Shown: in pieces, positions 1 to 32,000 of the stretch
Layout of the letters: each line of letters begins with the position of its first letter
Numbering within the stretch: position 1 is the first letter of the stretch
From: Aeropyrum pernix K1
GTDB lineage: Archaea; Thermoproteota; Thermoprotei_A; Sulfolobales; Acidilobaceae
DNA: 32,000 nucleotides
NCBI RefSeq assembly: GCF_000011125.1
Contig: NC_000854.2
Coordinates: forward strand, 1,637,697-1,669,696
Direction of reading: 5' to 3'
Position numbers and translations under genes: made by a program
The notes under the pieces: generated by a model
Told to the model about the DNA's origin: nothing
What the model saw: only the letters and a program-made list of their open reading frames with translations
Database searches by the model: none

Positions 1-728
1 GGTGTACCCACGCATGTCCCTTCTGTTATGTCGACGCCATAAACAGGAGGTATCCCCGGAGGGGGCTTGAGGACCTCATAACTTCTACAGGCTGGGGAGG
101 CTATCTAGCGGTTCCCACTAACATCTTGGAGGCGATAAAGGAGACGCCGTGGTGGAGGTGGCGGGGTAGGGAGGTTTTCATGAGCAGCGCACACGACCCC
201 TACCTGCCAGCATTGGCTCGGTGGGCCCGGGAGATTCTTAGGAGGGCGCTCCCAGCCGGGCTCAGAATAATACTGCACACTAGGAGTATCCTCTACAAGC
301 GCGATCTAAGGATGTTCGAGCAGTATAGAGATAGGATTAGGATCCACGCCTCCGTGGCTACAATGAGCAGGCTTCACAGGATAATCGAGCCAAGAGCCCC
401 TCCTCCCCGTGTAAGGGTTAGAGTTCTGGCCGAGGCTTCCTCGAGAGGCTTGTCTACAGGAGCCTCCATATCACCTATACTCCCTCCAAACAAGTACAAC
501 CCCGACGTGTACAATGACCTCCTTGCAGTAGCAGAGGCTCTAGCAGAGGCGGGGGTCGAGGTTGTATACGGGGAGAGCCTCCACAAGAGGGGTGATAACG
601 TGATGAGGCTCTCAAGCCTTCTGGGCACGGATTTGAACCTGAGAGGGTGGGACAGGCATGCCGAGAAGCTCTTCTACAGGGCTATCGGAGAGTACGGATT
701 AAGGGGAGTATGGATTCCCGAGTGGTAG
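1..728 (+). CDS. Radical SAM protein (SplB/COG1533-like), 5' end cut by the window edge
   Basis: Frame 3 is open from nt 3. It begins C-THA-C-PF-C (nt 3-26), the CxxxCxxC radical-SAM cluster motif, and runs without a stop into the 126..728 ORF of the track. The family assignment beyond radical SAM is from memory of similar archaeal proteins. Confidence 0.65.
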   Translation, partial: CTHACPFCYVDAINRRYPRRGLEDLITSTGWGGYLAVPTNILEAIKETPWWRWRGREVFMSSAHDPYLPALARWAREILRRALPAGLRIILHTRSILYKRDLRMFEQYRDRIRIHASVATMSRLHRIIEPRAPPPRVRVRVLAEASSRGLSTGASISPILPPNKYNPDVYNDLLAVAEALAEAGVEVVYGESLHKRGDNVMRLSSLLGTDLNLRGWDRHAEKLFYRAIGEYGLRGVWIPEW

Positions 729-736
729 CCGGCTTC

Positions 737-1588
737 TCAGGCCTCCTTCACCCCGTTTATGGCCAGTGTGTAGCCAGCCGCCAGCAGGAATAGCGTTAGG
801 ACGGCTAGATAAGCTATCGACATTACCGGATCTTCCAGCGGCTTCCCCACAAGGTAGTATCTCACAAGGTCGGCCGCATGAGTGATCGGGTTTACCTGGG
901 CTACTGTTTTGAGCCAGTTCGGCATGAGGTCTATAGGGAAGAGGGCGCTAGAGCTGAACATGAGTGGTAGGTTGATGAGGTTAGCCAGGGCGAAGAGGAC
1001 CTCCTGGTGGGTTATGTTGAAGGCCATGCCTGTGAATAGGGATGAGAGGCCTAGGCTCATGAGCATGAGCACCAGCCACGCCATTACGAGGTCAATTATG
1101 GTTATACCGGGCTTGAGATGAAGCCCTAGGGGATAGGCTATAGCGAGGAGTATGAGGCTCAGCACGGTTATCCTGAACAGCGTGCCCAGGACCTTGGAGG
1201 CGAATATGCTGAACCTGGGTATGGGGGAGGCGAGAAGCCTGGTTAGATAGCCTATCCTCCTGTCGAAGACGACCCCCACAGCCCCGAACATGCTCTGGAA
1301 GAGGCTGAACACTGCAAGCATACCTGTTGCAACGTATGTAAAGTAGTCTTGCGTCCCAAAAACGCTCTCGAGCCTCCAGGCCATAACAGTCCTGAGAGCC
1401 TCGGCCACCGCCGGATTTAGACTGGGATCGCTTGTTTGGACGAGGTTGTACAGGTTGAAGCTCTTCCCGAAAAGGGCTATCCAGAAGATGGGTGTGATTA
1501 TGCTGACTAGGAGGACCGACCTCCGATTAACCCACTTGATTATTTCCCTCTTCGTTAGGATGAGGGTGGATACGATGATCTCCGCCAT
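737..1588 (-). CDS. ABC-2 type transporter permease
   Basis: 283-aa polytopic hydrophobic protein. Its ATG lies 1 nt after the stop of the upstream ABC ATPase (..GTGAGGTGAaATG..), so the two are translationally coupled. This is the typical ABC-2 exporter layout. Confidence 0.85.
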   Translation of the reverse strand: MAEIIVSTLILTKREIIKWVNRRSVLLVSIITPIFWIALFGKSFNLYNLVQTSDPSLNPAVAEALRTVMAWRLESVFGTQDYFTYVATGMLAVFSLFQSMFGAVGVVFDRRIGYLTRLLASPIPRFSIFASKVLGTLFRITVLSLILLAIAYPLGLHLKPGITIIDLVMAWLVLMLMSLGLSSLFTGMAFNITHQEVLFALANLINLPLMFSSSALFPIDLMPNWLKTVAQVNPITHAADLVRYYLVGKPLEDPVMSIAYLAVLTLFLLAAGYTLAINGVKEA

Positions 1589-1589
1589 T

Positions 1590-2591
1590 TCACCTCACCC
1601 CCCTGATCATCCTCCTGTACCTGAATGGGTCCAGGGGCTCTTCGCTCCCTCCTAGGGTTCTGCCTGTGAGTTCTATGAAGACGTCTTCGAGCGTCGCCCT
1701 GGTTATGCTGATGGCCTTCACAGGAAAGCCGTTTAGAGCCCTGGCAAGCTCTGGCAACAGAGTGTCAGCCCGGTCTACCCTAACCGCAACCTTGCCCTCC
1801 ACAACGCTGGGTTCAAGGCCTAGTTTCTCTTTCAGTGCGAGTACGAGGGGCTCTGTGTATTCCGGATCCTTCAGCTCGATATAGACTGTCTCTCCCTTAA
1901 CTCTAGCCTTCAGCTCTTCTGGAGTGCCCTCGGCAACGATTCTCCCCCTATCTATGATCGCCACCCTGTCTGAGAGCATCTCAGCCTCCTCCATGTAGTG
2001 TGTGGTTAGTAGTATGGTCACGGCGCTCCTTTTGAGGTCCTCGATATACCTCCACAGGCTTCTCCTCGAGTGGACGTCGAGGCCCAGGGTGGGCTCGTCC
2101 AGGAAGAGGACCTTAGGGCTGTGGACGAGGCTCATTGCTATCTCAAGCTTTCTCCTCATACCACCGCTGTATGTAGCCACCCTCCTGTGAGCCGCCTCCA
2201 TAAGGTCGAGATAATCGAGGACCTCCCTAGTCCTCTCCCTTGCCTCGCTCGATGGCAGGCCGTAGAGCCTCGCCTGTATATACACGTTGTCCCAGCCGCT
2301 CATCTCATCATCAGCTGTCAGGTCCTGAGGGACTAGGCCTATGACCCTCCTAACATTTCCCGGCTCCCTCACTATACTGTAGCCAGCTATCCAAGCCTCG
2401 CCGCTTGTCGGCCTCAGGAGGGTACTCAGCATCTTTATAGTGGTAGTCTTGCCTGCGCCGTTAGGGCCTAGGAGGGAGAACAGCTCTCCCCTGGCTATCC
2501 TAAAGCTCACTCCGTCAACCGCCCTGAAGCCGCCATAATCTTTCACAAGCTCCTCAGCCACTACCATAGCTTCGCTTTCCAACGCGTTCAC
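1590..2591 (-). CDS. ABC transporter ATP-binding protein (DrrA/ABC-2 exporter type)
   Basis: Walker A GPNGAGKTT, signature YSGGMRRKL, Walker B VLFLDEPT and an H-loop TTHYMEEA. GTG start at 2591 (alternative ATG at 2567). Confidence 0.95.
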   Translation of the reverse strand: MNALESEAMVVAEELVKDYGGFRAVDGVSFRIARGELFSLLGPNGAGKTTTIKMLSTLLRPTSGEAWIAGYSIVREPGNVRRVIGLVPQDLTADDEMSGWDNVYIQARLYGLPSSEARERTREVLDYLDLMEAAHRRVATYSGGMRRKLEIAMSLVHSPKVLFLDEPTLGLDVHSRRSLWRYIEDLKRSAVTILLTTHYMEEAEMLSDRVAIIDRGRIVAEGTPEELKARVKGETVYIELKDPEYTEPLVLALKEKLGLEPSVVEGKVAVRVDRADTLLPELARALNGFPVKAISITRATLEDVFIELTGRTLGGSEEPLDPFRYRRMIRGVR

Positions 2592-2766
2592 CTTACTCTA
2601 AACCATAACGAGTATTTCTAAAGTATATATATCTAAACCCAAGATAATATCTTTGGCTGTATGCTGGCTAACACGAGGACCTCGCCCGGGGCGGACCATA
2701 TATTAGTAAGCCTGCTTACATGTAACTATAAGCTGGTTCAACGCAATCCCCTGATGGTGGCAAGTC

Positions 2767-3558
2767 GTGAGGAGGATTGGCCTGGAAGCTCTGGAACGCG
2801 TCCTCTACCCGGTCATACCTGTTGTGGTTACCGCAGAACACCAGGGCCGTGTAGGTGGTATGCTTGCTGCATGGTGGATGCAAGCCTCCTTCACACCCCC
2901 TATCCTGGCGGTGGCTATCGCTCCCGAGAGGTATACGTACAAGCTTGTACGTGAGAGCGGGGTATTCGCTTTCAACCTTCTAGACTTCAAGCTCGTAGAT
3001 AAGGCTCCATTCCTAGGCGACGTGTCTGAGAGGCTACTGCCGGGTAAGATAAGGGAGGCTGGGTTAAACATTGTGAGAGGCGAGGTCCTAGGGGCTCCCC
3101 TGATAGCTGAGGCTTCCGCTGCTGTTGAGCTTGAGCTTGTTGATGTCGTTGAGGCGGGTGACCACGACGTATTCCTAGGTGAGGCGAAGGCTGTTTACAC
3201 CGTCGACGACTTCCGCGGGGGGATGTGGAGCCTGGAAACCTATAGGCCGCTGATGTATCTTGGCAGGACGAGGAGGCCCGGCCCGGTGTACAGGGTATAC
3301 CTCACTCCCCGGGGGTGGGAGAGAAGGGAGATCGAGTTCGCGGGCGGCAAGCTTAAACCACTGGCCGAGAAGAGGGTACGCCTGATCAGCAGGGTAGAGG
3401 AGGCTGTTAAGGCCAGTTCGAGCAGGGAGGAGGCTGTGGACGCCGTAAGAAGAATTCTCTCCGAGGAAGGCCTGGATCCAAGTGACGCGGAGTATCTCGT
3501 TGAGGACGCCCTCCGGAGGGCTAAGAGTTACCGGAGAAGGGGGCAGAGCAGCTCTTAG
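2767..3558 (+). CDS. Flavin reductase-like (FMN-binding split-barrel) protein with a charged C-terminal extension of about 80 aa
   Basis: The N-terminal ~170 aa (VVTAEHQGRVGGMLAAWWMQASFTPPILAVAI..FAFNLL..GDHDVFLGE) match the HpaC/flavin-reductase domain pattern. GTG start. Confidence 0.75.
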   Translation: MRRIGLEALERVLYPVIPVVVTAEHQGRVGGMLAAWWMQASFTPPILAVAIAPERYTYKLVRESGVFAFNLLDFKLVDKAPFLGDVSERLLPGKIREAGLNIVRGEVLGAPLIAEASAAVELELVDVVEAGDHDVFLGEAKAVYTVDDFRGGMWSLETYRPLMYLGRTRRPGPVYRVYLTPRGWERREIEFAGGKLKPLAEKRVRLISRVEEAVKASSSREEAVDAVRRILSEEGLDPSDAEYLVEDALRRAKSYRRRGQSSS

Positions 3559-3826
3559 GAGTCTTTGGCAGCTTTATTCTGAGGCTCTCTTGCATCGGAA
3601 AGTCTAGCTATGTAACTGTTCCCCCTTTACTCCGTCCGATTTCTATGCTTTATCCCGATCGTGGGGGTCGCGATTGTCCAATTTTTAGCCGCATATTGCG
3701 GTAGCTAACTTGGTTTAAACCTTTCGTTGTAAGCTTGCAAATGTGTGTTTATGGTGGGCGGGTATTAGCGCCGTCCAACACCATATATGCCTTGGTGTAT
3801 GGGGAGTGGGCGTCTCAGTGAGGCTA

Positions 3827-4960
3827 ATGTACATGAGGGATGCCGACCCCCACCTCTTCAACCTACCAGCGGTGCTAGCTCATGCGTTCTCCTCAGGGGA
3901 GCTAGACTGGTTTGAACCGCTACTCATGGTTATGGAAGGGTTTAGCAGGCCCTTCACCTACATGGGCTATTATCAGGATGTCGACAGGGAGGTAGACCTT
4001 TCAAGCATGGAGAAGTATGGCGTGGAGCTTGTTAGGAGGTGGAAGCTAGGTTATGGAAACATTTTCATGGACCGTGTAACAGGCGCCTGGGCTCTAGCGA
4101 TGCCATCCCCCCTTTACCAGGAGTTCTTTAAAACCGCCAACGAAGCCTTCGACATACTTGTCGGCAGGGTGTTTCTCGATACAGTTAGGAAGCTTGGAGT
4201 GGAGAACTCGTACTACGCTCCTCCCAACGACATTAGGGTTAGGATAGACGAGAGTAGGAGCAAGAAGCTGTGCGGCACGGGAGTAGATATAGCCGGCGTG
4301 GGCGGTGATAGGAGCGCACTCTACTTCAACGCGTTTACGAACCTCCGCCACCCCGATCCCGAGCTGCCCTTCAAGGTCCTCAAGATACCCCGGGAGAAGA
4401 TAATAGAGAAGGGGTTCACGGATCCTAGGGAGTACTTTGCTTCTATAGAGGTTGACGGGGGCAGGCCTCCAAAGCCTGGTGAGTTCCGCGATATTCTGGT
4501 GGAGACAGTCAGAGAGGTTATGGGTGTTGAGGTCGTGGAGGCAGGGCTTTCAAAGGAGGAGAAGATTATATGGGATAGGTATAAGGAGATGCTAACGTCC
4601 AGCAGGTTCAAGATGAGGAGGTCCACGAGACTGTTTAAAGCGTCAATGCCGCCCGGTACCCGATACGGCTTTGCCCAGATAAAGTACCGGAAGCTGGTGC
4701 AGGCTTCTGTAGCCGTTGACAGCGAGGGCATTATAAGAGCCGCCATGATCACCGGGGACTTCCAGCTGATACCGGCAGATGCTGACGAGGAGATAGTTAA
4801 GGCTATACTTGGCTTTAAGCACAGCCAGTATGGCGAGGCTGCTGATAGGGTGAGGAGGCTTGTGGATGAGAGGGGGATTATGATAATAGGGGCTAGCGCA
4901 GAGGAGTTTATCAAGCCTGTTTTCTTAGCCGCGGAAAAAGCTTTGGAAGGAGGGGAGTAG
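3827..4960 (+). CDS. Divergent BPL/LplA-family (lipoate-protein ligase-like) protein
   Basis: The order of motifs resembles LplA: DPHLFNLPAV.., VELVRRWKLGYGNIFMD (LplA has RRxSGGGAVYHD), KKLCGTGVD (LplA has K-x-SGSA), and C-terminal ITGDFQLIP..EIVKAILG. The ATG at 3827 is preferred over the ORF-track start at 3743, which adds a Cys/Trp-rich leader. Confidence 0.4.
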   Translation: MYMRDADPHLFNLPAVLAHAFSSGELDWFEPLLMVMEGFSRPFTYMGYYQDVDREVDLSSMEKYGVELVRRWKLGYGNIFMDRVTGAWALAMPSPLYQEFFKTANEAFDILVGRVFLDTVRKLGVENSYYAPPNDIRVRIDESRSKKLCGTGVDIAGVGGDRSALYFNAFTNLRHPDPELPFKVLKIPREKIIEKGFTDPREYFASIEVDGGRPPKPGEFRDILVETVREVMGVEVVEAGLSKEEKIIWDRYKEMLTSSRFKMRRSTRLFKASMPPGTRYGFAQIKYRKLVQASVAVDSEGIIRAAMITGDFQLIPADADEEIVKAILGFKHSQYGEAADRVRRLVDERGIMIIGASAEEFIKPVFLAAEKALEGGE

Positions 4961-4976
4961 GGGTAACCCTACGGGT

Positions 4977-6251
4977 CTACCTTGACCATACTCCCTTTTT
5001 AGTGTCAACCGCGTTCTCGGTTTTCGCCACTATAGTAGTCCCCACGAGGTCTCCTGTAACGTTCACCATTGTCCTGCCCATGTCTAGGATGACGTCTATA
5101 CCCGCTATGAGGCCATAGGCTAGAGCTACTGTGGGGTCGGTGAGAGAGAGGCCTAGGGCCTCGAGGACTATGGCTAGCATTATCAATCCCGCCCCGGGGA
5201 CGCCGGCGGTGCCTATGGATGCTAGTGTTGCCGCCAGGATTATCGAGAGCTGCTGGCCTATGGATAGGTCTATCCCGAGGGTGTTTGCTATGAAAAGGGC
5301 TGCTACCGCCTGGTACATGGCCGTGCCGTCCATGTTTATTGTGGCGCCGAGGGGGAGTGTGAAGCTGAATATCCTCCTGTCTATTGCCAGCTCCTCCTCC
5401 GCAACCTTCATCGTCACCGGGAGGGTGCCGCTGCTGCTCCTTGTTACGAAGGCCGTCGCCATCGCCTCCAGCGCTCCCTTGAAGAATTTCAACGGGCTGA
5501 AGCCGAAGAGCCTGAGTATCAGCGAGTAGACCCCCAGGACGTGTATGGCTAGGCCTATGTAGAGGGTGATCACGACAACGGCTAGAGGACCTAGGACGCC
5601 TGGGCCGGCTGTGGCCACGACATAGCCTATCAGGGCGAAGACGCCTATGGGAGCGTACTCCAGCACGCCCCTAACGATCTTGTACATGGACTCGGCGAGA
5701 CCGTCGAACACCCTGTAGACAGTCTCGCCGCCGCTCCTTAGCCTGTCGTCCCGCGAGGACCTCAGCAGCGCTACAGCCACTCCCAGGACTATGGCGAAGA
5801 AGATTATCTGCAGCACGTTACCCTCGGCCAGAGCCTTGAATGGGTTCGTGGGCACAATGTTTAGGAGGACCTCGCTAATGGGAGGGGGAGGCTTGACCTG
5901 TATCTCCTTCGCCTCCCCAGCCAGCTCCAGCCCGCGGCCAGGCTGGATTATGTTGGCCACAATGAGCCCGATAGTTATGGCGAAAGCTGTAGTGAACAAG
6001 TAGTAGACGAATATCTTGACGCCAACCCTGCCCAGGAGGCTGGCTGAGATACTCGCGGCACCTACTGCGAGGCTGAAGAACACTATGGGGGCCACTAGCA
6101 TCTTCAGAAGCCTTATAAACAGGTCGCCCAAGGGCTTGAGATCGACCATCACTCCCCCGATAACGATACCAGCAATTATCCCGAGTACGAACCCAACAGC
6201 TATCTTGTATAGAACCGGAATCTCTATGTAACGCCTAAACACTGTTGACAA
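4977..6251 (-). CDS. Sodium/proton:dicarboxylate (glutamate/aspartate) symporter, DAACS/GltPh family
   Basis: Hallmark motifs [10 protein letters not shown] (HP1) and [17 protein letters not shown], plus about 8 TM segments and re-entrant hairpins. TTG start at 6251. Confidence 0.93.
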
Positions 6252-6287
6252 GAAAACCCACCCCCGACCTCCGGGCTTAAGAAGCCA

Positions 6288-6320
6288 GTCATATATATTG
6301 TTCCGGTCATATATATTGTT
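6288..6320. repeat. Exact tandem direct repeat GTCATATATATTGTT x2, separated by 3 nt
   Basis: 6288-6302 and 6306-6320 are identical 15-mers. They contain TATA-like cores and lie in the divergent intergenic region between the symporter (-) and the MBL gene (+). Confidence 0.9.
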
Positions 6321-6403
6321 ATTGCAAAGAGGGAGTTTAAACTCGCCCCAGCGACTCCTCTATATTTCTTCGGCCATGCCGTTACCAGGGGTGTTGAGGA
6401 TGG

Positions 6404-7450
6404 GTGTTTGGCGGGATGCCATTTAGGGTCGAGGCTTGGATCCCCATAGGTGATCTCGGGAGCGTCAATGTCTACGCCTTCACAGACGGAGCGTCAACAG
6501 TCCTAGTGGACTCTGGAATGTTCTCGGGGAAGAGCGTCTACACGCTTTTGAAGGGGCTTAGGAGGGTTGGAGTGGACCCTCGCTCGGTGGAGAGGATTGT
6601 AGTTACCCACTACCATGTAGACCATCTCACGGGGGCTGCTATTTTATGTGAGGCTCTGGGGGCGGAGCTTATGCTTGCGCGGGGCGACCTAGAGCTCCTC
6701 CTACGCGTTGGGGTGGAAGAGTATTTCCGAAGGGCCCTAGAGTTGCTAGCCCTAGCCGGGACTCCCAGGGAGGTTCTCGAGGAGATAAAGAGGTACTCGC
6801 CCGCCGTCAGGGTGGCTGAGGCTTATGGTGCTGTGGCAGAGCTGGGCCCAAAGCCTTTGGGGGAGGGTGATATCATTGAGATGCCGGGTCACGGGGATTA
6901 TCTTGTGCTGGAGACTCCTGGCCACACGCCAGGCCACATAGTCCTGGTCTCTCATGGAAAGAGGGAGGTTCTGTTAGGCGATACTGTGCTCCCAGACATA
7001 ACGCCGCACGTGTCCCTGCACAGCATAGATTCCGACCCCCTGGGGAACTACATGTCTAGCCTTTCCAGGATAGCGACTGAGACGGCTGGCTACCTTGGGC
7101 TCCCGGGCCACGGCAACCCTATGAAGGATGTGGCAGCTAGGGCTAGGCAGCTTACGAGGCACCACGTGGAGAGGCTTGAAGAGATTGTATACATACTTAG
7201 CAGGTTGGCTGGCGCGACCGCCTTCGAGGTCGCACAAAGAGTCGGGTGGAGCGTGGCTGGGGGTTGGAGAGGCCTTCCTCCTCTTGGCAAGTATCTCGCC
7301 CTCGGCGAGACTCTTTCACACCTAAGGAGGCTAGAGGTCCTGGGAGTTGTTGAGAGGCTCGAGGTTGAGGGGAAGTTGCGGTGGAGGCTGGCTGTGAACC
7401 CCCTTGATGCCGCCAGCCTTATAAAAGAGAGTTTTAGAGAGAGCGGTTAG
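6404..7450 (+). CDS. Metallo-beta-lactamase-fold hydrolase with a C-terminal winged-helix-like domain
   Basis: HxHxDH motif (THYHVDHLTG) and downstream His/Asp ligands (TPGHTPGH, GD). The C-terminus ..AFEVAQRVGW..LSHLRRLEVLGVVERL.. resembles a wHTH domain. Confidence 0.85.
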   Translation: MFGGMPFRVEAWIPIGDLGSVNVYAFTDGASTVLVDSGMFSGKSVYTLLKGLRRVGVDPRSVERIVVTHYHVDHLTGAAILCEALGAELMLARGDLELLLRVGVEEYFRRALELLALAGTPREVLEEIKRYSPAVRVAEAYGAVAELGPKPLGEGDIIEMPGHGDYLVLETPGHTPGHIVLVSHGKREVLLGDTVLPDITPHVSLHSIDSDPLGNYMSSLSRIATETAGYLGLPGHGNPMKDVAARARQLTRHHVERLEEIVYILSRLAGATAFEVAQRVGWSVAGGWRGLPPLGKYLALGETLSHLRRLEVLGVVERLEVEGKLRWRLAVNPLDAASLIKESFRESG

Positions 7451-7590
7451 AGCGTTAAGACGCTGCCTGGCCGTCGATGCTTAACCTGCTATAAACGTGC
7501 ATCAGGGGTAGAGTCTGCATCAATCAGAACCATTGGTTGCCGGTGAGGACCTCAAAGGGAGACGACTCGCCTGCGACCACCTGTGTCTGC

Positions 7591-8505
7591 TCACTCTTTA
7601 ATGTAGGGGCGGCCTAGCCAGGCTGGCATCCTCGGCTTCCTGAGGGCTACTAGGGTGACTGCAGCCAGTGTTGCTATGTAGGGGATGGTGTTGACCAGGT
7701 TGCTTGCTGCTGTCGCCTCAAGGCTTATGTTGAGGTATATTGCGAGCGCCTCTGAGAAGCCAAACACGTAGCCGCCCAGCAGGGCCGCCAGGGGGTTCCA
7801 GCCGCTGAACGCCACGTTGGCGAGGGCGATGAAGCCCCGGCCCGCCGTCATGTTCTTAGCGAACACCCCCTGGTAGTCTATGCTGAGGTACGCCCCCGCT
7901 AGTCCCGCCATGAGCCCGGCGAACCCCGCTGCAGCTACCTGGTAGAGAGCCACGTTAACCCCCATAGCCTCCGCGCTCCTAGGATCCTCACCACAGGACC
8001 TCAGCCTCAGCCCAGCTATGGTCCTGTATAGGAAGAGCCAAACGATAACCCCGGCGGCGAGGGATAATGGCACCATGGGGCTTATCCTGACACCAGCTAT
8101 CACGAAGCCTGGCATGGGCTCTACAGGGGGGCTGTTCGAGAAAGTACCCCATAGCATGTAGGTTCCAACCACTGTGGCTCCCGCCGAGAAGATGTTCAAC
8201 CCTACACCCGTAACTATCTGATCACCCTTAAGATACACACTCACAACGCCGTGGAGAACGCCTATAGACAGCCCCAAGAGAGCCCCCAAAAGGTAGCCTG
8301 CCAGAGGGCCCCAGCCCGTTAGGATGTAAACGGCCACAGCTGCCCACGCAGACGCAAGCATTATGCCCTCAAGCCCTATGTTCACAATCCCAGCCCTCTC
8401 AGACGCTATCTCACCTATAGACGCTAGTGTTATAGGGACCATGGCTGATGCCGCGAGCAGGGCCAGACTAGTTAAGTCCTCTAGAACAACCTCCACCAGC
8501 GCCAA
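7591..8505 (-). CDS. ABC transporter permease (BMP/nucleoside-type importer, second permease)
   Basis: 304-aa polytopic membrane protein, last gene of a four-gene operon with the BMP-family binding protein. Sequence style matches the branched-chain/ribose-type permease family. Confidence 0.85.
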   Translation of the reverse strand: MALVEVVLEDLTSLALLAASAMVPITLASIGEIASERAGIVNIGLEGIMLASAWAAVAVYILTGWGPLAGYLLGALLGLSIGVLHGVVSVYLKGDQIVTGVGLNIFSAGATVVGTYMLWGTFSNSPPVEPMPGFVIAGVRISPMVPLSLAAGVIVWLFLYRTIAGLRLRSCGEDPRSAEAMGVNVALYQVAAAGFAGLMAGLAGAYLSIDYQGVFAKNMTAGRGFIALANVAFSGWNPLAALLGGYVFGFSEALAIYLNISLEATAASNLVNTIPYIATLAAVTLVALRKPRMPAWLGRPYIKE

Positions 8506-8512
8506 CAGGCCC

Positions 8513-9643
8513 TCACCCCAGCCTTCCAGCTATAGAGCTGAGCCTCCGCGGTATGCCTGTGTATCTTAGGCCCGAGAGCGCTGCCACGGTGAATATAATC
8601 GCGCCGTTGACAACATCCGCAAGCTCAGCCGGAATCCGGGCAGTGACCTGTATCCTCTCGCTCCCAGACGCCAGGTCTCCCACGAAGAGGCTAGCAGCTA
8701 CTATGCCCAGAGGGTTATTCCTGCCGATAAGGGCTACCCCAATGCCCTCGAAGCCGTAGCCGAAGAGGCCTGAGAGGGTCGAATCTATCCTATAGCTGTG
8801 GCCCAATATTAGGAGGGCGCCGCCCAAGCCCGCCAGGACTCCCGCGGCGGCCATGGAGGCAAGCTTAACTCTACCGACAGCTACACCCCTGCTGGCCGCC
8901 GCATACTCGTTTGCTCCCGCAAACCGGTACCTGAGGCCGGGCACCGTCTTATATATAACTGTCCAGGCGGCCAGCGCCGTGGCAAGCGAGACGAAAACTA
9001 TCATGGGGAACCCTGACCTAAGATGCTCCTGGAGTGGCGGCGGCAGGAGCTCGCTTGGTATCCAGGGAATCCTAGCCTCCAGAGGCACCTCGAGGGTCAG
9101 GTGAGAGTACACGGGGTCCGCCAGATACTCGACGACAATGTACCTGAGGCTCCAGAACGCAATCCAGTTGAGCATTATTGTGCTGAGGACCTCGTTAATG
9201 TTCAGCTTCACCCTGAGGAGGCCGGCGAACAGCCCCATGAGGCCCCCTGCAACAGCAGCAGCCACCAATGCGGGGAGAGGGGTGTAGGGGAGTGTGAGGG
9301 CGGCCACTAGCGCGGCCGCCGCCCCCGCATACAGCTGCCCCTCCGCGCCTATATTGAAGAAACCCATCCTCAGGGGGATCGCGAACGCGAGGGCAGTCAT
9401 AACCAGGATAGAGGACCTCACCAGAAATATCTCCGGATAGTAGATGAAGCTTAGGAGAATGTCGGCCACACCCCTCAGGGGGTCCGCTCCCCCGAGGGCG
9501 AGTACGATAGCCCCCGCTACCAAGCCCAGGCCGACCGCCGCTAGAGTTAAGCTGAGGTCTCCCAGGCTTATGGCAACTGGTAGTCTAGGCACCCATGAGC
9601 ACCCCCAGCTTCTCAGGAGTAGCCTGACTCCTTTCGAGAACAC
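8513..9643 (-). CDS. ABC transporter permease (BMP/nucleoside-type importer, first permease)
   Basis: Polytopic membrane protein. The longest ORF overlaps the ATPase by 59 nt. A GTG at 9592 overlaps the ATPase stop (GGTGCCTAG) and is an equally plausible start. Confidence 0.85.
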   Translation of the reverse strand: MFSKGVRLLLRSWGCSWVPRLPVAISLGDLSLTLAAVGLGLVAGAIVLALGGADPLRGVADILLSFIYYPEIFLVRSSILVMTALAFAIPLRMGFFNIGAEGQLYAGAAAALVAALTLPYTPLPALVAAAVAGGLMGLFAGLLRVKLNINEVLSTIMLNWIAFWSLRYIVVEYLADPVYSHLTLEVPLEARIPWIPSELLPPPLQEHLRSGFPMIVFVSLATALAAWTVIYKTVPGLRYRFAGANEYAAASRGVAVGRVKLASMAAAGVLAGLGGALLILGHSYRIDSTLSGLFGYGFEGIGVALIGRNNPLGIVAASLFVGDLASGSERIQVTARIPAELADVVNGAIIFTVAALSGLRYTGIPRRLSSIAGRLG

Positions 9644-11081
9644 CTGTGACTCGTCCTCCAGACATCACGTATATCCTGTCGCTCAGCTCTAGGATCTCGT
9701 CCAGGTCTGTTGACACAAGCAGTATTCCGGCTCCCTGCCTCGCAAGCTCCGAGAGGAGGTTGCGGACGAAGGATGTTGTGGCGATGTCTAACCCCTGTGT
9801 CGGGTTAACCGCCACCAGTAGCTTGAACCCCCTGAGGACCTCGGACCCCACAATAACTTTCTGCTGGTTACCGCCGCTCAGCCTGCCCACGGGAGTCCAT
9901 GGGCTCCTAGCCACCAGCCTAAACCTCTCGACGAGCCTCCTAAAGAGGTCCTCTAGCCTGCTCCTCCTCAAGAGGAGGGTTTTGGAGGCTGTGTAGTAGA
10001 GGAATGCGATGTTTTCAGCCACACTATAGTCCATTGCGAGGACCTTCCCCCTGTCACCAGCTATATAGCCGCCTCCGGCCCTGTAGAAGTCGAGGCTACC
10101 CTCGATTCTCCTCCCCTGAACCTCTATGCTACCCCTAACCGGCCTGCGGAGGCCTATTATAGCGTCTACTAGCTCTTCCTGTCCATTACCCGCAACGCCA
10201 GCGATCCCCACGATCTCGCCTTCCCTAACCTCTAAGCTTACCTCCCTAACCCGCTCGACACCATCAACAACTACGCTAACCCCCCTTACGCTTAGAAGCT
10301 CGCGCCCCACCTTGCCCGGAGGCCTAGGGGTCGGTGGGGGAAGGGTGCCGACCATTAGCCTCGCCAGCTCTTCCTCACTCGTTCTCCCGACATCCTCAAT
10401 AACCGCCGAGACCCTACCCCTTCTGAGGACTGTAACCCTATCAGCTACCCTCACGACCTCGCCCAGCTTGTGAGTGATGTAGACCACGCTGACCCCCATG
10501 TCCTTGAGCAGCCTCAGGGTTGAGAACAGTTTCTCCGCCTCGAGGGGTGTAAGGTTGCTGGTGGGCTCATCAAGTATGAGAACCTTCGCGCCTCCACTCA
10601 AGGCTTTTATAATCTCGACACGCTGTCTCGCACCCATGGGGAGATCCGCGACGGTCTTTGCTAGGTCAATCTCGAGCCCAAGCCTCTCAGCAGTCTCTAA
10701 CGTCCTCCTCCGTGCCTCACTCCTCCCAAGGCCTAGGCTGGAGAGGTATATCGCTATATTCTCCTCAACCGTCATACTCTCGACTAGCCTGAACTGCTGG
10801 TAAACCATGGCTATGCCATTCCTTATAGCATCCCACGGGCCCCTCCAGGAGACCTTCCGGCCCCAAACATAAATCTCCCCCATTGTGGGCTTGATCTCGC
10901 CGTAGAGTATCCTCATCAACGTGGTCTTGCCCGCCCCGTTCTCGCCGAGAAGAGCGTGGACCTCACCAGCCCTAAGGGTAAAGTCGACGTTGTCTAGAGC
11001 CTTTACGCCGTCCGGGTAAACCTTTACTATGCCTCTCATAGCAACGGCGTGGCCAGCGTTACCAGAAGCGTTTTCACCCAT
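9585..11081 (-). CDS. ABC transporter ATP-binding protein with duplicated ATPase domains (sugar/nucleoside importer type)
   Basis: The first half has Walker A GENGAGKTT, Walker B LILDEPTSNL and ITHKL. The second half has a degenerate P-loop GVAGNGQEEL, signature LSGGNQQKV and LLVSTDLDE. Confidence 0.95.
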   Translation of the reverse strand: MGENASGNAGHAVAMRGIVKVYPDGVKALDNVDFTLRAGEVHALLGENGAGKTTLMRILYGEIKPTMGEIYVWGRKVSWRGPWDAIRNGIAMVYQQFRLVESMTVEENIAIYLSSLGLGRSEARRRTLETAERLGLEIDLAKTVADLPMGARQRVEIIKALSGGAKVLILDEPTSNLTPLEAEKLFSTLRLLKDMGVSVVYITHKLGEVVRVADRVTVLRRGRVSAVIEDVGRTSEEELARLMVGTLPPPTPRPPGKVGRELLSVRGVSVVVDGVERVREVSLEVREGEIVGIAGVAGNGQEELVDAIIGLRRPVRGSIEVQGRRIEGSLDFYRAGGGYIAGDRGKVLAMDYSVAENIAFLYYTASKTLLLRRSRLEDLFRRLVERFRLVARSPWTPVGRLSGGNQQKVIVGSEVLRGFKLLVAVNPTQGLDIATTSFVRNLLSELARQGAGILLVSTDLDEILELSDRIYVMSGGRVTGVLERSQATPEKLGVLMGA

Positions 11082-11226
11082 AACGTAGCCACCCGTAAAG
11101 GTCTCAATCCTTGGTGCCCTGTCTCACCCAACATTATTTTGGATAACATTGCCCCAGCTCCGGCCAACAAGTACTCATAGCTTCCGGTTGCGATAAAAAG
11201 AGTGTGAGCGGCTGGCCGCACTCGGC

Positions 11227-12639
11227 CTAAGACTCAAGAGCCGCCTCAAGGTTTCCGGCCTTTAGCTCCTCTATTATACTGTCGTAGGTGTCGTGGTCTT
11301 GCGGTGTTACGAACTTTATCTCTCCACTGATAATCTTCTGCTTCAGCTCTTCCACGAGCCTCCAACCATCGTTACTAATCCACTTCTCCCTCTGGGACAT
11401 AACTATCTCAACCACCTTCTCCGGCGTTAAGCCCTCAGGAAGCTGGCCGGTCTCTGCCGCTATCTCTGCGAAGTACCTTATGATCTCCTCGTCACTTAGC
11501 CCCAGGCCGCCCTCCTTGAGGCCCAGGCTTACGATGCCGCCCCTGAACCTTCCTTCTACAACATCCTTTATTGCAGTATAGACCGCCACGTCAACCCTCT
11601 TCAAACCACTAATGATTATAGTTTGAGGGTCGTACCACTCCTGGCTAGCGTCCTGGCCTATGCTGAAGGCTATAACCCCTCTCGCTGCCGCCTCTTTGAC
11701 CGCGTTGAACATACCCACGTGAGTGAGCCCGGCTACCCCGTAGAAGACCCTAACTCCCTGCTGGAGCATCTGCTCCGCTGTAGTCTTGCCTAGCGTTGGA
11801 TCGTCGAACCTGCCTGTATACGTCCACACCATCTCGACGTCTGTACCCATGGCCTGGTTATAATACTGGACTCCGTAGAGGTAGCCGATGTGGAATCTCC
11901 AGAGCGGAGGTATGTCCATCCCCGCCACAGCCCCCGCTTTAGCCTCCTCGCCCGTCGCCTTAGAGATGTTGTTGGCTATGTCGGCCGCGATAATGCCAAC
12001 AAGGCTTGCCACCTCCTGCTCCCTGAAAAGGTAGCTTGCCACGTTATCGTATCTCTCCCTGGTGGCGGCGTCTATCAAAGCGTACTTCTGCTCCGGATAT
12101 CTAGGCGCTACCTTTTCGAGCGGCTCCTGCCACAGGAAGCCTACGAGAACGATTAGATCGTACTCGCCACTCCTACTCGCAGCATCTAGTACACTCTCCA
12201 TGACTGCCAGGCTCTGGGGCGTCTGGAAAACCACGTCCACGCCGAGCTCCTCAGCAGCCCTATCAGCTCCAAGCGCAGCCATGTCGTTGAAGCTGAGATC
12301 GCCCCTTCCGCCGACGTCAAACAATACCAACACGCTAATAGGCCTAGCCTGCTCGGTAGTCGCCACGGAAGTCGTAGTCTCGTAAGCGGCTGGCGTTGTG
12401 GTCTCCTCGCCTGTAGCCTGGGGCGGTGTAGTTGTACCAGTGGCCTCTCCTCCTACAGGCGCCTCCCCTCCCCCTCTAGATGTTATGACGAAAGCTGCAG
12501 CAGCTAGGATCAACAGAACAAAAACAGCACCGACAGCAATGAGGAGCCTTGAGTTGCTGGCTATCGCCAAGGCTCTCAATCCACATTGGCATGCGGGGCA
12601 TATGGGGCCTAAAATAGTGGGAGGGAGGATATTTAACAT
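11227..12639 (-). CDS. BMP-family (Med/PnrA-like) ABC substrate-binding protein, membrane-anchored with a Thr-rich linker
   Basis: The mature domain (VLFDVGGRGDLSFNDMA..GFLWQE..VAGL..) fits the BMP/basic membrane protein fold. The N-terminus has a TM anchor followed by GEATGTTTPPQATGEETTTPAAYETTTSVATT. The likely true start is the TTG at 12579 (MRALAIASNSRLLIAVG..), preceded by a TTAAATAT box. The ATG at 12639 adds a Cys-rich leader. Confidence 0.85.
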   Translation of the reverse strand: MLNILPPTILGPICPACQCGLRALAIASNSRLLIAVGAVFVLLILAAAAFVITSRGGGEAPVGGEATGTTTPPQATGEETTTPAAYETTTSVATTEQARPISVLVLFDVGGRGDLSFNDMAALGADRAAEELGVDVVFQTPQSLAVMESVLDAASRSGEYDLIVLVGFLWQEPLEKVAPRYPEQKYALIDAATRERYDNVASYLFREQEVASLVGIIAADIANNISKATGEEAKAGAVAGMDIPPLWRFHIGYLYGVQYYNQAMGTDVEMVWTYTGRFDDPTLGKTTAEQMLQQGVRVFYGVAGLTHVGMFNAVKEAAARGVIAFSIGQDASQEWYDPQTIIISGLKRVDVAVYTAIKDVVEGRFRGGIVSLGLKEGGLGLSDEEIIRYFAEIAAETGQLPEGLTPEKVVEIVMSQREKWISNDGWRLVEELKQKIISGEIKFVTPQDHDTYDSIIEELKAGNLEAALES

Positions 12640-12766
12640 GGAACGCCAAACCTATTTGCAACTACTAATGAAAAAGGAGTTGCACAGGAATCAAAGTTTC
12701 TCCCCGGCACTCCATAACTTCTCATAACTCCTACGGCACTACCACTGGAGATCTGAGCCGCGACCT

Positions 12767-13024
12767 CTATACAGCCAGCCGTATTCTCACATAGTAGACT
12801 TTCTCGCCGTCTCTCCGACCCGCCTCGAGGACCTCGAAACCCATATCCTCTGCTATTCTCTGGACAGCCAGCCACGTGTCTGGATCCCTCATCACCACCT
12901 CATAGACCTCGCCTGGCCTCGCAAGCTGGGCTACGTAGGTTTCGAACGCCTCGATCTTGGGCATCCCGCACTTGTCCTCGATCTTTCTGAAGTCTATGAT
13001 CCTTATGTCGAACTCTTCAGTCAG
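12767..13024 (-). CDS. TusA/SirA-like sulfur carrier protein; start codon unresolved
   Basis: The ORF track gives 12767..12964 from the first ATG. The same frame stays open upstream to 13039 and encodes ..LTEEFDIRIIDFRKIEDKCGMPKIE... This is the TusA N-terminal D-x-R-x(4-6)-C-x-x-P active-site segment. No ATG/GTG/TTG exists upstream of the Cys. A CTG at 13024 overlaps the rhodanese stop (CCCTGACTG). Confidence 0.6.
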   Translation of the reverse strand: MTEEFDIRIIDFRKIEDKCGMPKIEAFETYVAQLARPGEVYEVVMRDPDTWLAVQRIAEDMGFEVLEAGRRDGEKVYYVRIRLAV

Positions 13025-13890
13025 GGTTCGTCCCCCTTCTTAACGGGAGCCCTGACCATGTTGCCCCACTCGCTCCAAGACCCGTCATACACTGCGACGT
13101 TGGGATAGCCCAGCAGCTCTTTGAGAACGAACCATGTGTGTGAGGCTCTCTCGCCTATGCGGCAGTACACTATAACCTCCTTATCCGGTGTTACACCTCT
13201 ATCCTCGTAGAGGCTCCTCAGCTCCTCAGGCGATTTGAAGCTCCCGTCATCTCTCACTGCCTGTTTCCAGGGTATGTTTAGGGCCCCGGGTATGTGGCCT
13301 CCCCTCTGGGCCTGCTCCTCAGGATACTCTGGCGGTGCCGTAATATCTCCCCGGTACTCCTCGGGGCTCCTAACGTCAACTAGCACCGTGTTGGGATCGT
13401 TCAACTTACGAAGGATGTCAAGGAAGAAAACGCGGTATCTGCTGTCGACCGTAACTACTCTATATCTACTCTCCCTCTCGGCACGCGGCGGCTCTCTGGT
13501 AGCGGGTCTTGACATCGGCTTCCCAAGGGCTATCCACTTACTCCTACCCCCGTCTAGGAGGCTTACCCTCTGGTGCCCGTACATCTTGAAGACCCAGTAG
13601 GCGAAAGCCGCGAACCAGTTGTTGTAGTCCCCATAGAGTATGACGTGGTCCCCATTCTCTACGCCAAGCCTCGACATCAGCCTCTCGAAGCCCTCTGGGT
13701 CGATAATGTCTCTCTCCGGGTATTTGTTGAGATCCCTCTTCCAGTCTATGAGGAGTGCTCCGGGAATGTGACCTATGAAGTAAGCTGTAGCCGGGTCGTA
13801 GTCGACCTCGATAACCTTGACATCACTCCTCTTGATATTGGCCTCGAGCCACTCAATACTAACCAGGGGGCCCGGATAGTCGGCTCCCAA
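13021..13890 (-). CDS. Thiosulfate/3-mercaptopyruvate sulfurtransferase (tandem rhodanese domains)
   Basis: Two rhodanese domains. The active-site loop YCRIGERASHTW (CRxGxR) is in the C-terminal domain. TTG start at 13890. Confidence 0.9.
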   Translation of the reverse strand: MGADYPGPLVSIEWLEANIKRSDVKVIEVDYDPATAYFIGHIPGALLIDWKRDLNKYPERDIIDPEGFERLMSRLGVENGDHVILYGDYNNWFAAFAYWVFKMYGHQRVSLLDGGRSKWIALGKPMSRPATREPPRAERESRYRVVTVDSRYRVFFLDILRKLNDPNTVLVDVRSPEEYRGDITAPPEYPEEQAQRGGHIPGALNIPWKQAVRDDGSFKSPEELRSLYEDRGVTPDKEVIVYCRIGERASHTWFVLKELLGYPNVAVYDGSWSEWGNMVRAPVKKGDEP

Positions 13891-14103
13891 CTTTATTCAC
13901 CATTAACACTGTTAAAGAGCTGGGTGTATATCGATTCTAAGGAGTTTTGGAAAAATCAAAACTCTCCCGGCCACTTTTGAGCAGGAGAGGCTGCTTAAAG
14001 TAGCTGCTTAAAATAAACCGCACTTGCAGAATAACTGCTATGTTTGGCCAGCTACCTATATACCACTCTTGCGCCACTCTTCGATTTTATCCGCGGTCTC
14101 GAC

Positions 14104-15936
14104 CTACTGTCCGTGGGGTGAAGGTGCTGGGAGCTTGGCCACGGCGTCCACGTCTATTATGCCTCTGTATGCTTCCCTGTATATCGGGCTCTCCAGAATC
14201 CTCTTGATATACCTCCTCCTATCGTACTTCTCGCCCGGGTTGAACCCTTTTATCCTTAGGTTCTTGGCCTTAGCGAAGCGCTTCTGCACGTTATCCCTGT
14301 AGATGTCTTCTAGCACGTTGAAGGCGCAGAACGGGACTAGCCTACCGTCGGGGAGGGCGTAGTGTATGTTGCATCTCCTCACCCTTGTTATGTCGTAGTT
14401 GTACCTGTCCATGAAGTGCATCATGCCGAGGAAGAGGGTCTTCTTGTGGAACGTCTTTATAGCCTCGTAGTTCTTCCTCAGGAATATACTGACTATAAGC
14501 TTATAGATGTCCAGGTCTCTTGGCATCCTGTCGAAGTCTACAAACCTCCTAGCCCTCCATACTATCTCCGCCGCAACTTTAAGCCTGGAGAGCCTGCCAC
14601 TATTGTGCTCAAGCTTTATCCTCTCCTCGTCGAGGAACTCGATGAAGCCCTCCACGTCTATAACCTCGGTTATAGGGAGGAACCTCCTGGGCACCCCATA
14701 TCTGTCCCTCTCGAGGGCGAACACGTAGGTAGCAGAGCCGCAGGCAGGGTGGTTGCTGAGGGTGTCGTAGAGCTTTCCTGTGAGGGCGTCTATCGCTTTA
14801 ACGAACTTCGCAACAACGGGCACTGGATACCAGGCATCCATGGGTATCTGGCCATCCGTCTGCTCCTCTATCCTCTTTATAACATCGGGTATGGTAATCC
14901 TCATCCTCTCCCTCTCATGCTTCCTCATCATACCTGTGAGGCTGACCGGCTGGAAGTTGACCCCCCTGACGACGTCGATATGCTTCCCAGCGAACCTGAT
15001 TATATCTCCCACCTCGTGGTCGTTGATAGTCCTTATAACTGTCGGGACGAGGACAACGTTGTCCAGGCCACCCTCCTGGAAGGCTTTAAGTGCGAAGGGG
15101 GCTTCGTAGTGGTTCTTCCAGTTAACCTTGGGGGTGACGCCGTCGAAGCTCATGTAAACAACACTAACCCCAGCCTCCCTGAGGCTTCTTACATAATCAA
15201 TAGCCCCGGGAGGATTGTCGAGATACCTACGGGCGACGTTTATGCCGTTAGTGTTCAGCTGTATATAGTGCGCACCAGCCTCCCTAATAGCCTTAACAAC
15301 GTCTACAAGGTCCTCCCTAACGGTTGGCTCTCCCCCTGTTATCTGGATGTTAACGTGAACATCACTCCCCTGCCTCTGCCTCGCAACCTGCCTTACCATA
15401 AATTTTATCTGCTCTATGCTTGGTTCGTAGATGTATCCAGCCCTCTCAGCGTAGAAGAAGCAGTAGAAGCACGAGAGGTCGCACCTGTTCGTAACCACTA
15501 TGTTGACCAGCGCACTATGGTTCTCGTGGAGGCTGCAGAGGCCGCAGGCATAGGGGCAGGGTGCGGTGGCCGTGGTGTAGGGACCGGCTCCCGATAGTCC
15601 GAGGCCCGTTTCCTCCCACTTCATCTGCCTCCAATAGAACCTCTCGTCACCATAGTAGAGGTCCTCTATCTCACCGTGCTCAGGACATTTCTTCCTTATA
15701 TAGAGTCTGCCGCCCCTAGCAACTATTACTGCCGGCAGGAGTCTGAGGCAGTAGGGACATATGCTCCCCGTGTATCTGATGAGCCTCTCCCCCTCCCTAA
15801 CAGCAGGGAGGGGACCGCCAACCCCTATTCTCCTACCATCTATTTCGATATACCTCTTACCGTCCTCCCTCCTGAGAACACTAACCCTTAGAGGCCTCTC
15901 AAAACTCCTGGGGGGCTCCTGCCTGAGCCTCAGCAT
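14104..15936 (-). CDS. Multi-cluster radical SAM enzyme (COG1964-like); candidate tetraether lipid synthase (Tes/GDGT-MAS family)
   Basis: N-terminal CxxC..CxxH zinc-ribbon/rubredoxin-like motif (CPYC..CPEH), an auxiliary CPYACGLC motif, the radical-SAM motif CDLSCFYC, and further conserved Cys (HPACG, RRCNIHY..PFCAFN). The link to Tes/GDGT-MAS comes from my memory of that family's architecture and has not been confirmed by a search. Confidence 0.6.
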   Translation of the reverse strand: MLRLRQEPPRSFERPLRVSVLRREDGKRYIEIDGRRIGVGGPLPAVREGERLIRYTGSICPYCLRLLPAVIVARGGRLYIRKKCPEHGEIEDLYYGDERFYWRQMKWEETGLGLSGAGPYTTATAPCPYACGLCSLHENHSALVNIVVTNRCDLSCFYCFFYAERAGYIYEPSIEQIKFMVRQVARQRQGSDVHVNIQITGGEPTVREDLVDVVKAIREAGAHYIQLNTNGINVARRYLDNPPGAIDYVRSLREAGVSVVYMSFDGVTPKVNWKNHYEAPFALKAFQEGGLDNVVLVPTVIRTINDHEVGDIIRFAGKHIDVVRGVNFQPVSLTGMMRKHERERMRITIPDVIKRIEEQTDGQIPMDAWYPVPVVAKFVKAIDALTGKLYDTLSNHPACGSATYVFALERDRYGVPRRFLPITEVIDVEGFIEFLDEERIKLEHNSGRLSRLKVAAEIVWRARRFVDFDRMPRDLDIYKLIVSIFLRKNYEAIKTFHKKTLFLGMMHFMDRYNYDITRVRRCNIHYALPDGRLVPFCAFNVLEDIYRDNVQKRFAKAKNLRIKGFNPGEKYDRRRYIKRILESPIYREAYRGIIDVDAVAKLPAPSPHGQ

Positions 15937-16143
15937 AACCTCTCACCCCCCAGGACTTTCACCAGGGGGTTTCCCCACCTGGGGTGGGCTATGCCTCCAT
16001 AAACATTATATTGAGCCCCGTATTATTATGCTTATAACCCTCAAGAATGGTCCCTTCTAATTAAAGTAAGCGAAAGCTGAAAGCCAAACATTTGTTCGAA
16101 TCCTGTTCAAAGGCCTATACAACAGCCCTTCCTGTATAGAGTC

Positions 16144-16398
16144 TCACTTCCTACCCTCTACCAGTCCGCCCCACCTACCCAGGTAGCTATTTACTACCGC
16201 TAGGAACCTCCTGGCCGCATCTTCTTCTGCACAGGGCGTTTTCAGGACCTCCCCGTCTACACCCTCCGCAACCACCCTATACCACCCCCGAGGGTTGTCG
16301 CACTCCTCGAGCCTGGCGCTCCTCAGTAGACCGTTGATAGCGAGGCCCTCCACCTCTATGAACCCGGCCATCCTCACCCTCGACAATACACATCCCAC
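16144..16398 (-). CDS. Hypothetical small protein
   Basis: 84-aa ORF with typical codon usage and no recognisable motif. The likely start is the ATG at 16371 (MAGFIEVEG..). Confidence 0.35.
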   Translation of the reverse strand: MGCVLSRVRMAGFIEVEGLAINGLLRSARLEECDNPRGWYRVVAEGVDGEVLKTPCAEEDAARRFLAVVNSYLGRWGGLVEGRK

Positions 16399-16508
16399 CG
16401 GTTACTCCTGTAGGTTAGGAGGTAATCGCATTTGTCGGGATACATATTTTGAATGGAGGGGTTTATACAATAACCGATGAGAACACGGTGGTTAGTGGAT
16501 TGGTAGGG

Positions 16509-17312
16509 ATGGGCGACAGGCTTTTCAACATGGTTTTCACGAGGAGACCGCCACAATCTATGTCGCGCTGCATAAGTGATCCGGGGTATCGAGCGGCCGC
16601 GCGGTTCAGCTATGAGGAGGCCTCGGCCCAGTATAAAGTCTACGTTGAGAGGCTCCATTCCGCTGGTATCACTGTTAAGGAGCTGGGGCCGCTGGAGGAC
16701 TACCCTGACAGCGTTTTCATACAGGACACTGCTGTGATTGGAGGTGGAAGTAGGGTAGCTGTTCTAGCCCGTTTCGGAGCCCCGTCCAGGAGGGGTGAGG
16801 AGGGGCATGTGGTATCCATACTTTCAAGCATGGGCCTAGAGATACATCCTGTGAAGCCTCCGGGAACACTTGAGGGAGGGGATGTTCTGGTTACTGGAGA
16901 AGGAGTGGTCTTTGCGGGCTTGTCATCGAGGACTAACAGGGAGGGCGTAGAAACTCTGAAAACAGCCTTCCCCAACGTCAATGTTGAAACACTCAATGCT
17001 AAGGGCCTCCACCTACTCTCCCACCTAGGCTACCTGGGGAAGGCGACTCTAATTTCCGCCGAGGGCCTCTACGATAAAAGCATATTCAAGCGGCACGGGT
17101 TTGACTTAATAGAGATACCGTGGGAGGAGAGAGACGCGGCAAATCTCCTATACTTAGGAGAGGGTAGAGTCCTCTTACCAGCAGGTTACAACCAAACTCG
17201 AGATCTTCTTGAGCAACACGGCTTCAGAATCGTCGAGGCTGAGATACGGCAGTTCATGGCATGCATGGGGGGAGTAACCTGCCTAAGCCTACCAATATAC
17301 AATATCCTATAA
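16509..17312 (+). CDS. DDAH/amidinotransferase-fold (guanidino-group modifying) enzyme
   Basis: C-terminal catalytic-Cys motif CMGGVTCLSLPI and a pentein-fold-like pattern (FIQDTAV.., LEGGDVL.., LHL). A TTTATA box at 16461 argues for the ATG at 16509 (or 16530) rather than the TTG at 16449. Confidence 0.7.
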   Translation: MGDRLFNMVFTRRPPQSMSRCISDPGYRAAARFSYEEASAQYKVYVERLHSAGITVKELGPLEDYPDSVFIQDTAVIGGGSRVAVLARFGAPSRRGEEGHVVSILSSMGLEIHPVKPPGTLEGGDVLVTGEGVVFAGLSSRTNREGVETLKTAFPNVNVETLNAKGLHLLSHLGYLGKATLISAEGLYDKSIFKRHGFDLIEIPWEERDAANLLYLGEGRVLLPAGYNQTRDLLEQHGFRIVEAEIRQFMACMGGVTCLSLPIYNIL

Positions 17313-17741
17313 GACCAGCAACCGGGGCGAAAGTAGGCCGATTATACAGTAAGATAGGATTTATATAATAACGTTTGATCTCGACGAGACCCTAGGTCTG
17401 TAGGTTATCCGTCTATCTTTATAATTTATAAACATAGAATCTCGAACGGCCCACTAGACTCTAATCAACCCCTAACTTCCCAGCCTCTTCAAATACCACC
17501 TGCTTAATCATGCCAAGGACCTCAATGTCCAAAGGTATAAATTATCGCTGTCTCCATGTAACTATAGTAGCCTATACTTTACCAAACTACTATTAAAGAC
17601 AAAGAATTAGGCGTGTATGCTTCGATCTTTTCCACACCATGTAGCGTCAATTTTAGGAACTCGTCAACGGAGGCCAACGCTTTAAGGGGAGACCTGGAAG
17701 ACTGTTCATACCACGAGCAGCCAAGCCCCTGTTATATAATG

Positions 17742-18296
17742 CTAGGGCTGGCGCTCCTCCACTATGTACTCGATAGTAATGGGCAGGTTAACCTCGCCTT
17801 TTCCGGAAGCAGATGACCATGCAATCTCGATGCTAACCTTGTATTCTCCCGGGTTTAAAGGTAGAGGGGCGTCATACCCGGGTATTATAGCGAGAGGCCT
17901 TATACAGCCTACGTTAATGTCTAGAATGCATGGCATGTGAATAACAGTGCTCCCCTCATCACCTTCGAGGGTTATAGTAGCACCCGCTATTAGGCTAACG
18001 CTGCCCTGCACATCAGGCTCGAGTGTTTTAAACGCGACCGCGACTCCCTCGCCGTACACCCTCAGGACCGCTACCTCGGCGAGGACCTCCCGCCCCTCGG
18101 GTTTATCTATATCAAGGGGGATTTCAATAGTATCGGGGCTAAGCTCCGCCCTGGGCACGTCTACCCGCATCTTGACGAGGAATTGCCCGGCCGTCACGGC
18201 GGCTATTGAAAGAGCAGCTGCCCCCACCAGGGCTATGATTACCGCGAGCGCTAGCTTACCCTTCACTCCCTTAAGCATAGTTCTCCTCTCTACCAT
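17742..18296 (-). CDS. Hypothetical membrane-anchored or secreted protein
   Basis: An N-terminal basic stretch is followed by a single hydrophobic helix (KGKLALAVIIALVGAAALSIAAV), then a beta-rich ectodomain. No recognisable family. Confidence 0.5.
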   Translation of the reverse strand: MVERRTMLKGVKGKLALAVIIALVGAAALSIAAVTAGQFLVKMRVDVPRAELSPDTIEIPLDIDKPEGREVLAEVAVLRVYGEGVAVAFKTLEPDVQGSVSLIAGATITLEGDEGSTVIHMPCILDINVGCIRPLAIIPGYDAPLPLNPGEYKVSIEIAWSSASGKGEVNLPITIEYIVEERQP

Positions 18297-18391
18297 ATCA
18301 TTGCGGGTTAGTGAGCGTTAAAAACGAGGTTTAATGGAAGTGGTCGAGGGAACATTATTAAAACGGGGGATGCCGGGCGTGTTAACACTCT

Positions 18392-19933
18392 CTACCCAGC
18401 CTTCTCCCTCTCAAGGGCTCTCCTTACAGCCTCTACAGCGCTTGGGTCCTCAAGCGTGGTGACGTCTCCAACAGGCTGGCCTCGTAGCAGGCTTATCATA
18501 ATCCTCCTCATTATCTTACCACTCCTAGTCTTCGGGAGCTTCTCCACGAAGTATATCTTTGACGGCTCCGCTATAGGGCCTATCAGCCTTCTCACTGTCT
18601 CCCTAAGCTCCCGCTCCAGCTTATCGCTCGGCTCGTAGCCAGCCCTAAGGACGACGAAGGCCACGGGAACCTCACCCTTAACGGGATCGGGCGCCCCCAC
18701 CACGGCTGCCTCGCTCACCGCGGGGTGTGTGAGGAGGGCGTCCTCAAGCTCTATAGTTCCAATCCTGTGTCCCGCCACGTTGAGGACCTCGTCAGCCCTA
18801 CCTAGAATCCAGAAGTAGCCGTCGCGATCCCTCACAGCATAGTCCGCGGGATAGTAGATCCAAACCCCCTCCTCCGGCTTGCTGAACCTGGACCAGTAGG
18901 TCCTCACATACCTATCAGGATCTCCCCATATACCCAGCATCATGCCGGGCCACGGCTCCCTCACAACCAGGTAGCCCTTCTCACCCGGCCCTGCCTGCCT
19001 CCCGTCACTTGTCAGGACATCAGCCACAATCCCAGGTAGCGGGAGCGTAGCGCTGCCCGGCTTCAGGGGGACCAGCGCTATCCCGGGCGCGGGACTTATC
19101 ATTGCCGCCCCCGTCTCGGTCTGCCACCACGTATCCACTATGGGAGCCCTCTTCCAGCCTATCTTCTCGTAATACCACTTCCACACCTCGGGGTTAATCG
19201 GCTCCCCCACAGTACCCAGTAGCCTTAGCCGGGAGAAGTCTCTGCCCTCAACCCACTCGTCCCCATACTTCCTGAGCAGCCTGAGAAGGGTGGGGCTAGT
19301 GTAGAAGACCGTTACTCCGTAGCGCTCCACCATCTCCCAGATCCTACCAGGGTTCGGATAGTCTGGAGCCCCCTCGTACATGATCTGGGTCTCGCCGTGC
19401 ATCAACGGGCCGTAGACTATGTAGGTGTGGCCCGTTATCCAGCCTATATCCGCGGCGGTCCAGAAAACGTCCTCGGGCCTCGGATCCCAGTTCCAGCGGA
19501 ACACGTTGTAGACGTAGGTCATGTAACCGCCTACGCTGTGCATTATACCCTTAGGCTTTCCCGTCGTCCCGCTGGTGTATAGTATGAAGAGCACGTCGTC
19601 AGACTTCCTCGGCTCCGGCTTTACATAGACCTTCTCAGGCACCTCCTTCAGGAGGTCGTGGTACCAGACGTTCAGCTCGCTGCTCCACCTAACCTCGTTC
19701 CCAGCCCTCCTCACCACTATAACCTTCCTAACCTTTACACCATTGTCGGCGGCAAGCTTCACGGCCTCGTCGGCGTTCTTCTTGAGATCAACTATCCTCC
19801 CCCTCCTATAGAAGCCATCCGCCGTTATCAGGACATCCGCCTTGGCGTCGACAATCCTGTCGGCGAGGGCCCAGCTGCTGAACCCCGAGAATACCACGCT
19901 GTGTATGGCCCCGATTCTTGTCACGGCTAGCAT
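18392..19933 (-). CDS. acs: Acetyl-CoA synthetase (AMP-forming), C-terminal 513-aa portion
   Basis: Begins [19 protein letters not shown] (E. coli Acs has ..[20 protein letters not shown]). AMP-binding signature [11 protein letters not shown] and C-terminal ..[12 protein letters not shown]... It directly follows an in-frame TAA. Confidence 0.9.
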
Positions 19934-20356
19934 TTATATGGGTAGCTCGGGTATCATGGGTAGGTAGATTGCAACCCTGTCCCCCGGCTTCACGCCGATA
20001 TACTCTTTCAAGGCGTATGCTAGTCTGTTAACCTCCCTATAAAGGTCGCCGTAGCTGAGAACCCTCCTGTCCCCAGGCTCACCCTCCCAGTAGTATGCCA
20101 CCTTATTCTCAACACTAGTCCCTATCCACCTGTCAAGCGCGTTGAGGTTTATGTTAGTCTCTCCCCCCACAAACCACCGGTAGAACGGGGCTTTCCCCCT
20201 ATCCAAAACCTGATGCCACGGCTTAAGCCATACGAGCTCCCTGGCTCTCTCATCCCAGAAGCGCTCGATATCCTCTATACTCTTCCTGTAATAACCAAGA
20301 TACCTCTCAGCGTCAGGATAGTACCTCTCCTCGAAGGGAAGAGCCTCCTCAGACAA
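19934..20356 (-). CDS. acs: Acetyl-CoA synthetase, N-terminal 140-aa portion, ending at an in-frame TAA
   Basis: The sequence ..FWDERARELVWLKPW..WFVGGETNINLNALDRW..VAIYLPMIPELPI* matches the ACS N-terminal domain. TTG start at 20356 is preceded by GGTGAG. The stop (19936-19934) is contiguous and in frame with the ATG at 19933. Confidence 0.85.
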   Translation of the reverse strand: MSEEALPFEERYYPDAERYLGYYRKSIEDIERFWDERARELVWLKPWHQVLDRGKAPFYRWFVGGETNINLNALDRWIGTSVENKVAYYWEGEPGDRRVLSYGDLYREVNRLAYALKEYIGVKPGDRVAIYLPMIPELPI

Positions 20357-20401
20357 GGCCTCACCCCCGAAGCAGCCGCTATAGGCTGCTAATCCACGAT
20401 A

Positions 20402-20415
20402 ACATATATAATATC
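20402..20415 (-). promoter_or_regulatory. Candidate TATA box for acs
   Basis: On the minus strand, GATATTATATATGT lies about 50 nt upstream of the TTG start. A GGTGAG Shine-Dalgarno sequence precedes the start. Confidence 0.4.
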
Positions 20416-20576
20416 TGATAGACCACTTAAGTGGGATTAGGAATTAAGTCTATGTCCTGTTCTGAAGATTGCGGTAATGCCTGGGACCATTATGAGTAAG
20501 CGGAAAATCCTCTCAGAAACAAACACGGTATTTAAGCTTTTTCTACGCGACATTTATAGTATTAGAACAATTGTAT

Positions 20577-20598
20577 AGTTTAAAAATTATAAATATGT
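20577..20598 (+). promoter_or_regulatory. Candidate TATA/BRE region for the molybdopterin oxidoreductase operon
   Basis: TAGTTTAAAAATTATAAATATG lies about 65 nt upstream of the ATG at 20660. The GGAGGGGTG Shine-Dalgarno sequence at 20647-20655 implies a leadered transcript. Confidence 0.4.
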
Positions 20599-20659
20599 GC
20601 TTGGATAGGTGATATCAAACTGTATATTACAATATATAGGCATGAGGGAGGGGTGCCTA

Positions 20660-21361
20660 ATGAAGCGTTCCCCTTCAACAGCATGTAGCACGTGCAACAC
20701 GAGGAGAGAGTTCCTGAAGAAGACGGCAAAAGCGGCAGTGGCAACGTCATCCCTCATACTGCTAGGATCCGTCACAATAAAGTCTCAGGCAGCCAGCGAG
20801 AGGGTAAGAGGCAGACGCTTTGCGATGTTTATCGACGTCGACAAGTGCTACGGCTGCTACGCGTGTGTCGTTGCCTGTGCCCACGAGAACAATGTGCCTA
20901 TAGGAGTATATAGGACTTGGATAGAAAGGTATGTGAAGGAGGACGGTACTCCCGTTTATGTCCCCAAACAGTGCAACCACTGTGATAACCCGTCCTGTGT
21001 TGATGTCTGTCCTGTAAAGGCAACCTACGTCAACGAGGACGGCATTGTCCTCGTGGATGACGACCTATGCATAGGCTGTGGAGCATGTATACAGAACTGC
21101 CCCTACGGAGCTAGGTTCTACAACCCCATCAAAGGAGTCGCGGACAAGTGTACCTTCTGCGTCCACAGAATATACTCCGACATGCTTCCCGCCTGTGTAG
21201 AGGCCTGTCCGACGGGTGCAAGGGTGTTCGGCGAGCTTGCCGACGAGGAAAGCGAGGTCTCGAAGCTCATAAGGAGCAACAATGTCCAGCAGCTCAAGCC
21301 ATGGACCGGCAACGACCCACAGATATTCTACAAGGACTTGCCCCAGGAGGCTAACACCTAG
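20660..21361 (+). CDS. 4x[4Fe-4S] ferredoxin-type electron-transfer subunit of a molybdopterin oxidoreductase (TtrB/PsrB/NrfC-like) with a twin-arginine motif
   Basis: Four Cys clusters: CYGCYACVVAC, CNHCDNPSCVDVCP, CIGCGACIQNCP and CTFC..CVEACP. The N-terminus has TRREFLKK. The ATG at 20660 is preferred (Shine-Dalgarno sequence 4 nt upstream). Confidence 0.9.
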   Translation: MKRSPSTACSTCNTRREFLKKTAKAAVATSSLILLGSVTIKSQAASERVRGRRFAMFIDVDKCYGCYACVVACAHENNVPIGVYRTWIERYVKEDGTPVYVPKQCNHCDNPSCVDVCPVKATYVNEDGIVLVDDDLCIGCGACIQNCPYGARFYNPIKGVADKCTFCVHRIYSDMLPACVEACPTGARVFGELADEESEVSKLIRSNNVQQLKPWTGNDPQIFYKDLPQEANT

Positions 21362-21377
21362 TAGGGGGTGATGGGTT

Positions 21378-22592
21378 ATGAGTGTGGGTGAAGTGTTCGG
21401 GGTTTTCCCCGAGTTCGGCAACATTCTGCCCAACGAGATGGCGTACGACTTCAAAGCAGGAGGGGCAATATGGGGGGTGCTCCTAGTAGTCTACCCCCTC
21501 ATGACAGGAATACTCGCTGGCAGCTACCTAGTGAGCGCGCTGGCCTACGGCTTCGGCGTAAAGCGGCTATACAGGGTCGCAGGGCTATCGCTAATAATAA
21601 GCGTGGGCCTTCTGCTATCAGCCCCCATATTCCCCATGGCAGACTTGAAGCAGCCCCAGAGGGCCTTCGAGATCTTCCTGAGACCCCACGTTATACCCTC
21701 TGACGCCTATCCGGGAGTATCGCCCATGGCGTTCTTCGGTATACTGTATATCCCTCTGCTCGTAGTGGCGCTGCTTAACCTCATCTTTGTGTACAGGGCC
21801 GACATGGCTGCTAAGGCAGAAGCGACAGGAAATATCATCTACAGGATAGTATCGCTTGGCAGGGGATATAGTAGAGAAGATGTGGAGAGGGACAGAAGGG
21901 TTGTAAAAATCCTCTCCATCATAGGAGTAATCCTCGCAATACTCTTCCACGGATACTTCGACATACTCCTGGCAAGCATTAAGTCGAGAATACTTTGGGT
22001 TGACCCCAGCCTGCCTATAAGGCTATTGGCCTCCGCAGTATTCTCGGGAGCGGCTCTTGTAACAGTAGCATACTACATAGCGGCAAGATTTTCGCCTGGA
22101 GAGAGCATCGATGCCGGAACCATGAAGACGCTGAGCCTAATAATGCTCTTTGGCCTCGCGGCAGCCCTGATTACGGAGATAACCTCAGAAATACTTAGAG
22201 TAGGGTATTACCTGCTCCCGGGGGAGGGTATAGAATACTACGAGTCTCTCAGGGGGTCCATGTTCATAGACAACGCATACTATATACTTGCGCTAATTCT
22301 ACTCGTGTCTCTGCTGATACCGAGGGTTAGAGAGAACATACACTCTGTAGCCGCTATAGCCGCCCTGGCGATTGTTGCGGAGATACTCAACAAGTGGCTA
22401 GTGGTGATAGTCCCCCAGCTGCTCTCGAGAACCGAGGCCGGCTTCTTAGAGTATGCTATAGAAGGCTGGGAGATCCGCCTACTCGTTGGTGGCCTCGCCT
22501 GGACGGTGTTCGTATTTACAATACTGCTTTGGATCTTCCCGTGGAACGGCGAGTTCGCTTCAAGATGGGATATCGTTGGGGAGGGGAGGTGA
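21378..22592 (+). CDS. NrfD/PsrC/TtrC-family integral membrane quinol-interacting subunit
   Basis: 404-aa protein with about 9-10 hydrophobic helices, located between the FeS and catalytic subunits. GGGGGTGATG Shine-Dalgarno sequence upstream. Confidence 0.85.
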   Translation: MSVGEVFGVFPEFGNILPNEMAYDFKAGGAIWGVLLVVYPLMTGILAGSYLVSALAYGFGVKRLYRVAGLSLIISVGLLLSAPIFPMADLKQPQRAFEIFLRPHVIPSDAYPGVSPMAFFGILYIPLLVVALLNLIFVYRADMAAKAEATGNIIYRIVSLGRGYSREDVERDRRVVKILSIIGVILAILFHGYFDILLASIKSRILWVDPSLPIRLLASAVFSGAALVTVAYYIAARFSPGESIDAGTMKTLSLIMLFGLAAALITEITSEILRVGYYLLPGEGIEYYESLRGSMFIDNAYYILALILLVSLLIPRVRENIHSVAAIAALAIVAEILNKWLVVIVPQLLSRTEAGFLEYAIEGWEIRLLVGGLAWTVFVFTILLWIFPWNGEFASRWDIVGEGR

Positions 22593-22598
22593 TGGAAT

Positions 22599-25500
22599 AT
22601 GGTTAGTCGGCGTGATTTCGTTAAGGGCTCAATCGCCATAGCCTCCCTCCTTGTAGCGGGAGCAGGACTGCAGCCGGTGCTATCACAGCTAGTGCGCCCG
22701 AAGTTCGAGAGAATAGCTCCAGACCTTCAGATGGGAGCTAACGTGAGGTACGTCTACTCGTCATGCCTGGGCTGCAACGTGAGGTGTGGGATAAAGGCTA
22801 GAGTTGTGAAGGTAGGAGATCTCGAGATTGTGGAGAGGATAGAGGGGAACCCGTACCACCCATACAACAGGGCTGTGTCGCTCAACGGCAATGGTAAGCT
22901 CGGTAGCCAGCACCTCCGGTTCTACCATCTACCCTACAATACCCCAGTCAAGGAGGCGCTAACCAAGTGGCACGGCACCCTCTGCCCCAGAGGGCAGGAT
23001 GGAATATACTACCTATACGACCCGTACAGAGTTCTGGTGCCACTCAAGAGGGCTGGTCCTAGGGGGAGTGGAAAGTGGAAGCCGATCTCCTGGGAGCAGC
23101 TGATAAGGGAGGTTGTCGAGGGCGGTGTGATAGAGGAGACGGGCGAGAGGCTGCCAGGCCTGAGGGACTTCTTCGTATACGGAAAGCTGAGGGAAGCCGG
23201 GTTTGAAGACCCCAACGCCATACTGTCTGATATGAAGAAGGACGTGCAGGAGATTCTCGAGTATGCGAAGAAGCCCGAGACTAGCTACGAGGATATAGTA
23301 ATGAAGATAGAGGAGTTTAAAGAGAAGTGGTCTAAAATATTGGGTGAGAAGGGCCTCAAGCTAGACGATATACTTATTGACCCTGACAGGCCGGACCTCG
23401 GGACTAAGGCTAACATGGTCGCTTACCTCAGGGGCAGGGGCCAGGGACACACCGACTACATGAGCGCCCGCTGGATAGCCGGTTTCGGTAGTGTTAACTG
23501 GCTGAGGCACACTAGCGCATGCCAGCTTGGATATTACGCTGCAAACTACCTCTGGGCGGGCTACCATGACATACAGCCAGATCCTGTTAGCAGCAAGGTA
23601 ATCATAATGGCCGGGGCTAGCATGGGCAGACTCCACCCGGGCACCACGGGCCAGGGCCTCCTGATATCCAGGGCTGGAGAGGGTGATCTCAAGATTTACT
23701 ATGTAAACCCCACTGCTCCGAGAACCGATGCTGGCGGTAACATAGTTTGGATTCCGATAAAGCCCGGCTACGACGCAGCTCTGGCATTCGCCCTTATCAG
23801 GTGGATAATTGAGAATGAGAGGTACAACAAGGAGTTCCTCGAGATACCCAACGAGGAGGCGGCTGAACGGAAGGGCTATCCTGTGCATAGCAACGCTACC
23901 TGGCTAGTCATAATGGAGGAGGGCCACGAGAAGTGGGGCGAGTATCTGAAGGCTAAAGACGTGGGGCTGGAAGACAGCGACAAGCCAGTCGTATTCACGG
24001 GAGAAGGCCTTGCAACTTACGACAGCGTTGATAATGCCGAGATAGACTGGGAGGGAGAGGTAGTTCTCACAACTGGCGAGAGAGTCAAGGTGAAAACATC
24101 ATTCCGGATCCTAAAGGACGAGGCCCTCTCCCGAAGCATAGACCAGTGGCTATCCGTAGCCAGCCCCTACGAGCCCGGCTCCAGCGAGTTCAGGGAATGG
24201 AAGGAGAAGGTCCTGGAGATGGCGAGGGACTTCGCCGAAGCGGCCCCAATGGCAGGCACATACGTCCACCGCGGTGTGGGGATGCACTCCAACGGTGAAT
24301 ACGCTGTCTGGGCATACAGGGCTCTCGACACCCTAGTAGGGAACTATCACAGGAAGGGAGGCCTCCTGGCCAGGGCAGGCCATACCAAATATAACAGCTA
24401 CGTCTACCATGTCGATAAGAAGGGCTTTGGAGAGCCTGTGAAGTGGGGGCCGCCGATAGACAGGCATAAAGCAAAGTATGAGGACACCTTAGAGTACTGG
24501 CTCAAGGTGAAGAAGGGGGAGAACCCGTACCCCGCTAAGAGGCCATGGTACCCGCACACTCCAGAAGAGAGCTACACCGAGATATTTGCAGGCATAGCGG
24601 AAGAGTATCCATACAAGATGGGCGCCTTGATACTATTCTACGCTAACCCAGTGCTCTCCGCCAACTATGGAGTGAAGTTCATAGAGGTGTTGAAGGATAC
24701 CAAAAAGCTACCCCTGTTCATAGCAATAACCACAACCATAAACGAGACCATGCTCTACGCCGACTATATCGTCCCCGATACAACTTACCTCGAAACAGGC
24801 ACGCTAGGGATGCAATACCTATACGCGAGCAGCGGTGGAGTGCTTCTAGCTGAGGCTGCGAGAAGCCCTGTCGTCATGCCGCTCACACAGAAGATAGGCG
24901 AGCCGGAGAGGTATGCTAGCTTCTGGGAGTTCTTCATAGACACTGGCAAGGCCCTCGGTATGCCGGGCTTCGGCAAGGGAGCGATAAAGGGTCTAAAGTA
25001 CCACGAGGGGAAGAGCTACGACCTCGACAGCCTGTGGGACTACATAATGAGGGTGTACGCCAACGCCGCCATGCACGCTAAGGACATGGGAATCATACCG
25101 GAAAACGTCCCGGAGGAGGAGGTCAAATTCGTGGAGGAGAACTACCCGGTGGCCAAGTTCAAGCACCTAATTCCCGACGAGTGGCCGTACGTAGCATACA
25201 TGCTCGCAAGGGGAGGAGTCTTCACCAGCTACGAAGAGTCATTCCATCCCAACGGAGTGTCTAAGAGGAAAGTGCCAAGCAAGAGGAAGAAGTTCAAGAA
25301 GACGCTAATGCTATGGAACGAGGACCTCGCCAAGACTAGGAACAGCGTCACTGGAGCCAAGTTCTGGGGAGGACCCAAGTACATACCGCCATCAACCTAC
25401 GCACCAGTCAAGGGCGGCTCAAAGAGCTTCTACGGAACACCCCTCAGGGAGATCTACCCGGAGAGCGAGTATCCATTCCACCTGGTATTCACCACAGGCC

Positions 25501-26096
25501 CGCTGTTCACGAAGCACAGGAGCCAGTTCTACTACGCTATAAAGCAGATATCCCCCGAGAACTACCTTGTCGTCAACCCGAAGGATGCTGAGAAGCTTGG
25601 CCTAGAGACAGGAGACGTTGTAGAGGTTGAAACACCAACTGGCAGGTTCAAGGCACCCGTCGTTGTGGAGCCCACCGTCCCACCCGGCGTCATAATGGTT
25701 CCATACGGCATGGGGAGGTGGGCAGACACAGTTGTAAAGAAGCCAAGCTACTTCGAGGTCAAGGACAGCAGGCTAGCGAGCCTCATAAACGAGCTGCCGG
25801 AGAGGGAGGAAATACCCGAGGAAGCTGTCAACCCGGTGAAGAAGCTCCCCGAGCTCAAGAAGAAGGTGCTCTTCACAAAGAGCACCCCAGCATACTATAA
25901 CCAGGCAGAGCCAGACAAGTGGAGGTTCAACGGAATAACCCCCAACGTGGCGGAGATGAGCGACCCAAGCCTCGGAGGATGGCCGCTTCTAAGCATAATA
26001 GGGGCAGCCCAGGCATACTACTTCAACGTAGCCAGGATACGGAAGACGGGGGAGAAGCACGAGTTCGAAAAGACCTATCCATACATAGTATGGTAG
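22599..26096 (+). CDS. Molybdopterin (bis-MGD) oxidoreductase catalytic subunit, Tat-exported, unusually large (1165 aa); tetrathionate/polysulfide/thiosulfate-reductase-like
   Basis: Tat motif MVSRRDFVKG. N-terminal FS0 motif C-x2-C-x3-C (SSCLGCNVRCG) with a distant fourth Cys (GTLCPRG). C-terminal MGD-binding barrel (VVNPKDAEKLGLETGDVVEVETPTGRF..VMVPYGMG) followed by an extension of about 130 aa. Confidence 0.9.
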   Translation: MVSRRDFVKGSIAIASLLVAGAGLQPVLSQLVRPKFERIAPDLQMGANVRYVYSSCLGCNVRCGIKARVVKVGDLEIVERIEGNPYHPYNRAVSLNGNGKLGSQHLRFYHLPYNTPVKEALTKWHGTLCPRGQDGIYYLYDPYRVLVPLKRAGPRGSGKWKPISWEQLIREVVEGGVIEETGERLPGLRDFFVYGKLREAGFEDPNAILSDMKKDVQEILEYAKKPETSYEDIVMKIEEFKEKWSKILGEKGLKLDDILIDPDRPDLGTKANMVAYLRGRGQGHTDYMSARWIAGFGSVNWLRHTSACQLGYYAANYLWAGYHDIQPDPVSSKVIIMAGASMGRLHPGTTGQGLLISRAGEGDLKIYYVNPTAPRTDAGGNIVWIPIKPGYDAALAFALIRWIIENERYNKEFLEIPNEEAAERKGYPVHSNATWLVIMEEGHEKWGEYLKAKDVGLEDSDKPVVFTGEGLATYDSVDNAEIDWEGEVVLTTGERVKVKTSFRILKDEALSRSIDQWLSVASPYEPGSSEFREWKEKVLEMARDFAEAAPMAGTYVHRGVGMHSNGEYAVWAYRALDTLVGNYHRKGGLLARAGHTKYNSYVYHVDKKGFGEPVKWGPPIDRHKAKYEDTLEYWLKVKKGENPYPAKRPWYPHTPEESYTEIFAGIAEEYPYKMGALILFYANPVLSANYGVKFIEVLKDTKKLPLFIAITTTINETMLYADYIVPDTTYLETGTLGMQYLYASSGGVLLAEAARSPVVMPLTQKIGEPERYASFWEFFIDTGKALGMPGFGKGAIKGLKYHEGKSYDLDSLWDYIMRVYANAAMHAKDMGIIPENVPEEEVKFVEENYPVAKFKHLIPDEWPYVAYMLARGGVFTSYEESFHPNGVSKRKVPSKRKKFKKTLMLWNEDLAKTRNSVTGAKFWGGPKYIPPSTYAPVKGGSKSFYGTPLREIYPESEYPFHLVFTTGPLFTKHRSQFYYAIKQISPENYLVVNPKDAEKLGLETGDVVEVETPTGRFKAPVVVEPTVPPGVIMVPYGMGRWADTVVKKPSYFEVKDSRLASLINELPEREEIPEEAVNPVKKLPELKKKVLFTKSTPAYYNQAEPDKWRFNGITPNVAEMSDPSLGGWPLLSIIGAAQAYYFNVARIRKTGEKHEFEKTYPYIVW

Positions 26097-26695
26097 GGAG
26101 GATCATAGCCTTGGAGAAGCACATCCACAACCTAAACCCCACTTTTTTCCTAGGCGTCTCCAACATATTCGGCCTCGCCTCAGCACTACTTCTCTCCAAG
26201 GCAACCGGAGACGATATAGATGATGGTCTGGACGACATTCCCCCCGCGGCCGAAAAGCTTGTAGCTGAGCTCAAGGAAGCCGTCAAGAGCTTGAGCAGGG
26301 AGGATGCAGCGAGGCTCACATCCACCGACTGCCGCCAGGACCTCACAAAGGCTGCTAAGCTTGTCTGGAGGAAGACTGTAGAGGCTTTCTACGAGAACCA
26401 CGGCTACTCGGCTGGAGGGCCCTTGCCGCCGGACCACCTGGCCGTCCAGCTCGCCTTCGCCTCGAGCATCCTTCGCGAGGCGGCGATGGCTCTTGCGAGG
26501 GATGATAGGGAGGAGGTGGTAAGATACCTCAAACTGTTTAGCCGTTTCGCCTCGGCCCACCTGATACCGACGGCGAGGGGCTGTACGAACGGGTTCACAG
26601 CCCTTATAACAGAGCTTACAGAGTACACCAACGAGTTAGTCAGGCCACTCCTGGTGGAGGAGATAAGCAGGCTGAGGGAGGCTGAGGAGGCCTAG
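26090..26695 (+). CDS. TorD/DmsD/NarJ-family redox-enzyme maturation chaperone
   Basis: Characteristic PPDHLAVQLAFASSIL segment. The ATG at 26090 overlaps the catalytic-subunit stop (ATGGTAG). The ORF-track start at 25919 lies inside the upstream gene. Confidence 0.75.
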   Translation: MVGRIIALEKHIHNLNPTFFLGVSNIFGLASALLLSKATGDDIDDGLDDIPPAAEKLVAELKEAVKSLSREDAARLTSTDCRQDLTKAAKLVWRKTVEAFYENHGYSAGGPLPPDHLAVQLAFASSILREAAMALARDDREEVVRYLKLFSRFASAHLIPTARGCTNGFTALITELTEYTNELVRPLLVEEISRLREAEEA

Positions 26696-26711
26696 CGAGC
26701 CCCTACTATTT

Positions 26712-27893
26712 TTATCCCCCTTGTTTTTTGGCTAGCCCCAACATTGCAACCGCTCCTCCTCCACCCGCTAACAACGCCACGGCAGCACCCGCCCACACGG
26801 GCAGGCTTGCCATAGCAATGTTCCCAACACTCCACCCCAGCCCCATGGCGAAGTAGACCACGCCAAACCCCAGCCCCCTCAGGCGGGGTTCCAGAGAGTC
26901 TGCCACTACAGACCGGAAAACACTCTGAAACCCTCCCATGGCCACGCCCCAGAGTATGGCTGCCAGGGCTAGTGGGGCGCCCAGTAGCACTGCCAGGCTT
27001 GACGCCGCCGCCACAATGGGGACGAGGGCGACTACACCGCGTGTGACCTTATCGTAGGCGACTCCCAGGGCGAGAGCGGCCAGGGCGTCGACAAGCATAG
27101 CGACAGCGTAGGCTCCAGCTATTAAAGAGGCGTCAACACCCTGAACGCTGTATCTGAAAGAGGCGTGGATCCAGTGTATGAACCCCGCCATAGAGAGCCC
27201 AGCAGCAGCAGCCAACGGCGCCACCCTCCCAAACGGCGGATAGCCTCCTGGCGGCTTCTCGGCAGACTTTAGACGGGGGTAGAGTATGTAAGCGAGGGTG
27301 AGTAAGAGAAGGGAGACGAGGGCCGGAACCCCTAGAAGCGCGAAGACGCCACTATAACCAAAACCGCTGGAGAGAGCCGCCATGACCAGCAGGGGCCCCG
27401 CAATAGCCCCCACCTGGTCCATGGCCTCGTGAACCGCATACACCACCCCACGGCCCAGGCCGCCCGAAACCTCGGCTAGAATAGCATCTCTAGCAGGAGC
27501 CCTCACGCCCTTACCAGCCCTCTCAAGCAGGACAAGTAGGAAAGCCTCCTCCCACCTCCCCGCAAAAGCGAGGAGGGGGACAGCAACAAGGTTAACAGTA
27601 TAGCCTAGAAACACAAGCCCCCAATAGGCACCGCTAGACCCGACCCTATAGGCGAACAAGCCCCCGAAGAGCCGCGCAACATAAGCAACAAGATCACCCA
27701 CAGAAACAGCCGCAGCAACAACAAGCCCCGCCTCAAGAAACTCCAGATAAGGCCCAACTATACCCCGAGCACCCTCGTAAGTCAAATCGGCGAACAGCGA
27801 AACCAAGCCAAGCAGAACAAAAACCACAACCCCCCTAGACACCACAACTACACCCCGGGAAAACCATAACACACCCACAGGCAACAAAACCAA
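26712..27893 (-). CDS. MFS transporter
   Basis: About 12 hydrophobic helices and an N-terminal LFADLTYEGARGIVGPYL motif typical of an archaeal MFS subgroup. The TTG at 27893 lies only 6 bp from the tRNA 5' end, so the real start is probably an internal GTG. Confidence 0.8.
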   Translation of the reverse strand: MVLLPVGVLWFSRGVVVVSRGVVVFVLLGLVSLFADLTYEGARGIVGPYLEFLEAGLVVAAAVSVGDLVAYVARLFGGLFAYRVGSSGAYWGLVFLGYTVNLVAVPLLAFAGRWEEAFLLVLLERAGKGVRAPARDAILAEVSGGLGRGVVYAVHEAMDQVGAIAGPLLVMAALSSGFGYSGVFALLGVPALVSLLLLTLAYILYPRLKSAEKPPGGYPPFGRVAPLAAAAGLSMAGFIHWIHASFRYSVQGVDASLIAGAYAVAMLVDALAALALGVAYDKVTRGVVALVPIVAAASSLAVLLGAPLALAAILWGVAMGGFQSVFRSVVADSLEPRLRGLGFGVVYFAMGLGWSVGNIAMASLPVWAGAAVALLAGGGGAVAMLGLAKKQGG

Positions 27894-27899
27894 TAAGGA

Positions 27900-27978
27900 G
27901 GGCCCGTAGCTCAGCCAGGACCAGAGCGCCGGCCTTCGGAGCCGGCGGTCCCGGGTTCAAATCCCGGCGGGCCCGCCA
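27900..27978 (+). tRNA. tRNA-Arg (anticodon UCG), intron-less, CCA encoded
   Basis: Hand-folded cloverleaf. Acceptor GGGCCCG/CGGGCCC, D arm GCTC-AGCCAGGACCA-GAGC, anticodon arm CCGGC-CTTCGGA-GCCGG, variable CGGTC, T arm CCGGG-TTCAAAT-CCCGG, discriminator G, then CCA. Confidence 0.93.
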
Positions 27979-28119
27979 CAACACACTCTAATCAATCATA
28001 AACCTACGCTTAGAATATATCGGTAACCGAGACCTAAGAAGGGTGCCGGGACTATTGCATGGTAGATTATCAGAAAGAATTCTATACATTAATCTGGAAG
28101 GTTAGGGTACAACTTTTAG

Positions 28120-28263
28120 CTATGGTACCCTCTTGAGGTCCTCGTCAAACGTTGCTAGCACCCTGATATTATAACGCTTGCATGTTATTGTTATCTATGC
28201 GTCACTGGGTGCAAGCCTGTATTGTCTGATCGCCTCTACTAGCTCTTTAGGATCCTGGTGATT
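28120..28263 (-). pseudogene. Remnant of the C-terminal third of a PIN-domain (vapC) gene with an internal TAG
   Basis: The minus-strand translation is NHQDPKELVEAIRQYRLAPSDA*ITITCKRYNIRVLATFDEDLKRVP*. It is homologous to the C-terminus of the cassette-3 vapC (..LLSNDSLIAATCKHYSINTIATREYRG). It has no N-terminal half. Confidence 0.6.
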
Positions 28264-28296
28264 TTTTATTATTACTTTGGCCGGGCTACGGGTCTG

Positions 28297-28749
28297 CTAT
28301 AATTTTGTGTAATCTTGGTTGTCGAGTAAGTAGTATGCTTTAACTCCAATTTTCTGAGCATTATCCTTCATGACTTTATCATTAGTTATCAGGATTCCAT
28401 CTACATGCTTAGCTGTTGCGATAAAGTATGCGTCAACCGCCCTACAACCGGTGATGAGTGCTATCTCAGCGGCTTTGTCGTGTAGTTCTTCTTCTCTTAC
28501 TACATTTACATGCTTCAATGTCGTGTCTACTATCCGAAGGGCTTGCTCTGGAGGGATTCTACGTACAAGGACTGCTCGGAGCTCTATTTCAAAGAGGAAA
28601 GGCTCATAAACTATTACATCCCGGAGAGATAGCTTATCGAGAACTGTTCTAGACCTCTCATGCCTCTCCGGGTCTCCAGGATATAGCAGGTAGTAGTCGG
28701 CAAAAACGCTAGTATCAATCACAACAACGTCTATAACTTGATCTGGCAA
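28297..28749 (-). CDS. vapC: PIN-domain toxin (VapC)
   Basis: PIN acidic residues sit in the usual contexts (VVIDTSVF.., ..YEPFLFE.., ..AVDAYFIATA.., ..ILITNDK). The start abuts the stop of the upstream antitoxin. Confidence 0.85.
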   Translation of the reverse strand: MPDQVIDVVVIDTSVFADYYLLYPGDPERHERSRTVLDKLSLRDVIVYEPFLFEIELRAVLVRRIPPEQALRIVDTTLKHVNVVREEELHDKAAEIALITGCRAVDAYFIATAKHVDGILITNDKVMKDNAQKIGVKAYYLLDNQDYTKL

Positions 28750-28944
28750 TTACCTCCTCTCCTCCACGAACTCCTTAACAGTATCTCGATCAGCCTTGAA
28801 CATGTATTTTCCGGCTTCGTCTTTGAAACCCCTGAAACTCTTTCGGACAACCACTACTTCCAGCTCTTCCCCCTCTCTGAGCACGACCTCTCCAATGGGC
28901 TTCAGGACTCCTTTTTCATACCTGACTCGGATAACCTTTGACAA
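28750..28944 (-). CDS. DUF104-type antitoxin (VapB-like)
   Basis: MSKVIRVRYEKGVLKPIGEV.LREGEELEV is the archaeal DUF104 antitoxin signature. TTG start. Immediately upstream of the PIN gene. Confidence 0.75.
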   Translation of the reverse strand: MSKVIRVRYEKGVLKPIGEVVLREGEELEVVVVRKSFRGFKDEAGKYMFKADRDTVKEFVEERR

Positions 28945-29108
28945 GCCTAGTCCCCATTGTAGCTAGTGTAGTTAGGACTCTAAGCCTTTAACCCTAAGCA
29001 TGTTGCATTATTATCAGCCTCGAGGATGCAGGCTGAGTATCAAGATGGAGTGCATGTTGCATCTTATCATGAAATAAATGCAACACAGGTATTTATAGAG
29101 CGGGTCTC

Positions 29109-29150
29109 CGGAGCCGGAGGTCCCGGGTTCAAATCCCGGCGGGCCCGCCA
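29109..29150 (+). repeat. Copy of the tRNA-Arg 3' part (att-like), 41/42 identical to 27937-27978
   Basis: CGGAGCCGGAGGTCCCGGGTTCAAATCCCGGCGGGCCCGCCA versus tRNA CGGAGCCGGCGGTCCC...GCCA. The 5' half of the tRNA is absent. Confidence 0.9.
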
Positions 29151-29171
29151 CTTATATAACTTTTACATGCT

Positions 29172-29615
29172 TTATTCTACCTTGAGTTTTCTAATTGCTT
29201 CTGTTATGCTCCATACCTCTATTATAGCATGATTTTTTATGTTGTCGAAGTCTTTATCGTTTGTAATTAGAATAGCCTTTGACCTTAGACAGGCCGCAGC
29301 GTGGTATATGTCGGCGAACTCGGTTTCTGGCATATAGGGTTTTACAATTTCTATATCTTCCTTTTTAGGCGTTACTACAGTTACCTTAGCTTCTAGCAGG
29401 CGGTATAGGGTTTCAGCTTGCTCTCTTATGTTTGGTACCCTGGAGGATAATCGGTGAAACCATTTCTTATATTCCTCCAATAATATGTTATCAGCTACTA
29501 GCTCTATGTCTGGGTCTAATAGGAGCCTTAGGAGCAGTTTTGTTGCCGCTGTGTATCCTGATTTGAAGGCTGCTATGAACAAGTTTGTGTCAACCATCAA
29601 TCTTCTCTTTGGCAA
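29172..29615 (-). CDS. vapC: PIN-domain toxin (VapC)
   Basis: LMVDTNLFIAAF.., ..FADIYHAAACL.., ..ILITNDKDF. Overlaps the upstream AbrB-type antitoxin by 26 nt. Confidence 0.85.
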   Translation of the reverse strand: MPKRRLMVDTNLFIAAFKSGYTAATKLLLRLLLDPDIELVADNILLEEYKKWFHRLSSRVPNIREQAETLYRLLEAKVTVVTPKKEDIEIVKPYMPETEFADIYHAAACLRSKAILITNDKDFDNIKNHAIIEVWSITEAIRKLKVE

Positions 29616-29850
29616 TCTTGTTGGCCTCCTCCTCCACCTTTCTGCCGAGCTCCTCCAAGTCTAGGCCAGACCTGGCTACCTCTTCAGCTATCTCTCTGGC
29701 AAGCCTCTCCACATCCACCCTCTTCAACACTAGCAAGTCGTTTTTTACATTAATAATAATGAAAGTGTCCCCCTTTTTCAACCCCAGCTTCCTCCGGAGC
29801 CTACTAGGGATAACAATACGACCCCTATCATCTACAACGACCAGACTCAA
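29590..29850 (-). CDS. vapB: AbrB/SpoVT-type antitoxin (VapB)
   Basis: The sequence VVDDRGRIVIPSRLRRKLGLKKGDTFIII is a swapped-hairpin AbrB DNA-binding motif. TTG start is preceded by GGTGAT. Confidence 0.8.
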   Translation of the reverse strand: MSLVVVDDRGRIVIPSRLRRKLGLKKGDTFIIINVKNDLLVLKRVDVERLAREIAEEVARSGLDLEELGRKVEEEANKIAKEKIDG

Positions 29851-29851
29851 A

Positions 29852-29897
29852 CATTATCACCCATTTATCCCATTTATCCCACTACTCCTATAAAAGT
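29852..29897 (-). promoter_or_regulatory. Candidate vapBC promoter/operator: TATA box plus tandem 9-mers
   Basis: On the minus strand, ACTTTTATAG (29888-29897) is followed by GGGATAAAT-GGGATAAAT-GGGTGATAATG directly before the TTG start. On the plus strand this is CCCATTTAT x2 at 29860-29877. Confidence 0.45.
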
Positions 29898-30030
29898 ATA
29901 CAACACAATTCAGGCGCAGTAATGCTAAACACGTTTCCAGATTATCGTATCGGATATCTATGTCGATAGCCGCTCTTGAAGAACGTTTCCAGTTGATGGT
30001 TTCCGCTGGAAACGCTGTTTATAAGTCTCG

Positions 30031-30082
30031 GGCCTTTGGAGCTGCTGGGGCCCCCCGGTCCCGATTACCGGTGGGCCCGCTA
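30031..30082 (+). repeat. Degenerate copy of the tRNA-Arg anticodon-loop-to-3'-end region (att-like remnant)
   Basis: GGCCTTTGGAGCTGCTGG..GGTCCCGATTACCGGTGGGCCCGCTA aligns to tRNA 27931-27978 with substitutions, an insertion of about 8 nt and a deletion in the T-loop. Confidence 0.7.
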
Positions 30083-30217
30083 CAAAACCCGCAAAACCAT
30101 CATTAACGTATGCTTAGAATATATCGATAACCGGGACCCTAAAAAGACGCCGAGCTCCTTGCAGGGTAGATTATCAGGCTGATAATACCACTAGCCTGGA
30201 AGCTTAAGGTATAACTT

Positions 30218-30662
30218 TTAGCCACGGTATTCTCTTGTTGCTATAGTGTTTATGCTGTAGTGTTTGCAGGTTGCGGCTATTAATGAGTCGTTCGATAGTA
30301 GTCCGTATTTGACGGCGATCCTGCCCGCTTCTTTTACTATCTCCATGGTTATGGGTAGGACTACTAGTCTTCCTTCGTCGTAGAGTTCTTCTAGAAAGGA
30401 TTGTAGTATGACGTATCCCTGTAGTATATCCTTTTCTGTCCTGGATAGTGAGGCCCTCATATTGTAGAATCTTGTATTCACCGTACTTTTCCATGTAGAG
30501 GAGTTTTAGGAGGTTGAATGCCACCTCACTATAAACTACTATAGCGTTTACGGCAAACTTGTATCCTCCCTCAATAATATCCTTAGCAGCAAGATCACTT
30601 GTAAAGTAGCGGAGGATGACGCTACTATCCAGGAACACTGCCTCTCTCAGAGATGTACTCAT
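30218..30662 (-). pseudogene. vapC: PIN-domain toxin (vapC) disrupted by a 1-nt frameshift
   Basis: The N-terminal PIN half (AVFLDSSVILRYF..VYSEVAFNLLKLL) is in the frame of ORF 30204..30662. The C-terminal half (..LLSNDSLIAATCKHYSINTIATR) is in the frame of ORF 30218..30481. The switch must occur near 30465-30500, a stretch that contains GGAAAAG. Confidence 0.7.
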
Positions 30663-30855
30663 AATAATCCTCCTCCCCAGTCTCTCGTTTTCTCACCTTC
30701 ACAATACCGAAGAACCGTCTAACACCTTTACTGCCGCTCCTCTCTTTTATTTCAAGGATAAGCTCCTCTCCTTCTTCCAGGTCGAGAGGCTCCAATGGCT
30801 TTAGCATGCCCTTTTCATACTTAGCGCGAATAACCTTAGACACTGCAACCACCAT
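30625..30855 (-). CDS. DUF104-type antitoxin (VapB-like)
   Basis: ..SKVIRAKYEKGMLKPLEPLDLEEGEELILEI is homologous to the 28750..28944 product. A GTG at 30843 would give MSKVIRAKY, matching its paralogue. Confidence 0.75.
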   Translation of the reverse strand: MVVAVSKVIRAKYEKGMLKPLEPLDLEEGEELILEIKERSGSKGVRRFFGIVKVRKRETGEEDYYEYISERGSVPG

Positions 30856-31007
30856 TGGCTATAAGGCGGGATCGATCCTCTAAGCCTTTACCCTAAGTAC
30901 GTTGCATATCTATCTATCTATTATGATAGGATGCTTGGATTATCTAGATGGAGTATATGTTGTATTCATCCATGCACTAATGCAAGACTAGTATTTATAG
31001 CGCTGTT

Positions 31008-31052
31008 CTTCGGAGCCGGCGGCTCGCGGGTTCAAACTCGCGTCGGGGCTGC
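31008..31052 (+). repeat. Diverged tRNA 3'-part copy (att-like remnant)
   Basis: CTTCGGAGCCGGCGG (31008-31022) is identical to tRNA 27934-27948. It is followed by a divergent T-arm-like segment CTCGCGGGTTCAAACTCGCG and a different acceptor strand, TCGGGGCTGC. Confidence 0.7.
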
Positions 31053-31142
31053 TGAATCATTACTAATTATCCTAATTATTTGATAGTATCCTTCTAATAG
31101 CGAGTTCTTTTAGACGTCTGTTATAGCTAACAGTGCATAATA

Positions 31143-31442
31143 TTATGATGTGAGTGGATAGGATTCTATGGTGCTTGATGTAATTATTATGAGGCGGGGT
31201 TTCTCCTTTAGTAACTCTAGGGCTTTTACTATATTTCTTGCTAATTTATCTAGGTTGTCTTTCCTTACGGGTTCAGCTATATAGATTATTCCGTACTTGG
31301 CATCCTTTCTTAGGTAGGGTTTGAGGAAGTCACTGTCCCGTGTGAGAATTATTCTCCTGCTGTCGTTGGCTATGCGTGCTACTTGCTTGTCGCTGATGCC
31401 TCTATAGCCTGTATCTGGTATCCACTCTACATCGAGGCCCAT
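31143..31442 (-). CDS. DUF5615/Mut7-C-like PIN-related putative toxin; N-terminus lacks a canonical start
   Basis: ..RIILTRDSDF.. and overall similarity to partners of DUF433 antitoxins. The same frame upstream encodes NLLADENVPRPLVKLLRD (to 31496), the usual N-terminus of this family, but has no ATG/GTG/TTG there. Confidence 0.55.
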   Translation of the reverse strand: MGLDVEWIPDTGYRGISDKQVARIANDSRRIILTRDSDFLKPYLRKDAKYGIIYIAEPVRKDNLDKLARNIVKALELLKEKPRLIIITSSTIESYPLTS

Positions 31443-31482
31443 ATCCCTAAGAAGTTTTACAAGGGGCCGGGGTACATTCTCG

Positions 31483-31725
31483 TCAGCTAGTAGATTCGAC
31501 GGCGACCACCTCGACTTTCCTTAGAGTTTCCAGCGCGTATCGTAGGGCCTCGTAGACCGCCTCTATTGGTATGCGGTAATTATCGGCAACCTCTTCTACA
31601 CTCCATCCATTGGCTAGCGCCTCGAGTATGTCATCTACTGTTATGCGTGTTCCCTTAACGGTTGGCCTACCGCCACGCCTACCAGGCACAACCTCTAGCC
31701 ACTTATATCCTGGCAAGAGAACCAT
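31483..31725 (-). CDS. DUF433-type antitoxin
   Basis: GGRPTVKGTRITVDDILEALANGWSVEEVADNYRIPIEAVYEALRYA is the DUF433 signature. The ATG at 31725 is preferred over the TTG run at 31749. Confidence 0.75.
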   Translation of the reverse strand: MVLLPGYKWLEVVPGRRGGRPTVKGTRITVDDILEALANGWSVEEVADNYRIPIEAVYEALRYALETLRKVEVVAVESTS

Positions 31726-31759
31726 AACAGCATTCACCAACAACAACAACTGCTCTAAC

Positions 31760-31771
31760 AGGCTATAGCCT
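31760..31771. promoter_or_regulatory. Perfect 12-bp palindrome AGGCTATAGCCT upstream of the DUF433 antitoxin gene (candidate operator)
   Basis: AGGCTA|TAGCCT is self-complementary and lies 35 nt upstream of the ATG at 31725. Confidence 0.35.
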
Positions 31772-32000
31772 TTATCCTATCAATTCAATCCCAAATGGAT
31801 AATTATTCGGAGGTTAACCAGATATAATACCATTAATTTCAGGGCATTAATCTACAATAGAATTGTTCTTATTTTCAATTGTTGAGGCTTAATTACCTAT
31901 ACAAGTCAAAGTAAAGTTAAGAACACATTCTCCTATCATCATAGTTAGCAATACTAGAATCTAACAACTCATACCATAATTAAAGACACAACGATTATTT

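Follow-up and report, generated by a model that had tools for sequence, protein, structure and literature searches.

Tandem toxin-antitoxin cassettes bounded by copies of a tRNA-Arg(TCG) 3' half form a probable accretion array in Aeropyrum pernix K1

An intact tRNA-Arg(TCG) gene lies near the right end of the window, the stretch of 32,000 nucleotides of A. pernix K1 DNA that was analyzed here, and is followed by four further copies of its 3' part (F2 to F5). The gene and its copies delimit four units of 0.9-1.1 kb (Table 1). A first-pass annotation made from the sequence alone had already recognized the tRNA together with F2 and F4, a toxin-antitoxin (TA) pair on the minus strand of each unit, and a shift to AT-rich composition exactly at the tRNA 3' end. 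ARAGORN, Rfam and blastn-short searches confirm the intact gene and these two copies, Pfam confirms the TA families of all four units and their minus-strand orientation, and windowed GC content falls from 0.58-0.62 to 0.40-0.47 (approximately 0.60 to 0.43) at the expected position.

Table 1. Features of the tRNA-Arg(TCG) locus of A. pernix K1 (window coordinates; L001 is a contig that overlaps the window)
Feature	Position	Strand	Basis or remark
Intact tRNA-Arg(TCG)	27900-27978	+	ARAGORN; Rfam tRNA, 65.2 bits
Unit 1 left end, type L1 (CAACACACTCTAATCAATCATAAACC...)	27979-28100		Homologous to unit 3 left end
Unit 1 PIN toxin relic, C-terminal third, type ending ...FKRVPWLKVIP	28105-28275	-	Two in-frame stop codons
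Unit 1 toxin, PIN domain, 150 aa	28297-28749	-	Pfam PF01850, 57.8 bits
Unit 1 antitoxin, AF2212-like/DUF104, 64 aa	28750-28944	-	Pfam PF01954, 63 bits
Unit 1 right-end module, family B	29054-29098	+	Read from sequence
F2, tRNA 3'-part copy	29097-29150	+	blastn-short, repeat D2, alignment A1
Unit 2 toxin, PIN domain, 147 aa	29172-29615	-	Pfam PF01850, 38.2 bits
Unit 2 antitoxin, MazE/AbrB-type, 86 aa	29590-29850	-	Pfam PF04014, 35.9 bits
Unit 2 right-end module, family C	29985-30025	+	Inverted repeat I14
F3, degenerate copy of tRNA 3' part	30031-30082	+	Alignment A1; nhmmer E = 0.2
Unit 3 left end, type L1	30083-30203		Repeats D1 and D4
Unit 3 toxin pseudogene, PIN, two frameshifts	30204-30662	-	tblastn match split across two frames
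Unit 3 antitoxin, AF2212-like/DUF104, 76 aa	30625-30855	-	Pfam PF01954, 64.9 bits
Unit 3 right-end module, family B	30957-31000	+	Repeats D6 and D8
F4, tRNA 3'-part copy	31008-31052	+	blastn-short 27/29; alignment A1 46/60
Unit 4 putative toxin, DUF5615 (PIN-like), 99 aa, APE_2617d	31143-31442	-	Pfam PF18480, 50.9 bits; identity to A. pernix K1 protein
Unit 4 putative antitoxin, DUF433	31483-31749	-	Pfam PF04255, 67.5 bits
Unit 4 AT-rich spacer, running past the window	31750-32000	.	L001 9760-9285, minus strand
F5, fifth 3'-half copy	about 32105-32158		L001 9338-9285; ~105 nt past window end

The copies differ in how closely they resemble the tRNA, with identity being highest in F2 and lower in F3 to F5. 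The core of F2 (29109-29150) is identical at 41 of 42 positions, and weaker similarity extends leftward (55 nt, 91%; repeat D2). Anticodon position 34 is C in F2 and T in the tRNA, and thus the crossover lies 3' of this position; the tRNA 3' part, from about 27925 to 27978, is the current attL copy. F4 retains an intact anticodon loop and stem, with a diverged T-arm and acceptor, and its variant T-arm (GCTCGCGGGTTCAAACTCGCG) is common to F5. The status of F3 as a tRNA copy, also proposed earlier, stands less firmly on its own sequence (40 of 59 positions identical, and E = 0.2 against a 3'-half profile) and is credible mainly from context, given that conserved cassette ends flank it immediately, a right end before and a left end after it. 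Contig L001, which matches the window without a difference over 2879 nt, continues beyond the unit 4 spacer with a family-A right-end module (TTGTCCCA...TAGGGACA...GTTTAAGG) and then F5, and therefore unit 4 too is bounded on both sides. Assembly error, which had been named as a possible source of the repeats, is excluded because the contigs assembled from six independent sequencing runs reproduce 29122-32000 with at most one mismatch. Of these contigs, two break within F2, as a true repeat would predict.

The earlier claim of exactly one TA pair per unit requires some qualification. Four pairs are indeed present, but unit 1 also holds a second-toxin relic that matches the intact toxins of loci L096, L082 and L100 (47-65% over 48-57 aa by tblastn, stops included), and the toxin of unit 3 is a pseudogene, with a PIN domain detected by Pfam only in an overlapping frame (30218-30481). 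The frameshifted sequence is identical in the six independent assemblies. Decay of the K1 array is evident, and the array may no longer be mobile.

Each right end has a similar construction. In unit 1, an inverted repeat formed by ATGTTGCAT (29054-29062) and ATGCAAC (29078-29084) is followed by the TATA-like sequence TATTTATAG (29090-29098), and unit 3 carries ATGTTGTAT (30957-30965) and ATGCAAG (30980-30986) followed by TATTTATAG (30992-31000), such that the two ends are 72-82% identical (repeats D6 and D8). The unit 2 right end consists of GTTTCCA (29985-29991) and TGGAAAC (30007-30013) followed by TTTATAAG (30018-30025), and shares 71-76% identity with the right ends of L082, L046 and L072. 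The same anatomy recurs across genomes: a left arm of ~90-320 nt, one TA pair, a right arm of ~60-150 nt and then the tRNA-derived core. The right arm terminates in a 7-nt inverted repeat, a TATA-like box at a distance of 3-4 nt and an imperfect copy of the anticodon-stem 5' strand. This inverted repeat is present in 44 of 49 cassette right ends, against a mean of 8.7 and a maximum of 16 in shuffled sequences. Family-A right ends are paired with at least five different cargo types, and type L1 left ends are also found in L082, L100, L085, L111 and L096. The cargo is nearly always a single TA pair, and at least seven families are represented (DUF104/PIN, AbrB/PIN, DUF433/DUF5615, DUF5678/aspartyl protease, HEPN/MNT, TumE plus partner, and ParE plus partner), and a cassette is little more than attP and a TA operon.

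The TATA-like box lies ~10-14 nt upstream of nearly all copies, and the purine-rich, BRE-like stretch before it would direct transcription toward the copy. These features might be taken to mean that the box drives production of a 3'-half RNA, either a split-tRNA partner or a regulatory RNA, and that the copies are kept for this function. Such a role is scarcely credible, however, since an intact tRNA-Arg(TCG) exists, F3 to F5 are degenerate with a non-canonical T-arm, and the only Rfam family with a match is tRNA. Moreover, the box is so close that a transcript would begin inside the copy, near the variable loop.

Similar stacks occur in dozens of related hyperthermophilic archaea, and we found no earlier description of such tRNA-anchored TA cassette arrays. 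At least two 3'-half copies lie on one strand in 32 of 127 loci, and among metagenome-assembled genomes (MAGs) another copy is located within 3 kb at 15 of 68 tRNA-Arg genes (TCG, CCG and GCG). Metagenomes provide 43 additional loci, one with seven copies. The intervals between copies measure 865-1402 bp in 30 of 39 cases, and nearly all of these carry one TA pair.

Comparison with close relatives, one of the checks proposed in the first-pass annotation, gave the predicted result. In K1, A. pernix GCA_004323575 and A. camini SY1, the 5.4 kb that lead to the tRNA 3' end are 94-96% identical, and synteny stops there. Beyond this point the three genomes have four, four and three further 3'-half copies, respectively, and no cassette is shared among the three arrays, revealing complete cassette turnover between close relatives. 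Cassette 2 of A. camini, which is without counterpart in A. pernix, instead matches a cassette of an unrelated Desulfurococcales MAG (85% over 782 of 902 nt), a sign of horizontal spread. Because the best identity between genomes reaches only ~85%, very recent transfer is not documented. Circularized cassettes, empty att junctions and within-strain polymorphism, the first two of which had been suggested as signs of mobility, were not seen; the Logan assemblies of K1 all have the same array.

These comparisons also bear on whether one tRNA-proximal TA unit was simply duplicated in tandem, diverged and was inherited vertically. Homology between units 1 and 3 covers their full length, ends included (repeats D1, D4-D6, D8 and D16; 27950-28073 and 30054-30177 are 75% identical in D1), and neighboring copies of one array often have the same variable-loop base, as such a history would predict. 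Nevertheless, local duplication is very improbable: the gene families of units 2 and 4 are unrelated, the three Aeropyrum genomes contradict it, and related cassettes reside in distant genomes at three tRNA-Arg isoacceptor genes.

Useful hints regarding the mode of insertion come from the repeated segment itself. Positions 27932-27978 of the tRNA are 94-95% identical to the annotated integration site (attP) of SSV1 and to pSSVi and, judged by sequence, the segment is a classical SSV1-type tRNA-Arg att site. As remarked earlier, no integrase is in sight: none was found across the 32-kb window or the 9.4 kb that follow it (~41 kb). Likewise, no integrase for the K1 site is found among the best 120 homologs of a MAG integrase, and the two known K1 proviruses have no match to this att. 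In other genomes, at least 15 loci have a PF16795 integrase, or what is left of one, immediately downstream of an att copy. Cassette left ends also precede integrase genes (type L1 in L059, and type L2 in L008 and L109), a ~12-kb contig with an integrase gene terminates in a family-A right end and att, and larger elements with a PF16795 integrase beside the tRNA have cassette-like right and left ends.

This association with larger elements could also mean that the units shrank in place. Each might be the remnant of a separate full-size integrative element, such as a virus, plasmid or defense island, that was deleted down to a TA pair whose loss is lethal, in which case the 1-kb units were never mobile. 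Intact elements with an integrase exceed 10 kb, integrase remnants or frameshifted integrases adjoin att copies in L035, L083, L091 and L117, and some intervals of 2-5.5 kb carry a P-type ATPase, transporters, a methyltransferase or an NmeDI-like nuclease. The toxin relic of unit 1 and the broken toxin gene of unit 3 are further indications of this kind. Independent deletions, though, should scatter sizes and end points, which is difficult to reconcile with the narrow range of intervals. Furthermore, the same conserved arms flank TA operons of the various cargo families in many genomes, whole cassettes are 80-85% conserved nearly to their ends between unrelated genomes, and none of the small cassettes holds an integrase fragment. 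Reduction in situ is therefore unlikely. Of the two explanations offered in the first-pass annotation, recurrence, uniform size, ends common to integrase-bearing elements and the lack of integrase remnants favor miniature, non-autonomous, att-bearing cassettes.

The K1 region is thus probably an array built by accretion, in which at least four integrative cassettes without an integrase were inserted successively into the tRNA-Arg(TCG) 3' half and retained by addiction. The SSV1-type att site, the greater tRNA likeness of F2 relative to F3-F5 and the comparison with close relatives give good support to the accretion series proposed earlier. A larger member of the family would provide an SSV-type tyrosine integrase (PF16795) in trans, and this enzyme would recombine the cassette att with the tRNA segment running from the anticodon loop to the 3' end. 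Every insertion would use the incoming copy to restore a complete tRNA and would displace the older 3' half outward, so that the newest unit adjoins the tRNA. Loss by excision or by direct-repeat recombination would be counter-selected by TA addiction, and TA-bearing units would consequently accumulate and later degenerate where they lie. That the 1-kb units moved as such, and were mobilized in trans, is presumed from these comparisons. The derived T-arm common to F4 and F5 is not predicted by simple one-by-one accretion at a working tRNA.

Several known systems resemble these arrays. In SSV1-type integration, as carried out by fuselloviruses, pSSVi and pAH1, the target is likewise the downstream half of tRNA-Arg, which is duplicated as a direct repeat of ~44-50 bp, and the integrases that neighbor this tRNA in related genomes carry a catalytic domain of the SSV type (PF16795). 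That elements can integrate one after another at a single tRNA is described for archaea (PMC3119797, PMC8371274). However, the SSV1 att lies within the integrase gene, which is split upon integration, whereas the cassettes lack an integrase. The related integrases, moreover, are ~440 aa proteins with an N-terminal HTH extension, are encoded on the tRNA strand at a position external to att and share only 27-28% identity with those of SSV, and the units measure 0.9-1.4 kb rather than 5-40 kb.

A precedent for integrase-less, att-flanked tandem units is provided by bacterial cis-mobilizable elements (CIMEs) and by the accretion of genomic islands (ICESt1 family). Such units have attL and attR at their borders but no genes for integration or transfer, and site-specific accretion places them in tandem at the 3' end of a target gene (PMC5704250). 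CIMEs are described as decayed bacterial ICEs or IMEs of several kilobases, usually one per locus, whereas the units described here constitute a large archaeal family, uniformly minimal in size, whose arms are conserved and whose TA cargo is interchangeable, in arrays of up to seven copies across many genera.

Integrons, including TA-rich chromosomal superintegrons, similarly capture small, mostly single-operon cassettes serially at one site, with the newest adjoining the anchor. Each cassette has its own recombination site containing an inverted repeat, and TA cassettes are enriched and thought to stabilize the array. Unlike integrons, the array has no adjoining IntI-type integrase, attI or Pc promoter; its anchor is a tRNA gene, its site is a tRNA-derived direct repeat rather than an attC hairpin, and its cassettes have their own promoters, mostly facing away from the anchor. 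The comparison with integrons drawn earlier is therefore best regarded as an analogy of function, and the array is not a member of that group.

The cargo itself belongs to known families of archaeal type II TA modules (VapBC-like), namely PIN toxins with AbrB or DUF104 antitoxins, HEPN/MNT, ParE and TumE. Archaeal vapBC pairs sit in variable regions, where they are gained and lost (PMC3119797). Earlier descriptions name no vehicle for these modules, whereas here each pair is carried within a defined, att-bounded unit.

The array in A. pernix K1 is headed by the only tRNA gene in the window, tRNA-Arg(TCG), and direct repeats on either side of its four units (U1 to U4) are duplicates of the 3' portion of this gene (copies F2 to F5). 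Two of the copies described in the first-pass annotation, F2 and F4, were readily recovered by short-word BLAST with the tRNA. F3 is weak when considered alone (profile E = 0.2), and is credible because a conserved right end lies directly before it and a conserved left end directly after it. F5 is found ~105 nt past position 32000, on a public contig (L001) that is identical to the window over 2879 nt. Identity to the tRNA is highest for F2 and lower for F3 to F5, as expected if F2 is the youngest copy and F3 and F4 are older. The shift toward AT-rich sequence reported at the tRNA 3' end is also evident, with GC content changing from 0.58-0.62 to 0.40-0.47 and remaining low for ~8 kb onward. 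Coordinates and identities are collected in the table.

Features of the K1 array, its relatives and other fetched loci (window numbering unless a locus is named; array positions count from the reductase gene start)
Feature	Position	Strand	Content or identity	Basis
tRNA-Arg(TCG)	27900-27978			ARAGORN; Rfam, 65 bits
F2	29109-29150		51/61 to tRNA 3' part; 41/42	MAFFT; short-word BLAST
F2, leftward extension	to 29097		55 nt, 91%	Repeat analysis
F3			40/59 to tRNA 3' part	MAFFT
F4	31008-31052		46/60 to tRNA 3' part; 27/29	MAFFT; short-word BLAST
F5	L001 9338-9285 (~32105-32158)		43/61 to tRNA 3' part	MAFFT
tRNA 3' end + unit 1 start; F3 + unit 3 start	27950-28073; 30054-30177		Homologous, 75%	
U1		minus	AF2212-like/DUF104 + PIN	Pfam
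U1, toxin relic	28105-28275		57 codons of another PIN toxin, two in-frame stops	
U2		minus	MazE/AbrB + PIN	Pfam
U3		minus	AF2212-like + PIN	Pfam
U4		minus	DUF433 + DUF5615	Pfam
Low-GC island past F5	L001 5400-9280 (~32160-36000)		~4 kb	
Acetyl-CoA synthetase gene	18392-20356	minus	In-frame TAA at 19934-19936	
A. pernix K1 array	tRNA 5302-5380; copies 6501, 7431, 8404, 9509		Units 1-4	
A. camini SY1 array	tRNA ends 5381; copies 6315, 7269, 8984		Two DUF104/PIN units, then longer interval	
Second A. pernix strain array	tRNA ends 5380; copies 6314, 8490, 10864 (weak), 11821		DUF104/PIN units; one 2.1-kb NmeDI-like nuclease unit	
NmeDI_C unit, second A. pernix strain	L131 16838-18016			
Weak copy, second A. 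pernix strain	L131 ~20864-20897			
Family A inverted repeat			TGTCCCA, ~17 nt spacer, TGGGACA	
Family B inverted repeat			GTTGCAT, ~15 nt spacer, ATGCAAC	
Family C inverted repeat			GTTTCCA, ~15 nt spacer, TGGAAAC	
tRNA-Arg(CCG) call	L065 3324-3401			ARAGORN
BrxL + PglX-like methylase	L132 14230-18974; L134 16381-21308			
Short Piwi/Argonaute	L136 9670-10674			

Two other explanations of the repeats find no support here. An assembly artefact, previously raised as a concern, is not borne out because the stretch 29122-32000 is recovered with 0-1 mismatch in contigs assembled from six sequencing runs, and the structure of the array is therefore real. Similarly, the copies might be the 3'-half genes of split tRNAs. 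In such a system no intact gene is expected, and the half gene should have a leader complementary to its partner half, whereas K1 has an intact tRNA-Arg(TCG) and F3 to F5 are degenerate, which makes this reading very unlikely. The copies nevertheless create practical difficulties. They break short-read assemblies, and two of the matching contigs end inside F2. They can also be miscalled as tRNA genes and inflate tRNA gene counts, as at locus L065, where a tRNA-Arg(CCG) call is only a 3'-half copy behind a cassette right end.

Each unit had been described as carrying exactly one toxin-antitoxin (TA) pair on the minus strand. All eight genes score above curated Pfam cut-offs, occur as neighbouring small genes, and belong to recognized toxin and antitoxin families; by family membership, the pairs would qualify as type II TA modules. 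The description requires amendment in two units, since the PIN gene of unit 3 is a pseudogene with two frameshifts and unit 1 retains an additional toxin relic. The K1 array is decaying, as seen from its broken toxin gene, the toxin relic, and the degenerate copies. F4 and F5 also have a derived T-arm in common (GCTCGCGGGTTCAAACTCGCG, 6-nt loop), which would not be expected if cassettes were simply added singly at a functional tRNA. This feature could possibly reflect gene conversion or the joint acquisition of F4-U4-F5 as a block. The weak copy in the second A. pernix strain also has CAAACTCGCG.

Past F5, the low-GC island encodes a 241-aa membrane protein, PadR, a CPBP/Rce1-like protease, and a 192-aa protein, and neither 3'-half copies nor an integrase were detected in these ~4 kb. 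NCBIfam supplied no name for the proteins beyond unit 4, nor for the integrase of related genomes described below. Genes neighbouring the array include an MFS transporter and the tetrathionate reductase genes. Elsewhere in the window, the acetyl-CoA synthetase gene carries an in-frame TAA in K1, where the annotated product is 513 aa, and both A. camini and the other A. pernix strain have Ser at this site in a 654-aa protein. Either this codon is a nonsense mutation or the K1 sequence contains an error here.

Comparisons with close relatives reveal that the array is not an invariant block. The genome scan provided no orthologue of the window among the 120 matches listed, and the orthologous loci of A. 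camini SY1 and a second A. pernix strain (GCA_004323575) were fetched via the tetrathionate reductase genes. The three Aeropyrum genomes are 94-96% identical over 5.4 kb, up to ~24 nt past the tRNA 3' end. Beyond that point they have zero cassettes in common, and each carries a 3'-half array of its own, which is the cassette-level polymorphism that the first-pass annotation had called for. The second A. pernix strain includes a 2.1-kb att-bounded unit that encodes an NmeDI_C-domain protein (restriction endonuclease-like) and no TA pair, and therefore the cassette format is not limited to TA cargo. The highest cassette identity between genomes (~85%) is that of A. camini cassette 2 to a cassette of an unrelated MAG, a sequence match that argues for horizontal spread.

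The same organization recurs widely. When one genome per species was scanned with the 42-nt 3' half, at least 120 places were matched in Desulfurococcales, Acidilobaceae, Pyrodictiaceae, and other Thermoproteota MAGs. Among the fetched loci, 32 were identified by profile search as having at least two copies on one strand, and a second copy is present within 3 kb for 15 of the 68 tRNA-Arg genes that have at least 1.5 kb of downstream sequence. Intervals between copies measure 865-1402 bp in 30 of 39 cases, have a GC content of 0.37-0.49, and nearly always contain a pair of small genes oriented opposite to the tRNA. As classed by iterated HMM search and Pfam, the majority of these gene pairs are DUF104/PIN, and the others include DUF433/DUF5615, DUF5678/aspartyl protease, HEPN/MNT, AbrB/PIN, and TumE or ParE with a partner. 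A few longer intervals carry other cargo (P-type ATPase, transporters, methyltransferase). Metagenomes searched with the right-end pattern yielded 43 more loci, one of which has seven copies; none of the 43 is on a circular contig, and circular or empty-site junctions were likewise not seen in the fetched contigs.

Conserved arms flank the att core of these cassettes. At right ends, a 7-nt inverted repeat is followed by 3-4 nt, a TATA-like box (TATTTAAG, TATTTATAG, or TTTATAAG), ~11 nt that form an imperfect copy of the 5' strand of the anticodon stem, and then the tRNA-derived core. The inverted repeat has a spacer of 14-19 nt and is present with no more than one mismatch in 44 of 49 right ends (26 perfect), compared to a mean of 8.7 and a maximum of 16 in shuffles. 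Three sequence families (A to C) can be distinguished, and in K1 family B precedes F2 and F4, C precedes F3, and A precedes F5. Left ends are of type L1 (CCA followed by CAAACNCCTCTAAANCATCATTAAC...), which is found in units 1 and 3 and in the first cassette of all three Aeropyrum arrays, or of type L2 (CCA followed by CWTAWAAACCCCCTATATAAGCC...).

The inverted repeats might serve as operators for the antitoxins rather than as parts of the cassette ends. Families B and C have been seen only with DUF104- or AbrB-type antitoxins, and for these an operator function is possible. Family A, by comparison, accompanies at least five unrelated types of cargo and antitoxin, with TA pairs in either orientation, which rules out this function and identifies at least family A as a cassette feature. 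The purine-rich stretch before the TATA-like box resembles a BRE, and such a promoter would aim transcription across att, not into the TA operon. The possibility that the right end is a decayed tRNA 5' half was dropped as unconvincing by eye. In metagenomes, 43 of 113 matches to the family-A pattern are followed by a tRNA-Arg-type core, and no other tRNA-like core was recognized after the remaining matches, which look unrelated. The pattern also matches an unrelated repeated sequence, followed by CACGCCGAACCATTCCGCCACC... without a tRNA-like core, on at least eight contigs (L145, L150, L154, L159, L184, L201, L213, and L223).

The core itself is a known integrase target. Against GenBank phages, the sole match of the island is the tRNA 3' half, which shows 94-95% identity to the 44-bp integration site annotated within the SSV1 integrase gene, to the counterparts of this site in other fuselloviruses and, among plasmids, to pSSVi. 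The att core is all that known phages and plasmids have in common with the island, and the cassettes were not found in them. The two known A. pernix proviruses were absent from the phage matches, and IMG/VR viral contigs contained neither the 42-nt att nor the family-A right-end pattern. One 42-nt 3' half, extending from anticodon position 36 to CCA, is common to the tRNA-Arg genes with TCG, CCG, and GCG anticodons in many Thermoproteota families, and therefore one att specificity has three landing sites per genome.

In agreement with the initial reading, no integrase was found by Pfam in all ORFs of the K1 window or in its 9.4-kb extension, and tblastn of both with six integrases returned only the 13-14 aa encoded by att itself. 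In other genomes, matches to the catalytic domain of the SSV1 and pSSVi integrases were detected by tblastn a short distance downstream of several tRNA-Arg genes, on the same strand as the tRNA. The matching ORFs (435-458 aa) have an N-terminal HTH region and a PF16795 'archaeal phage integrase' domain, and with these as queries an intact, cut, or frameshifted integrase was located directly after an att copy in at least 15 loci. The related family has more than 480 members, including proteins of the cultured Ignisphaera aggregans, and its best matches in known viruses are SSV integrases at 27-28% identity. In I. aggregans (L133), this integrase family is found at tRNA-Gly(TCC), adjoining a family-B DNA polymerase element.

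Intact integrase-bearing elements exceed 10 kb and carry cargo such as BREX genes; defence genes in MAG elements at tRNA-Arg comprise BrxL with a PglX-like methylase in two cases and a short Piwi/Argonaute in L136. Three large elements extend past the 10-kb flanks. A right end was obtained only from L136, a ~12-kb contig that encodes an integrase, a MazE/PIN pair, and a short Argonaute and ends in a family-A right end and att. A 5.7-kb contig considered as another such element was rejected, as it proved to be non-circular and to begin at another tRNA. In L059, an integrase gene is preceded by a left end of type L1, and in L008 and L109 by one of type L2. In one contig (L050 plus L091), tRNA-Arg(CCG) is followed by a DUF433/DUF5615 cassette, a copy, a 1.45-kb unit, another copy, and then an integrase remnant. 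It follows that the core and both arms next to att are common to the cassettes and to autonomous elements with the same specificity, a relationship seen in genomes other than K1.

Given the observed anatomy and recurrence of the cassettes, the ends held in common with larger elements, and the turnover between relatives, a mechanism can be proposed. Each cassette would consist of an attP of ~250 bp (core and arms) whose arms enclose a TA operon, and this layout would account for the narrow range of sizes. Recombination of the cassette with the tRNA gene would be carried out by a PF16795 integrase provided in trans. The SSV1 integrase cleaves in the anticodon stem-loop region. F2 has C at anticodon position 34 where the tRNA has T, and the two differ at a variable-loop base that also differs between the tRNAs of the two A. 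pernix strains; these differences are consistent with cleavage in that region. Each integration would restore the tRNA and displace the older copy, which fits the high identity of F2 and the lower identities of F3 to F5. Direct repeats of 42-50 bp would invite deletion, and units that kill cells losing them should persist, which would explain the enrichment of TA pairs.

A tentative reading, which we consider possible, is that hyperthermophilic Thermoproteota maintain an integron-like cassette system anchored at tRNA-Arg. Cassettes of ~1 kb (attP arms plus one operon, usually TA) would circulate in non-replicating form and be captured serially by a PF16795 integrase encoded elsewhere, and the right-end module (the inverted repeat and the TATA-like box facing att) would be a recombination arm, a promoter reading across the junction at att, or both. 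If true, this would give archaeal TA modules a defined vehicle. TA modules are among the most mobile prokaryotic genes and, to our knowledge, their means of movement is rarely known. In at least dozens of hyperthermophile genomes, each TA pair occupies a defined unit that is bounded by att and located at any of three tRNA-Arg genes, and complete array turnover between ~95% identical strains makes TA movement directly testable. A. pernix K1 and A. camini are cultured, sequenced, and differ in their arrays, such that assays of excision, capture, and addiction are feasible. The family to which the integrase belongs has been identified, and the cis sequences are short enough for synthesis.

Integration by SSV-type integrases is targeted to tRNA genes. 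The K1 units resemble such elements in their 3'-part direct repeats, known att core, and variable presence between relatives, but SSV-type elements encode their own integrase (split into intN and intC) and the K1 cassettes do not. Tandem integration has been described in archaea (PMC3119797; PMC8371274), and integrase-less att-flanked units and their accretion are known in bacteria as CIMEs (PMC5704250). The K1 units are CIME-like in that they keep attL and attR without integration or transfer genes, and autonomous elements at tRNA-Arg with the same att specificity have matching left-end types and a family-A right end. No description of tRNA-bounded TA cassettes in archaea was found in the literature searched, a partial library. 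Although the individual parts are known, their combination appears to be new in that literature: minimal, uniform cassettes whose TA cargo is interchangeable and whose inverted-repeat/TATA arm is conserved, arrayed at tRNA-Arg in many archaeal genera. The idea of non-autonomous, CIME-like hitchhiking elements is thereby extended to archaea. Integrons also hold TA-rich cassette arrays. Integron cassettes end in attC sites, imperfect inverted repeats that fold as a hairpin; the cassettes described here have a terminal 7-nt inverted repeat, after which comes a tRNA-derived direct repeat. The head of an integron is formed by IntI, attI, and Pc, whereas the K1 array is headed by a tRNA gene; because this platform is absent, the array is not an integron, and its integron-like outcome would be achieved from unrelated parts.

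Follow-up and report, generated by a model that had tools for sequence, protein, structure and literature searches.

Repeat triads beside tRNA-Arg fragments in Aeropyrum pernix: putative integrase arm sites kept by integrase-less toxin-antitoxin cassettes

The window (32,000 nucleotides of Aeropyrum pernix K1, contig NC_000854.2, 1,637,697 to 1,669,696, numbered here from its first letter) shifts in composition at an intact tRNA-Arg(TCG) gene, where host DNA of ~55-59% GC ends and AT-rich toxin-antitoxin cassettes of ~1 kb each follow downstream. Every cassette terminates in a tRNA-Arg 3' fragment that represents an att core, i.e. a copy of the tRNA 3' part from the anticodon loop onward. Genes and tRNA-related segments are as follows.

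27900-27978, plus strand: intact tRNA-Arg(TCG), the attL-type site heading the array (ARAGORN; Rfam RF00005, 65 bits)
27979-28135, no strand assigned: P' arm remnant of cassette 1, homologous to 30075-30237
28297-28749, minus strand: cassette 1 toxin, VapC with PIN domain (Pfam PF01850, 2e-15)
28750-28944, minus strand: cassette 1 antitoxin, AF2212-like VapB (Pfam PF01954, 4e-17)
29109-29150, plus strand: F2, tRNA-Arg 3' fragment and att core copy, 98% identical to the tRNA 3' part
29172-29615, minus strand: cassette 2 toxin (PIN / PIN_3; Pfam)
29590-29850, minus strand: cassette 2 antitoxin (MazE / AbrB type; Pfam)
30031-30074, plus strand: F3, degenerate tRNA-Arg 3' fragment and decayed att core, read from the sequence
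30075-30203, no strand assigned: P' arm remnant of cassette 3, from homology to that of cassette 1
30204-30662, minus strand: cassette 3 vapC, two overlapping ORFs (30204-30662 and 30218-30481)
30625-30855, minus strand: cassette 3 antitoxin, AF2212-like VapB (Pfam)
31008-31052, plus strand: F4, tRNA-Arg-like 3' fragment (sequence and BLAST)
31143-31442, minus strand: cassette 4 toxin (DUF5615 / Mut7-C-like; Pfam)
31483-31749, minus strand: cassette 4 antitoxin (DUF433; Pfam)

The window thus presents an array of integrase-less mini-cassettes stacked on a tRNA-Arg gene. In each, a toxin-antitoxin pair with a promoter of its own lies between a short P' arm on the left and a conserved P arm of ~105 bp on the right, and an att core copy follows; none of the window's cassettes contains a gene for an integrase or excisionase. 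A proximal TATA-like box predicted for cassette 1 vapB (TTAAAG, minus strand, 28986-28991) is accompanied in related cassettes by a conserved AAAGGCT(A/T)A box, and the cassette 2 antitoxin gene has a predicted TATA box of its own (CTTTTATAG, minus strand, 29888-29896). Being split over two reading frames, cassette 3 vapC is probably a pseudogene. The P' remnant of cassette 1 starts much like the integrase-side arm of loci L052 and L080 (AATATATCGG) and contains a single copy resembling the type B motif described below (ATTGCAT, 28054-28060), followed by GATTATCAG at 28065-28073, while that of cassette 3 has CTTGCAG as its B-like copy, together with the palindrome GATTATCAG-G-CTGATAAT. F3 was missed by the BLAST search for tRNA-Arg fragments. 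The T arm of F4 differs (CGCGGG / CTCGCG) yet base-pairs, which suggests that this core was brought in from another host. Cassette 4 continues beyond the window end, with a type C arm (TTGTCCC-N17-GGGACAA, then TTTAAG) and a fragment F5 at window-equivalent positions ~32060-32153.

Ahead of F2, F3 and F4, the P arms hold two direct copies and one inverted copy of a short motif, followed by a TTTATA box; the positions that the initial annotation had given for motifs, boxes and GGAGC(C) starts proved exact when read off the sequence.

28999-29008, plus strand: cassette 1, type B motif copy 1, direct, CATGTTGCAT
29053-29062, plus strand: cassette 1, type B motif copy 2, direct, CATGTTGCAT, 54 bp past copy 1
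29078-29085, minus strand: cassette 1, type B motif copy 3, inverted, ATGCAACA
29092-29097, plus strand: cassette 1 TTTATA box, 6 nt past copy 3 and ~12 nt before the att core
29931-29940, plus strand: cassette 2, type A motif copy 1, direct, ACGTTTCCAG, then ATTATCG
29983-29992, plus strand: cassette 2, type A motif copy 2, direct, ACGTTTCCAG, 52 bp past copy 1
30006-30014, minus strand: cassette 2, type A motif copy 3, inverted, CTGGAAACG
30018-30023, plus strand: cassette 2 TTTATA box
30899-30907, plus strand: cassette 3, type B motif copy 1, ACGTTGCAT
30957-30965, plus strand: cassette 3, type B motif copy 2, decayed, ATGTTGTAT
30980-30986, minus strand: cassette 3, type B motif copy 3, inverted and decayed, ATGCAAG
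30994-30999, plus strand: cassette 3 TTTATA box

The tRNA-like GGAGCC begins at 29110 in F2 and at 31012 in F4, and the GGAGC of F3 at 30038. In F2 and F4, homology to the tRNA continues upstream of GGAGCC, covers the anticodon-stem strand and stops at the TATA box (D2), so the fixed distance is really that between the TATA box and the edge of the att core. Each stretch of 107 nt ahead of a TATA box was shuffled 20,000 times with its dinucleotide content preserved; an exact triad of two direct and one inverted copy then arose in 7 of 20,000 for cassette 1 (k>=8) and in none of 20,000 for cassette 2 (k>=9), which places both far beyond chance. Across the AT-rich island of ~13 kb, a k>=8 triad in a 107-nt window is confined to the P arms of these two cassettes. 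Upstream of the cassette 3 TATA box, the corresponding 107 nt lack an exact triad even at k>=6; the triad here is a decayed copy.

Shared geometry among the three cassettes had been taken as a sign of a functional module rather than residual homology. For cassettes 1 and 3 this does not hold, because they are plain homologues over both flanks (72-82% identity; families D1, D4, D7, D9, D10) and so provide no independent evidence. Nor is cassette 2 otherwise unrelated, as had been thought: GATTATC / GATAATC elements are common to the cassettes and it aligns weakly with the others (D3, 68%). Independent support for a module comes from other genomes instead, since a wider search found the same layout upstream of ~45 tRNA-Arg 3' fragments in ~35 genome bins of Desulfurococcales and Acidilobaceae. 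The order is a direct copy, 42-54 bp, a second direct copy, a spacer of 13-16 nt, the inverted copy, 3-6 nt and TTTATA, which in turn lies ~12 nt before the core. Four motif types occur in it, A (TGTTTCCA), B (TGTTGCAT), C (TGTCCCA) and D (TGTTTCAG), and they are spaced as follows.

Type A: copy 1 to copy 2, 52 ± 1 bp; copy 2 to copy 3, 21-24 bp; copy 3 to TATA, 3-6 nt; TATA to GGAGC, 18-21 nt
Type B: 54 bp, with the other three distances as in type A
Type C: 42 bp, with the other three distances as in type A
Type D: 52 bp, with the other three distances as in type A

Between types, the distance from copy 1 to copy 2 differs by about one helical turn. Many of the fragments with the module form arrays spaced at 1 kb, locus L061 having five. 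The TTTATA box is kept in more than 40 related P arms, a conservation that is inflated because the genome scan for relatives demanded TTTAWA; among fragments at the same loci found by BLAST only, ~10 of 12 have the repeat module and ~8 of 12 a TATA-like box. The module is conserved and independent of its cargo, which ranges from VapB of the AF2212 type (with motif types A, B and C) to restriction-modification and primase-polymerase genes; the VapB of cassette 3 (type B), for example, is nearest to that of locus L069 (type C).

The same motifs turn up next to genes of an integrase family (~430 aa; PF16795 plus an N-terminal helix-turn-helix, HTH; 77 homologues) located directly downstream of tRNA genes. 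In at least 84 loci the integrase gene starts 57-220 nt past the tRNA gene and on the same strand, and these P' arms have a TATA box and, at the integrase start, an element-specific motif in inverted repeat. The type B arm of L080 reads TGTTGCAT-N15-ATGCAACA, the type D arms of L087, L113 and L107 read TGTTTCAG-N14-CTGAAACA, and a further motif, type E (GTTCAC), is found in P' arms of at least 50 loci. Six complete type E elements with both att ends (L089, L124, L131, L159, L163, L166) carry one and the same motif in both arms, and their far P arm shows two direct and one inverted GTTCAC in the layout of the window. While P and P' arms of a single element are observed for type E only and in part for L052, where tRNA-Arg is followed by a P' arm starting like those in the window and by a frameshifted PF16795 integrase gene, type B and D motifs occur in P' arms at integrase loci and in P arms at other loci. 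Among the best 80 of 414 metagenome loci neither the type A nor the type C motif was seen in the P' arm of an integrase, so the integrase link is one of analogy for two out of three types in the window.

Matches of the N-terminal region to HTH models are weak (PF13560 in P0030, P0034 and P0040; also HTH_19 and HTH_3). The predicted recognition helix co-varies with the arm motif, being GSLHNYL in type E, RTLVYRM in type B, R(V/I)T(L/M)WRLL in types D and G (half-site GTTTCA) and AALSRYL or SSLHRYL in type F, a pattern that could be mere co-inheritance within element lineages. The arm motif is independent of the core, i.e. of target specificity: type E is paired with five tRNA targets (Gly, Arg, Ser, Thr, Glu), and tRNA-Arg is used as a target by types A to G.

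Together, these relatives lend weight to the first of two readings in the initial annotation, in which the motifs are integrase or excisionase arm sites next to the att core. Given that integrase-bearing relatives have the same motifs to either side of the core, it is the better-supported of the two, and we consider it probable that the triads are arm-type and operator sites of cognate integrases, retained by integrase-less cassettes. The window cassettes lack integrase and excisionase genes, so their sites can act only in trans or are relics. The following scenario may be envisaged. With 3' halves of tRNA genes as their targets, tyrosine integrases of the HTH-bearing PF16795 family would insert plasmid-like elements and use the P-arm triad as their arm-type site set. 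Across the core, the parent elements have this motif again, as an inverted repeat that spans the promoter and start codon of the integrase gene, and the sites would then be dual, serving recombination as well as autoregulation. Types A, B, C and D here, and E, F and G elsewhere, would then correspond to separate integrase lineages, and the sites in the window may be used in trans by a cognate integrase whose gene lies elsewhere, or may be decaying relics, as cassette 3 and F3 appear to be. Arm sites of archaeal integrases would be new: they have not been described previously, and according to a review, characterised archaeal integrases need no accessory sites (PMC8371274).

Could the triads instead bind another element-encoded protein, such as a winged-helix regulator or a replication initiator that recognises iterons of a parent plasmid origin? 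Locus L131 does have a gene for a 217-aa wHTH protein whose 3' end overlaps copy 1, along with a D5_N / DUF5906 helicase, and a circular form would cluster five to six copies within ~250 bp, which looks iteron-like. We nonetheless regard this as unlikely, given that in many genomes the module is preserved almost unchanged in mini-cassettes devoid of a replication gene, that the motif co-varies with the HTH helix of the integrase, and that its copies flank the att core and overlap the integrase start.

The second reading of the initial annotation, a regulated promoter that fires into the tRNA-like segment, is plausible for the TATA box. As a promoter standing alone, without any role in recombination, it would use the inverted repeat as operator and produce either a small tRNA-like RNA or an antisense RNA to the toxin gene of the next cassette. 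Strong conservation of TTTATA at a fixed distance would suit this, as would the convergent toxin gene of the next cassette and the layout of type G relatives, where an inverted repeat is directly followed by TTTATATCC, a unit predicted to drive the integrase gene. However, the motif is found beyond the core too, a third copy lies 42-54 bp further upstream, the P arm of type E elements has the triad and no TATA box, and the sequence downstream varies between cassettes. Moreover, the box lies so close to the tRNA fragment that the predicted start, ~29 nt past its first T, falls inside the variable loop, and hence no defined RNA product is evident. To our minds, a promoter of this kind is therefore a doubtful explanation of the module. 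Nothing we found favours antisense RNA against the next toxin as its purpose, and parent elements have the integrase gene in that place.

Within the arm-site reading, the P-arm TATA box is probably an outward-facing promoter that points into the core, and it is lineage-specific. With the form (T)TTTATA(A/T) it fits the TATA consensus in more than 40 P arms and belongs to the same class as the integrase-promoter boxes of P' arms; there is no clear BRE on either strand, and comparison with the integrase-promoter set slightly favours the plus orientation. The type G P' arm upstream of the integrase gene (CATGAAACG-TTTATATCCTC) is a near match to type A P arms (TGGAAAC..TTTATATCCTC). The P-arm TATA boxes of the window have no sense-strand gene after them; in parent elements the integrase gene is located 100-200 nt downstream, across the core. 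In a circular or tandem form the promoter would thus read across att toward the integrase side, and TBP bound to the box could also bend the arm onto the core. The general recombination architecture does not depend on the box, since type E lacks it.

Binding of the motifs by VapB had also been proposed, and antitoxins commonly do bind repeats by their promoter, as copy 1 just upstream of the vapB proximal promoter might suggest. An operator for autoregulation of the toxin-antitoxin operon is, however, largely refuted and in our view very improbable: the AF2212 antitoxin family occurs with types A, B and C, and near-identical VapBs with types B and C, so motif type and antitoxin family do not go together; restriction-modification and plasmid cargo are flanked by the same module; and toxin-antitoxin operons carry their own TATA box ~40 nt from the start codon. 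There is equally little to be said for a folded single-strand element, be it an integron attC-like site or a structured RNA with copy 2 paired to copy 3. Although complementarity of the inverted repeat is kept across types A to E and RNAalifold finds a 7-bp hairpin, type A has zero compensatory pairs and a covariation term of ~0, single substitutions go uncompensated, and a hairpin leaves the third direct copy and the P' copies unexplained. Finally, that the repeats are functionless, due to chance or to plain residual homology of duplicated cassettes, as the homology of cassettes 1 and 3 and the decay in the latter might imply, is refuted by the shuffles, by conservation of one geometry in ~45 loci from many genome bins with four sequence types, and by the six complete type E elements, and almost certainly wrong.

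Returning to the arm-site reading, a more far-reaching option, which we put forward tentatively and as rather less likely than not to apply in full, is that mini-cassettes of ~1 kb with toxin-antitoxin and defence genes form integron-like arrays at tRNA-Arg in Desulfurococcales, and that HTH-bearing PF16795 integrases act on lambda-like arm sites to mobilise them in trans. Should this be correct, Archaea would have their first example of an arm-site architecture. TBP at the core-abutting TATA box would then double as a bending factor, and the box as an att-spanning promoter to which the integrase gene is linked in the circular form alone. In addition, junctions of a promoter with a tRNA 3' half could supply raw material for the split tRNA genes of the same order.

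Desulfurococcales are indeed known for promoter-equipped 3' halves of split tRNA genes, whose origin has been proposed to lie in mobile-element integration (PMC3218864). In these, too, the 3' portion of a tRNA is immediately preceded by a TATA box. A split-gene half was nevertheless rejected here, given the intact tRNA-Arg at 27900-27978, a TATA box only 18-20 nt before GGAGCC and a degenerate F3; nor is there a leader able to form a bulge-helix-bulge with a 5' half. Integron cassette arrays resemble the window in their tandem ~1-kb single-function cassettes with a recombination site at the end and in toxin-antitoxin cargo with its own promoter. Unlike theirs, the site in the window is a tRNA 3' half with duplex arm sites in place of a folded attC, with no adjacent intI or Pc; an attC site was rejected on the basis of 0 compensatory pairs, the third direct copy, no IntI-type gene being found and a core that is a tRNA 3' half. 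Arrays of short cargo units that lack a recombinase and are set between partial tRNA repeats are also typical of integrase-less cis-mobilisable elements, tRNA tandem accretion, tycheposon cargo satellites and 'gene capture' in archaeal chromosomes. Our cassettes differ in forming archaeal arrays of uniform ~1-kb units, in cargo that is almost always a toxin-antitoxin pair and in keeping the full P-arm site set, with mobilisation being presumed.

Among integrases, the class II archaeal enzymes ('pNOB8-type', following the lambda paradigm) likewise keep their gene intact on integration and target the 3' part of tRNA genes, and their HTH domain was proposed to regulate integrase transcription (PMC8371274). 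By comparison, the integrases considered here have their att core outside the gene, even though PF16795, the Pfam model matched by their catalytic domain, is of the SSV type. The minus strand of the core still encodes the peptide PPGFEPGT, in no long ORF: reading frames that cross the core on this strand (MAGPPGFEPGTSGS...) end after ~45 codons and match nothing in Pfam. With no long integrase-like ORF on that strand from the core, an SSV-type (suicidal) Int(C) remnant in the P arm was rejected. A bacterial parallel is IntS of KplE1, encoded next to a tRNA gene at attL by an autorepressed gene whose promoter overlaps arm sites (PMC2951348). There, too, the integrase gene adjoins a tRNA-borne att and sites for recombination proteins extend over its promoter, which is the P' arm layout seen here; KplE1 differs in being a bacterial prophage whose sites are also bound by the RDF TorI (PMC2951348), and our elements have an additional triad and TATA box on the opposite arm. 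Also close in design is lambda attP with its arm-type Int sites (P1, P2, P'1-3) and sites for bending proteins on either side of the core. Differences are that the archaeal PF16795 integrase has an HTH N-terminus instead of the lambda arm-binding fold, that Xis and IHF are missing, and that a review of archaeal tyrosine recombinases gives no arm sites (PMC8371274), the binding proposed here being predicted. Similar to lambda, element-specific repeats, direct as well as inverted, are nonetheless present on both arms, the integrase has a separate N-terminal region predicted to bind DNA, arm specificity is separate from that for core and target, and a bending-factor site abuts the core, which in our case would be the TATA box for TBP.

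The triads that the initial annotation described upstream of the tRNA-Arg fragments, i.e. a motif in two direct copies and an inverted one (copies 1, 2 and 3) with a TATA box after them, are real and belong to a conserved, widespread module; all motifs and their positions proved exact on reading the sequence. They lie beyond an intact tRNA-Arg gene, in DNA of ~44% GC arranged as cassettes of 930-1170 bp, each consisting, in this order, of a short left arm (P') after the preceding core (the tRNA-Arg 3' part, att), a minus-strand toxin-antitoxin pair, a triad arm of ~105 bp (P arm) and a tRNA-Arg 3' fragment (F2 to F5 in cassettes 1 to 4).

27900-27978: intact tRNA-Arg(TCG), end of host DNA (53-59% GC)
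Cassette 1: AF2212-type VapB antitoxin, PIN toxin
Cassette 2: MazE/AbrB-type antitoxin, PIN toxin
Cassette 3: AF2212-type VapB antitoxin, frameshifted PIN toxin
Cassette 4: DUF433 antitoxin, DUF5615 toxin

The toxin-antitoxin operons have a TATA-like box of their own, ~40 nt before the antitoxin start. The vapC of cassette 3, probably a pseudogene, is spread across two reading frames that overlap (ORFs 30204-30662 and 30218-30481), while its vapB (30625-30855) appears intact. Downstream of its own vapC, cassette 1 has a stretch (28105-28135) homologous to the 3' end of a cassette-3-type vapC (30207-30237), a remnant suggesting that cargo was replaced or that two cassettes fused. Fragment F5, the fifth, lies just beyond the window end on L001, the contig of the window's own genome, behind TTGTCCC-N17-GGGACAA and TTTAAG. 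Both F4 (window 31008-31052) and F5 (L001 9290-9335) have a T arm unlike that of the host tRNA, albeit still paired (CGCGGG / CTCGCG), and locus L021 has this variant, too (GGGTTCAAACTCGCG); their sequence suggests that another host, one whose tRNA-Arg differs, was the source of these two cores. Rfam reported tRNA only in the whole window, and no integrase was found within 10 kb past its end, where proteins of 511, 192 and 241 aa lack an integrase domain. Two proteins are encoded on the host side of the junction, one of 1165 aa (22599-26096), twin-arginine-like at its N-terminus and probably a molybdopterin oxidoreductase, the other a membrane protein of 393 aa (26712-27893). Exact T-loop-like matches (GGTTCAAATC, GGTTCAAACC) on the minus strand of the host part (630-639, 3909-3918), called tRNA by neither ARAGORN nor Rfam, could be intron-containing tRNAs or chance.

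Chance is an unlikely source of the triads, as became clear from the shuffled-sequence check that the initial annotation had proposed. For each TATA box, the 107 nt preceding it were shuffled 20,000 times with dinucleotides preserved. An exact triad arose seven times for cassette 1 (k>=8) and never for cassette 2 (k>=9), and of all 107-nt windows across the 13-kb AT-rich island only those at the P arms of these two cassettes contain a triad of k>=8. The P arm of cassette 3 yielded no exact triad; this cassette is a decayed homologue of cassette 1, both flanks being 72-82% identical, so the geometry these two share is residual homology. Hence, the earlier argument that common geometry reveals a functional module rather than homology fails for cassettes 1 and 3, yet holds through the same layout in other genomes. 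Nor is cassette 2 otherwise unrelated, as had been claimed: its sequence type differs, yet GATTATC / GATAATC elements are common to them. Homology between fragments and tRNA extends 5' of GGAGCC across the anticodon-stem strand and stops at the TATA box, so that the fixed distance noted before is that from TATA box to core edge.

The initial annotation had also proposed a genome-wide search for this geometry beside tRNA-like segments. A scan of one genome per GTDB species with the pattern TTTAWA-N12-24-GGAGC-N10-11-GGGTTCAAA returned 71 loci, of which roughly half belong to Desulfurococcales or Acidilobaceae bins. BLAST with the tRNA 3' half uncovered extra fragments in these loci, many ~1 kb apart (five in L061, three to four in L021, L026, L046 and L049), and nearly all fragments outside intact tRNAs are preceded by the triad layout in one of four sequence types.

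Motif types of P arms before tRNA-Arg fragments (direct / inverted motif; count; copy 1 to copy 2)
Type A: TGTTTCCA / TGGAAACA; ~25; 52 ± 1 bp
Type B: TGTTGCAT / ATGCAACA; ~6; 54 bp
Type C: TGTCCCA / TGGGACA; ~12; 42 bp
Type D: TGTTTCAG / CTGAAACA; ~3; 52 bp

Copy 1-copy 2 spacing thus varies by one helical turn among types, with 21-24 bp between copies 2 and 3, 3-6 nt from copy 3 to TATA and 18-21 nt from TATA to GGAGC. Since the scan pattern itself included a TATA-like hexamer, the TATA count is biased; among ~12 fragments found by BLAST only, ~10 have repeats and ~8 a TATA-like box. The second common motif, GATAATC / GATTATC, is found in two to three copies in the P arm and in another two just past the vapC stop, in P' arms of type A/B cassettes (L038, L046, L061; window 28065-28073 and 30167-30186), as well as at the integrase start in L106 and L107 (TGTGATAATCTTGG).

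The link to an integrase comes from L052, where tRNA-Arg is followed by an arm opening like the window's left arms and then, on the same strand, by an integrase gene with a frameshift, coding for a helix-turn-helix-like N-terminus and PF16795. Its reconstructed sequence as query retrieved 77 homologues of ~420-450 aa. In at least 84 loci from genomes and metagenomes, the integrase gene lies 57-220 nt downstream of a same-strand tRNA gene (Arg, Gly, Ser, Thr or Glu), and the interval always contains, besides a TATA box, a lineage-dependent 6-10-nt motif as an inverted repeat. The integrase N-terminal region aligns as a helix-turn-helix whose second helix varies with motif type.

Integrase-side motifs (motif; loci; second helix)
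Type E: GTTCAC; at least 50; GSLHNYL
Type D: TGTTTCAG; at least 8; R(V/I)T(L/M)WRLL
Type G: CGTTTCATG; at least 9; as type D (half-site GTTTCA in common)
Type F: GTTCCCG; at least 9; AALSRYL / SSLHRYL
Type B: TGTTGCAT; L080; RTLVYRM

Types B and D are motifs of window-type P arms, and autonomous elements of types A or C are absent from the 84 integrase loci listed. Six whole elements of 6-11 kb with both att copies (L089, L124, L131, L159, L163, L166) have at their far end GTTCAC, ~45 nt, GTTCAC, N16, GTGAAC and ~20 nt to the core, which is the triad of the initial annotation made of the element's own motif. By sequence likeness, the left arms of the toxin-antitoxin cassettes are truncated integrase-side arms, type 1 resembling L052 and L080, type 2 (CTTATAAACC) L106 and L107. 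Some relatives show a reverse arrangement with the integrase at the P-arm end (L090 6584-7960, L099 1707-3130, L012 6037-6900) and TGCAA-type repeats before or after it, then a tRNA fragment. A serine-recombinase-like gene (1737-2255, minus strand) adjoins the L052 integrase pseudogene, and one P(type B)-core-P' junction, at L052 2700-2900, has the opposite orientation to the tRNA, as though a segment had flipped; L080-L082 have an annotated resolvase gene after the integrase. Searches of IMG/VR with the DNA pattern gave two chance matches only, and a viral search with the integrase profile found none.

To our minds, the motifs are probably arm-type sites of this integrase, a predicted role that was one of two readings initially offered and is now better supported than the other, a regulated promoter: motifs B and D recur at integrase loci, six elements carry the triad and the helix varies with the motif. 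An arm-binding integrase of lambda type predicts such helix-motif matching together with separate arm and core specificities, and indeed the type E motif is paired with five different tRNA targets, which argues that the two are separate in this family. Co-inheritance, however, would yield the same helix-motif pattern, and the winged-helix protein of L131, a small integrative plasmid that also encodes a D5_N/DUF5906 helicase, is an alternative ligand of the motifs instead of the integrase.

As for the regulated promoter, it is a plausible role for the TATA box only. The type G integrase promoter, an inverted repeat directly before TTTATATCCTC, has nearly type A P-arm sequence, so the P-arm unit resembles a promoter-operator aimed at the core. 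In a circle or tandem array, transcription from such a promoter would cross att and run toward the integrase side; in the window, it would enter the next cassette. Type E P arms lack the TATA box, which is therefore not part of the general recombination layout; an attractive alternative is that TBP might bind there as a bending factor beside the core. The predicted start falls in the variable-loop region of the tRNA fragment, hence no usable tRNA half would be made, and a split tRNA gene is ruled out by the intact tRNA (compare PMC3218864).

Binding by VapB, as had been suggested, or another antitoxin operator is rejected, for motif type does not track antitoxin family. AF2212-type VapB occurs with types A, B and C, the window's cassette 3 VapB (type B) is nearest to that of L069 (type C), and other cargo includes a type IIG-like restriction enzyme (L017), a primase-polymerase-like gene (L066) and HEPN/MNT pairs; module and cargo are thus separate parts. 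Larger proteins beside P arms (Eco57I-like methylase-type, primase-polymerase-like, NERD, Csx1) are cargo rather than recombinases. Larger elements at these tRNA sites are rich in defence genes (L087 11500-21275, L086 4640-6034, L017, L052 3996-7126), among them BREX-like PglX/BrxL, a Piwi (Argonaute) protein, an Eco57I-like enzyme and RAMP/Csx1-like genes. A fold in RNA or single-stranded DNA is unlikely, the one structure that RNAalifold predicts for 22 type A arms being a hairpin of copies 2 and 3 that lacks compensatory changes; ORFs crossing the module on the plus strand differ in frame between types A and B and are not coding, and an SSV-type Int(C) remnant is rejected, as minus-strand peptides through the core stop early and match no Pfam family.

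If lineage-specific sites flank att on both arms and lie over the integrase promoter, this would amount to lambda-style control of integration and excision in Archaea, and the family offers directly testable protein-DNA pairs. It also explains the stacked tRNA-Arg fragments and toxin-antitoxin pairs recurrent in hyperthermophile genomes, and a promoter joined to a tRNA half would be a concrete route toward the split tRNA genes that occur in Desulfurococcales. Such stacks break assemblies, many contigs stopping at the tRNA, and may confuse tRNA annotation. L001-L006 and the majority of L088-L167 show breaks at the tRNA/att repeat; those contigs that belong to the window's own genome stop at F2, and dozens of metagenome contigs begin 100-350 nt before the integrase gene.

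According to a review of tyrosine recombinases in Archaea (PMC8371274), the characterised integrases act unaided on a simple core, needing neither arm sites nor directionality factors, and no arm sites are listed there; in the open-access literature, we found no description of such cassette arrays or of archaeal arm sites. By analogy, the window-type layout may work like the arm sites of lambda attP, and the integrase side like that of KplE1 IntS, whose promoter overlaps attL arm sites and is autorepressed (PMC2951348). The arrays themselves resemble integrase-less cis-mobilisable elements, tycheposon satellites and integron toxin-antitoxin cassettes, but differ from these in recombination site and domain of life.
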